Positions 1-64,000 of a stretch of DNA of 64,000 bases are shown one piece after another. Position numbers and translations under genes: made by a program. The stretch comes from Alloascoidea hylecoeti (Eukaryota), in contig BCKZ01000015.1 in NCBI GenBank assembly GCA_001600815.1, forward strand, positions 124,001 to 188,000, given 5' to 3'. Under the pieces are notes generated by a model, which worked only from the letters and a program-made list of their open reading frames with translations, was not told the DNA's origin and made no database searches. Positions within the stretch are counted from its first letter, which is position 1. Each line of letters opens with the position of its first letter.

Positions 1-1457
1 ACTGTATAGGGCATTCATTCGATTTTGAAATATAAAAAATTGCACTCACATTCATACACTGACTCTAGAGTATCAGGTTTACAATCTATTAAATCTTTTA
101 AATATTATAGAAGATGAACTAGTTGGAGGAGCTAGTTAAATAAAATCAAACAAGATTAAGCGCCAGTAACCTATAATTAATTTTATTAGACTTTAAAAGA
201 GCTAAAGTGCTTTTAATTTTTAATTCTGAGTTAATATTATGAATGACAAATATATAAAAAGTTCTATTATGGTATATCAAAGAAGCAAGTTAGCAGTTGT
301 ATAGATTAAGAATAAAGAATATAAATATTTGGGTAGGAATTGAATAGAATAATTATGATCGTGATCACGTGCTATGATATTTGGTACCCGGTGCAAACTT
401 CGGCCAAAATTAAGTGTAATAACCGTGATCTTCTAGAATATGATGAGCATTTTACTTCAAGACTCAATTTGAATTTGAATATGAATTTACTTAGAAGTCA
501 GTTTCATTATAATTAGATTCATTACTAATCAATTCAATCATTACCAGTATCATGAGTTACTTTAGGAATTATAATCTTTACATTTTAATTAAAAAAAAAA
601 TTATACCTCATGGTTCATTCTTTAGGTTTTAAAAGATGTTATAAATACACGGTTGGTGCAGTAAATGACATCTATTAATATATGGAACGTATACCAGTTA
701 CAATTGTCGTGACCATAAAGTTAATAATTATAGGATATATCATGCTAATCTCAAACAATTTTTTACTTAAAAATCAGTAATTAATGCCGAAAGAAGGAAG
801 AAATCTTTAAAAAATAGTAATAGAAACAAAAAACCGTTAATTTAATAATAATTAATGTATGAAATTAATTAATGGTTAATGCGCATACCTCAAAGCAATT
901 GTACTTTGTTCGAAACAATCCAATCCGCCTTTTTAATATTGATGTGAAATGTAATTAATTATGTGTAAAAACGGTTTAATTCTTATTTAAAGTATGGTAA
1001 GTTTACTATAACAAATTATTAACAATATTAATGACAATGCAAATAAATGCACAAATGAATAGAAAAAGTTTATAAATAAATATTTTTAAATAATAATCTA
1101 ACGATATATCTAAAATATATTACTAATAATAAAATAATGTACAAAGTGTAATTAAGTATTGAGCTAGGTGTGCTTTGGCCTCTCATCAAGAGAATTAATT
1201 AACATTATCATTAACAGGCTTTAAAGATATAAAAAGAAAGTATGACAAAGAAGGAGATGATATGATATGATATGATGAATATGATAATGATAATGGTAAT
1301 GATACATAAAAGTATAAAGTTAATAATAATAATAAAACAAAGAGTAGAAAGAATTGACAAAATTACAGTAAGATCATAAAAGATCTCTTATAAATCACAA
1401 GGTAAAGTAATATAAACATGGGTGTAACGAAAAAGAAACGGAAGCTGTCAGGTTTGT

Positions 1458-1917
1458 TTAAGCCAATTTAACTTTGACCTTCTCACTTAAAGCTTTTATT
1501 TCTTTATAATAGTCATCACCAACATATTCAGCCATTAATAAATAGTTATCGGCAAACATTATTGACTTCCAACTTTCATTAAATAAAGCGGCATCGAATT
1601 CAACTTGAGATTTTAATATGGTTGAGCGTGCAACTGATAAGTAATCTTCCTCGATATCAGAAATGGCGATGGAACGATTAAGGTCAACGATCGCAGTTTT
1701 ATAATTTTGGAGTTCACGATGCGTTTGTGCTCTAAAAATAAAAGGAAGTTAGACGATGTTTAAATTGACGACCATTAAGAATAAATATATACCTTTTATA
1801 ATATAAATCAGAAATGGCTTTACTTTTCTTTGGGGAGTGTTTCTGAACAGACTCCAGCTCAGCGATTGCTTGTGAGTAAGCCAATAAGTTGTTTTGATGT
1901 TCCTGAGACATTGTCAT
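1458..1917 (-). CDS. Small TPR-like helical-repeat protein, 132 aa; exons 1917-1793 and 1731-1458
   Basis: Removing a 61-nt intron (1792-1732; GTATAT...CTAAC...TTTTAG) joins the 61-aa ORF to a stop-free second exon. The result reads ...YSQAI...DLYYKRAQTHRELQNYKTAIVDLNRSI..., a TPR-type pattern. Confidence 0.75.
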
Positions 1918-2094
1918 TTTTGGAGGAGGAGGAATTAATTAAAGAGTCGACGCAAAGTGAGAAATAACGGGAACTGGAAGAGTATTTATAAAAGCGATGA
2001 GAATGTATTATTATACTATTTCCAATCCCAATAATAATTAATATTATAACAGTATAAAAGAATGCGTGTAGGATTGCATCGGTACGCGTCTTGG

Positions 2095-2160
2095 TGCTGC
2101 GGATGTGCTGCGGATGTGCTGCACTTGTGCTGCACTTGTGCTGCGCGGTTGCTGCATCTG
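2095..2160. repeat. 11-bp-period tandem array with invariant TGCTGC core, 6 units
   Basis: TGCTGC starts at 2095, 2106, 2117, 2128, 2139 and 2150; spacers are GGATG, GGATG, ACTTG, ACTTG, GCGGT. Confidence 0.9.
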
Positions 2161-2228
2161 GATTTGTCAGGCCAGCAGCCTCCAATTACAACAGCAGGTG
2201 AGGATATAATCATCACTTCTCTGCCATA

Positions 2229-3241
2229 ATGGACTTCGTGATCAGACAGGCTGCACAGCGTGTTCCCATTTCGCTGTTTATACTTCCCTCTTTGGACGCC
2301 GTCGACCAAACCGAACTGTGTGTTTTGGCTCAAACAATTTCCACCACCAATTCTTCTTACGCAAAGCTTTTTCTCAGACTCGTTTTAGACACTTTGGAGC
2401 TGGAATCGGTAAGTACGCCAAACCTAAATTGTGGCTGATGGTCTGACAGGCACTAACAGCCAAAATGCAACGCCAACAGATCGAAGTATCCGAACAGCTA
2501 TTCGGGACGTATATTCCTCTGCTTTCGCTGCCCCCACCCGACCCCTTCGCACACGACTCGCTGGAATATCACATTCCTTATCGGGGCCACAATCGTATCA
2601 TTAAGATCCTCGAAACCCCACGTATTATTTCGGGACTCGGTACCACCGGCAAAAGAACATGGGCGGCTGCGTTGCATCTAGTGGAATACATCATTGACAT
2701 CGATGGGTCTGTTGCAAACGATATCCTGAACAGAAATGTGCTCGAGTTGGGTGCTGGAACGGGATTCGTAGGCACCTTCATCTCAAAGTGCCTGGACCCA
2801 GCGAAAGTGCTGTTGACTGATGGATCTCTACAAGTAGTCGACTCGTTAAAAGCAAACCTTCAACTAAATGATATACATATTAATGATTCAGTACAGTGTC
2901 AGCAGTTATTATGGGGTGAAACTGAAATAGAACAAGGAATTTTAAATGCAACAGACTATGTTTTTGCAGCAGATGTCACGTATGATAAATCCGTCTTACC
3001 TGCTCTGATATCATGTTTACACCAATTTCTCCATTCAAACCCCAATTGCAAGATCTATATCTCCGCAACAATTAGAAACGAAGACACAATCAATTGTTTC
3101 GAACATACTTGCAAAAATGCTGGTCTTTCTTTGGAAGTTGTTAATACTTTCGTTCCTAATGTTGATGATGAAGATTATAATAAAAAATGGGCGTTTTATC
3201 ACAAAGGAACACCAGAAATTAGAATATATAAAATATCTTGA
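2229..3241 (+). CDS. EFM3: Protein-lysine N-methyltransferase, Efm3/EEF2KMT family; exons 2229-2408 and 2480-3241
   Basis: Intron 2409-2479 (GTAAGT...CACTAAC...CAG, phase 0). Motifs ETPRIISGLGTTGKRTWAAAL, VLELGAGTG, LLTD, AADVTYD, ATIRN. Confidence 0.88.
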
Positions 3242-3419
3242 TTAACATATATATAAATTATTTACTTAATATTTAACATAATTCATCCAGTTACTGATTA
3301 TAAATAATAACTCATTTATTTGTTTATTAATTATATTTATTCTCTTTCACTTCAAAATTTTTCACTGCAGGAATTAAACTTTTCTTTATCAACTCATATC
3401 ATCATCAACACAAATCTGT

Positions 3420-5198
3420 ATGTCCAGCTTCAACCAGCCCGCCCCCATTAATGTTGATATTACTCCCTCGCTGATAACTTCTGAAGGAGACTTAAACTCG
3501 TCCGAAAAGACGAAAGAATCATTCAAAGAACTTAGCTCGGTTAGGACAAAAGATAGCCCGAGAAGATCATCGGGCTCTGTTACTATCAACCCCATGCAGG
3601 CTGCAAGATCTCCTTTGACGACCATTGGAAATGGAAATGGAAATGGAAATGGGCCATCTTCTCGCTCGCCCTCATACGTCCCCTCGTCTAATAGCACTGT
3701 CAATAATTCTTTGGGGGGAAGTCGTCCATCTTCCATTGTGGAAATGCTATCAACACCCCCTCCTCTTGTTCCTGAGACACTTTCCACTACCCCTCCATTT
3801 AAATCCCTCTTTAATGATGCTTATTCACTCAACTATAGTCTCACTCCCACCTCCGCCCTACACCCACATTCCCCTGCATCTTCAAGTGTCTCTTTAAACA
3901 ACCTCAACAATTCCTCTTCACTGGCAATTAATTGGCAAAATATTCCACTAAGTGATCTTATTGAGGAAAAAAACTTAATCTTTATAGATGGTAATGAACC
4001 AATCGAAAATGGGTTTCAAAAATTAGTTGACAATAATTTAACCTCAATACCTGTCATTCTATCATCTTCGGAATCATCAGCAGAATCAGTTCCAGCTACA
4101 GATTCAGACCCTTATTCGAATCAAGATCTAGACACATGTATAAACGATAGTTTATTAACTTTTGATTGTTCTGATATAAATAGTTATTTATTATTATTGG
4201 TCTCAGATTTCGCTCCAAATGATTCAATATTACAAGAAATGGTTAATAATAAAACAATGTCTTCATTAAAAGAAGCTCATGATTTAATTAATATGATCAA
4301 AAATGAATCATCACAAACACATTATGATAATAATGTTCCAATTAAAGTACCAATATCTTTTGTATCTCAATTAACTCCAAAAAATCCATTCATAACATAT
4401 CCAGAATTTGAAAAATTAGGTAAAGTTGTAGAAACTTTAGGTAGTGGATCTCATAGAATTGCAATTACTTCAAAAGATGATTCAAAAAATATAATTGGTA
4501 TGTTATCACAAAGAAGATTAATTCGTTATATTTGGAAAAATGCAAGGGGTAGATTTAAACCTTTAGAAAAAACCTTATTTGAAAAAAATTTAAAAGATTT
4601 AAATATTGGTTCTACAAATGTAATTACAATTAATGGAGAATCAACTGTTTTAGAAGCATTTATAAAAATGAATAAAGAATTTATTTCATCATTAGCAGTT
4701 GTTGATAATCAAAATAATTTATTAGGTAATATTTCAATAACTGATGTTAAACATATTACAAAAACTTCACAATCTTATATTTTATTTAAGAATTGTATTC
4801 ATTTTATATCTGTTATTTTAAATTCAAGAGGTTTAGAAAATGGTAAAGATTCATACCCAATTTTTCATGTTAATTTAAATACATCATTAAGAAGAACTTT
4901 AGCAAAATTGGTTGCAACTCAAGCTCATAGACTTTGGATTGTTGAACCATATGATGAATTTAATGTACCAATTAGTCAAAATTATGGATGTGCATCAAAT
5001 GATTATTTGGAATTAAGAGCTGGGAAATTAATCGGGGTTGTTTCTTTAACTGATATATTAGGATGTTTTGCAAAATTTGCAGGAAGAGGCGATATTGATC
5101 CAACTTTTGCAAGGAGACAACGAAGAAATTCGAGTAGTAGTATTACAAGTCTTAGTTCTAGATCTTCAAGATCTTCTTTTGATTCTAGAAAACGATAA
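3420..5198 (+). CDS. SDS23: CBS-domain protein, Sds23/Sds24 family
   Basis: 592-aa ORF with SIVEMLSTPP, LGSGSHRIAI, LSQRRLIRYIW, LLGNISITDVK, KLVATQAHRLWIV and GVVSLTDIL. Confidence 0.88.
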   Translation: MSSFNQPAPINVDITPSLITSEGDLNSSEKTKESFKELSSVRTKDSPRRSSGSVTINPMQAARSPLTTIGNGNGNGNGPSSRSPSYVPSSNSTVNNSLGGSRPSSIVEMLSTPPPLVPETLSTTPPFKSLFNDAYSLNYSLTPTSALHPHSPASSSVSLNNLNNSSSLAINWQNIPLSDLIEEKNLIFIDGNEPIENGFQKLVDNNLTSIPVILSSSESSAESVPATDSDPYSNQDLDTCINDSLLTFDCSDINSYLLLLVSDFAPNDSILQEMVNNKTMSSLKEAHDLINMIKNESSQTHYDNNVPIKVPISFVSQLTPKNPFITYPEFEKLGKVVETLGSGSHRIAITSKDDSKNIIGMLSQRRLIRYIWKNARGRFKPLEKTLFEKNLKDLNIGSTNVITINGESTVLEAFIKMNKEFISSLAVVDNQNNLLGNISITDVKHITKTSQSYILFKNCIHFISVILNSRGLENGKDSYPIFHVNLNTSLRRTLAKLVATQAHRLWIVEPYDEFNVPISQNYGCASNDYLELRAGKLIGVVSLTDILGCFAKFAGRGDIDPTFARRQRRNSSSSITSLSSRSSRSSFDSRKR

Positions 5199-6956
5199 GC
5201 TTAAATTTGTTTTTTTAAATCAAAATCTAGATCAATATAAACCTTTAGTTTCTAGTGACAATAATTATTATTCTATAATCTTTGATTAGAACAGTTTTTA
5301 TCATTTATTTTACATTTCATAGAATTACTCTTATATTATCTTCGTTTTTTCTACCCAAGAATTGAAAAAATCAAATTTAATTGAATTTAAATTTAGTTTT
5401 AACACCTATTATTGCAATCAATATTAATGTTATTTTTCTTTAAATTTCTAATTGATCGATATCATATAAAATTCGCTTATATGCATAGTTATGCATGTGC
5501 TCTTTGATATCATGTACAATTATAGCAATAGAATTCATTAATATTGACCCAATGAATCAGCCTGAAACACGCAGTTGCAATTGTAATGTATTAATTGATA
5601 TAAAAGAACACAAAATTATAATTTATAATCTACTTATTTACTTGTGATTGCAAATTGCAATTCTTCATGTGATTATTCGTTGGGTTATTTAATAGTTTAG
5701 CTCATTTATGAATCAGAATTGAATTGAATTATCATGAAAAACAATATTTTAACTAATCATAATTCACAACCGTATTATTTAGCAATGACATCAATCACAG
5801 GTAGAGCAAGAAATTCAAGCATTCGTACAGCTAAATAGTACCACCTAAGGCCTCTTGGATTATCAATTCAGCCACAGATTACACAATTTTTATTAAAGTA
5901 GGAAAATTCTTTGTAAAAAGTAAAAGAAATTTCCAGATATCCTCTAAGATCTGTCAAATTTTGTCTTTCAAACCATATTAGGATGAATATTCGTGGCTCA
6001 ATTTTGCAACATGGCCACCAACATTTTTTTAATGGCGCTAGCCATATTCACCACCCTCCGCATTCGAGATAATATCTTTGAATAGAAATTTGCCTCCATG
6101 CTGTCAAAAGACCTTCTAGTGTATTCCGGAAATTGATCTATCTTCTTTTCTCTGCTTCTCTGCAGTTTTATAATTATAAAAGGCTGGTTCATTTTTGTTG
6201 ATGATTATTTTTCACACATACCCAATTGGGTTCAGAACTTCAGATTCAGTTTATGCAGGCCGCTCCATCTCAATTCTCACTTAGGTTCGTTAAACTGTAG
6301 TGCAATACTATATATACATATAGATAGATCTCTAGACCTTGTGATCACAAATTTGTACTACTACGTGAAAAATAATTGACAAAACACCTATGAATTTCCA
6401 CACTAATTAGCATTGAACTGTTTATGATATTAATACCAGATGATGAATGATACTTATAAATTGTAGGTTTCTGATTATTTTTCACATTTCTAATATTACG
6501 GTATGTAGCCTACACATTTTTATATGTATCCATGTAGAATCACAACTTTTAATGATTATATAAACACTCACGTTTTGTGTTCATGCAAACACGATCAAAT
6601 CAAATTCATAATTCCGTAATTATCTATGCACACTTGAAGTCTTATCCAACAAATATATTATGTAATTGTAAAATATTTAGCCATATTAGCATCTTGCCAT
6701 GATCAATGATTATTATCATTTGTCGCAACTATTTACAAAAAAGGGGGCTATATTGGTGTACGATATCGATCGATAAAGCTTATAATTAATTATAATTATG
6801 AATTTCTGTTCATCAAGGCGAAACTTCAAATATAAATTTAAATTTATATTTCACAAGTAATATAATATCTTATTAAATCTACAAAAGTAGTTATTTCTAA
6901 ACATTTTCATCTAAATGTTCACCGTTTAAATTTATGTTATATAAAATTAATTATAA

Positions 6957-8294
6957 TCAGTTAGTTGCAACTTTGAAACTCTCCATCTCTATACTTAATC
7001 TTTCCATACTATCTTTCCACTCCGTCTTAATTTCCTCCACTAACTTTTCATCTTGTAGCAAATCTAAAGCAGTTAACGCTAAACCAATACCTGTTCTAAT
7101 CGCTGAATCATTTGCTTCCTGAGTACCAGCAGCATCCCTAAATTTCTTATTATGAGGACCTTCTTCACATGGGACATCAAAAAATGGATGGATAGCAGGT
7201 AAAGCCCAAGAAATATTGCCTTGATCTGTGCTTGCTCCACAAACTGGTGCTTTCAATTCAACTTCAAGTGATGGGATGCTATATCCGAATGAATTATTCA
7301 TATGGTTTCTATATAATTCTGACATTTTTTTGTTGGATACAAGATCCAGGTATTCATAATTTTCAGTAATTTTCAGTTTACACCCCGTTGCAATTGAGCC
7401 AGCCTTGAAACAGTTCATTGCTTTAGTTTTGAGTGCCTCAAGTCTTGCTCTTGATGGAGCTCGAATGCCAAATACTCCCTTTGAATATGGTGATATGATA
7501 TTCGCAGCTACTCCACCATTCTCAATAAATCCATGTATTATGTCACCTGGGGTAAATTGCTGTCTTAATACTCCAATGGCATTATATGCAATTACTATGG
7601 CATCTAAAGCATTAATACCAAGTTGTGGGAACGCAGCAGCGTGTGCTTCTTTACCAAAGTATTCAACAGTAATATTTGTTAGTGCAGTTGTATGAACTAA
7701 AGCCATTGGATCCGCATTCATACCGTGGGCCATTAACGAAACATCAACATCGTCATAAGCACCTGCTTTAAGTAATTTTATTTTACCCCCACCTAACTCT
7801 TCTGCTGGTGTGCCAAATAATCTAACAGTTCCTGGAATGTTATACTTTTTCATTGCCAATGCTGTCGAAGTAGCGGCTACAACGCTACAAGTAGCGATAA
7901 GATTATGACCACAGGCATGCCCAATTTCCGGAAGAGCATCTATTTAATATATATAAGTAGAAATAAATATTAGACAGAACTGATAACATAAGTATAAGGC
8001 CTTATAGCTATATTGAGATAACATACCAAATTCAGCATTAAAAGAAACGATCGTTTTTGATTCTCCTTCAATTTTAAACTCTGCTATGAAAGCAGTTTCA
8101 ATACAATGGGCTGATTTTATAACCTCCCAACCAGATTGTGATTCCATATAATTTGTTAACAAATCATGAGCTTTTGTTTCTTCCCAACTAAGTTCGGGAT
8201 GTTCCCAGATTGTAGAATTAATCTTCTTTATTTCTTCACTTCTATTCTTGATCAAATCTTTAAGAAAATTACTCAATTCAATATTATCGATCAT
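6957..8294 (-). CDS. Peptidase M20D/AbgB-like amidohydrolase (PM20D2/ACY1L2-like); exons 8294-8027 and 7939-6957
   Basis: Intron 8026-7940 (GTATGT...CTAAT...TAG) restores FNAEFDALPEIGHACGHNLIA. Other motifs are HPELSWEE, GTPAEELGGGK and ASTDQGNIS. Confidence 0.9.
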
Positions 8295-9201
8295 ATTTAA
8301 CAACTTTGATAAAAATTAAGTTTAATTATAAGGTGGTTGTGTACAATCCAAAAGGAAACGGTTTAAAAATGAGTCAATTTATTTCTCATACATAACTTTC
8401 TCCAAAGTTCTTTCATTATACGGATATCAAAACTGTAACAAATCCTTGTTATAACATTGCATATAAAATAACCCCGCCGTTGTGTTAAAAGAAAATTATA
8501 AGTTTTATGTATCAAACACTTTAAACCCTATTAATTATAATTATTTTGAAAAAAGATAAGAAATATGATCATGATAAGGCATTAGAGAATCATGATATCT
8601 AATCAATTTTAATGAATTCTGAAAAGATTGCAATATTGAAATATAATTAGTTTGGCAGGTGTAACTAATATTTAGGTATAACCCAGCCGGTGACATAAGA
8701 TAATGATATAATGGTACCATTTAAGGCTTAATTATCAATTTGTTATCATTAATGGAAACAAGTTAAATAATAAATCAAGATAGGTTAACATTAATTAAAT
8801 AAAAATGTCATAAGCATAAATAAATTTTAATATAAGTAAACAGTTGTGAAAGTAGGTTAATTCGAAATAATAATTCTTTTAAATGTTTGAACTATAGCAG
8901 CATAGCAAGGTTAAGTAAATGTTGTAACAAAATAATTATCCTATTAATTATTAATCGTTTAATAACATTAATTTAAATAAAAAATAAATAACACAAAAAC
9001 GAGTCATCCTAAATTTGAATTCTTAAAAATAAAAATAAAAAATCATTTCAAAAAACGAACAAATGTATACCAGTATATATAATCACAAAAATACTTATAA
9101 ATTCCCCATTTGTCTTACATTAGTTATAATTGCCCGATGCTATAAATAAAATCCTGTCATCAATCATACTAATAATTATTAACAGTTTGATATACCTATA
9201 A

Positions 9202-12200
9202 TCATGAAATATTAGTTGTCTCCTTGTCAAAAGGTCTGATAGGAGAAAGTAGCTGTATTCCATCATCATTAACCTCCTCAACAAGATCATTTTCCATTTC
9301 AATCTCTCTTTGTCTTTTTTCTTGTGTCTGTTTAAAGGCCGAAGCCTCCAATTTCTCTTGTCTCCATCTTATATAATCCATCTGTTCAGAATTTGTATTT
9401 GTGTCAATTGCAACATCTGGATTTATATGGGCGCTTACTTCATTCGGATCCTGTAGCTGAGATTTTTTTCTGGGACTGCTTAAGTTTGTAACTTCTTGTC
9501 TAACATTTTCTGGACTTTTTTCCTCAACATTAAGCTTGTCTAATCTTTGTTGTCTCCATCTTAAATAATCGACATCGTCATCCATCGCACTGCCTGTGGA
9601 TGATGGCTGTCTCCCAATATTCTCATTAGTATTTGAGTTGTGAATAATGGGATCATTTTCTACATTTCGATTGTGCTGTAAATCAGATGCTATTGGCGGT
9701 GGTAATCTTTCAGGACTAGGGTGATGTGATTTAAATGGAGAGCCTTCATTTTCTTTGTATTCTTTATTCGAGTCTGCTGTAACATTATTTTTGGTAAAAA
9801 CAGGAGATGAAAGAATTTGAACAGATGTATTGGATTGGTTAAACTTATTGATTTGGGTTGTAATATCACCTAATACTTTCTTGGGACTCTTTTTTGGTGA
9901 TGGAGATCTGGTGGATTTCACAAATGTTGGTAATTGTGATATTTGAGTTTCTTCTTGATCTTGGATGTTTTCTGAGTTAGAATGAGATTGAGGATTGGGC
10001 TCTTTGTGAATTATAGGTACTCTTTTAGGCGATACTAGGTTTCGCTTGGGTGGGTTTATAGTCGATGAACTAATGATTCGCTTTGGTGATCCTGGAACCC
10101 TTTTCAAAGATTCTGGATTTGATATATGCCTTTTCTGTGATGCTATCTCAGAGAATGTGTCATGGCTTTGTTCTTTACTGAAACTACTATGAATAGATGT
10201 AGATGTTGCAGTCGTACTTGTACTTCTAGTTGTTCCTGCACTTGAAGATGAAGATGCATCTCTAATAATACCAGCACCAGAAAAATTAACACCATTAGAT
10301 CTTAGCAGACTAACTGGTGTAGTTAAATTATGCGTTGGGACTGGGCATGGCGTCTCGGGAGCATGTCCTAACTTTCTTTTCACTGTTAAGAGATTAGCTC
10401 GCTTCATTGCAAATGCAGTGGCAGTTAGATTTCTTCTAGCGCTAGCACTTGCTAAATTTTTATGCGCATCTTGAGCATGTAATGAGACTCCATTATAATT
10501 AGATCTAAATCGTTTAGCTGATACTGTTGGTTCATTTTTCCTAATTCTCGAGGTTGACGTATTTGGTTTATAGAGATTGTTCACTGTACGTGTCGTATTT
10601 CTGCCTTCTGTATTTCGATCATGAGCTGGCCGTGACCCCCTAGGAGTTTTCGCGGAAACTGAATTAGCATTAGTATTGGTGGTAGAATTACTAGCTCCTT
10701 TTGTTGAGCTTTTACCATTATTAGGTTTGGAATCGATTTCATTAACCTGCTCTAAGAAGCTTTCACCGTCCACTAAAAATGGAACCCCACTTTCATCTTC
10801 CCATTCCTTTAATTTGATTTTTAATTCAGAAATGATACGAGGCCTTCTCTTCGCAATTCTTTTTCTCATTTGTTCTTCTCGTAATAATCTTTTAGGATCA
10901 TATCCTTTACCCTTCATTAATAATCTATTTGGATCCTTCATTGATTGTTCTAAATCATCTGCTTCTTTCTCAACTTCAAATAATGATGCTATAAGAGCTA
11001 AAATTGGCTTTTGGTCTTCATAAATTTCTTCTAATTTCTTTATTTCTTTTTCATGTAATTCTAATAGTTCATCATTATAAGTATCACTCCAGAAAGGTTT
11101 AAAAACATGGGTCTCATCACTACTGAAATATAACTTTTCCCAAAGTTTTGAAATTTTTTCTCTTGAATCTTCAATGAAAACTTGTATGAAATCTTTCTTT
11201 CTTTCATTTAATCTGTTTAATTCGAAATTCCATTCCTTTAAATCAATTGATGTTAAACCATTAAAATCACTTGTAAAATTTTCAATAAAGGTTTCGTCTT
11301 CTTGTAATTTTTCCCATAAATGATTAACTTGTGATTTAATTTCTTCTAATTCATTTGACCTTCTATGTTGTTCATCGTTTAATTTAGTTTCTAAATTTTT
11401 TAACATTTCAATATCATTTGTTTTTAATCCAATAGTTGTATCTTCTAAATTATTGTTTCTAAGAATTTTCAAAACATCTGTATTTATTTCATGTTCATCT
11501 GTTCCTAAAATATTCCAGGATTGAGAAATAGAATTACAAAGATCTATTATTGTTGAAAGACGGATATCATATTGTTCTTGAGCTACTGTTAAAGCTTCTT
11601 CAAGTTCTTTAAAACGTTGTGTTGTGAGTTTCAATAATGAACCATTTTGTTCATCTTTCTTTAGAATATTATTAATTGAGTTGATATCAAGCTTAATGGG
11701 GCTATTAGTATTAGAATTTTGAATAGTTTGGCTCACTATTGAATCAGTAACATGAATCTGTTCAGTTATTTCTGACTTTAAATGTAGATTGTCCATAATG
11801 TTATATAGACTTAATAAATCACCATTTAACGTTATTAATTTTTCTAAACGAGATGTAAACAAATTAACAATTTTTTCAGATTTTGTTTTAAGAATTGTAT
11901 GATTTTGAATTAATGGTGGTTCTATAGGTTTTGAAATTATATCCATTAATTCTTGTGTTGATTTATTGTTTGATTTCGATCTATGGTGATTAGCATTAGC
12001 TTCTAAATTAAAATCTAAATTTGAATTATTATAACCCAATGAAATCAACATCAAATTAATTGAGCGAGATAAGTTAGTACATTGATCAATTAAATCTTGT
12101 TTCTCTTTAGATGCATTCATAACAGTTTTCTCTAATGTATCAGAAACTTGTGCGTAGACTTGTTGCTCTCGAGCAAGCCGCTCATTATCAGATAGACCTA

Positions 12201-12288
12201 GATCATCAAAGACCAATTGAAGCCTCGAAATTACTGTATTTAATTGCGTTGAAATAAATGATGTCCTCCTTGGAATTGTTTTATCCAT
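9202..12288 (-). CDS. ASE1: Spindle midzone microtubule bundler, Ase1/PRC1/MAP65 family
   Basis: Coiled-coil N-terminal half with DSREKISKLWEKLYFS, LLELHEKEI, DPNRL...LLREEQMRKRI and WEDESGVPFLVDGE; disordered S/T-P-rich tail. First ATG is at 12288 (the ORF track begins at a non-ATG codon). Confidence 0.9.
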   Translation of the reverse strand: MDKTIPRRTSFISTQLNTVISRLQLVFDDLGLSDNERLAREQQVYAQVSDTLEKTVMNASKEKQDLIDQCTNLSRSINLMLISLGYNNSNLDFNLEANANHHRSKSNNKSTQELMDIISKPIEPPLIQNHTILKTKSEKIVNLFTSRLEKLITLNGDLLSLYNIMDNLHLKSEITEQIHVTDSIVSQTIQNSNTNSPIKLDINSINNILKKDEQNGSLLKLTTQRFKELEEALTVAQEQYDIRLSTIIDLCNSISQSWNILGTDEHEINTDVLKILRNNNLEDTTIGLKTNDIEMLKNLETKLNDEQHRRSNELEEIKSQVNHLWEKLQEDETFIENFTSDFNGLTSIDLKEWNFELNRLNERKKDFIQVFIEDSREKISKLWEKLYFSSDETHVFKPFWSDTYNDELLELHEKEIKKLEEIYEDQKPILALIASLFEVEKEADDLEQSMKDPNRLLMKGKGYDPKRLLREEQMRKRIAKRRPRIISELKIKLKEWEDESGVPFLVDGESFLEQVNEIDSKPNNGKSSTKGASNSTTNTNANSVSAKTPRGSRPAHDRNTEGRNTTRTVNNLYKPNTSTSRIRKNEPTVSAKRFRSNYNGVSLHAQDAHKNLASASARRNLTATAFAMKRANLLTVKRKLGHAPETPCPVPTHNLTTPVSLLRSNGVNFSGAGIIRDASSSSSAGTTRSTSTTATSTSIHSSFSKEQSHDTFSEIASQKRHISNPESLKRVPGSPKRIISSSTINPPKRNLVSPKRVPIIHKEPNPQSHSNSENIQDQEETQISQLPTFVKSTRSPSPKKSPKKVLGDITTQINKFNQSNTSVQILSSPVFTKNNVTADSNKEYKENEGSPFKSHHPSPERLPPPIASDLQHNRNVENDPIIHNSNTNENIGRQPSSTGSAMDDDVDYLRWRQQRLDKLNVEEKSPENVRQEVTNLSSPRKKSQLQDPNEVSAHINPDVAIDTNTNSEQMDYIRWRQEKLEASAFKQTQEKRQREIEMENDLVEEVNDDGIQLLSPIRPFDKETTNIS

Positions 12289-13461
12289 TTTGTTTATGTT
12301 TGATAATAATTCAATAATCAAACAGTTCAAGGTTAATTACTGTTATTGTTTCCTTCTGATTCTTTTGTAAATATTGATTCAAATACACATCTAGTTGTAG
12401 AAAGATTTAATGAGACCTGAAATCCTTTGATGTTCCTTCTACGATTTTGTATGAATATTTATAGTCTGTCAATAAATAGTATAATGGGAGCGAACAATAT
12501 TTGGTGGTGTAAACATCTACATCTGGTTGTCGGGCCAACGTTCAATAAAGTTACCCGACACGTATATTGGATCGGCAATTATGAAGAGTTAGGCAGTAGA
12601 ATCCTCATTTTCAATTAAAAGGTTTAAAGGTACCTATTAAATTATAACTTTTACCCAATTCAAATAACAGTCCGTGGACTCCATGGAGGCTTGCTTTATA
12701 CAAGCCTCGGATCAATTGGTATCTGTATGTATAAAACTTATAAAATGTATTCAAATTCAAATTTTTTAGTATTTGGTTGTGGCCCTTAACTGACATAAGA
12801 TCTTATATTGGTTTCACATTTTCAAGATACATTTATAATTATACTAAGTTCTAAAGATCATTTAAAAATTACTTAAATAATATTTTGTGTAACTAGCTTA
12901 TCTATTGTCTTACCAATACTGTATAATCTTCACAGCAATAGAAAGCTTTGTCAATCAAATATTAAAGTTGTGAATTATTTAAATGGTAATAATAATACTA
13001 TAAATCAATATTGTAAACGCGGGTATATACTCTTATAATCAGATGCGAACTAGAAAAACAGGAATCTGATAACCAATATTTAATATTGGAATTGATACAC
13101 ATATCTAGATTCATTGGCTAACTGTAGATATCATATCTCTAGAGTCTAGATAACAACGTTAACTATCAATTGGGTGTGAAACCCCATGATTACCAACTGA
13201 GCACCTCTTCAATAATAAAGCTAAATAGTTATTGGTTAGAATAAATAAATTGAATGGTATTATTTATTGAAATGAATTTAAGCTCTGAAATTATAAATTT
13301 ATGATTTGAGTGAAGCTGTAATGCTGAAAGTAGGTTATAAAATATATCACATCCAAAACAGATAACTTTTTCTTGATTGCTTTCTGCGTCCTTTATATAC
13401 ACTTCTATGATCTAGATATTACTAGTTATACAACGCTATTCGCAAAGTATATAGTTGTAGA

Positions 13462-14790
13462 ATGAATACCGATATGCCAGATAGTCACACTGCACCTAGT
13501 AGCAACTATGGTTCAAGCCTTTTAGGAAAATTAGAGATGAACGATACTCAATCTACTCTTCGAAATCAGGAAGAGGGAAACTTGCATTATATTATGCAAA
13601 GTGAACCCAAGACTCCACCAGGAAGCATATGCAAGTTTTCCGATCCGAACAATTCTAGAGGAGAGTCCTCTTCATTTCTTCAAAGATGGTTTCCACATTG
13701 CTCTAATCCACCAAGATTGTTCGTTGCAGAATCCCCTTCTCAGTTAATCGAGAAGCATACCATTTCAGAGTCTCCTGGAAAAAAGAGAAACTTTTCTGAT
13801 ACTTTCGAGAATATCGATGGCTTCAGCAGTGAAACAACATACGATGGAGAGGCTTACGATAAGGAAAAGGGTACAGGGAGAAGGAATATTCAAATCGACA
13901 AGATAACAGAAATTTTAAAAACTCGACTTTTATATGCAAAATATAAACTGGATTATGGTTGTCAGCATAAATCGTTTGAACAATTAGAACTTGAGGAAAA
14001 AGCGAAAAGAGAAAAACTTGGATTCAACCCTATACAAAGCGGATCCTATTTAAACATTTCAACTTTCACAAGTGTACATAGAACGCCTCGAGCATCTCAT
14101 GATTATAAAAGAATGTTTTCTGCACCCCATGCCTATGACTCCTGGATTTCTTCACCATCAGCTATAGCTAGATCAAACCCTACTTCATCTTCTCATCAGA
14201 ATAATTTATTACCCATTAACTACAATACATCATTTTCACAAAGCCGGAAATTGGCCATTGAGTCTGCTCAACGACATTCAATCCATTCTTTAACTTCCTA
14301 TCCTCCTCCTCCGTTGTTCCAAACAAGTGAAAATTCAAATCAAAATACAATGGATGCTATTCTGGCGAAGCCAATAACGATCTCGAATTTTCAAAGAAAC
14401 ATGAATCCAAATGAAAGTTCTAATAATATTGAAAAAGAATTTAAGGATCCGCAATATAAAATTTGTACCCCAGGTAATCACCCCGAGGTTAATTCATCTC
14501 CATCTACGCCAAAACGTCCTAAAGTTTCATTAGAAGTAAATACACCGACTTTAGAGGATGTAGATGCTATTGAATCTCTCATGTTTCTATCAAGCCCGGT
14601 TGCAACTGGAGTTCGTCAGAACTCTACTTGGAATGATAATTATCAAGAGAGTATTGGTCAAGGGAATTTATTGGATAACGATCACCTGCATATGCATATG
14701 GATACCATCAAATCTCTACCCGATCGAGGAGATGATGATACAGAATCGGAAGATGAATCTGGTTCTGTAGATCTGGATCTAGAGTCTTGA
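13462..14790 (+). CDS. Whi5/Nrm1-family G1/S transcriptional corepressor-like protein
   Basis: GTB-type motif LKTRLLYAKYKLDYGCQHKSFEQLE, many SP/TP sites, and C-terminal DAIESLMFLSSP. The paralogue cannot be resolved by eye. Confidence 0.75.
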   Translation: MNTDMPDSHTAPSSNYGSSLLGKLEMNDTQSTLRNQEEGNLHYIMQSEPKTPPGSICKFSDPNNSRGESSSFLQRWFPHCSNPPRLFVAESPSQLIEKHTISESPGKKRNFSDTFENIDGFSSETTYDGEAYDKEKGTGRRNIQIDKITEILKTRLLYAKYKLDYGCQHKSFEQLELEEKAKREKLGFNPIQSGSYLNISTFTSVHRTPRASHDYKRMFSAPHAYDSWISSPSAIARSNPTSSSHQNNLLPINYNTSFSQSRKLAIESAQRHSIHSLTSYPPPPLFQTSENSNQNTMDAILAKPITISNFQRNMNPNESSNNIEKEFKDPQYKICTPGNHPEVNSSPSTPKRPKVSLEVNTPTLEDVDAIESLMFLSSPVATGVRQNSTWNDNYQESIGQGNLLDNDHLHMHMDTIKSLPDRGDDDTESEDESGSVDLDLES

Positions 14791-16150
14791 AGGTTTCTTA
14801 CCATTTTACAGTTTCAATGGCAAATTATCCTATGTAACATGTTATATATATGTATGGTACTATTACTTTTCAACTATACTGATTTATTATACACTGGACA
14901 GTGGTTAATTTGGGAGATTATTGAGCAAAATATTTCCTTTCTGTCAAGGGCAATTTGGAAGGATGAAAACTTATTTTCATATATGTGGCAAACAATTCCA
15001 TGATATATTCGGTAAAAAATTATGACGGTCACAGTTTGAAAGAGGTTTATGTGATCAGTATTAAAATCATCGTCGATATAGTTATAAGCGGATACTACAT
15101 ACTATAATTCATTTTGTTAAATATAACAAACTGAAACATGCTGCAGCTGCAGTTATACGAGATGATCTCGTAGATCTTAGAGATTATAATATAATATTAA
15201 TAGAAGCTTAGAATAAATCCTGTATTGTTAGCGATTAAAGTTAACGGAAGAGTATCCGCATTATCTAATAGGTTATTGTAATTGTAAATAGTCTGTAGAA
15301 TCAGTGTAGATCCATATAATAATGGGATGATAAGTGGGCAAATATAATCTCCCAATGAATTACTATGCATATTTCTCTTTGCATGGTAGGTCACTATTAA
15401 AATATAAGCTCTGACTTATAAGAATATTAAGAGTATGAAGTTCATTTAGAACATTTACACAATGACTAAGTATATTTCATTCTAGTCATTAATTTTCAAA
15501 ATAGAACTAAATAGTTTCATTTAGTTGACTATAAAAGGGTTTGAACAGTTGGATATGTCGTATGGAAAGTATTTTGTAGCTATAGGCACCAGTTTATTTT
15601 AAAAGTCACAGCAATTATTTTGATAACAATAGTTTTAGGAAATATTGGCGAAACTTTTTGAAATTAATTGGCCAAATGCGGTAATCAGCTAATATTTAAA
15701 CGATCTAAAAATTGTTTAGAGATATCGATTATTCTCAGAATTATTTAATGACTTTTAAAAAATTCACTAATATTAATGATTTCTTAAGGAATTCAATATA
15801 ATCACTGCACATCTAAATGAATCCTAAATATGATTCTAATTAATTCCAAGTATTTTCGCTAATATTTCCCAACATTAAGTGAAATATAATAGTATACCAA
15901 AATCTGACAAATTATGTCCAGTCAACTATCATCATTTATATAAGTAATGTTTTTTGATGACGATTTATTACTATTCATACAGAGTTACCTGATAAAATAT
16001 AGATTCATAAGGCCTATGATTTATGAATATAATCTGATACCAACAATATTCAAGACCTACGATTAGTTCCCTCATGTGGCGCCTACACCAAATTTATAAT
16101 AGAAGCAGGGTAACATGCTTACATTTAAGTCCGGGTGACAAATATATGAC

Positions 16151-16163
16151 CTAGGGCTAGGGC
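16151..16163. promoter_or_regulatory. Tandem TAGGGC motif, candidate Tbf1-type ribosomal-protein promoter element
   Basis: CTAGGGCTAGGGC about 120 bp upstream of the RPS0 ATG; resembles the TAGGGCTA element of non-Saccharomyces ribosomal protein promoters. Confidence 0.5.
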
Positions 16164-16281
16164 ACATACCTTCCTAAATGGGATTATAGGTAATTTTCAG
16201 TCTGCAATTTTATACATCTTACCTTTAATATTGATCAGAACTGTCAGTTTAAGGTAAAGTATCATCAATAATCTAGCAAAT

Positions 16282-17180
16282 ATGTCTCTTCCAGCTGCAT
16301 TTGACCTCACCGCCGAGGATGCTCAATTACTCCTCGCTGCCAATGTTCACCTTGGCGCTAAAAATGTTCAAGTATGTGCCATGTTACCTTTTGGTGAATT
16401 GTGAAATTCATACCTGAATATAGTGAATATATATGTTTTTGCAAATCAAGTTCTAACAAATAAATTTAGGTTCACAATGAGCCATACGTCTTCAAGACTC
16501 GTCCAGATGGTGTTAATGTTATTAACATTGGAAAAACATGGGAAAAAATTGTTCTTGCTGCCCGTATCATCGCAGCTGTTCCAAACGCTGAAGATGTTGT
16601 TGCTGTCTCTTCAAGAACCTTTGGTCAAAGAGCTGTTTTGAAATTTGCTGCTCACACTGGTGCTACTGCCATTGCTGGTCGTTTCACCCCAGGATCTTTC
16701 ACCAATTATATCACCAGATCATTCAAAGAACCAAGATTGATTATTGTTACAGACCCAAGAACTGACTTTCAAGCTATTAAGGAATCATCTTATGTTAATA
16801 TTCCAGTTATTGCTTTAACCGACACAGACTCACCATCCGAATTTGTTGATGTCGCCATCCCAACCAACAACAAGGGTAAACACTCTATTGGATTAATTTG
16901 GTGGTTAATTGCCAGAGAAGTTCTTAGACTAAGAGGTACCTTAGACAGAGAAGCCAAATGGTCCGTTATGCCAGATTTATATTTCTACAGAGATCCTGAG
17001 GAGGTTGAAGTTGCTGAAGAGACTAAAGAAGAAGTTGAAGCCGAAGCTGAAGCTGAAGAACAAGCCGTTGTTCAAGAAGAAGCCGAAGATTGGGATCAAC
17101 CAACTCAAGGTGATTGGAGTGCTGAACCAGCCACTGGGGACTGGGCCGATGCCACTACTGAGGAAAACAAAGACTGGTAA
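16282..17180 (+). CDS. RPS0: 40S ribosomal protein uS2 (S0); exons 16282-16371 and 16470-17180
   Basis: [38 protein letters not shown]...; 98-nt intron (GTATGT...TTCTAAC...TAG) after codon 30; [11 protein letters not shown]; acidic DW-repeat tail. Confidence 0.97.
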
Positions 17181-17311
17181 ATGTAATCATATAATTTTTT
17201 ATATACATTAGAAATGCTAATCACAATACTTGTAATTTATCACTGTGTGAATATAATTCAACCAATTATTATAGTACTAATTAAATTTCAAAACCTTCAT
17301 CTTTCATTTTG

Positions 17312-17318
17312 TTACCCG
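17312..17318. promoter_or_regulatory. Reb1-type TTACCCG site (further copies at 12551, 48085 and 62500)
   Basis: Exact TTACCCG lies within about 65-270 bp upstream of the ATGs of RSM27, ASE1, CIT1 and the NUP60/TFC3 pair. Confidence 0.55.
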
Positions 17319-17384
17319 GCTTAATGTAACTTTTGTTCCATCTGCTGAAGATTCATCAAATCTAGACAGCACTAAATTTTCACA

Positions 17385-17890
17385 ATGTTGATGCCCAGAC
17401 CCAAAACGAAAAACTTGGTTAAACTTGTTGAGAAAGTACAATGCGAGATTTTCAATCAGGCATACAACCCTAAGCAACTAAGAACCGGAGCCAAGTTTTT
17501 ACGAAAACCTTTGAAGGGGCCTACAATCCGTAACTACTACAATCCACCAGATTTCCCAACAATCAAAACATTACAAGCAGCATTCCCACAGTTTAAATTT
17601 TACAACGAATACGAGGCTAAAAGACTGGCATCTATTGACTCGTAAGTAATAGGGAACTAACAGCCAATTATTACAGCTTGTCCATTTCCTTATGATTGTA
17701 AAATTATGATCCCTTTATTAACCACCGTTTGATAATAATCTAGTCTAAAAAAGAGAGGTAAAGGTGCCCCCAAGAAGAAAAAAGGTAAGTTTTTCTTTAT
17801 GTCGAAGTAGTAAATAGGATTTTGATATTAATCCATGAATGTTTAGGTCCACCTGCACCAGCACAAAAACAACAGAATCGTAAGAAATGA
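17385..17890 (+). CDS. RSM27: Mitochondrial ribosomal protein mS33, 113 aa; exons 17385-17641, 17744-17784 and 17847-17890
   Basis: CEIFNQAYNPKQLRTGAKFLRKPLKGPTIRNYY; two GTAAGT...TAG introns restore the family motif KKRGKGAPKKKK. Confidence 0.9.
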
Positions 17891-18273
17891 TAAGCGTCAA
17901 CCGGACTTATAGAAAAAAGATTAAAGGATCGAAATTTGAAAGTATTTAGAACTTTGTATATACGTCTCTTCAAAAGAATCTCTAATCTAATCTAATCTAA
18001 TACGTGCATCCTAAGATTATAAAAGTTTTAATCACTCTAAAATTTGGTACGGCATTTTTTAGTCTTATGTTAACCATAATATCATCTTTAACACAATTTG
18101 TTTAATTTTCGTAGTTATGATAATTCAATATTTGTGGTTGCGAGAAATTCTCAAAATTTATGGTATTAGGTTTGTAGGGAAGTTATAAATATAACACCCA
18201 AATAACGTACTATGCTTCAACATTTTGGTCAGACCCATATCTATCATCATTCCTTATCCTCACCACTTGACTA

Positions 18274-21200
18274 ATGTCCGATAAAAGGCCAAGGTCTAGC
18301 TCACTATTTGAGGAGGATTTCATTGAGGTCCCTATAAGTCCAAATGACGAAAACCTCCCTTCAACATCTAGAAATAACCCATTCCTGGTACTTCCAAGTA
18401 CTCATACTCCAAAACAACAAGTTTCTGATCTTAGAAGACTACAGGTGGACACGAATACAGGCAGACACGCACCATCTCCAAAATCTGCAAACAGTACAAA
18501 TGACCGTGGTCTCCCGTCTCCATATCTACCGAATTCTGGAGTATCTCCCGATGAAAGTTCTCGGGGTAGATTCAGATTCTCCCGTTCTCCATCTAGATCT
18601 CCTGTCAAAAGATTCAGTGCAGCATTCGTTCGAAGTATCTCACCTAAAAAGGGCTCTGATAGACTTTTTTCAGAACAGGAAGATTCATCTCCTACCGTCC
18701 CCGAACTTGTGAATCAACCGCTTTTGATGAAAGCTGCAGAAGGAGATTTAGATGCTATTAATGATGGATTAAATACTGCCCTAGGAACAGATGGTACTAG
18801 TATGGGACAATGGTTAAACACTGATCAATACCCTTCCTCAATACGAACTTCACGTTCTTTAAGGAATTCGAATATTCCACGAAACATATCACAGTCTCGA
18901 TCACCTAGCAAATCCCCAACTGTAAATGTATTCGTTACCAATAATGCACCTTATCCTAGTTTTGACACATCCTACAATTCCACACGAACACCCTCAAGAT
19001 CACCGTCTGAAGAAATAGATTTAGGTACCGATAGAAATAGTCAATCAATACCTTTAAAGAATTGGAACCTAAATACGAATGATTTACTGTCTGTGGTCGA
19101 AGATGGGAATGCGCAAGATGCATTATTATCACCAAGGAATAGTTCTCCAGCACGGCACCTATCCCTGGCTCTCAAAAATATATCTTCAAGAATTGTCAAA
19201 GGTACAAACGATTCCATACAACATCATTCATCTATTCGTTCAAATACTTCCCTAGTTCCTAAAATTTCTATAAACCCCTATGATGATGATAATAGCTCCT
19301 TGCCTAACAATAAAAGAGGTTCAGCACCTCCATTGTCTCCGAGTGTATCGTGTACTACTGGGTATTCTCTTCACGAGGAAACGGGTTTTCCTGGTAATGA
19401 GTCCACTAATAACCTTTCTATTCAAGAAGATGTACCTGAAGAACTTCCTTTATTTGGACGATCTTTAAGTTTCTTTGATGATAAGCATTCGGTTAGGGTA
19501 ACTCTTGCTAAACTAATTATGAATCCTTGGTTCGAACCAGTAGTGTTTTTTTCTATTATAATTCATACGATTGTATTGACCTACAGAGAATGGAGTCCAA
19601 GTACAACCTACAAATACACGCATTATGGTAAAAATTGGGTTGATTATATTATTCTGGCGATTAACTTATTTTATACAGTTGAAATTCTGGCTAAAATTAT
19701 TGTTTTTGGTCTTTGGGACGATAGAGAAATGTTTAAGGAACTTGGTCTTCATCGTGGATCCACATTTTCAAAATATTTCCAAACTAAAAAACAATCAGAA
19801 CAAAGTTATCAAATTGAAAAACCTATATCACATTCTTTTCATATCAAACAAAAGGTGGATAAAGAAGTAAATAATAAACAACGGAAAAGGGCATTTTTGA
19901 GAAATAGCTGGAATCGTGTGGATTTGACTTCAGTTCTAAGTTTTTGGCTATCCTTGTTTTTTTCAATTAACCACTTTGATGATAAGCATCACTTCTATGT
20001 ATTCAGAGCGCTTGGCTGTCTTAGAATATTAAGATTGGTAAATGTCACGCATGGAACTGTCGCAATTTTAAATAGCATGAAAGCAGCCGCTCCCTTCTTA
20101 ATAGATATGAGCATTTTCATGCTATTTTTCCTTGGCCTTTTTGGTATCATAGGTGTGCAGAGTTTTAAAAGTTCTTTTAGACGACAATGTATGTGGGTAA
20201 ACCCCGAAGACTCTCAGGACACTTATACGCATGAATTCCAATTTTGTGGGGGTTATTTAGCTATGGATTCATCTAATGAGATCCAAATGATGCCTTATTT
20301 GAATTCAGATGGAACTAGCTCTGGAATTATAAAAGGGTTTATGTGCCCGTTAAATTCGATCTGTCAAGTAAGTTATATGCCGCTTGAAAATCTCTGGTTA
20401 TATGTCTCTAACTCCATCATTTGTAGTCACGCGATAATCCTTATGGTGGTACAGTTTCTTTTGACAACTTTGTAAGTTTGATGACCGTTTTATAATGAAA
20501 TTTCAGTTTATAACAAAACTAATCAGTGAACTAGGCACATTCGTTTGAATTGGCTTTTGTTATTATGAGTCTGAATACATTTTCTGATTTGATGTATTAT
20601 ACAATGGATTCAGATAATACGACCGCGTGTCTATGTAAGTGCTTCAACATTGTAATTGTTTCTTTTACTGGTTTAATAACTAACTGCTTTTCCTAGTTTT
20701 CATGTTTGGGTATGTTATACTCAATTATAAACTGTTATGTACTTACTAACCGATTTCTCTAGAATAATTTTCCTTGGTGTATGGATCATGAACTTATTTA
20801 TTGCTGTGATTGTATCAGGTTTCAAAATTACTAGAGACGAAATGAGATCAGCCGCTCCAATGAACCTGCTGAGGAAATCTCTACGAAGGCAGAAGCTTAA
20901 GACAAAGAAGAAACCTAGCCCTTTACTCAAACTTTATTTCAAGACATCTTGGATTTGGCTGGTGTTCATAACCATTAGTCTTATTACTCAGTGCTTCCGT
21001 ACTTCTACAATAAGTGAAGAATACAGCCAACGACTATTACTTATAGAACTTTTTGTTACTTATGTTCTCTGTCTAGAGATTTTGTTAAGGATTTTCAGTT
21101 ATCTTCCGGACTGGAGATCTTTCTATCTTGAAAAGAGAAATATTTTTGATTTATTCCTGGCGATTATAACAGGAATTATTGCTATTCCCCATATCAGGAA

Positions 21201-24200
21201 AACTTTAGGTCATGCTTATTACTGGCTTTCGGTTTTTCAAATCGTTAGGTTCTATAGAATTGTTCTTGCAATTCCATTTGCACGAACTTTATGGAGAAAA
21301 GTATTGGGAAATGTTAAAAGCATTGCTAATTTATCATTCTTCTACATCTTAATAACTTTTTTGTGCAGTATCATCACATCAGTATATTTTACTAGGTTAT
21401 ATGACGAGGATGAAATTCAAAATAATTTCATTTCATTTTACACTCTACCAAATACATTTGTGGGACTTTATCAAATATCTAGCACAGAAAACTGGACTAC
21501 CATATTATACGGCATGCAAGAAGCCACATCATCAAGGCAAGCTAAAGTTTTTGGCGCCATTCTTCTGGTTCTCTGGTTTGTCTTATCTCAAAACATTGTA
21601 TTAAATATTTTTATCGCTGTCATTGCAGAGAATTTGGAGGTAACAGAGAAAGAAAAAAAAAGACAACAGGTCAAACAATTTATGATCAGTTTTTCAAGAA
21701 AATTGAAAGCTATACCGGAGGAGTCCGTTCTCTCAAGAATGAAAAACCGAGTGTTTAAAAGGAAACCCAGTGAAGCCCATAATCAGGCAGCCATTAATCT
21801 TCTTCTAAATGGTCTCGCAGTAAATGACTTTTTGAAAGGTGAACAGCATGATGAAAATGATTTGGATACCAAAGATAGTAATGGGGAAAACATTTTTCAA
21901 CTCACTTCATCCTGGAAGAGGCTCTTTTCACCTCATCATTGGAAAAGCTATACTATGTTTTCCATTATAGGAAATCCATTTTATCGACCAAAAAAAGATA
22001 CTGCTGCTAAAACTTTTATTAATCCTTCAACATTAATGCAAGATGTTGTAAAAGAAAATGCTAATATGGCTGCTGATAGGAATAAATACCTCAAGAACAA
22101 CCCAAACTTCAATGTAGTTTTGTGGTTATTTCCTCCGAAGCATCCATTACGTCGGCTTTGCCAACTAATTGTTAGACCCAGTACTGGTAATAATAGAAAA
22201 GATGGTGTGTATCCCAATAAGAGAGTCAGAGAAGCATTTTCAGTCTTTATGTTTTGTGCAACTGTTGCTTTGGTAACTCTTGCCTGTATCACAACTCCAC
22301 TATATCGAATTAATAATGGCTTGAGCTATAGTATTTTCAATTGGACACTATATGTAGATATTGCTTTGTTGGGTATATTTAATCTTGAATTTTTGATAAA
22401 AGTTATTGCTGATGGATTTTTGCTGACGCCTAATGCTTACATGAGGTCATCATGGAATATATTTGATCTTATTGTTCTCATCACTCTTTGGATCAATTTT
22501 CTGGCAGTAATCCTTGGTTACGGCAAGCTTGCTAGAGCTGTTCGAGGTTTCAAGGCATTAAGAGCCCTGAGATTGTTAACAATAAGTGAGAGAGCAAAGA
22601 ACACTTTCCATAGCATCATAGTAGCCGGGGGAGGTAAAATTTTCGGTGCCGCTATGATTGCAATAACTTTGCTTTTTCCGTTTTCTATTTGGGGCCTTAA
22701 CGTTCTAAATGGGAGACTATCTCAATGCGTTGACAATAGTCTTTCCATTTCAGAATGCATTAATGAATATAATGCAGAGGTATTTAATTGGAACATCGTA
22801 AGTCCAACTTCTTGGGGAAATAGCTATTACGATTTTGATACTTTTTTTTCTTCATTTCAAATTTTCTTTGAAATGGTTTCTTTGGAAGGTTGGATCGATG
22901 TTTTACAAGCTGCATTTTATAGCACTGGCGTTGGTACACCTCAAGCATTTTTTGCTACTCCAATCAATGGTGTTTTTATTATGTTCTTTAACCTTGTTTC
23001 AACTGTTTTTATCTTGACGCTGTTCATTTCAGTAATCATCGACAATTACTCTAAAACTACAGGTTCAGCATACATGACCGATGAACAACGGTCTTGGTAT
23101 GAGATAGCAAAAGTTTTGAAATTGGAAAATCCATATAAACGCCCAACACTGGATAAGCTTAATATACTGCAAAGGTTTTGTTATAAGAATGCGGTTCTAA
23201 AACCTCCTATTTGGAGACATTCATTTGATATAGTTCTATGTATCCATGTTATTCTGTTGTTGTCAGAAAGCTTTCCTGAACATGATCGTGTAGACGACGC
23301 AAGATATATTTTATACATTGTTACATCTAGTGCTTTTCTTGTCTCCAATTTGATGAGACTAATTGCCTTAGGACCTAAAAGATATTTCACAAATAAGAGA
23401 AATATTTTTGAGTCGGCGATTATCACAGGTGCTTTTGTGATGTCTGTATGTTCTTTTTTTATATCGAGAGATACTTATTTTGCGAATTTTAACAAATTGT
23501 TCCTACTCGGAATTTTATTTTTAATTATTCCCAGAATTGGAAAATTGGATCAATTAATGAAAACTGCAACGGCAAGCTTGCCGTCAATTATTTCTTTACT
23601 GTTTACTTGGGCCGTTTTGTTTTTAGTTTGGGCTATAGCTATGAATCAAATATTTGGTCTCACCAAGATTGGTTCCAATGGTTCCGGGAACATCAATTTT
23701 AGGACAGTACCCAAAGCTCTAATAGTGCTCTTCAGGATGAGTTTTGGTGAAGGATGGAATGACATTATGTTTGATTATATGGTCGAATCGCCAAATTGCA
23801 TTGATTCTGATGATATTGATTCCACAGATTGTGGTAGTAGGCCTTGGGCGTATCTCTTATTCGTTTCGTGGAATATTATTAGCATGTATATTTTTCTTAA
23901 TTTGTTTGTTTCTTTGATTACAGAGAGTTTTCGTTATGTCTATCAGCATTCTGGTTTAAGATCTAGTTTGACTCATTCCGAAATTCAAAAATTTAAAGAA
24001 GAATGGCACAAATTTGATGAAAATGGAACAGGATATATTGAACCGTCAGAGCTTCCGACTCTCCTAAGAAATATCGATGGAGTCCTTTCTTTTAAAATCT
24101 ATGATGGGGTGTTATCGGTGAAAGAGCTGGAAAAAAGGTGGTTCATTAGAAAATCTAATGATCCATATGATGTTGTAAGCCATGAAGCTATCAAAGATTC

Positions 24201-25059
24201 GCTTTCCTCGAGTGATATCGAAGCGGTTAGGACACAACGAGCATTATATGAAAGGTTTATCGAGGAGGCGCTATTGAAGATGGAGCTGGCCAATGAACCT
24301 GGTATATCTTTTACCAATGTTTTATTGCAGATTCCTTTATACAATATGTTTGATGAAACTAATTGCCTGAAGCTTGAAGACTTTTTAGAAAGGCATTTAC
24401 TAACCCGAAAGGTTAAAAAGAGGTTACAGGATAAGCGTGTGTTGAGTGCAATTAGAACTATATCATGCAGATTTAAATATCTCCATAACAGAGATATTAC
24501 CGATCAAGTGGCTGAGAGTTATTTACCCATTAATATAAACAAAAGAAAACCTATTTTAAGAATCAAAACAGATACGTTTAATCCAACAATCACAGTGTCG
24601 GGTTACAAGGATGAAATATCAAAAGATGATAATACGATGGAATATACCAATACACTTACCATTAGTACTAGTCCTTACATTCCTAAAAGATCACAGAAGC
24701 CCTATAATTTCAGTCAATCTCATAGTCGATCCAGATCTAGAACAAAAGGTATAAGTTACTCAAATGGGAATGAAGTTGGTTTCCCGTACACCCCTTTAAT
24801 ATCGACGGGAGCGTCCATGCGGTGGACAGAAACCGATTATGAGCCAGTTAACTATTCGAATGATGTTGAAGAAGCGAATGACTCTTTTTATAAGGGCAGT
24901 CGCTCAGGATCCAGAGTAGATAACATTGGCCATTCTGATTATTCGTTGATGGAATCTGGGGATCTATCTACCTTAAATTCACGTCTTGAAAATTCGGCTT
25001 GGGGCGATGCCATTGACTGGGTCCAAGAAAATAAACATAAATTTAAAGAAGATACATAA
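18274..25059 (+). CDS. CCH1: Four-domain high-affinity calcium channel Cch1; exons 18274-20367, 20427-20471, 20535-20634, 20697-20709 and 20763-25059
   Basis: Four GT-AG introns restore a continuous frame (CQ|SRDNPYGGTVSFDNF|AHSFELAFVIMSLNTFSDLMYYTMDSD...). Pore loops are SLNTF/STENW/SLEGW/FGEGW (N-E-E-E), with S4 RxxR repeats and a C-terminal EF-hand-like segment. Confidence 0.93.
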
Positions 25060-25208
25060 TATAGTCATTTCGTAGTAATGACAATATATTAGATAGAGAA
25101 GTTTAATGTATATGCATATATAATAAATAATTTTTTGATATAAAAGTGTATGGATGTTTAATTTAAATTACAAATACAAATTTTGAATAAAAACCTTTAA
25201 GGAAGATA

Positions 25209-26067
25209 ATGTTGAAAATTGGGCTCAGGAAATACACAACGGAAGGTAGAGGGAAGATGGTATCATCTATTGCTTCTGCGGTTTTTAACTCAGGTTTCAT
25301 GAAGCCGGGTCCAGCTATTTCTAGTGAACTTTTCTCTGGCAGAGATCCTTACCCTTCTCTCATGAAACCTGTGGAGAAAGCATTATCAGAACTTCCAGAG
25401 AACGAGTTAACGGCTCAAAAATCAAGCATATTACAATTAAGTTCTGGTAGTATGAATTTAGAGAAGTCTGATTTCCTTCGTATTTTACCACATTATAACT
25501 CCCGTATATATGATGTTAAGGACGAAGAATTTAATTTCAAATTATATCATTCTAGACATAAAGATAAACTATTTCACACAGGGCGATATTGTCTCAAATT
25601 CAATTCACCAGAATTGGCTGCTGTATATTGGCTAGAAACTTGGCTTCAATCTCTGAATGGCATGGACATGAGACTGAAATTTATCAACCAGAAACAATTT
25701 CACGAACAAACTGACATACCTGTATTAGAAGGTGTTGATAGGTCAACATGTGCCTTATTAATTGGAGTATCGAGACTATTTGATAGAAGGATGATAATGA
25801 ATGATTTATACCAATGTAACTTTATTGACAATGAAGAAAAGGCATTGCAAATTGTGGATTCGTAAGTAGTTTCCTATACATTTTGGAATTTGTTGATGTA
25901 CACCTTTCTAACAATTCGATAATAGAAATCATATGTGTAATGTAAATACATGGTTATTGAGATTTGATAATGGAGATGATCCTCTTAGATTGGTTAGAAG
26001 ATATAATGGTACGCCATATTGGACGGATAACAATGAGAAGTCGGTTTACGTTGAAGTATTGGATTGA
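25209..26067 (+). CDS. Probable mitochondrial RNA-binding protein, Pet54-like, 264 aa; exons 25209-25861 and 25926-26067
   Basis: Intron 25862-25925 (GTAAGT...TTCTAAC...TAG); basic presequence-like N-terminus. SILQL...LEKSDFLRILP...FKL...YCLKF and LLRFDN...RLVRRYNG resemble Pet54 as I recall it. Position next to CCH1 agrees with S. cerevisiae gene order. Confidence 0.6.
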
Positions 26068-26677
26068 ATTCTTAATGAGAATGCAGTATTATATAAATTA
26101 TATGGTTACTAACTAATAGCGTGTAGATATTCATAATCAAATCTTCATTTTTAACTGTTCGTTATCTGATATCAGCATAATCATAAATTGTTGAATTGCC
26201 TGAGATTTAACAAAATAGTCATTTTCAGCTATAAGGTTATGCCTCGAAATATTCTTGATTCAATTATAAGTTTAGAAATTTAAAATTTTTTATAATTGCA
26301 AACAGTAAGATAGACCTAAATAGGAAATTACTGCATTTTAAAATATGAATTGCAATCACTCGTATTATCAAAGAGACTGTCGAACCCGTTGGGCCAAAAA
26401 GCCATATCTAGTTGATCAAAAATGAATACTTCCAACAAATTCATGATAGTTAACAGCTAATTATATTGTAATTTGAATCTGCTTTGATGAAATCTTATAC
26501 ATATTGCCGTTAATAATTAGCTACATATAACGATTTTGTTTTTTATTTACACTCGGTGTTCACTGTTCATTGATTTATCTGTAGGATTATTAATTTCGTG
26601 AATTCTCTGTAGATCACGATTATTATTCCCAACACTAATTAACTGAACTTCAGATATACCAGCATTAACAATTGACA

Positions 26678-27354
26678 ATGGCGATTGCAGTAACATCAGA
26701 GAAACTGGGCCAAAAGGCAACCAACAATTTGTTATCACCAGCCTATATTACAAATGGATTAGTGTTTACCAGTGGCCAACTTGGTTATGATTTTGAAGCA
26801 CAAAAATTCGGGGTCTCAGTTGAGGAACAAACTGTTAGTTCTTTTTTCGCCCACAAACTTGTCCGTCGAGCTCTTTGTAACTGATTATTGTAACTAGGAG
26901 TTGGCTATTTCCCAACTCGAAAGAGTTTTGAAAGCCAGTGGTTCAGACCTGGGCATGGTGGTCAAGGTCTTGGCATTTGTTAGTCATGCCTCACACGCAT
27001 CCATCTTTAACAAAGTATATGCTAAGGTGGGTCAATATGCTGTTTCTGATACAGTCTAGCGTATTAACATTCACGTATTTTGATAATATAATATAGTACT
27101 TTCCTCAAAAGCCTGCTCGAAGTTTGATAATGTATGCATTTCTGAACTTTTTGAACCCAATAAATTTAACTAACTAGTTGATCATGACATTTGCATATTT
27201 AGTGTTCAATTTCCCAACCCAGACGTTACAATTGAAATAGAATGGTATGATTTGAACGTCTTACATTTGAGCTTTTCTTCTACTAACAATTAAAAAAAAA
27301 AAATTCTGTTTTGTTTCTAGTGTTGCTGAGGTTGGTAACAGTTCCAAGCTATGA
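26678..27354 (+). CDS. RidA/YjgF/UK114 enamine-imine deaminase with C-terminal PTS1 (SKL), 131 aa; exons 26678-26833, 26898-27026, 27097-27131, 27203-27244 and 27321-27354
   Basis: Spliced protein has LSPA, VFTSGQLG, VLKASGSDLGMVVKV, FNKVYAKYFPQKPARS and IEIECVA, and ends GNSSKL-stop. All four introns are GT-AG with branch-like motifs and preserve the frame. Confidence 0.88.
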
Positions 27355-27697
27355 CTAAACGTTTTAAATCACATATATATAGCATCTCAACAATATTGAA
27401 TGATTTATTATCCTGAAATAAATTTCATATTAACTTTTGATACAAGCTTATAAATTAAAGGATATAAAATTTATAAATATAACTCTACTTTCTCAGCCTC
27501 GCAATACATACCTATATTATAATTATCGTAGCGTAGCGCCTTAGCTCGCAATTGTGGAATCATAGCTCATCGCCTATAAATAATGTCTCTTCCTCGAGGC
27601 TTAACTCTTTAAAGTTCTGTATAAATATATATTCTAACGCTCTTCTATTGTTGTTCTAACTATTGCTTATTATAACTATATATGAAACTCATGAATC

Positions 27698-29194
27698 ATG
27701 ATACAAACCAGAAAGAGTTTAGCATCCAAAATCGTCTATTTTCTCAGTCGTTTGCTAATAGCAACAGCTATTCTATTTAATTTCTATACTTATTTTTATC
27801 CATCTTTCAGACCAGATGTTTGTTCATGGAAATCTTATTCAGATGATACTCAGATTCCTTTATCACTCTCTCCCACAAAAAGGTTAGAAAGCCGGCTGAA
27901 TAGTTTATATGTGCCTCGGGCAGATATAGTTGCAGATTTAATTTCAAGTATGATCAAGAAAACAACAAACTACTCTTTAGACCAAGATAATACTAGTAAT
28001 AATACCAACAATGATACTCAGGATAAACATTTCTTACTATTTGGTGACCCCCAGATTCCTGGAACTAATAAATACACATCATATGCTAAAAAACTTGATA
28101 TTTTTGGTAATGATTTTTACCTTGGTCATATATATAATGTCATGAAAGATCGGTTACAACCTCATGCTATAACGGTTTTAGGTGATTTAATCTCATCACA
28201 ATGGATCGATGATGAAGAATATTTCAAACGTGCAAGACGATTAATGACAAGATTATATCCTCAACCTGGTGATATTAATACCGAATTGATTAAAGATACA
28301 TATACAATGAAGTCTATTGATTGGAAATCCTATGCGGAGAGTATTTTATCAGAAGAGAATCCTCAATATGGTTATGAGAATGTTTACTCTTGGAAACAAA
28401 CATCAATATCACAAAATAGATTTAGTTCAGATTTCCCTCTTTTCATTAATATTACTGGTAATCATGATATTGGATATTCTGGTGATACAACATGGCAACA
28501 TATGGCAAGATATTCAAAATATTTTGGAAAAGATAATTATTGGATAGAATACAATACAAATACTACTCATTCTTGGCGAATAGTAGTCCTAAATGATATG
28601 CTTTTAGATGGTCCAGCTTTACAGGAGGATATTAGAGACAGGGTATGGGAATTTTTAAAACAGGTTAAGGACAGAAACTTCAAAGGATCCACAATTCTTA
28701 TTACACATGTCCCAATGGAGAAACCAAAAGGTTATTGCTTTGATGGACCTTCAAATAGGTATTATTCAAACCATTATTCAGATCATCAAAAAGCAGGTAA
28801 ACTTAGATCTCAGAACTTTTTGAAATATGGCACATCACAAGATGTCTTAAAAATGGTATTTGGAAGCTCCGATAAACATGGTGTGATTTTAACAGGACAT
28901 GACCATGAAGGATGTTTAAGTTATCATGAGTATGATGAAAAATATAACACTTGGACTCCAACTAAAACTCCAACCAAAAATACTAGGGTTCAAGAAATAA
29001 CAGTACGAAGTCAAATGGGGGAGTTTTCTGGAAACAGTGGTTTATTAACAGCACATTGGAATAACGATGCTGAAAGTTGGCAGTATGATTATACCCTTTG
29101 CCCTTTTATGATACAACATGTCTGGTGGGCATCTAAAATATTGCTTATTTTGGCTGTCTTATTTACCTCTATTTCTGCTTTAAATGTATTATAA
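27698..29194 (+). CDS. TED1: GPI-remodelling metallophosphoesterase Ted1
   Basis: N- and C-terminal TM segments; FGDPQI, LDIFGNDFYLGHIY, GDLISSQWIDDEE, GNHDIGY, ILTGHDHEGC, EITVRSQMGEF. Confidence 0.9.
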   Translation: MIQTRKSLASKIVYFLSRLLIATAILFNFYTYFYPSFRPDVCSWKSYSDDTQIPLSLSPTKRLESRLNSLYVPRADIVADLISSMIKKTTNYSLDQDNTSNNTNNDTQDKHFLLFGDPQIPGTNKYTSYAKKLDIFGNDFYLGHIYNVMKDRLQPHAITVLGDLISSQWIDDEEYFKRARRLMTRLYPQPGDINTELIKDTYTMKSIDWKSYAESILSEENPQYGYENVYSWKQTSISQNRFSSDFPLFINITGNHDIGYSGDTTWQHMARYSKYFGKDNYWIEYNTNTTHSWRIVVLNDMLLDGPALQEDIRDRVWEFLKQVKDRNFKGSTILITHVPMEKPKGYCFDGPSNRYYSNHYSDHQKAGKLRSQNFLKYGTSQDVLKMVFGSSDKHGVILTGHDHEGCLSYHEYDEKYNTWTPTKTPTKNTRVQEITVRSQMGEFSGNSGLLTAHWNNDAESWQYDYTLCPFMIQHVWWASKILLILAVLFTSISALNVL

Positions 29195-29352
29195 GTTTCA
29201 TATTTCTTTTTGTTCCTATAGTTATAGAATAAATATAGGTGTACTTTAATTTACTTGACATTAGAAAAAATTAGAGCAAGTAATTGTAGCCTATAGCCAT
29301 ATATATTTATATTTATTTGTTCGCATATTTTTATTTATTTGTCCGCATATTT

Positions 29353-29764
29353 TTATTGTTGTTTTCTTAACAGATATCTTTGTCGTCGTGGATGAGCCTA
29401 ATAAAAAGAAGGTTAGCAAAGAATATAACATCTCAATTGGAAAAAAATGACAACATACCTTTGAACCAGACCAGTTAAATCTAAAGCCAATCTCATGAGC
29501 CAGAATCTCACCAAATCCAAGCATCATACCATTTATGAATGGCAATATCAGGTTAATGGCAGTTCTAGATAAATATTTAAGGATAACACTACTGTTTTCT
29601 TTAAGGATAACAGTCAAGGAGAGGTATTCTGGAGCCGGTGGAATCTCATCATCAACAGAGTCAATCTTTCCTGATATCAGTTCATCAGCTATTTTTTCTG
29701 TTGAATTCTCGGAGAGTTGAGCTACTGGGTCTGATGACAGGAATCCTTCTTCTTGGACAGACAT
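29353..29764 (-). CDS. MIM1: Mitochondrial outer-membrane insertase Mim1 (Tom13), 116 aa; exons 29764-29459 and 29397-29353
   Basis: Signature AINLILPFINGMMLGFGEILAHEIGFRFNW; 61-nt intron (GTATGT...GCTAAC...TAG) gives GSK|AHPRRQ. Confidence 0.9.
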
Positions 29765-29854
29765 ATGTGCGGTGATTGTGTTGTGGAAGAAGAAGATCTT
29801 AGGAAGTTTACATACAACCTTCTCAACTACCATCCTGCTTATATTATAAAAAAT

Positions 29855-31642
29855 ATGGGAAGCAAAGAAAAGGAAAAAGAAATCGTCGCCCGTTCTTTGG
29901 CAGCAGTCGTAGATATTGGCTCCAATGGGGTTCGCTTTAGTATATCTTCTTTGGCTTCTCATCACGTTAGAATCATCCCCTGTGTTTATCAGGATAGATT
30001 AAGTATCTCGTTGTTCGATGCACAGTACTCCGTCTCCGTGAAAGAGCAAAAGAAGAATCAAACACACAAAGAAGATGACAAATCCGATTTCACAATTGAA
30101 AAACAGCCGATTGATCCCAGTGTGATCGATGAAATCATCTACGGTATGAAGAGATTTGCTCTCGTCTGTAAAGACTTTGGGGTGGCTGCTAGCTCAGTAC
30201 AGGTCGTTGCTACTGAAGCAACTCGAGAAGCTTCCAATTCCGCACAATTTAGAGAAAGAATATTACAAGAAACGGGTTGGGAAGTTAAACTTCTCACCAA
30301 AGTGGAAGAAGGGACCATTGGTGCATATGGGGTCGCATCCTCTTTTTATAACATCTCCGGTCTTTTTCTTGACCTTGGAGGTGGTAGTACTCAACTCTCC
30401 TGGATCATAAACAAAAATGGATCCTTAAAAATGTCAAATTCCCCCGTTTCTTTACCATATGGAGCTGCTGCTTTAACTCTACGACTACAAAACGAAAACA
30501 AAAGAGATCTAAGAGATGAAATTCAACTGGCAATGGAAAATGCTGTTTCCTCAATTAATATTCCAGAAGAATTAAGAAGGCAATCTGAAGAGCAAGGTGG
30601 TTATGATCTATTAGCATGTGGTGGTGGATTCAGAGGGTTTGGTCATCTGTTATTAGCTGATTCTGACGATTATCCAATTCCTTCTGTTATTAACGGATTT
30701 TCGACATCAGGTGAAAAATTCCATGATTTAGCAACATATCACTATATAAAAACTGGAAATAAATACACGGGGTTCGACAAAAAGAAGGTATTTCGAGTTT
30801 CAGAAAGACGAGCCAAACAATTACCTGCTATATCATTATTGATATGCGCAACTCTTGAAGCCCTTCCAAAGATTAAAAATGTGAAATTCGCTCAAGGAGG
30901 TGTTAGAGAAGGTGTTATCTACAAAGATTTACCAAATGATATTAAAAATCAAGATCCATTGATTATTGCCACACAACCTTATGGTCCACTTTTATCTCAA
31001 AAATATCTTGATTTACTATTGGGTGCTATTCCCACAAATGCTCCATCTGAAATTAGAGAAAGATTGGCTCCGGCACTTGTTAATGTTGCCTTTGTCCATT
31101 GCTCATATCCAAAAGATCTCCAGTCTTCGGCTGCTCTTTATATAGCAACTACAGGGATCATTTCAGGTACTTATGGTTTGACTCATCGAGATAGAGGCTT
31201 AATTGGACTTGCACTTTGTGAAAGATGGGGAGGCGAGTTACCTGAAGCTGACAAAAAGGTACGATCTGCTATTTGCAAAATGATTAGCGGTTCAAATACA
31301 GATGATAATTCTGATTGGTGGGCCAGATATTGTGGGAAATTGATGCATGTTATTTGTGGTGTTTATCCTGGTGGGAATGTTCATGAAGGTTCACTAACTT
31401 TGAAACTTGTCGAGAATGACAATGGTTTTTCTATTACATCTAGCCCTAGAAAATTTAAAAATGTTTCTTTGAAACTGAAAATAGAGACTGAAGATAATGA
31501 TTTCAGAACTGCTTCGTATAGTGTGCGAAGTCGAATCCAATCTTTAGAGAAGAAGCTGAAGAAAATATCTAAAGGTAGCTCAACTGAAGGGAAAATCAAG
31601 GTAGACGTATTATTAAATAAAGTTAACTCAGACTCTAAATAA
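29855..31642 (+). CDS. RTG2: Retrograde signalling protein Rtg2 (Ppx/GppA-like ATPase fold)
   Basis: AVVDIGSNGVRFSI, ATEATREA, DLGGGSTQLSW, SLPYGAAAL, GGGFRG, FRVSERRAKQLPA, GGVREG. First ATG is at 29855. Confidence 0.93.
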   Translation: MGSKEKEKEIVARSLAAVVDIGSNGVRFSISSLASHHVRIIPCVYQDRLSISLFDAQYSVSVKEQKKNQTHKEDDKSDFTIEKQPIDPSVIDEIIYGMKRFALVCKDFGVAASSVQVVATEATREASNSAQFRERILQETGWEVKLLTKVEEGTIGAYGVASSFYNISGLFLDLGGGSTQLSWIINKNGSLKMSNSPVSLPYGAAALTLRLQNENKRDLRDEIQLAMENAVSSINIPEELRRQSEEQGGYDLLACGGGFRGFGHLLLADSDDYPIPSVINGFSTSGEKFHDLATYHYIKTGNKYTGFDKKKVFRVSERRAKQLPAISLLICATLEALPKIKNVKFAQGGVREGVIYKDLPNDIKNQDPLIIATQPYGPLLSQKYLDLLLGAIPTNAPSEIRERLAPALVNVAFVHCSYPKDLQSSAALYIATTGIISGTYGLTHRDRGLIGLALCERWGGELPEADKKVRSAICKMISGSNTDDNSDWWARYCGKLMHVICGVYPGGNVHEGSLTLKLVENDNGFSITSSPRKFKNVSLKLKIETEDNDFRTASYSVRSRIQSLEKKLKKISKGSSTEGKIKVDVLLNKVNSDSK

Positions 31643-31990
31643 GATAAAGGATTGATTGAAATTGTTATTTGTAAATTAATCATGAACTGTACGGTTAACT
31701 ATATCTTCGTATTCTTTTATATATATGGTAAAGTCATTGATCATGATAAAACCCTTAAACTCGATAAAACATATTAATATTTTATTATAATCTATTTAAC
31801 TTATGACTTAATATTATTGTTATATTATCATCTCTCTAAATACAGTTTTATTTAGCCTAAAAATTCCGAATAAATACATACTAAAGTGACGAAATAGGCT
31901 CTCGAGTATGGCTAAATCAGAGTGAACAAATTGTATACCAGTAGAACATTAATATGTAATTGAAAATTATTTACATTTAAAATATATATA

Positions 31991-32320
31991 TTTTTTTCTC
32001 TATTAACCATTATCATGATATTTTCCAAATCTTTAGATTTTTCTACCTGTACCACGGTACCGTTATAGCTATCTATATCGCTACATCTTCTATGTACTTG
32101 TATATTCCAAAGAATTTCAGATATATCAACTCTTTAATTAATGAATGAACGACTTTGTATATTCGGATGAATTAAATCTTCCAAAGTTGTTATATCCCTA
32201 CTAATTTGATGAATACCATCCTCTTAATTAAAAATGTGTTCTTCTGTTTCTATACTTGGTTGTAAACACAGTATGCATTTAGTGAACCATTCAAATTTTT
32301 GTTTGATTTAAAATCCCTGT
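31991..32320 (-). mobile_element. Degenerate 3' fragment of a non-LTR (L1-clade-like) retrotransposon, copy 2
   Basis: Minus strand reads TKCILCLQPSIETEEHIFN*...TTLEDLIHP...N*RVDISEILWNIQVHRR, with two in-frame stops. It is clearly paralogous to copy 1 and ends at a short A7 tract (T run 31991-31997). Boundaries are approximate. Confidence 0.65.
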
Positions 32321-32335
32321 GATGTGAATAATTCC

Positions 32336-33045
32336 TTTTTTTTTATTTTATTTTATCATTTTATTATAAATTTAAACGTAAGTATAGAATTATTTAAAAG
32401 TGTTATACCTTGACGGTACAACAATGTCTGTTTTGTATTTATTTATATCTAAGAATCAGTTTCCGTCGTTCAATATTTGCTAAATGAACAATAGCATCTG
32501 AGTCTATTTTGGGATCACATGAGTTGAATCTCCTGTTTACTCGCATCTGCCATAAAATCTCTGAAATTAGGCTTAGATTTTGAATTATTTTAGTATTTTT
32601 ATACGTTGGGCATATCAAGTCATCCAAACTTATATCTTTACCTAAGAAGTGTAAGAAAATTGTTCTTTTTGTTTGAAAATTATTGAAAACATGATCTTCT
32701 GTATTGATCCTTGGTTGTAGGCAAAGAATACACTTATTCATATTACCATTTTTATGATCACTTAAGGTAAGACCTCCAGTAATGTGTAGTGTCGGAGATT
32801 TAGTCTATGAATAAAATCTACCGACCCTGGTTCTTCCCTATTGATCCTATGTAAGAGCAGCCACCATTCTTACCAGTCCTGTGTGCTACGTTCTTTGATT
32901 TGTCTAGTTGGAAAATTAGGAATGATCGGTTGATCATCCATTTGCTGATAGTATCTTGATGCCGCTCTTCTGAACGCTCTGATTTCTATTGGTTTCTCAT
33001 CATGAGTTGTAACATTACTGCTAAAAAGAGAAGAAACAAGTGTTA
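32336..33045 (-). mobile_element. Degenerate 5'-truncated 3' fragment of a non-LTR (L1-clade-like) retrotransposon, copy 1
   Basis: QDW*EWWLLLHRINREEPGSVDFIHRLNLRHY [frameshift] NKCILCLQPRINTEDHVFNNF...SLDDLICP...ISEILWQMRVNRR fits the zf-RVT/CCHC end of ORF2. Stop at 32441-32439, about 95 nt of 3' UTR, then an A-rich tail (T9 at 32336-32344). The 5' boundary is approximate. Confidence 0.7.
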
Positions 33046-33062
33046 AATCTAAAAATGAAATC

Positions 33063-33134
33063 GGGCCGAGCTGGGAATTGAACCCAGGGCCACTCGCACC
33101 CAAAGCGAGTATCATACCACTAGACCACACGGCC
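33063..33134 (-). tRNA. tRNA-Pro(UGG), intronless
   Basis: GGCCGTGTGGTCTAGTGGTATGATACTCGCTTTGGGTGCGAGTGGCCCTGGGTTCAATTCCCAGCTCGGCCC folds as a cloverleaf with A box, B box (GGTTCAATTCC) and anticodon TGG; a T5 terminator follows a few nt downstream. Confidence 0.97.
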
Positions 33135-35748
33135 GAACATATAGTGGAACTATATTCTTCACGTGATGTCAGCAAATGCTCCCCTAAGTGGGGGGAATCT
33201 AATATCTAAAAACTTGAAATAGTAAAATATATCTAAAAAAAAAAAAAAAATTTACTTTAAAGGTGGTCTAGGTACATAAGAAGGGAAGAAGAAGAGTGTC
33301 AAGAATACACAAAAATAAGAAGAATAGAAAGAGAGGTTTTTATTTCACTATATATAGTAGAGATTTCCTCAGAATTTGTTTCTAGTTATATATATGAAAA
33401 GTTAAAAAAAAATTATTTAAAAGTTAAAATAAAAATTAATTCTGATGAAAAAAAAAACTAGGAAGTTAGCACAGCCAAATAAAGACTATTAGACGTATAT
33501 CATCTTGGTTGAGAAGCCATCACTAAAGTGCTTATGGTGAAAACATCTGGGGTGTTAGTAGGTATTTCTCGGGTCTAGAGGTAAAAACCGCTGCAGTTAT
33601 ATAGTGTTAAATCATGCCAGAGGGTTTCAGATCGATAAGAGATAAAATAATGATGTATGTAAACTTGAAAGAAAGAAAAGATTTAGAGAATCAAGTAAAG
33701 ATATATATTTTTATCCTAGTAATGGTGACGTAATATAAGGGAATTAATGTTGTAAAATCTCACAAAAAATATGAGCCTCATGGCATAGTTCTTCCATAGA
33801 CGTTTCAGTTCTATTGAATTGTCAACGGATTTAAAATATTACATTTAGCAAATGGGGGATGGTGAAAACTGTTCGTCGGATTCAAAGAAATAATTCTAGA
33901 CCTTTTATATGTAGTACCATGGTCAAATAATTATAACAGTTATTATTATAGGCATCCTCTTATAGATCACCATAATTTGTAATGCCTGATGCATGCTTCG
34001 ATAAGCTACATGTACAGATTTTTTTGTATACAACAGATCTCGTATATGCATAATCGAATTTCCCTCCCAGTTACGTATATTTCTCTCATTAACAATTGTC
34101 CTTGTGTTATATAAGATTGGACAAGATCAGATATATAAACGCTCAACTGTAATTACATTTTTTCCATCATATTTGCTCTACAGCCAGTTACTAGATTCTT
34201 GTGTTATAAGTAATTCTAGCGCAGAATATTTTTAAGCCTGGTAAAACGGTGGTATAAAATCTTAAGTGGGGATAAGACTGTGTACCCGAGCAACATCTAG
34301 TTGTATTTATAGGTTTCTATAATTGATAATTCAAAAGTTGAAAATTAACAAAATATAATTATGGTATTAGACGTAAAAATGCAATCAATGTGTATTTGAA
34401 CCTTCTGCCGATCATATCATCATAATATAAACCTAATTATAAAGAAAAAAAAGTAATACAATATTAATGGTAGTTTTTTTATCAACCCACGGCTATAATT
34501 AATCACCAATGCTTGGTTTTGATAAATACTAACAATCTTATAATGACATATCAAATATTATTAATGTCTCATCTATAATAGAAATAAATTTAATGTTTTG
34601 TAATTAAATATATGCATATTGATTGCATGTGTAGCAGGTACAGCTTTAAAAATATAAAACTAACGCTTCAACATTTTTAAGTTGTTTAAAAAAAGTTACG
34701 ATCGAAACCTCAATTGAAAGAGCATATACTTACGCGTATGAATATATCCAAGTACTAGTGTTTTATTCATTTCCAGCTTATATACACATATCATATCATA
34801 TGGCTGGAGTTGAGATTTGAAATATGCTCAACTTCTTTAAATATATAAACATCTTGGGTTTAGATAAATCTAGATCTTAATGCCCGTATAAAAATAACTT
34901 TACCTATAGCTTAGTTATAGCTCTATATTTACTTTAACATTACCGCCCACCAATGCCCATTAGTTTCATATAGAAGTTATATCTATAGCAACTTCAATCA
35001 ATAGGCTATGATACTTTAGAGGAGTTCAATAATGTTAAGGGTTGTAGTTAATTGTTTTGACTGATAAGCATAATCCATTAATGGTGATAGCTTCCATTTG
35101 AAATATGCCATCAACATTTACAAACAACGGTTGCTGATAAGTATTTATTATAAATACAATTATAAATGCAATTATATAAAAATGTTACATATTAATAATT
35201 ATAACTAATTAAGTGAAAAATAGTATTGGATTGCAATTACGCCGAACTTGACAAGTCTACATCAATTGTTAAGCTTGAACTTCGGATGATATCGTTGTGC
35301 TCGCTGTCTTGCAATAATCCAATCAATTATAAACCAAGTTAAAAAACGTTGAAACGGTAAAAATTTAAGGATAACATAAATTATGTACCACTTGTAGCTA
35401 CTAATCTGTTAGTATCACGATTAAATAAACAACGCTATAAAATTTTAAAAAAATCACTATAATATGCATGCAGAAGAGATGCAAAAAAAATCCGTTGAAT
35501 CATCATGCAGTGCCTAGTACGTACCAAGTAAAGTGTTTACATTACATATGAAGCTTTCTCCTCTTCATTTTTTTCTCACACTTTTTTCCTCCTATATTTA
35601 CGAATCATCATTTTCTCTTTGTAAAAAACATTGTGGTTTGAATTTTAATAGCAACTTCATAAACTTAGCATCATATGTCAATATTTGAAATCATCTACAA
35701 TAAAATATAAGTATACAAAATATCATATAAAAATCATATATCATTCAC

Positions 35749-38700
35749 ATGCCATCAAAACCTAAATACACAAGATCTTCATCCTCTAAATCCCTTTTAA
35801 CTTTGAAAGGAATTCTCCCAAAATCTGAGAAACAAAAAGGAGGTCAACATTCAAAGAAAAATTCGAAATCTAGTTCTTCTGGGTATCATACCGATTCAAG
35901 CGATGAGGAACAAGGAAGCACAAGCATCCCCAGGCCCCCAATTCATCGGCAAACTACGTTACCATCTTTCAATAAGTCACCTAGATTACAGGCGCAAGAA
36001 TTAAGAAGACGGGAAACCGACGAATTATTAATACACGAACACGATGATTCTAAGAATGACTCGGATCTTGAAAGTGCAAAAACCGTTTCGTCTGATGATT
36101 CAGACGAAGAAGCTGAAATGCCAATTATTAGTCCATCTGAACTGAAGCCCCCACTTCCAATTGCAAAATCATCAAATTCCAGCCTCGATCCACAACAGCA
36201 GTCTTTCGTTACAAGAAGCTTTAATTCGCCATCGCAGCCATTACCTCATGTTAGATCAGTATCACCTGTCATAACTAGGGTCCCAGCTTCAAATTATTCT
36301 GCTGGTATTAAAGCCGCTAGGTTTCCCAAATCTTCATCAACAGCAGGAAACCAAGTATATGATGGTGAAGCTACTAGTCCATCTATATCAATTACACCGG
36401 CACAGTCTCAACGGTCTTCTAGCGGTAGTATGAATATTACTGGAGAGCAATATAGTGATAGAAATGGGAAGAAGAAGGAATCCAATGATGTGGTCACATC
36501 TGCGGAATCACCACAATTAACGCTTTCTTCGCCAAATTTTAGACCCGTATATAATATGTCTCATTCCAATGGCCCAATTTCACAACCTTATGATTCAGAT
36601 ATAAGAAATAGTTTAACTTCAAATATTTTTGCAATGGGTAATATCGGTATGGGAGGTCTTGCACCTGGTGCAACAAGAGAAGTTCCTCAAATTCTTGAGG
36701 ATTCAGAAGGTCGATTACGATATTCAGGTAACGATTATCAAGATTTTCTACCACATCAAAGAAATAACGAATTTACAAACGAAATACCAATGCTTGATTT
36801 AAACCGAGATAAAGATAGGGGGAGACGAGTTATTCACAATCTAGAGGAACAGAATGAAGATAAATCGTCCAATTCTAAACCAAGTTATGAACATAAGGAT
36901 ACCGAATCTAAATCAATTCGACCAGAATTAAAAAAAAATTCAAGCTCTGGGAGTGGTACTAGTAGATCGAAGATAGGACGAAACAAAACAATAAGGGAGT
37001 TTTTCCAACGACAATCATCTGAGCCACCAGAAGATAAATTTGATGAATCACAAAGAGCTTTAGAACAGGAAGAACAGTTACAAAAAGAAGCAAGAGACAT
37101 TCTTTTTGGTCATACCAAGGGAAAAGGATCGACTGTTTCGACTTTACAATCAACACCAACAGAATCGTCTTTTACTGTCCCTAATCCTGATTATTATTAT
37201 ATCAGAGATGAAGGCGAAATTTATGAGAACAGAGAACTTAATGGGGGTATGGTAGAAGGCGATGATGATTCTTTTATGAATGATATAGAAGCACCAACTC
37301 GTGTTAAAGCAGGTGTATTAAGTAGCTTGTTAAAACTTTATCAAAATCCTGCTCTTGAAAGAAGTTCGGCCACTTTACTTAATTCTGGTCAAACATCGCC
37401 ATCCAGAAGTGGGGCTACAACTCCAAAATTGTTGCAGCCTGTTTCGGGTCTTGATTTAGGAAAATTAAAAAGAAAATTAGGGTCACATTCTAGAAATTCT
37501 TCATCACCTAATCTTGGAATTGGGGATTTAATAGTTTCTTCAACGAATGTAGCGGGTGGTACTAATAATAATAAAACCACCTCACCAAATAGTCATATCC
37601 CAAAATTTTCATCATCAAGACCGAAACCTACTAAAAGATCATCAGGTGGAATCAAACTGTCAAAACTGAAAAGAATGGAAGCAGAGGCACGAATTACTGT
37701 TCATATCGCAGATCTCTTACAACGACAAAGATTTATATTAAGAATATGCCGTGCTCTAATGATGTACGGTGCTCCAACACATAGATTAGAAGAGTACATG
37801 AAATTGACGTCTAGAGTTCTAGAAATTGATGGTCAGTATCTTTATATCCCAGGCTGTATGATTGTTTCATTTGGCGATCCTTCAACAAGAACTTCTGAAA
37901 TGCATCTTGTTAAATGTGATCAAGGTGTTAATCTCAGTAAATTATATGATGTTCACCAGATCTATAAATCCGTTGTACACGATAGAATGGGAGTTGAAGA
38001 AGCATCTACAAAAATTGACGCTATATTAGCCCAAGGACCTTTATATCCAGCATGGCTTTGTATCTTTATTTCGGGAATTGCATCAAGTATGGTAGCACCC
38101 TTTGCTTTTGGTGCCAGATGGTTAGATATGCCAATTTGTTTTGCTCTTGGAGGTTGTGTTGGATTCTTACAATTAATAGTTGCACCAAGATCAAGTTTAT
38201 ATTCTAATGTGTTTGAAGTATCTGCATCAATTGTTGTTAGTTTTCTTGGAAGGGCAATAGGATCTATTCACCATGGAAACAATAAAGAAATATTTTGTTT
38301 TGGAGCAGTTGTTCAGGGTTCTTTAGCTCTTATTTTACCTGGTTATACAATTTTATGTGGTTCACTAGAGCTTCAATCGAGAAATATCGTAGCTGGTGCT
38401 GTAAGAATGTTCTATGCAATAATTTATTCATTGTTTCTTGGATTTGGTATTACTTTAGGTGCTGCTTTATACGGTTGGATTGACAACAATGCAACTTCAA
38501 CTACTCAATGTAACAATCCATTAAGTCCATGGTTTAGATTTTTATTTGTGCCTGGATTCACCATTTGCCTAGCATTAATCAATCAAGCTAGAATAAGTCA
38601 GATACCTATTATGGTTTTCATTTCATCAGCAGGATATGTTGTTACATATTTCTCAGGTTTACATTTTACAAATGCATCTGAATTTACTTCTTCGATTGGT

Positions 38701-39027
38701 GCTTTTATAATTGGTGTTATTGGCAATGTTTATTCTAGAATTGGTCATGGATTAGCATTTGGAGCAATGTTACCTGCTATTTTCGTTCAGGTTCCTGGAG
38801 GTATTGCATCACAGGGTAGTTTATTAGCAGGAATTCAACATGCTGATCAGATTGTTTCGAATAGAACAAATGCAACTAGTGTTGATTCAAATAATTATGG
38901 TAGTGGTAGTGTTTCATTTGGTGTTGCGATGGTTGAAGTTAGTATTGGTATTTCGGTTGGACTGTTTGCTGCTGCTATTGCTGTTTATCCTTTAGGGAAG
39001 AAACGAACTGGACTATTTAGTTTTTAA
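35749..39027 (+). CDS. PRM10: Pheromone-regulated membrane protein 10 (ThrE/DUF1212 family)
   Basis: Long disordered N-terminus with GVLSSLLKLY, then ARITVHIADLLQRQRFILRICRALMMYGAPTHRLEEY and a multi-TM C-terminus ending GKKRTGLFSF. Confidence 0.92.
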   Translation: MPSKPKYTRSSSSKSLLTLKGILPKSEKQKGGQHSKKNSKSSSSGYHTDSSDEEQGSTSIPRPPIHRQTTLPSFNKSPRLQAQELRRRETDELLIHEHDDSKNDSDLESAKTVSSDDSDEEAEMPIISPSELKPPLPIAKSSNSSLDPQQQSFVTRSFNSPSQPLPHVRSVSPVITRVPASNYSAGIKAARFPKSSSTAGNQVYDGEATSPSISITPAQSQRSSSGSMNITGEQYSDRNGKKKESNDVVTSAESPQLTLSSPNFRPVYNMSHSNGPISQPYDSDIRNSLTSNIFAMGNIGMGGLAPGATREVPQILEDSEGRLRYSGNDYQDFLPHQRNNEFTNEIPMLDLNRDKDRGRRVIHNLEEQNEDKSSNSKPSYEHKDTESKSIRPELKKNSSSGSGTSRSKIGRNKTIREFFQRQSSEPPEDKFDESQRALEQEEQLQKEARDILFGHTKGKGSTVSTLQSTPTESSFTVPNPDYYYIRDEGEIYENRELNGGMVEGDDDSFMNDIEAPTRVKAGVLSSLLKLYQNPALERSSATLLNSGQTSPSRSGATTPKLLQPVSGLDLGKLKRKLGSHSRNSSSPNLGIGDLIVSSTNVAGGTNNNKTTSPNSHIPKFSSSRPKPTKRSSGGIKLSKLKRMEAEARITVHIADLLQRQRFILRICRALMMYGAPTHRLEEYMKLTSRVLEIDGQYLYIPGCMIVSFGDPSTRTSEMHLVKCDQGVNLSKLYDVHQIYKSVVHDRMGVEEASTKIDAILAQGPLYPAWLCIFISGIASSMVAPFAFGARWLDMPICFALGGCVGFLQLIVAPRSSLYSNVFEVSASIVVSFLGRAIGSIHHGNNKEIFCFGAVVQGSLALILPGYTILCGSLELQSRNIVAGAVRMFYAIIYSLFLGFGITLGAALYGWIDNNATSTTQCNNPLSPWFRFLFVPGFTICLALINQARISQIPIMVFISSAGYVVTYFSGLHFTNASEFTSSIGAFIIGVIGNVYSRIGHGLAFGAMLPAIFVQVPGGIASQGSLLAGIQHADQIVSNRTNATSVDSNNYGSGSVSFGVAMVEVSIGISVGLFAAAIAVYPLGKKRTGLFSF

Positions 39028-39621
39028 TTTTGGGATTAATAATCATATAGATGATACCTTATAATTACATTATGTATATATTTGGTTCAGTAGAAGAGAA
39101 ATATGAATATTTAGTTGTTTTTGTATTAATATTTACAGTACATTATAATTTATAATATTAAGAGATGTGGCTATAGATATTTCGAGAATATTTGAATCTT
39201 TTGTTCCATCTAGGGTAGATTGAAATATGTCTATTCGGATACATATTTAATTCAAACCTTTATTCATACTCGTATATGCATCTCACGATCCCGATTTGTT
39301 AAGATGGGCCTATTTTAATGTAGGAAATGCTTGAGAATTATTCTAGGCTAAACATTTGGAATCAATAGTTAATATATTTGTCAATATATTTATTAAAACT
39401 ATTAATCGAGCTATAGAAAACTAGCTATAGAAATCTATATGTTTTTTTAAAGACCTCGACATTCAAATATAATATTAATATCAAAACTAGTACGTACATG
39501 TTACATGTTAATTACAATCAAATCACGAGATTATACACATTATTATACTCCTTTTCATTATAATTAGTCAAAGATTTAAAAATTCATCTTAACTAATCAA
39601 ATTTAAATTCAAAAATATATA

Positions 39622-42162
39622 TTAAGTTTTTTGTTTCTTCTTATAATCAGCAAAACTTAGTTTTTTAACCATTTTGGCATTTCCATTTCCATTTGCACTA
39701 TTATTATTACCACTGACATTACCATTGGTGCTCTCATTCACTCCAGACGCAGGAGTTGTTGAACCTCCACCTTGTTGTGTATTTAAAGATGCAATACTAA
39801 CAATACTTGAATTCCTTGATAAACTAATTGAATTCGAAGCGGACACCAATGATGTAGTGCTTGTTGTTTTCGTTATTACATTAGGAATATGTGATAAAAT
39901 GCTTGATGAAGTATTAGGTGTGTGACTTTGTAATGGAGTCAACGGCGAAGTAGGGTTTGCAATTATTGATGTTTCAAAAGTGACTGTTGATGATGGTGTT
40001 GTGGTTTTTAAATCAAAATATACGGGATCACGTGTCATGGAAGGTAGGATATCAATTGGAATAGGTAAATCATTGTTAAGATCTTTATCTTGATTTTCAT
40101 TCATATTCAAGCCTTCGCTTTCGATTTCGATTTCATTTTCATTTTCATTATCGTTATCATTATCATCATCTTCATGTTCTGAATTTGTATTATAGTTAGC
40201 ATCTTCAATTAAATCGTACCCAGGTGGAGTATTAGAACCATTATTTATTCTTTTATTATCATATTTCTTTAATAATGATTCCCTAAATTTCTGTATAGGA
40301 GTTTTCAAATCTTGATTATTTGTAATTGAAACAAGATCTGAATTATTTTCTGAATCTGTCAGATTATATTTGGTAATCGTATCATTATTCTTAATTTTAT
40401 TATTATTAATAATATTATCATTTAAATCATCTGCATTGAATTTACCATTAGAATTATAAATAACATCATGATCTTCGTTATTATATATATCATGAGAGTT
40501 TTGTCTTGGAATTTCTAATTTAACAAATTTATATTTGTCTTCATGAACAATTTCTTCAATTGGTTTTTGTTTTCTTTTAAATCCATCTTTTCTTGCTATT
40601 ATCCAATTAATAGTAGAATTAGTATCATTATTTGTTTCAGATGAACTATTTTTCTTACTATTATTATTACTGTTATTTATAGTACCCGCCGTTTTTTGAA
40701 ACTTCTTAACAGATTTTGTAATAAATTTAGTAATTGCTTCAAACTTTGCTTTTGATTCGGAGTCAATATACCAATTCCAATTCCATTGTAAAATTTCAGT
40801 TAATGTCTCGAGTAATTTCACTTGAACTTTTATTGGTAAACGTTTAATAATATTATCCCAACTTCCTATAGTATCATCAATATTTGTGGTTAAGAATAAC
40901 CATATCGGATTATTTGGATGAAATTGCCATTTTAAAGTTAATGGTTCTAAAGGTGATATATATCGCGTTGCAAAAACACCAAATTGAATATTATTTTTTA
41001 GATCATTAGATGATGTTTTTATAGGTCGTATTACACAATTTGGTGAAATTGAAGATGTTATAAAACGAGATATTGAACCATGAATTCTAGCATCTATAAC
41101 AAGAAATTTTCCTGTAACATTAGGATTATCCAAACTTTGATTTGTCGGTATAGAAGTAACATGTGGTTTTAAACAGTGAATCAGATCATATTGATTTATT
41201 TTATTTGATATATATTCATCTAAAAATGAAATTTGACCACTATATATCGTTATAAATTGATCTTCTTGAATTTCTGTTGGACTATGTAATATAATATTTG
41301 GCTTCCCTGCATATTTAGCTTGTTGTTTACGAGGTTGTGTCGTATGTAACTGTTTTATTTTAAGAGGTATTGGATTTTCTTGTGAAGGTTTCTCTATTGG
41401 ATTCAAAAAAAGAGTTGATAATGGTGGGAATTTATAATTTTTTGATAGGGTATCATCATTACAATATTCAGCATAAAACCTAGCATTTTCATCAATAGAA
41501 ACCTTTTTATTATTCTCTACATTATTCGAGTTATTGTTATTGTTGTTGGAGTTTGAGTTTAGATTATTATTCGTATTATTATTATTATTAATGGCATCCG
41601 ATGGGTTACGCCTTTTTCTCCGCCGTTCTTGACCTTGTTGAGATGACTGTTGAGCCCGTGCTTGTGATTGAAGTCGTTTCCTATCTAGTTGTTTTCTTCG
41701 AGCCGTTTCAGAATCTAGTGCTCTTGGATTGCATTGTTCACAAAGATACACCTCCGGGGCATCTCTTACACTTCTTATACCCACACATACGGCATGTTCC
41801 CATCGATAACACTTCTCGCATTGAACTGTGAAGCCATCGTCATCGTCTACACCACAGATACACCGGATTATACCAGCGTCCTCAGGGAATATTTCGAAAG
41901 GTGTGACGGTAGTAGGAAGTTTTCGGGTACTTGTGAGAGGTGGGTTCGGAGTTTTGGTAAATATCCGAGGGTCTGGAAGGTCTGTGATTTCAGTATGTCG
42001 TTGTATTGGTGTTTGAGAAGGCTGTGGAGGGAGCTGAGGAATCTGTGTAATTTGTGCGATTGGAGGAGACACTTGAGGCATTTGCTGAGCCTGAGGAGGT
42101 ATAACAACAGACGTAGATAGCATCAGCAGAGCCGTCGCATCCTCTAACAGGTCTTTCTCCAT
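39622..42162 (-). CDS. SET3: PHD-finger plus degenerate SET-domain protein, Set3/Set4 family
   Basis: PHD IRCICGVDDDDGFTVQCEKCYRWEHAVC...YLCEQC; SET-like IDARIHGSISRFITSSISPNC lacking NHSC; C-terminal KKLSFADYKKK. ATG at 42162. Confidence 0.88.
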   Translation of the reverse strand: MEKDLLEDATALLMLSTSVVIPPQAQQMPQVSPPIAQITQIPQLPPQPSQTPIQRHTEITDLPDPRIFTKTPNPPLTSTRKLPTTVTPFEIFPEDAGIIRCICGVDDDDGFTVQCEKCYRWEHAVCVGIRSVRDAPEVYLCEQCNPRALDSETARRKQLDRKRLQSQARAQQSSQQGQERRRKRRNPSDAINNNNNTNNNLNSNSNNNNNNSNNVENNKKVSIDENARFYAEYCNDDTLSKNYKFPPLSTLFLNPIEKPSQENPIPLKIKQLHTTQPRKQQAKYAGKPNIILHSPTEIQEDQFITIYSGQISFLDEYISNKINQYDLIHCLKPHVTSIPTNQSLDNPNVTGKFLVIDARIHGSISRFITSSISPNCVIRPIKTSSNDLKNNIQFGVFATRYISPLEPLTLKWQFHPNNPIWLFLTTNIDDTIGSWDNIIKRLPIKVQVKLLETLTEILQWNWNWYIDSESKAKFEAITKFITKSVKKFQKTAGTINNSNNNSKKNSSSETNNDTNSTINWIIARKDGFKRKQKPIEEIVHEDKYKFVKLEIPRQNSHDIYNNEDHDVIYNSNGKFNADDLNDNIINNNKIKNNDTITKYNLTDSENNSDLVSITNNQDLKTPIQKFRESLLKKYDNKRINNGSNTPPGYDLIEDANYNTNSEHEDDDNDNDNENENEIEIESEGLNMNENQDKDLNNDLPIPIDILPSMTRDPVYFDLKTTTPSSTVTFETSIIANPTSPLTPLQSHTPNTSSSILSHIPNVITKTTSTTSLVSASNSISLSRNSSIVSIASLNTQQGGGSTTPASGVNESTNGNVSGNNNSANGNGNAKMVKKLSFADYKKKQKT

Positions 42163-42307
42163 TTTCGATATGAGTGTTTTTTGGAGGTTTTGTTTTTGGT
42201 GTTTGTTATAAGTTGTGTGTGTATGGATGTATAACACTCACAACGTGTGTGGCACAGCAAAACCAAATTTCAATTTTGATACTCCAAAAAATACTACAGA
42301 ATCAACC

Positions 42308-42679
42308 ATGGCCCATCGTATCATCTTTCAACTCATAATCACAGGCACACAGGCATTTGGAAGGGCCTTCACGGAGGCATACAAGCAGGCTGCCACTGTA
42401 TCCAAAGAAAGTGCAAAACAGGCTGCCAAAAATCCATCAAGAGCTGCAACAGCAGGAGGTATTGATTTAGGTGAAGCTATGAAAATCCTCAATGTCACAC
42501 CTGGGGAAATTACCCAGGAGGTCATACAGAAACGTTATGAATATCTATTCCATATAAACGATAAAGAAAAGGGAGGGAGTTTCTATATCCAATCCAAGGT
42601 TTACAGAGCTATGGAAAGAATAAAAGCAGAAATTGAGGCTAAAGAAGCAGATATTAAGCCTCCGCATCCTGAGACTTGA
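42308..42679 (+). CDS. PAM16: Mitochondrial import motor J-like subunit Pam16/Tim16
   Basis: [52 protein letters not shown]. Confidence 0.95.
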
Positions 42680-43484
42680 CCAATATAAAGAAATTCTGTA
42701 AATAGTCTAAAACATTATCATTGTCATTTTAAGATTCATTTTCGATATAATAGTAATATTTTCTCATTAAGCCCTAAATATTTCAAGCAATTGCTTGGTG
42801 AGTCATGCTACAATATTCACCGTGCTCCAATATACTCCTCATTATAAAAACAAAAAATTTCTCCCAGTTTTCCTTTTTCTTTTCTCCAAACATCAGTAGT
42901 GGTTATACTATCTTACAAGATATATAATTATTATTCAAGGAGCTTTAGCATATCATTTCAAAATTTTCAATTTGTATTGGATTGGAATGAATGCGTCAGT
43001 TGTTGGTCTCTTCTAGAAATTGAAAGTTTCAATAGGTTACCTTCCGTTCCCTGCTCCTTTGATTAACGTTTCAGTTAAGTTTGCGCATAGACTCTTGAGT
43101 ATCATCTTTTGGGATGATAAATTGATGGGCATTGTCATCAGGCTTACTGATACATACTTAATTATATTTGTATAATTAATAGTTTAATATTAATGTAGGA
43201 TTTTCAAAAATGATAGTAGATTCTTCAAGTGTGTCTGAACTCAATATTTGGGACGGCGTAATTGTATTTTATATTTCAAGATGAGTTTTACATTATACTA
43301 TAGTTATGATAATATTCGACATTATTATGAACTTCTTTTAATACTTGTAAGTGCCAAATTATTATGTAACTGAGGGTTATAATGGAGGAAAGAGTAATTC
43401 TCCTACTGGGCAAAATTTACATCACAATTGTATAGAAACACAAACGCCAAACTATAGATTTCATTATACATTTCATGTTTCAAC

Positions 43485-44054
43485 ATGTCGACAGAGACAC
43501 CCGAAGAACAGAATAAATTGGGCCCATCTCCTGAGATATTGGAAAATTCAGAAAATTTAGAAAATTCAGGACCCCCAAAAAACTCAGAAAGTTCAGAAAA
43601 TTCCAACGAACCACAAACAGAGGACACATCTAATACTATTGTCAAAACACTTGGGGAATCTCCAATTCCAGAAACCAATGATACACATTCAACAGACCCA
43701 GAAGCTATCAATGAAGGAGTAAAACAGCCCCGTCACACATTAGAACCATCTCCACTAGATGTAACTGAAGAACAAACAAAAGTTGAAGAGAAACAAAAAG
43801 AATTGAAACAAAAAGAATTGAAACCTAAATTAGACTCCGTTATACAACTAGAAACAAATATAAAAGGTACACAAAAAGAACTATTGGATGAAGCTATATC
43901 AAAACAAGAATATTTACTAACATTAGTTAATGCTATATCACAATCTAAATTGAATTATGAAAAACTGAGTCATGAAAATAAATATTTACAAGAATATATT
44001 GGAAATTTAATGTCTTCAAGTAATTTAATGAATAGTAAAGGAGGTAAACGATAA
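43485..44054 (+). CDS. SLO1: Short coiled-coil protein (SCOC/Slo1, DUF2205) with acidic disordered N-terminus
   Basis: The C-terminal coiled coil ending EKLSHENKYLQEYIGNLMSSS matches the SCOC/Slo1 signature. Confidence 0.72.
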   Translation: MSTETPEEQNKLGPSPEILENSENLENSGPPKNSESSENSNEPQTEDTSNTIVKTLGESPIPETNDTHSTDPEAINEGVKQPRHTLEPSPLDVTEEQTKVEEKQKELKQKELKPKLDSVIQLETNIKGTQKELLDEAISKQEYLLTLVNAISQSKLNYEKLSHENKYLQEYIGNLMSSSNLMNSKGGKR

Positions 44055-44316
44055 CAAGCTAAATATAAAATTAGGACTTTCAATTGAATGATTAGTGTTG
44101 TTTTATTGCTTTATATTCAGAACGACTTTAAATTTAAAGGGATTTTTTTTTTGTTGTATCATATTAATATCAATATTTTATTTATTTAATATGAAAAATA
44201 ATTTAAGTTAATAAAAATTATCATTTATTTATTTGCTTTTCGTTGTATATTTTTATACCACTTAAGTCCTACAGCGCTTATACCTTTTACTATCATCACA
44301 TTATTTTCCAACCAGA

Positions 44317-45721
44317 ATGAAATCGTTTCACAAAACCTCATTGGATTCTCAAAATCATAAATCGTACTTCAGAAATATCAAAAATAATGAGAATGAAAAT
44401 GAATATGAATATGAAAATAATGATGATGATGATGATGATGATGATTCTTTACAATTACATTTACAATCACAATCATTATCAAAATTTCTCTTGAATTCAA
44501 AAAGTCTCAATATCCTAAATAAAAATATTAGCAATAATCACATCAATAAGAATATTGAGGGGTATCTTAACGGTACTTATTATTTGTTTTTCATTATATT
44601 ATCTATTTACCTTGTTTTTATCTAATACTTAAGTTTTAGATCCACAACAGTTGATTACCCATATAGCTAATAATGATAATCTTAATAATCAATTGCAAAG
44701 CCAAAAATTATCATCATCTTTTGAAAATACAATTGGAAAAGTTCCGGATTCAAGACCAATATTATCAATCTTGCCAGTTCATAGATCACCGCTTCATATC
44801 GATAAGACTTGGAACAATTCAGTAGAACAAAAACAAAAGGAAAACCAAACATCAAATTTAAATTTTGCGAATGATACTAAAAGTTTCAAAAATGTTAAAC
44901 TCTCAACTGAAAATTTAGAATCAATTACAAATATAAATATCAATGAAAAAGATCGAGTAACTGCAACTACAAGAAATGAAGATATTACTTCTAACTATGT
45001 TAATTTCACGTCAGGATTTACAAGAAGAGATAGAACTTTTAGAGAATCAAAAACTTGGATTAAAAATCTATTCCATGAAATTGATACGGATCATGAGATT
45101 GATACTGAGTTAAGAATTACACCAACTTCAACATTTGGTTCTGAAAGATTATTGGATTCAAATAATTTCTTTAATAAAAATGATAGTTATAATTATAACC
45201 TTGATATTGATCGTGATACCCAGTCTAAACGAAAGAATTCAAATTCCGAAGGCGTAAGCCAAGAAAAATCAACAGTTATGAAAAATAACACCGATATGTT
45301 TGAAAATATAAACTTGGATGTTGAACGGGATTATCGAAAAGAAAATGAGTCAGAGATCAGAAGTGATAATAATATTGAAAAGCCATACTCTATTAGAATT
45401 TATAATGATTCTATTTTACAATTGAAAGATGATAATCATCATATTCCACCATATATGCATTTAATCAATGAACCTTTAATAATTGATATTACTAAACTTA
45501 TAAATCCAAATGTTATTGAAATTAATACAAGAGCATCACCATTTTTTGATGTTGATATTGCTGATGATATAATGGATTTACTAAATATTATGGAACATGA
45601 TGTTAATGATGCTGAAACTGCAGTTGATAATGAGAAAATGCATTGGAGAATTAGTTCATGGATTAAAAGACAATGGTCTAAATTAAATTCAAATATTTTT
45701 CATGATCAAAATTTAAACTAA
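44317..45721 (+). CDS. Uncharacterised Asn/Asp-rich protein; probable exons 44317-44572 and 44640-45721
   Basis: Two adjacent ORFs join in frame through a 67-nt intron (GTACTT...TCTAAT...TTTTAG, phase 1). No recognisable domain; the donor is weak. Confidence 0.6.
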
Positions 45722-46061
45722 TTAATATTCTTGCAATCGATATTATTTGGTCAAGTATAACGTTGCAAGGTTTTTATTAATTAATATTTGATCAAGTGAC
45801 ACGAATGCTGTTGTGTAATATCGGTCGGTTAACGTTACGTTTATAACTAACTTATCATATTAAATACTAATTTTTTCTATTATTTCATTCAAATTTATAA
45901 CCATCATATGATCATAAATAAAAACATTTATATCTTATATAAATAATATATTGTACACACTATTCCTACAGTATAATGCTGAGTATACATAATATATAAT
46001 AAACTTAATTAAATATTATAATTAAAAACAATTTGTTCATAAAAATAATTTAACTTTGAAT

Positions 46062-47967
46062 TTATTTAGCACCAACTAATTTAGAAAAAGCTTCAGTTGA
46101 GAAAGATTTTGGTCTTTCAATTGGAGCACCAACAGCTCTATCAATAATTAATTGTGGTAAGACACCAAAAGCACGAGAAATACCAAACAAAACAGTATAA
46201 TATGAAGATTCAGTTAATCCGTAATATTGTAATAAAACACCAGAATGAGAATCCACATTTGGCCATGGGTTTTTAGTTTTACCATGTTTAGTTAAAACAC
46301 CTGGAGCAACTTCATAAATATCAGAAACAAGTTTAAATAAATCAAAATCAGGTAAATGTTTCAAAGCAAATTCACGTTGAGCAGTATATCTTGGATCAGT
46401 TTTTCTTAAAACAGCATGTCCATAACCTGGAACAACACGGCCAGAATTTAAAGTATCCCATAAGAATTTCTCAATATCAGCTTTTGTATAATTAGATGGA
46501 AGTTGACCCTTCATGTTTTGTAACCATTCTAAAACTTCTTGATTTGCACGTCCGTGTAATGGACCAGCAAGACCATTCAAACCAGCAGCTAAGGATAAAA
46601 ATGGAGAAGATAAAGCAGAGCCAACTAAATGAGTAGTATGGGCAGAAACATTACCACCTTCATGATCAGAATGGATTGTCAAATATAAACGCATCAAATC
46701 AACAAATTCTGCATTTGCACCATATCCAAGTAAAGAAGCTAAATTTTTACCATAATCAGCATTTGGATCTAAAGCAGCAACTTTACCATCTTTGAAAACA
46801 TTTCTATAAATTCTAGCAGCAATTGGAACCAATTTAGCTAAAAGATCAATTGAATCTTCATAAGCATAATTCCATAATTCTCTCTTATTAACACCTTTTT
46901 CATAAGCTTTTGCAAAAGCAGATTCAGATTCCAAAGCAGTAACACCAATGGAGAATTGTGCCATTGGATGTAAGTTTGTAGGAGATCTGTCCAATAATTC
47001 TTCAACATGGGCAGGTAATTGAGCTCTAGCAGCAAATTCAGCACTTAAAGCTTTAACTTGAGATTCAGTTGGGACTTCACCAGTTAATAATAACCAGAAA
47101 AGACCTTCAGGTAATGGTTCAGTTCCACCTGGAGCTCTAGGTAATTCAGCTTGAATTTCAGGAATAGTTTTACCTCTGAATCTAATACCTTCTTCAGAAT
47201 CTAAAACAGAACCTTCCCAAACAAGGCCTTTGATACCTCTCATACCACCATAGGCTTGTTCAAGTAAAACTTCACCGATAACCTAGACAAAAAGTAATAA
47301 ATTAGTCAACTGATAATTTTTCCATAATTAAAATATTTTTGTTAAGACTATTATAATTTGAACATACAGTTTTTCCGTAATCTTTCTTTAATTTTTTAAT
47401 TTCTTCAATTTTTTCTGGCAAAAGTTCAGCAAATCTTTCTTTTAAAGTCTAAAATATTAAAATAATATTGGTTAGTTTTACTATATTCGGAATTTGAAAC
47501 GTAATGCACGGGCCCATAAGAGGAAGGAACCGTTGAATCTCGTTACTCCATGATACATTTGATGAAAGTGAATCAAATAGAACAATGGAACAAAATCTAT
47601 AACTGACTCATTATTTTATATGACTATTCACAATAATCAATGTATGTAAACAGGCAATATTGAAAATAATGATAGATTTGCAATTGAGCAATAAAAATTC
47701 GTAAACAAACAAAAAAAAAGGGTGAAAAACGAAAAATGAAAAATGAGGAACAAAAAAGGAAAGATGAAGAGGAACAAGAGAGAAACTTCGGTGGATTTGA
47801 GAGATTCAAGGAAAACGTTGAGACAAAAGAAATTGAATACATACTGGCTCTTTAGCGGTAGAGTATGCTCTCAAAGTGTTGAAGGCAACAGAAGGAGCAA
47901 CTCTAATTGAAGAAGAAGCTGTGGCAGAAACTCTGGCAGAAACCCTGGTGGCTAAACGGAAAGACAT
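46062..47967 (-). CDS. CIT1: Mitochondrial citrate synthase; exons 47967-47845, 47448-47368 and 47282-46062
   Basis: Exon 1 is an Arg/Ser/Ala-rich presequence. [35 protein letters not shown] and PNVDSHSG are present; both introns start GTATGT and are phase 0. Confidence 0.97.
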
Positions 47968-50900
47968 GATAATAAATAAGATGAAAAAACAGAAAGTAAA
48001 AAAGAAGAAAAGAAATAAAATCCGGGGATCTATGGCTTAAATAATGTCTGCAGGAGGTTTGGATTTCTGCACGCGCTGTAAAGATTACCCGGATACAAAG
48101 CGATCACTAGGTTGGGTTTCAAGGGTCATTAGGTCCGTTAGGGTTCATTTGGCCACTAGCTACTACATGGGTCCGTCCCACTGGCCCGCTATACCCGTCA
48201 TTATTGCTGCTCATACCGCTAGTCAGGGACATCCACGGTGCTGGCGAGTTGAAACAGTCCCGTGAACAATAAGAGAATTTCAAATCCACAAAAACATGGT
48301 GTACTTTTCAAACCAACTTTAAATCTTTGAAGTTTCCGAAGTGCGCTTTTGTTGATACTTGCACTTTTAGCGGATTGTCATTGGCTGTTGTATCGTGGGG
48401 TCAAGAAACTTAAAACGGGCCTCTGGGTTATTTATTTTAAATTTGTTTGTTCTGTTGCGAATATATATGCATGTTCATGCCAGCCTATTTTACGATATGC
48501 ATATTTGATATACTTTTTGACGTATCGTATCTTCCAATGCATATAAAACAATTAATTTGGACCCACTATACCCCCCATTTGGTATGTGGGGGAGGGGCAA
48601 TATATTTCCTATAATGTTTAGAATCCTCCATTATAAATACTGGTGCACTTCCTCTTGTTCAACGGTGTGGTAATCGTTATCAGGGTCTACTTACTAACAT
48701 AATTATATTATCAAAAATGGTAACCGGTTAAACCGACGTAATCTCGTATAACTTATCAGGTACTTCTAGCTGTAGAATTATATGACATTTGAATTTATAT
48801 TCGCGGGTAGTCGGCTACTATTAATTAATATCCACCAATTATACAGATTCAAATGGTCACAAAATTTTGGAAATTTCCCGCGGCCGCGGACCGTTGCTGT
48901 TTTTCCATCGCAATGTTAATTATTCATAATTAATCAGAATTGGATTGAGAATTTCGTTTTATATTACCTTGTTCTAGCGATGATGTATTATAAATCTCAT
49001 TTCGGATGTACACGCGTATTCATACTTAAGCTGTAAACGTATATTTCACTAAAATTTATTTAAAGGTTTGCAATTGAATTCTCGACTGTCCACAAATTCA
49101 CTAAAATTCTTAGTTATAACTTGCAACTTTAGAATTGTATAAATATACAGTTGCAACCATACATATATGGCACAATTATAATGTTAAAGTTTTTGTGGGG
49201 ATTTTACGTAGAAAATTTGTATAATAAATGGAACGACATTGTAATTGGCCAGAGATCTTATTGATTAACTGATCTTAATTAGTTTAATCGTTAATATTAA
49301 TATAATTATTTAACGTTCCAAGCATATTTGAATGTTTACAGACACATGTGTATAATTAGTTGCAATCGGCTTAAACTTCAACAATATAATAGCAACAATT
49401 TCAATTACAAATGGTTTATAATTAAATATCGCGATGTAACCTTAAAATTGATATAAAATATAGAAGATTAGGCAATGGGGGCACTAATAATATAACTGGT
49501 TTCTCAATCATCAATAAACGTTCTATAAATTTCAATTGTGGGGATATACCTTTAATATTAGGCTTTGAGAAATAGAGTCGAAGTATAATGTTCTCTACTA
49601 AATATATGTAAGGGTTATAATGGACAAATTTCACTCCGGTTGGTTTCGGCATTTCGGCATTTATGATCAATATCAGTTAAATAGGTTGTAATTGTTTTAT
49701 TAGCCGATGTTATACTCTCAATATTAATTGTAAATCCTTATTCCTTAGATTAGAACTACTATAAGGCAGCATTACAGTTACGTATATGTATTAAATCAAT
49801 TTGAATCATGTCCTTACTGATTTATTAAACATTGAATCAATTGGATCGATTAATCAAGCTGTGGGTAATATATGAACTATGTTCACATTTGCGAAAGTCA
49901 TTTACTCCTAGATTGAAATGTCAGTCATGCGATTGTCTTGATTAAGCTCTCTCAAAATTTGTTGTCAATCATTGATAAGAAGCTTGCAAGCACCTCGGTG
50001 CCGATAATGAATACGAAATATGACACTATATGTTGAAGCATTATAGAAATAATATTTATTAATCATTGTATATTTTATATAATTATATATTCAATCTTTT
50101 AATATAAAAGAAGGCAAGATTCACTTTTGGATTTGGTTCTTCGCTCTATTTTACTAAAATTTTTTATTTACATTTTATTTGGTGAACTAAACATACTACG
50201 AAACATTGTAGTTAACCGCTCCACATTCTCCTTGAAAAAACGAAGATAAAGTCAAGAAGTTATTAGATCAGTTCAATTTTTGTAAAAAAGTGGAAGCATA
50301 CATTAATACACCTTGTTTTCTCTTGAATAATTCTCTGACGACCAGGTTGTTTCCAAACAAATCTGTGAAATTTCTGTGTCACCATTAGGCTCACCAATGA
50401 CTCATCATAGTTCCTTTTACCCTCTTAGTATGATAGGATGATCATTAAAACTATATTCACAGTTACAAAATTATTCTAGCTATAGTATACTAGTAGGCGA
50501 TATAAGTTATATGATTATTATGATTATATCTATGTAATCTAATCGGATGGAAGGACATTAATATTTGCCATGTAGCGCTATACCATATGGCATGGTAGAA
50601 CATATTTCATATTTCCATTACTCAATAACAGTAATCACTTTAATATATGTATAGTTCTGGTTAAATTCAATCATGTTATTTGGTTCTCTGGTCTAAGTGG
50701 TCTTTCAGGTACATTTCAATGCATAGGTTATATGTTAACGTTCGACAAAGGATCACGTTCGTTCTATACCCACCGTATTGCATACTCCCGATAACAACTC
50801 AACCCTTGCAAGTATTACATAATCAGCAATAAAAATGACGACACACAAAATATTCCCCAGATTCTGATCTGTCATCTGAGGTTGATATATGGAAGATAAT

Positions 50901-51333
50901 ACTATTGATATTCAAGATCTATCATCCCCACCAAACACAAATACTAAGATAAAATTAAATTAGATTGTGCTGGGAGGCATTAAAACATATTTAACAACAA
51001 TACAAATTCACTCACAAATATTTATTTAAACTCGTTAAAATATAATATACTCACAAAAGTTTTTATCTCCGAAGATATCAATTACAAAAAACCGGAAATA
51101 AGGATTGAAAGCCTTTTTAACCGCAAAAATATCCAATTGCAAAAATTTTAACCTTTTTGATCCATCGATTTGTTAGCCGCTGAGTTCATTGCTATTCTAT
51201 TCACAATCGTTACACAAACTAACACAAACTTCCATTGCAACAAAATTATAATCACTACCGCACCTGAAACGGTGGACACTAGATTAACCAATAATATATT
51301 TCAACGGATACATTGAATCCTGTGACCATCGAT

Positions 51334-52080
51334 ATGCAAACAAAAATGTTCTTAATGGAGATACGGAATAAATTATTTGGGATACTAAGTTCTCAATTTC
51401 GATCACAAGTTGAAAATGAAAGCATTAAATGTCATTCAAATATGAATTCAAATTATAATATCGATTGTGGCGCCAGATCACACATATCCGACAGTTGCAA
51501 TTCCGATTGGGAACGTGGTCCTGAACAGAAATATTTTACTCAAAGATACCAAGAGCAACAACACATTATAAAATACCCTCAAGTTACAGATGATGATGTT
51601 AAAAAATGGATCAATGACTCAACAATATTAATGAGGCAATATTTAGAGATTAAATGGGACACTATGAAAAGACTAGCTAGGATATGCGGTGTTCTTCCAA
51701 TGAATAACTCCACATGTAGTGATGGTTGCTTAAACAAGGAAGATCTAGAAGAAATTCAAAGCCCATTATATGTTTCAGACTCTACAGTATTGGATATACC
51801 GACCATTTCATGTTCATGTAGTGAAAGTCATAGAAGAAACCTTATACCTGATTGTAAAGATACAATTTGTCCACATTGCGAAGAAGCGAGGCATGCGATG
51901 ACATACCTTATTGAAGCAACTCCTCGATTTTTCGGCGAAGTTACCCCACAATTGTTTGAGCATATATGGGATAGATTTGTTTTTCCACTTCTAACGAAAC
52001 CAAAGAGATTGCCAATGTTTTATCTAATTCTGATAGCTTTTATTGGAGTTTTCATAGCAAATGGTATTTCTTTATATTAG
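51334..52080 (+). CDS. Uncharacterised Cys-rich protein with a C-terminal transmembrane segment
   Basis: 248-aa ORF from the first ATG; CSC...CKDTICPHC cluster; hydrophobic tail MFYLILIAFIGVFIANGISLY. Confidence 0.6.
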   Translation: MQTKMFLMEIRNKLFGILSSQFRSQVENESIKCHSNMNSNYNIDCGARSHISDSCNSDWERGPEQKYFTQRYQEQQHIIKYPQVTDDDVKKWINDSTILMRQYLEIKWDTMKRLARICGVLPMNNSTCSDGCLNKEDLEEIQSPLYVSDSTVLDIPTISCSCSESHRRNLIPDCKDTICPHCEEARHAMTYLIEATPRFFGEVTPQLFEHIWDRFVFPLLTKPKRLPMFYLILIAFIGVFIANGISLY

Positions 52081-52541
52081 ATTAGAATTTATTTAAATCA
52101 ATAAAGTGAAAAATTATTTTATATATTGATTTTGTCCAGGCTTATTACAAATAAAACAAATATCCTATTCTATATAAAAATAACATCCTATTTCATTCAG
52201 TCAAACAAAACAAATCGATATGTGGAGATATTTTCATTTTGTCAATTTGTCACTGGCGAATATTAAAATATCATATTAATATTCAACGTAATTGATATTA
52301 TATATCCTATATGATATGTTATAAATTAAATGTATATCACGGATGCAGAATCATAAACATTGTTGAAAATTGCATGTGATAGTGATTTATTCCAACAAAA
52401 TCGGTATGATCTCCTTAACCTTATATTAAAAACGAATCTAAAAGTATATCAAAAAGTGGTTTATATGTAGAGCTTAAAAGAAAAAGATGTGAATGTGTTT
52501 GTCACTGTCGCTTAATTTATTATAATGGATTATTAATATTA

Positions 52542-52574
52542 TGATAATGATAATGATAATGATAATGATAATGA
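52542..52574. repeat. (TGATAA)5 microsatellite upstream of HNM1
   Basis: Five perfect TGATAA units plus TGA. Confidence 0.85.
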
Positions 52575-53066
52575 CCATGATACTTTTTTTTTACTATTTT
52601 TATTTATCTCGAGCCCCACCTGATCCTAGTCGAATAGAATCTTGATTTATTCATTATCTTATAATTTTCTGAGTATTTTGTTAGCTGTCAATGAATTTTT
52701 CAAGAAAAGTGAGATCCAACGCTGGCCATGTGCATAGTTGTTGGATTTTTATATTTTTCACGATATGCTTGGTAAATTCCTGCCGAAGCAATTACAGATC
52801 AGACCCCGGCCCATAAGCATATGCATGGCATTGAAAAATTCCGTATAAAGTAATATCGAGGTATGCATATACCGTATTTATAAATATTATCCTTTCATTA
52901 CATATTTCCTGCATATATACAAGGATAAATGATACAGCTTTCGCTAAAATATTAAATTTTTCACATCTCCAATTTTAGTTCTTAAAACCTTAAACTTCCC
53001 ATCAATAAAATACTTAAATAATACTCTCATCTTCTTCATTTTCACTAGTATGAAATAGTCATCAAA

Positions 53067-54650
53067 ATGGAAAATAACTTGACATATACAACATCAAAAA
53101 ACTTAGATTCTAAAAATGATGGGGTTGATCAACAACAATCAAATGTAGCAGGTGATGTGAAGGTAACTAAGTTAAAGCAATCATTTTCCATATGGTCTGT
53201 TCTTGGTGTTGGTTTTGGTCTAACAAACTCTTGGTTTGGTATATCTGCTTCTCTCGTCACAGGTATATCTTCAGGTGGTCCTTTGTTAATTGTTTATGGA
53301 ATCATTATTGTTGCCGCTATTTCTACTTGTATTGGAGTTACACTGTCGGAGTTAAGTTCAGCATATCCAAATTCTGGTGGTCAGTATTATTGGACAACTA
53401 AGTTAGGTGGAAGAAGATTTGGACCTTTTTTATCATATATGTGTGGTTCATTATCTGTTGCTGGTGCAATCTTCACAAGTGCTTCAACCAATTTATCAAG
53501 TGCTGCAATATTGGTTGGTTTCTATGCCATGGGTAGGGAAGATTTTGTGGTAAAAAAATGGATGGTATTTGTTTGTTTTGAATGTCTTACTGTCTTCACT
53601 TTTTGTTTCAATTGTTATGGTAGAATTTTACCACATGTTGCAAAAGTCGCGCTATATACTTCTTTGTTTTCATTTGGTGTTATTACTATTACTGTTTTAG
53701 CATGTTCAAGTGGTAATTACAACTCTGCACACTTTGTATTTGCAGAATTTAATAATGCAACTGGTTGGAAATCAGCGGGAATTGCATTTATTGTGGGTCT
53801 AATTAATCCAAACTGGGCGTTTTCATGTTTAGATTCTGCTACACATTTAGCCGAAGAAGTTGCACAACCAGAACGTATAATACCAATTAGTATTATGGGC
53901 ACAGTTGCCATTGGTTTCATTACATCATTTTGCTACTCTATTTCAATGTTTTTTTCAATTAGAAATTTAAGTGAAATTTTAAGCTCAAATACTGGTGTCC
54001 CAATCTTAGATATTTACTACCAATCTTTACAGAGTAGAGCTGGGGCTTTATGTCTTGGTACTTTAGTATTTCTAACAGGTTTAGGATGTAATATATCATG
54101 TCATACCTGGCAGGCACGATTAGTTTGGTCTTTTAGTAGAGATCGGGGACTTCCTGGTCATAAACATTGGGCTAAGATTCATCCTACTTTAGGTGTTCCA
54201 TTAAATGCCCATATTATGGCGTGCGTTCTTGTTTTAATTCTGGGTTGTTTATATATGGCATCGGATACTGCTTTTAATTCAATGGTTACTGGCTGTATTG
54301 AGTTCTTATTGCTTTCATATGTTGTACCAACAGTTTGCTTACTTTATAGAGGAAGAGATAGTATAAAGCATGGCCCTTTTTGGCTTGGTAAAATTGGGTT
54401 ATTTGCTAATGTGGTGCTTATTGCATGGACGATATTCACAATGATTTTCTTTTGTTTCCCATTTACTATGCCAGTAACAAAAGATAATATGAATTATGCT
54501 TCTGTTGTGATTTTTGGATATGTTTTATATTGTGTCATTTATTGGAAAGTCCAAGGGAAAAAGACATTTATTACTCATGAAGAAATGATGGAACGAGATT
54601 CAATTAAAGAAGATGTTACAAGTACTGATGAATCATTAGTATTTCCTTAA
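53067..54650 (+). CDS. HNM1: Choline/ethanolamine transporter, APC superfamily
   Basis: FSIWSVLGVGFGLTNSWFGIS, GGQYYW, GLINPNWAFSCLDSATHLAEE, HTWQARLVWSFSRD and HGPFWLGK, with about 12 hydrophobic segments. Confidence 0.9.
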   Translation: MENNLTYTTSKNLDSKNDGVDQQQSNVAGDVKVTKLKQSFSIWSVLGVGFGLTNSWFGISASLVTGISSGGPLLIVYGIIIVAAISTCIGVTLSELSSAYPNSGGQYYWTTKLGGRRFGPFLSYMCGSLSVAGAIFTSASTNLSSAAILVGFYAMGREDFVVKKWMVFVCFECLTVFTFCFNCYGRILPHVAKVALYTSLFSFGVITITVLACSSGNYNSAHFVFAEFNNATGWKSAGIAFIVGLINPNWAFSCLDSATHLAEEVAQPERIIPISIMGTVAIGFITSFCYSISMFFSIRNLSEILSSNTGVPILDIYYQSLQSRAGALCLGTLVFLTGLGCNISCHTWQARLVWSFSRDRGLPGHKHWAKIHPTLGVPLNAHIMACVLVLILGCLYMASDTAFNSMVTGCIEFLLLSYVVPTVCLLYRGRDSIKHGPFWLGKIGLFANVVLIAWTIFTMIFFCFPFTMPVTKDNMNYASVVIFGYVLYCVIYWKVQGKKTFITHEEMMERDSIKEDVTSTDESLVFP

Positions 54651-55037
54651 TTTTTTTATTTTATTTTATTTTCCTATTTGAATGGCTTGTTAAACATTTG
54701 AATTTTTTTTTATTTTCTTATTTGAATGAACTCGTTAATTAACTTAGCATTTGAATTTTTTACATTAGTTTATTTCTAATATTATTAACATTATAGAAAA
54801 TGTAAGGGTGTATTGTAGATAGCGGCCATACACAATTACAACCAACTAACTTCACTTCTTCAACCCATTTTTTATTCTTTTAATTTTGTATTTTTGGTTA
54901 CAAAAGTTCTTGGAATTAATTATATATTAATTTAGAATATAAGGGGATCCAATTACTCTCTCGGATTTTGATTTTTTTTGAACATTTATTGACGTTTTAT
55001 TTTTGCTTTTTTTATCATCATTGTATGTCTACAACTA

Positions 55038-58000
55038 ATGCAGTGGCATGAACCAACATCCAAAAGTTCTACGAATGAGGACAATGAAAGTGTCAATACC
55101 AATAAAACAATGGTGAATGGTGATACCGGCCGAGAATTACAAGAAATAACAAAGTTTGACGGTGTTATGCCTGGTATAGTGATTACTACACATTTAACCA
55201 CAACTCCTACACACGAAATAGGAAATAATGATGCGAAACATGAGACTTCAAACAAGGTGGAAAACGGAAACAAATTTAATCAGGAGATAGAAAATTTGGA
55301 CGAATACAATGACGATGCGAGTACTGCTGAATTAGTCTCACAACTTGAAAGTGGCGATGATATAGATGAACCATCATCCATAAACAATCGAGATATAAAG
55401 TTAAAGCCAAACGAACAACATTTGTCTGTAATGGACCCATTACTATCACCACAAGGAGAAATGGCTAAAATGAGCGATCTAAGCGATGAAGACGTTCCTC
55501 CAGATATTTCAATCTCAATGCTCTCAAATCCAATTGTATGTATTATCATTAAATACAAATTTAAAATTAAAAATACCTTAATTGAACTTCCACTAATTTT
55601 CATTCTAAAATCATTTTTATATATAGAACACGCTAATTAAAAGACCATCAACTCCAACTTTACAAGTATCGAGGATAACTTCGCCACAGGGCTCCATTCA
55701 GAGTGTATTATCACCCCAATCTCGACGGCGGATGTTTGATGATAGAGCACAAACCCGAATCGGCTCACTTTCAAGTATAAGATCACCTAAAAATGCTCCA
55801 AGTTTTATCAATGAATTAAAATCTCCTGTGTCATCAATAAATGAATTTTCTTCGATTAATATGAGTACAGCGGGAACAGGCTCAAGTACTAATCTTGGGC
55901 TGCTAAATGCATCATCTAATGGGAATTTACAACCTTGGGATACAATGAGATGGATTAAACTACGAAAAATATCAAGACAAATATATTCAGAAACATCGAC
56001 TTTATTATACGGAACACCTACCTGTGTTTTACCGTCTGCTTTTATATGCATTGGGACATCAAAGGGGTTCATATTAATTTTTGATTATCATCAATCATTG
56101 AAAGTTATTTTAGGAAAGGATACAATTTCAGTTGAAAGTGGGGCTGTTAGTGCCTTAGCTGTTTCTGCTGATTCTCTGTATCTGGCGACAGGTTATGACT
56201 CAGGCCGTATTTTAACCTGGGATTTTGAAAACTCTTTAAAGCCGATATTACAGATTAATCCAATAACGGATGCTTCAAAAATTGTGACAGCAAATAAACA
56301 GGGTCACCTTGAAGGCTCAAAAATACATCAATTGGGGTTTATTGGTAAAAGGCATAGTGCATTGGTCTCGGCTGATGTTAAAGGAATGGCCTTTTATCAT
56401 GAATCTTCAAGGACAATAATTGGGAGGAAAACTCGGACTGTACGGATATTGGGGAGATATATCAATATTATTGAACAACCAGAGTTACAAGAATTGAGTT
56501 CAAAGAGACCAAGAAAGCCTACAACTGTATTTGCATGTGCTCCATTACCGCTAGGAACTGCAGTTCAAGCAATGGATAGTATGGGACTCGTAGCCCTTAT
56601 GACCCCCTATATTTTGGTGATAGTATCTACAAATCCGACCCCCCGAACGCAGTTTAAAGTAGGAAGACCTAAGAATATGATTGACAGCTCTGGGTTTACA
56701 GGATGCTTTGCATGGTTACCAGCTCTTAGACCAAAATCAAACGAAACAAATGCCGTCGGATCATCAGAAGAGCATCCCAAATTAGCATACTGTTGGTCGA
56801 ATGTTTTAACCATTTTGGATGTTGAAGAAAGCGACGTTGGTAACAGTGAGCCTACGCTTTCTTTTACTTCAAAGAAAAGGTGGGTTGCACCCGAATCTAT
56901 CGTTTCAATTCAATGGTCGAACACAAAAATCCTCATGTTACTCACAGTAGCGCAACAATTGATAATTTTAAATGAAACAACTTTACAAGTAGCTGCAACA
57001 GTTGATTTATTACCTAAACATGTTCTACATTTTGATTTTTTCAGTCCTCAATTGCACGATCTACAATTAAAGCCACATTCGAATTCTATAGAACCACATC
57101 ATCTAGCAATAGCGGATTGTTATTTCAATTGTTTCCGGTGCTTTAAAGGAAGATTATTTTTATTAGGTAAATATGAGTTTGTTAGCGGTGTATTATCAAA
57201 CTGGGCTGATAGATTACTTGATATTATGACGAAAGGGGACTATGTTACGGCTATTAATCTTGCGTTGAAGTATTATCGTGGGGTGGGTGATTTAGCAGTT
57301 GTTGGTCTTTCACAACAAGATGAAATTCGACATAAGGTTGTTCATGATAATTTATTAGAAATGGTTGTTGCATCATTACAATATGCAATGGGTCATAACA
57401 AATTAACAGTAAATGTTACCGATGATTATAATACCAGCAATAATAATAATAATTACAACATTAAGAATGGAGATGAATCAGATATTGCAAGATTGCTAAA
57501 TGCTTGTTTTGAAGCCTGTATTGAAATCGATGCTGAAGGTTTTCTATTTCAACAAATCTATGAATTATTTGAAAATTCTGGAAGAAAAGAATTATTTTTT
57601 AATATTTTAGAATCATTTGTTTTGGAACAAAGGATACAGACTTTACCACCAACGGTTTTAAGTGATTTGGTTACATTTTACATATCAATCGGTAAAAGTG
57701 ATACATTAGAAGAATTAATTGTTTCAATTGATATCACAACACTGGATATAGATATGACACTAGGAATTTGTTTAAAATATCATTTAACAGATACAAAATG
57801 TTATATATGGAATAGTATATTTCAAGATTATGTTACTCCATTCTCAGATTTTATTAATATAATATATCGTTCAAATTGGGCGAAAAACAGCAAACAAAAT
57901 ATATCAATTGAAGAAATGGAAAATATTTACGAAGCTGACAAAATATATTCTTATCTTTCTTTTATTTTAACAGGTCGACAATATCCAAAGGAATCACTTA

Positions 58001-60276
58001 TCGAGGATCCAGAAATAAGATTCAAAGCTAAGACTCAATTACTCTACCTTCTATTCGATCCACATCCTAAAATTTATGAAAATAATAATAAAAATAAAAT
58101 AAATGGTATTGAAGAACAAACTTCTTTCCCATATTTGCGATTATTATTGAATTTTAATAGTCTGGAAATGTTTTCAACAATAAACGAAGCATTTGAGGAT
58201 GAATTAATGAATGAAGATCAAATTCAAGAGATTAATGATGTTAATAATGATACAAAGCAAAAAGGGATGATTGTTAGTAGACAATATATCACAAATATTT
58301 TGCTTGATCTTGTGCTTGAAGATTCCGAAATACTTAGTGAAGATGATAATATCAATTTATCAATATTCATCGCAAGAAATTATCCTAAATATCCACAATT
58401 TATTATTTTAGGAGATTCAACGTTAAGGAAGTTACTTTTAAATTTATGTCAGTGTTCAAATGATGATAGAAAAGAAGATCGTGAATTGAGTTTACTTGGA
58501 TTATTAACACGATATCATCCATCAGATCTAGAATCATTTATTGGATTATTTAAAGAAGCTCATTTCACACAAGTTCTAAGACAAATATATAGAACTGAAA
58601 AACATTATTCTGAGTTATTGAAGTTGATGCTTGCGGAAGATTTTTCTTTTAAAACACAATCAGCTGGAGGTTTATTAAATGGGCCTTTTCAAGAAGATCT
58701 GATTTCTAATTTAATGGAAGCAATTAAAACATCGTTGATTGATACAGAATCAGATTTATATAGTCAAGAACGTCGAGATGTGGAGAAAATTTTGATTGAT
58801 AAATTTCAATATTTGGTAGAGCTGTACCCAAGTGCGTTTGCACGATTATTTAACCAACATAATCCAAGTCTTCATCTCCAAATTTTTAATATTAAAGATA
58901 ATAAGTTCGTACAATATATTTATCTAAAAGAGCTTCAAACAATACTAGAGGAAGGAAGCAATAAAACTCACTTCATTAAAGATGAAACTCCTAAGAACAT
59001 ACATAGAACTCTTATTTTATATATTGGGTTAATGTGTCAATATGACCCATCTAGTGTCTATAGTTTTATCAAAAAACAAACTCTCAAGACTTTAAAAGTT
59101 GATGAATTATTGGATCCATTAAGAAAAGCGAGGGATCTTGAATCGATTGTATTCTTGTATCGGTCTGAAAATAGAATCTCGGATGCTATGAATGAAGTTG
59201 TGATATTTTTAGAAACTAGTGAGACTAATATGATGAATTTATTAACCACCACAACCAATGATGATGTTGTGACATTGGATTACAAATTTAGTTCTATTGA
59301 AAGAAGTTTATGGAAATATTTAGATATTGGCGCTGAACTTTGCACACTAGATACATTTAAAGAGTATAAAGAAGAACCTAAAACAATTAATAAAGGAAAA
59401 AGAAAAGGTAAAGGAAAAGGTAAAGGGAAATCAAAGCAATCAGAAAACGCTATAACACCTCTTTATCCATCTGAGAATATGTGGTTACGTTTAATGCAAC
59501 ATTCCGTTAGCATTCTAAACAAGGTAACAAATTTATCTAAAGAATCAATTACAAACCTTGAATTACGTGGAAAAGCCCATGATATGTCAAAAAGATTTTT
59601 ACAAACAACATTTACAAGATTAATTAATAGTAAATCTAATATTTATACACAAAATCTTGATAAATCAATGAAACAATTAACTGAAAAAACAGGATATACA
59701 GTAATTAAATTTACACATAGTCAAACATTTTTAAGAATTTTTTCAGAATTTTTAAATCAATCATCAATTGAGAAAGATGGGAAAACAATAAGTGCAACAT
59801 TAGGTGATATTCGAACAGTTTTAAATGAAATATTTCTTGCATATTCTTATGAAAGTCATATGCTAAATATCACTTTAAAACTTGTAAATGAAGATATTTA
59901 TCGCGATTTGGTTCTTTTAACATCTGAAAGAGTAAGAGGTTGGAGAGTTAATAGTTCAGAATGTGAAGCATGTGGCAAAAAGGTACTTGGAAAAGGTGTT
60001 GAAGAATCTGTATTTTGTGCCTGGGAAGACAAAAAACGTTCTGCTATTCATTTACTTTTAAATGAAGATGGAGGTCAAGGTCAAGGTCAAGATCAAGATT
60101 CAAAATCGGTAAACTCAAAGGCAACTTCAAACAGTTCAAGTACAATTTCAGCTCGAGATTTAAATGGAAGTCAACTTGTTCTATTTAAATGTAATCATAT
60201 TTATCATTTACAATGTTTGAGAAATCTAGGACAGAGAGATAACTTCCTTTGTATAGTTTGCTCTGTTAACAATTAG
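55038..60276 (+). CDS. VPS8: CORVET subunit Vps8; exons 55038-55535 and 55627-60276
   Basis: 91-nt intron (GTATGT...CACTAAT...TAG, phase 0). PWDTMRWIKLRKI, WD40 region (IGTSKG, LAVSADS), LSNWADRL, ARNYPKYPQF and a C-terminal RING-H2 (CEAC...CNHIYHLQC...CIVC). Confidence 0.92.
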
Positions 60277-60383
60277 ATTAATTGACTTTGAATTATTATA
60301 AAACATATCTAGATTCACATTTCATTTACATTTTATTCATTTTATTTAACTCGCGATATTTCTCTCATCAATAACAAACAAGC

Positions 60384-60440
60384 TAAAGCTTAAAGCTTAA
60401 AGCTTAATTAAAATTTAAAATTTAAAATTTAAAATTTAAA
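60384..60440. repeat. Compound heptamer repeat, (TAAAGCT)3 followed by about 4 TAAAATT units
   Basis: Read directly in the convergent VPS8/NUP60 intergenic region. Confidence 0.8.
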
Positions 60441-60682
60441 GGGAAAATACAAAACAATAAAACCACACCGACCAATTGTGAAAGATTCGACAAAATGAAC
60501 ACTGTCATAAACATATGATTTGATTTGTTTAATTATTATTATCAGAGATATTATATTGATGAAATATATGAACAATAACACTTCTTGATTATTTCACCCT
60601 TTCATTTGCATTTGTGATATTCACCACGATCATTCCTTTCATCATGTAGAATTAATTAATCCAAATAATATGTAACTGCAAA

Positions 60683-62401
60683 TTAAAACACAAATTCCTT
60701 TTTATAAAAATCAACTTCAGTTTTATCGTAAATGGTATCTGATCCAGTATGGGCAACAGAAGGGAAAACATAATCATCAACATCTTTGACAACTGAAGCG
60801 CCATTACCTACCGAGTTATTCTTAATAGTTGTGGTAGGTTTGATAAATGAATGTTCGACCGGCGCGGGAGCAGGAGCAAAAGCAACCTTTGTTGTAGTAG
60901 GCTTAAATGAAAAGGCAACGGGAGGAGTTTTATCAAAAGGTTGAAATTGAGGGGAGTCAAGAGTCGACAATGATGGGATTTGAGGAGCCATCAGAGCAGG
61001 AGTAGAATGTGTAGTTGTAAGAGGTTTACTTCTGAATCGACTGGGTGTTTTTTGTTCAAGAGTAGTATGGGGTTTAAACAATTCCTTGTGTTCCTTTAAA
61101 TTAGGTTTGTCTTCATTAGGAATAGGAATAAATGATTTACGTAAAGAAGACGATCTCGCTGGTTTGTAGGACAATGCTTTTGATTTATCATGTGGTAAGG
61201 TTCGTATAACCTCCTGTATCCCACTAGAACGAGGAGAAGGAGCGGATTTATTATTGCTGTTACTATTATTATTGTTATGATCATTGTTGCTGCTGCTGCT
61301 GCCATTGCTATTTGTAGAATTGGTATTACTAATTGGAGAAACAGCTTTTGAAGTAGCTTTGGGTTCTGTCCTTGAAGGTGTCTGTTTAGAAGGACTTTTA
61401 TGTAAAGCAAGAGACCTCCGCGTTGATTTTCTATCACGTCTGGAAACAGGGCTCAAAGCATAAGGATTCGTTAATGGCTTTTGAGCATTCTTAGGTGACA
61501 ACTTTCTCTTTGGTTCTTCTTTCTCGTCGGTATTTTCTAATAAAGCAAGAAGTGTACTTGCAGTTTGACTTAACCGCTTGGTACTATCATGTGCATTGCT
61601 TTCATCCTCGACAGCTCTTCTCTTTGATGGAGAAAGTTCAAGTTTATCGGAGATTTGCTGTGGCTTTTGGGATATACGATAAGGAGATGGGATTGAAGAA
61701 TATTTAAAAGATCTTCTCTTCTCAGGCGAGGTGGTTCTTCTCCTTGGGGAAGGTTTAGAAGTATAAATAGGATTATAACCAGGAGTAGTCGATACCAAGT
61801 TTTCTTGAGGAACAATGGTACTTCTGCGCTGAGGAGTTGTCTTAAGTTTGATTGGAGATTTCTGGACAGGTGAAAAACTAACAGGATTAATAGTTGGAGG
61901 AGATAAAACAGTTGGATCTGAACTAGCAGGACTGTGTACCTTGCGAATTAAAGACAACACGCCCTCAGTTTCAATTTCCGTCAATGGTTCACTACCTTTT
62001 TTCTTGAAAAATTCAGCTAGCTGCACGTTTGGGGACAACTCGGGCTCCCCGTGATTAAACCTGTCTGTGGATGTATGCAACAACGAAAGTTTTGAAGCTG
62101 GCGTGGCCGGGGTTTTCACAGCATGACTCTTCTCGTGACTGCTCTCGCCATTGAAGTCATGGCCACCATCTGATAAACTCGGGTATAATGAACGGGATGG
62201 AGAGGATCCGTTCTGTTTTGGCTGGTTCTGAAGTTGACTTTTTTCATCCGTCCCAGACTGTTTTTTCACAGGAGACAAGATGCTCTTAATCTTGGAAAAA
62301 AGGCCACCAGAGAACGAACGGGCAGCAGGCTGTGGAGAATCATAAGGCGTGGTGGATCTGTCTGCGTACCGTGAAGTAGACGCGACTCTTCGAGAGCTCA
62401 T
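60683..62401 (-). CDS. NUP60: Nuclear basket nucleoporin, Nup60-like
   Basis: TTPY motif, amphipathic GLFSKIKSIL, helical PNVQLAEFFKKKGSEPLTEIETEGVLSLI, LSQTASTLLALLE, YKPARSSSLR and C-terminal FYKKEFVF. Neighbours are VPS8 and TFC3, as in S. cerevisiae. Confidence 0.78.
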   Translation of the reverse strand: MSSRRVASTSRYADRSTTPYDSPQPAARSFSGGLFSKIKSILSPVKKQSGTDEKSQLQNQPKQNGSSPSRSLYPSLSDGGHDFNGESSHEKSHAVKTPATPASKLSLLHTSTDRFNHGEPELSPNVQLAEFFKKKGSEPLTEIETEGVLSLIRKVHSPASSDPTVLSPPTINPVSFSPVQKSPIKLKTTPQRRSTIVPQENLVSTTPGYNPIYTSKPSPRRRTTSPEKRRSFKYSSIPSPYRISQKPQQISDKLELSPSKRRAVEDESNAHDSTKRLSQTASTLLALLENTDEKEEPKRKLSPKNAQKPLTNPYALSPVSRRDRKSTRRSLALHKSPSKQTPSRTEPKATSKAVSPISNTNSTNSNGSSSSNNDHNNNNSNSNNKSAPSPRSSGIQEVIRTLPHDKSKALSYKPARSSSLRKSFIPIPNEDKPNLKEHKELFKPHTTLEQKTPSRFRSKPLTTTHSTPALMAPQIPSLSTLDSPQFQPFDKTPPVAFSFKPTTTKVAFAPAPAPVEHSFIKPTTTIKNNSVGNGASVVKDVDDYVFPSVAHTGSDTIYDKTEVDFYKKEFVF

Positions 62402-62592
62402 TTTCCTAAGATATCGATTTGCTTGGAGAAAGAGAAAAGAAGAGATTTCGAATGTTTTTGTTTACTGCTTAAAATGCTTTTTTTTATATCCACTACCCAT
62501 TACCCGGCAACTGGATGCCCTAAATCATCATCCATCAGGAATATATTCGCAAACAAAAGAGGTTCACTAAAAAAATTAAAAACTAACATAAA

Positions 62593-64000
62593 ATGAGCAG
62601 TGATACTGTTATTCCAATAGACGAGCTTGTTGACTTTCTATTGGAAGCTGTGGCATTTACAGGATATGAGGGTATGCCAGTAACCATCGTGTAATTGTGT
62701 GCTAGGCTGATGATACTAATTATTGACATTTAGGCTGTTCCTTGGAAAAACTATGGTCTTTTACTTCAGAAAAAGTGCCTGACCTAGATGATTGGCTCAA
62801 AAGTGTAATATGGCGAGCACTCGTGTCTCAATATAGAGACGTGTTTGTCTTCAACGATGACAAAATGGTATGTTTTCCTTCTATCTTGTAAGTTTGTGGA
62901 AACTAATACTAATTTCAATTATCTTAGATTGAAGATAAACAACTTATAAATGATGTGAATAATCTTATACTAAAATATGGCCAAAATATACGTGTTCTTA
63001 CAACAGAAGAAAAGCAATGGAAATCGTTAACATATATGCAAAAGGAAGGAAATCCAATCGGAACATATCCATTTCATTTATTATGTCATATAGCCAGTGC
63101 AGGCCCAAAAGGTATTAGCGGTATTAAGCTTGCTTCACAAAGTGGTCAAGATCCTCGATCTTTATTTAGTAGAATAAAACTTCTAATTGATTATGGTCTT
63201 GTTACAAAGCAACCGTTTGTTTATAAACAAGCTAATACTTTTATATATTATCATTCAACATTTGAAAAGGAAATAAAGTCAGCTGCTCCTGGTGGGAGCG
63301 AATACACAAGAAAGATTTACGAGGCTGTTAGATCTAGTGAAAATCAAATCATATTATTTTCCGATCTTAAAAGGCAGGTTGGTTTCGACCCATCAAATCC
63401 TACTAAATTTGGAAAATCAGTTAGAAGGTTAGAAGGATTGGGATTTTTTAAAAGAGTTAGAGCTAGAAAACCAAATGAAAACCGTCAGTATTATTGTGTT
63501 CAATTAATTCGTGATATAGAAGGGGAAGACGAATTAGAATCTGAAAGTGATTTTGATGATGATAATAATATTGAAGATGAAGAATTAATTAATGAAGAAC
63601 AAAATGCTGATGACAATGATAATGATGCCGGAGGAGAGACAACTCCATTAGGTAACTCTTTTACAATTGCACCAGAAATTGAAAATATAAATAAAAGTTC
63701 CCCACAATACTCAACTTCACTTCAGCTTTATAATCGTTTTTACCCTTTAGAGAATCAATTATATGAACTAGTAAAACAAGATAAACATGGTATATCAACA
63801 ATGAAAATAGTTCGTGCTTCTGTTGGAATTGGATTCTACAGAATTTTCCAAAAAGTGTTGGATGGGTTTTGTTTTACCGAACAACTCCAATCAAATCAAC
63901 CCCCTCATTTAGATCACTTGACTATTACAAGAAGTTATGATTTTAATTCAAAGGTCAAATTCTTTAGATATTTTTCAAACTCACAGATTAAAGAATTACA
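62593..64000 (+). CDS. TFC3: TFIIIC B-box-binding subunit (tau138), partial and running off the window; exons 62593-62671, 62734-62867 and 62928 onward
   Basis: DELVDFLLEAVAFTGYEG|CSLEKLW; TTEEKQWKSLT; FHLLCHIASAGPKGI...SGQDPRSL; YNRFYPLENQLYELV...GISTM. Two GTATG...TACTAAT...TAG introns. Absent from the ORF track. Confidence 0.85.

Follow-up and report, generated by a model that had tools for sequence, protein, structure and literature searches.

The textbook example of retrotransposons using Pol III genes as safe sites comes from the budding yeasts and, to our knowledge, the budding-yeast elements that target these genes are all LTR elements using the upstream side. Insertion on the downstream side is stated, in the text available from one source, to be known from dictyostelids only (PMC5911963). 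The element in question, TRE3 of Dictyostelium discoideum, is an L1-type LINE with an oligo(A) tail, whose ORF2 carries an APE domain, a reverse transcriptase (RT) and a zinc finger (PMC5911963, PMC5006619), and it is described as inserting 40–150 bp downstream of tRNA genes, sharing their orientation (PMC5911963). Zorro3 of Candida albicans, together with Zorro1/2, and Ylli of Yarrowia lipolytica are L1-type LINEs of budding yeasts. The accounts at hand present Zorro3 as a low-copy element with an endonuclease, an RT, a C-terminal Cys-rich finger, poly(A)-type 3' ends and 5'-truncated copies (PMC1965478, PMC7175516). The locus reported here is likened to TRE3, Zorro and Ylli by description, not by sequence comparison. 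The host of TRE3 is a dictyostelid, whereas the host here is a fungus, an AT-rich budding yeast. CTG usage gave no clue to the clade of this host, as the citrate synthase ORF contains no CTG codon.

The window, that is the whole 64-kb stretch of DNA that was analysed, contains a single tRNA gene, for proline. Behind it, with a probability of about 80% for the explanation as a whole, lie two dead, 5'-truncated 3' pieces from two diverged lineages of an L1-type LINE (with an endonuclease-like N-terminus, an RT and a C-terminal CCHC/zf-RVT finger), arranged head to tail, both decayed and neither encoding anything functional. A tblastn search of the 64 kb with P0013–P0016 matched this locus only and found no other LINE piece. 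From the tRNA gene outward, the features are as follows.

33063..33134, minus strand: tRNA-Pro gene (anticodon UGG), 72 nt (ARAGORN; Rfam RF00005, 59 bits with the gathering score at 29)
33018..33062, minus strand: spacer between tRNA and LINE, 45 nt (read from the sequence)
32439..33017, minus strand: proximal LINE piece, the last ~192 ORF2 codons and the natural stop (alignments of P0029, P0030, P0001 and P0003; contig loose end)
32374..32438, minus strand: proximal 3' UTR, about 65 nt (boundary placed from contig ends)
32337..32373, minus strand: proximal A-rich tail (read from the sequence as AAATTTATAATAAAATGATAAAATAAAATA, then an A run)
31969..32336, minus strand: distal LINE piece of a diverged lineage, the last ~122 ORF2 codons (tblastn with P0001, P0003 and P0004)
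31774..31968, minus strand: possible distal 3' UTR, or a third short 3' fragment (31907–31774), suggested by a weak alignment and by depth; boundary uncertain

The preliminary description had placed a tRNA-Pro gene upstream of two peptides on the same strand, and this arrangement was recovered, the gene being called at 33063–33134 (-) by both ARAGORN and Rfam with both peptides found on its strand. It belongs to an RTG2 / tRNA-Pro / ThrE-family interval. The spacer contains two T5 runs on the tRNA strand (33055–33051 and 33027–33023), which are candidate Pol III terminators, and it ends with ...TTTTTAGCAG at the junction where the LINE begins with TAATG. One contig of single-copy depth (X1 record 6, covering 32950–33086) joins LINE, spacer and tRNA with 0 differences, so the junction between the three is real. 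From the point where the unitig ends, the spacer would be common to another tRNA-Pro locus over about 6 nt at most.

The proximal piece, with its 3' UTR, extends from 33017 to 32374, and its 5' start (33017, ±4) is found 41–45 nt past the tRNA end, behind the two T5 runs. The truncation point is 33017 because two other copies of the family, P0029 (87% identity over 79 aa) and P0030 (91% over 35 aa), the alignments of which start at 33019/33016, and one contig loose end (33017) all part from the window there. An earlier remark that the proximal frame comes close to the terminator stands for the open frame itself, which reaches 33061, but not for the element, which starts at 33017. At this 5' junction the piece abuts unique spacer sequence with no A run, and its 3' flank is A-rich. 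Frame 1 runs over 33061–32873, meets a stop at 32872–32870, continues over 32869–32765 and is then left by a frameshift, the frame change falling near 32774–32782. Frame 0 covers 32804–32442 (121 aa), includes KCILC...H...ISEILWQMRVNRR and leads to the natural stop codon at 32441–32439, with which the end of P0003 aligns. In the CCHC motif (KCILC...H...F) the last Cys is lost, the codon being TTT (Phe), exactly as first read. The 3' UTR boundary was placed from single-copy contigs of X1, X3 and X4 that end at 32400–32403, a position 30 nt inside the repeat with k = 31. The tail includes an A9 run (32344–32336) merging into the older piece, and is contained in contigs of single-copy depth that reach across the distal piece too, with 0–1 differences.

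The distal piece starts at 32336 with RNYSHH, directly after the A9 run. Its reading segments (32307–32227, 32223–32137 and 32133–31915) are separated by two stops and, with at least three frame changes in addition, it is more decayed than the proximal piece with its one internal stop and one frame change; both copies are thus broken, as had been supposed. A CCHC motif is visible by eye and is broken by a stop. The coding part was delimited on its 3' side by homology to the P0003 end. An A tract had originally been seen behind both copies: the one behind the proximal copy is its A-rich tail (32337–32373), whereas the one at 31991–31997 falls within the part aligned to the P0003 C-terminus (REKN in the window, REKD in P0003) and is therefore coding sequence, not a tail. 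No clear A tail was found for the distal piece. Independent contigs of X1, X3 and X4 cover both junctions with 0–1 differences, and both junctions are therefore real.

Beyond the distal coding part, the last ~29 nt of 31774..31968 resemble the proximal 3' terminus (GTT(T)AAAT..TTATAATAAAAT), weakly (p = 0.034, 1000 shuffles), and the local alignment of the proximal 3' end with 32010–31900 gave p = 0.58. The depth over 31736–31852 is 109 compared to 61, and one contig agrees with the window only up to 31777 and then goes on differently. A third stacked fragment at 31907–31774 was tried and set aside, only the terminal 29 nt being alignable. A search for the remains of a decayed tRNA beyond the distal piece was also negative, the local alignments being no better than those of shuffled sequences (p = 0.68–0.93).

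The initial assignment of the peptides to the C-terminus of an L1-type non-LTR ORF2 is supported by their relatives in the protein databases. With phmmer, four proteins among 1.84 billion representatives reached E<=0.001, three of which are relatives (P0001, with E=8e-29 against the proximal piece, P0003 and P0004); the remaining one, P0002, is a 4032-aa repeat protein in which query residues 3–42 were matched in 14 stretches, and it was set aside as spurious. The P0004/P0013 cluster carries RT and zf-RVT matches, and the P0004 cluster includes P0006, which begins at the RT's FADD motif. P0013, a full-length relative of 1283 aa, matches RVT_1 with 105.2 bits (cut-off 29.6), zf-RVT with 25.7 bits, just below the Pfam cut-off, and Exo_endo_phos weakly, with 17.3 bits under a cut-off of 24.5. 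P0014, 28% identical over 97% of P0013, has a precomputed match to PF03372, a family present in 55–91% of the members of the nearest Atlas clusters. The zf-RVT family was listed for eight of the ten scanned relatives: three reached the cut-off of 27.5 bits (P0004, 28.2; P0007, 29.2; P0008, 29.4) and five others remained below it. Plant L1-like matches carrying zf-RVT, with the ranking of the solved structures given below, suggest a place in the L1 clade. A non-LTR RT domain is present in the relatives and absent from the truncated window. Pfam returned no family at E<=10 for any of the six window peptides; this counts against our explanation, and zf-RVT is seen in the relatives.

Ten solved structures matched P0013, five of human LINE-1 ORF2p (125–128 bits) and five of R2-type proteins (48–58 bits). 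Human LINE-1 ORF2p (9k6g, 8uw3, 8sxt, 8c8j) is the best solved relative (E=3.6e-36, 128 bits, covering the RT and adjacent parts), compared to 58 bits at most for the R2-type proteins; it is a distant relative only, the last ~190 codons present in the window falling outside the PDB match. Searches of metagenome contigs with P0013 and the 121 aa of the window gave pattern matches and no relative, and no further relatives were found in pattern-matched scans of genome contigs and viral contigs.

Compared with the 64-kb window by tblastn, the proximal 121 aa matched the distal piece with E=6.5e-13 and 44% identity over 75 aa, the next best match having E=2.4, so that the two diverged paralogous peptides noticed at the outset are indeed present. 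At the DNA level they share one 55-nt core at 75%, and by eye the distal linker preceding the CxxC motif is closer to P0001 than to the proximal family. The summed contig depth over the proximal piece is 240–585, compared to 61 for the flanks in X1 (a 4–10 fold excess, although summed depth over contigs aligned to the window is not a copy number), and contigs of dispersed copies are 85–99% alike to it. The distal coding part is at single-copy depth (61 in X1, the same as the flanks). The two pieces are thus independent insertions, since the proximal one is closest to dispersed copies, the depths are unequal and the protein identity between them is only 44%. Their origin from diverged lineages, with the distal piece as the older one, is supported by the 87–91% identity of the dispersed relatives, the depth contrast and the greater distal decay, in keeping with the preliminary description.

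We propose that each piece arose when target-primed reverse transcription ended prematurely. The first insertion would have been that of the distal piece; later, a copy of the younger family, of which several other genome copies are still present, would have landed between the tRNA and the older piece, 41–45 nt past the tRNA 3' end and just beyond the second T5 run, so that its A-rich tail now adjoins the truncated 5' end of the older piece. Both would have decayed after insertion. Among the expected footprints of this process, the 5' truncation is present in both pieces and the A-rich tail in the proximal one, for which the combination of truncation and tail read at first sight was borne out. 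As before, no target-site duplication was found at either piece, no direct repeat linking the spacer to the sequence behind either tail, and this speaks against the explanation, as do the uncertain 3' end and missing clear A tail of the distal piece. The order of insertion is deduced from the amount of decay and the copy depth, not from an empty site: neither piece is bypassed by any contig of X1, X3 or X4, and contigs cannot prove the absence of an empty-site allele.

For the choice of the site, several readings compete at this one locus. A first reading, tentative and short of being probable, is that the element proteins are guided, as in TRE3, by the Pol III complex sitting on the tRNA gene and nick the DNA at a set distance behind it and in the tRNA orientation, successive insertions striking the same spot and pushing older copies outward. 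A yeast L1-type LINE family would then aim about 45 nt behind tRNA genes, as an independent fungal counterpart of TRE3. At this single locus the insertion is indeed tens of bp downstream and in the tRNA orientation, and the distance of 41–45 nt on the same strand fits the 40–150 bp and same orientation given for TRE3 (PMC5911963). Repeated insertion at a fixed distance also predicts what is seen at the younger piece, a 5' end on unique spacer without an A tract and a tail adjoining the older 5' end. The sole LINE pieces in 64 kb sit behind the sole tRNA gene, and a random landing in non-coding sequence would fall within 50 nt behind the tRNA and on its strand in about 0.1% of cases (50/27388/2), a figure to be read knowing that the locus was picked for this adjacency.

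An independent hint in the same direction comes from a contig of single-copy depth (58.3 in X1 and 10.8 in X4) that joins sequence like 31860–31777, via AATGAAGTAG and an A10 run, to tRNA-Pro from nucleotide 22 onward. It may represent a second case in which a LINE 3' end adjoins tRNA-Pro sequence, an ambiguous one in that its geometry differs, the tail being joined inside the tRNA, and that it depends on 31777–31860 being a LINE 3' end, which is the weak alignment mentioned above (p = 0.034). For TRE3, by contrast, the habit is documented in many copies and requires the B box, compared to one locus and one ambiguous contig here. Other points weigh against a tRNA-directed choice. The 101-aa ORF that crosses the tRNA, the spacer and the LINE 5' end retrieved seven proteins, none of which, by eye, combines the two parts: two are LINE copies without the tRNA part and five are tRNA-Pro read-throughs without the LINE part. 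Entry of the younger copy into an A-rich run of a once longer older copy, together with a target deletion, would remove the coincidence of the same nucleotide. Our literature search turned up no fungal LINE with a tRNA-downstream habit, and the yeast L1 element that has been studied, Zorro3, appears without tRNA association in the text at hand (PMC1965478). If the tRNA-directed reading is true, this would be the first budding-yeast retrotransposon known to exploit the downstream flank of Pol III genes, and tRNA targeting would have been invented anew and independently by a nick-and-prime element, in an organism with easy genetics. Even without targeting, the locus records a low-copy L1-type LINE family, the closest database relatives of which are all unnamed proteins.

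Another reading, as tentative as the first and likewise short of being probable, invokes an endonuclease that, as in Zorro3 or L1 elements in general, nicks opposite an A-rich run at which the poly(A) of the RNA primes. The first piece would have entered by chance an A-rich run behind the tRNA gene, in a tolerated flank, and the second would have re-used the run at or inside the first. Zorro3 is reported to integrate only at poly-A tracts, with re-use of the same tract in three pairs among 30 new insertions (PMC1965478, PMC7175516). At its 3' junction the younger piece passes into the older one through an A9 run, in X5 an A11 run lies 15 nt upstream of the 5' end of a relative's copy truncated at 32576, and 4 of the 12 runs of at least nine A or T in the 64 kb are located in this intergenic region. 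The 5' side is less favourable. Zorro3 insertions are described as flanked by A runs on either side and, as far as that description goes, as having no tie to tRNA genes (PMC1965478), whereas the younger piece has an A-rich 3' flank, no A run at its 5' flank, and lies 41–45 nt behind a tRNA gene. At least six A residues start all 19 of the 19 recovered Zorro3 5' ends in the data given (PMC1965478), compared to no A residues at the younger 5' junction. Given how target-primed reverse transcription works, the Pol III T runs would be on the wrong strand to act as an A tract for this orientation, and the A10 tail in the X1/X4 contig adjoins nucleotide 22 of the tRNA, where the tRNA has no A tract. 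Moreover, the position of the first insertion, 45 nt behind the tRNA, is left to chance. Plain chance throughout takes up what the other readings leave, and is unlikely.

tRNA genes are replication fork barriers, and LINE cDNA could have been caught at breaks produced by stalled forks in or near tRNA-Pro genes, without any target chosen by the endonuclease. This would explain both the absent target-site duplications and the difference in geometry between the window (behind the gene) and the X1/X4 contig (inside it). We consider it improbable, because the 3' end of the proximal piece is complete and carries a tail, a feature that endonuclease-independent insertions often lack, and two hits at the same few nucleotides are unexpected from random breaks.

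Far less probable still is a chimera in which the RT jumped from the LINE RNA to a pre-tRNA-Pro, the tRNA here being a retro-copy. U6-L1 chimeras are a precedent for template switching onto another RNA. Zorro3 expressed in S. cerevisiae is also reported to switch template to other RNAs (PMC7175516), and the tRNA and the LINE are on one strand with the tRNA at the 5' side. Between them, however, stand 45 nt of spacer with two T5 runs and AGCAG; this spacer is unique and its bridging contig is single-copy and unbranched, which suggests that X1 holds no source gene with the same trailer. Least credible of all is a local tandem duplication of one insertion followed by divergence, named beforehand as the outcome that would undo the two-insertion reading: the pieces are adjacent, on the same strand and from the same part of ORF2, yet this explanation is already contradicted by the nearest relatives of the proximal piece, which are dispersed copies (87–91% at the protein level) rather than its neighbour (44%), by the different 5' truncation points and by the single-copy depth of the distal coding part against the 4–10 fold depth of the proximal piece.

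Within the proximal piece, all of the aligned contigs differ from the letter of the window at a series of positions (for example 32512, 32532, 32597, 32601, 32665, 32703 and 32764). The window may represent there a collapsed or strain-specific consensus, and some of the defects could be assembly noise. In the contigs, other copies of the proximal piece carry indels at positions 32774, 32780 and 32781.

The peptides reported in the preliminary description were found by translation on the minus strand downstream of the tRNA-Pro gene, where the locus holds two genuine but dead L1-type LINE fragments that arose by independent insertions and lie stacked 41–45 nt behind the tRNA. The fragment nearest the tRNA is called here the proximal piece, and the one beyond it the distal piece. 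In a tblastn search of the window, the 121 aa proximal peptide matched the distal piece with an E-value of 6.5e-13 (44% identity over 75 aa), the next match having an E-value of 2.4, and the two are related far beyond chance. Their DNA similarity was confined to a 55-nt core (75% alike).

No Pfam family was detected in any of the six window peptides. A phmmer search against 1.84 billion representatives returned four proteins at E ≤ 0.001: P0001 (126 aa, 52% identical), P0003 (78 aa), P0004 (279 aa) and P0002, a 4032-aa repeat protein put aside as spurious. P0006, in the P0004 cluster, started at the FADD box of a reverse transcriptase. Among longer proteins, a search identified P0013, a 1283-aa ORF2 with RVT_1 (105 bits), zf-RVT (25.7 bits) and a weak Exo_endo_phos match. 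Further relatives were the full-length P0014 and P0015 and plant L1-like proteins with zf-RVT. This domain was listed in eight of the ten scanned relatives, at the Pfam cut-off in three of the ten, and the nearest Atlas clusters had the same domain set. Among solved structures, human LINE-1 ORF2p was the best match of P0013 (five sequences, 125–128 bits), followed at a distance by R2-type proteins (five sequences, 48–58 bits). Given the RVT_1, zf-RVT and weak Exo_endo_phos domains of the relatives and the LINE-1 ORF2p matches, the window pieces are classified, by way of these relatives, as the predicted C-termini of an APE-type, L1-like LINE ORF2. The initial reading as an L1-type ORF2 C-terminus was thus borne out through P0001, P0003, P0004 and P0013.

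The window (G+C content 32.7%) carries a compact, fungal gene set, including Vps8 with a fungal RING finger, citrate synthase, an ASE1-like gene and a TFIIIC B-block subunit. The tRNA-Pro gene lies inside a 4.1-kb intergenic region.

Features of the tRNA/LINE region and its flanking genes
up to 31642: RTG2 homologue (end of gene)
32373–32337: A-rich tail of the proximal piece, ending in an A9 run
following the TAA codon, length about 65 nt: 3' UTR of the proximal piece
33027–33023 and 33055–33051, tRNA strand: the two T5 runs of the spacer
33063–33134, minus strand: tRNA-Pro(UGG), sole tRNA gene of the window
33235–33250, 33404–33412 and 33448–33457: remaining long A/T runs of the intergenic region
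from 35749: ThrE-family gene (start of gene)

Logan contigs from all four sequencing runs were aligned to the window. Long single-copy contigs of runs X1, X3 and X4 spanned positions 30800–32403 with zero or one difference. They run through the distal piece and the tail into the proximal 3' end, of which they include the first 30 nt. An X1 contig, also single-copy, covered 32950–33086 without any difference, from the LINE 5' end across the spacer into the 3' end of the tRNA. These contigs show that both junctions are real. The summed contig depth, which does not equal copy number according to the tool's own warning, was 61 over the flanks and the distal coding part and 240–585 over the proximal piece. 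Many short variant contigs, 85–99% alike, were observed in the proximal region; this depth and the related short NCBI contigs P0029 and P0030 show that the proximal family has several other copies.

The proximal reading frame ran from 33061 to 32765 with one stop (32872–32870), and after a frame change continued for 121 codons (32804–32442) to a TAA at 32441–32439. This TAA is the natural stop codon, since it aligned with the end of P0003. P0029 and P0030, 87% and 91% identical, aligned only from 33019 and 33016 downward, and what precedes this point in each of them (as much as 80 aa in P0030) had no counterpart in the window. The X3 contigs diverged from the window at 33017, and their continuation translated to these same residues. 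The 5' truncation is therefore located at 33017 (±4, with a possible CA microhomology), 41–45 nt after the last base of the tRNA and 6 nt past the second T5 run. In other copies of the family, indels occurred at 32774, 32780 and 32781, and the position of the window's stop held a sense codon, so the window copy decayed after its insertion. At seven positions (32512, 32532, 32597, 32601, 32665, 32703 and 32764) all aligned X1, X3 and X4 contigs differed from the window letter, and X1 contained only 0.88 of the words of the stretch 32403–32800. The interior of the proximal piece may be a collapsed or strain-specific consensus.

The distal piece was spread over 32336–31915 and interrupted by two stops and no fewer than three frame changes. 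Its homology began at 32336, with RNYSHH; this base is either the final A of the A9 run or the one that follows it. The A7 run at 31997–31991, described earlier as the distal tail, fell inside the stretch aligned with the P0003 C-terminus (REKN versus REKD in P0003) and is coding sequence. By homology the distal ORF would end near 31969, and no clear A tail of the distal piece was found in the window sequence. The last 29 nt or so before 31771 weakly resembled the proximal terminus (p = 0.034). One further genomic copy of approximately 31777–31860 was present (depth 109 versus 61). No target-site duplication was found for either piece.

The nearest relatives of the proximal piece were dispersed copies, not the neighbouring distal piece, so that a local tandem duplication is ruled out. 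The distal coding part was at single-copy depth, with no copy at least 85% alike among the aligned contigs. The earlier proposal of two independent insertions is upheld by these observations. The distal piece had more defects per codon, and by eye its linker before the CxxC motif was nearer to the P0001 lineage; for these reasons we infer that it is the older insertion. The proximal piece would have landed later, between the distal piece and the tRNA. None of the contigs of the aligned runs showed an empty-site allele.

A contig of single-copy depth in X1 and X4, aligned at 33113 and 31777, joined sequence resembling 31860–31777 to tRNA-Pro from nucleotide 22 to the 3' end. The join consisted of 20 letters, AATGAAGTAG plus A10 in the tRNA sense, with which the contig end reads TTATAATAAAATGA, a 14-mer identical to the proximal terminus. 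Should 31777–31860 prove to be a LINE 3' end, the contig may represent another such end beside tRNA-Pro, at a second locus and with a different geometry. It played no part in the choice of the window locus.

One reading, with a probability of about 0.35, is that integration was directed by the tRNA gene, as in the Dictyostelium LINE TRE3. The position and strand of the pieces fit the TRE3 geometry; the younger 5' end lies on a unique, A-free spacer and its tail adjoins the older piece, as re-insertion at a fixed distance would give. No other LINE pieces were found in the 64-kb window, whose only ones adjoin its only tRNA gene. A random non-coding insertion there, on the same strand, would have a chance of about 0.1%, but the adjacency was itself the reason for choosing this locus. 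The X1/X4 contig adds one independent, ambiguous hint. However, the younger copy may have entered an A-rich run within the older copy when that copy was longer, target sequence being deleted in the process; this would undo the argument from re-use of the same nucleotide. In PMC5911963, with which PMC5006619 agrees, insertion downstream of tRNA genes is ascribed to dictyostelids only. No yeast or fungal LINE tied to a tRNA 3' flank was found in the open full-text literature. Zorro1–3 and Ylli are named there as the yeast non-LTR elements (PMC4316626; PMC3956500), and a Hanseniaspora genome paper gives repeat-masker-type LINE matches (PMC6353571).

Integration directed by an A tract or tail, as in the Candida albicans LINE Zorro3, is a similarly tentative reading. 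According to PMC1965478 and PMC7175516, Zorro3 inserts into poly-A tracts in every case, uses the same tracts repeatedly and has no tie to tRNA genes. The younger piece has an A run at its 3' junction; in run X5, a copy was preceded by an A11 run, 15 nt from its 5' end. In contrast, the 5' junction of the younger piece is A-free, whereas all 19 assay-recovered Zorro3 5' ends in PMC1965478 began with at least six A; the Pol III T runs lie on the strand where they could not serve as an A tract. A third reading is capture at breaks near tRNA genes: it would account for the absence of duplications and for both geometries, while leaving the complete tail and the re-use of the same spot unexplained. 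A tRNA–LINE template-switch chimera is unlikely: the spacer (45 nt) contains two T5 runs and is found only once in X1.

Upstream of the tRNA, the segment 33290–33392 (155–260 nt from its 5' end) is a very high-copy repeat, with a summed contig depth of about 9069 versus 61 in X1 and 1075 versus 7 in X3. It may derive, as a solo LTR or part of one, from an element that targets the upstream side of tRNA genes. A second piece, 33466–33552, was at 4–8 times the single-copy depth. Four of the window's 12 A/T homopolymer runs of at least 9 nt were in the tRNA/LINE intergenic region, among them the LINE tail and an A16 run about 100 nt upstream of tRNA-Pro. Elsewhere, two adjacent plus-strand ORFs, 18274–20475 and 20737–25059 (733 and 1440 aa), matched Ion_trans in one and three stretches. 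Together they look like the two halves of a Cch1-type calcium channel with four repeats; either an intron of about 260 nt separates the two ORFs or the gene is broken. The alignment of the citrate synthase ORF (46062–47243, minus strand) to solved citrate synthases began only at about their residue 84, and its first 80 or so codons, targeting peptide included, must be in an upstream exon or missing.
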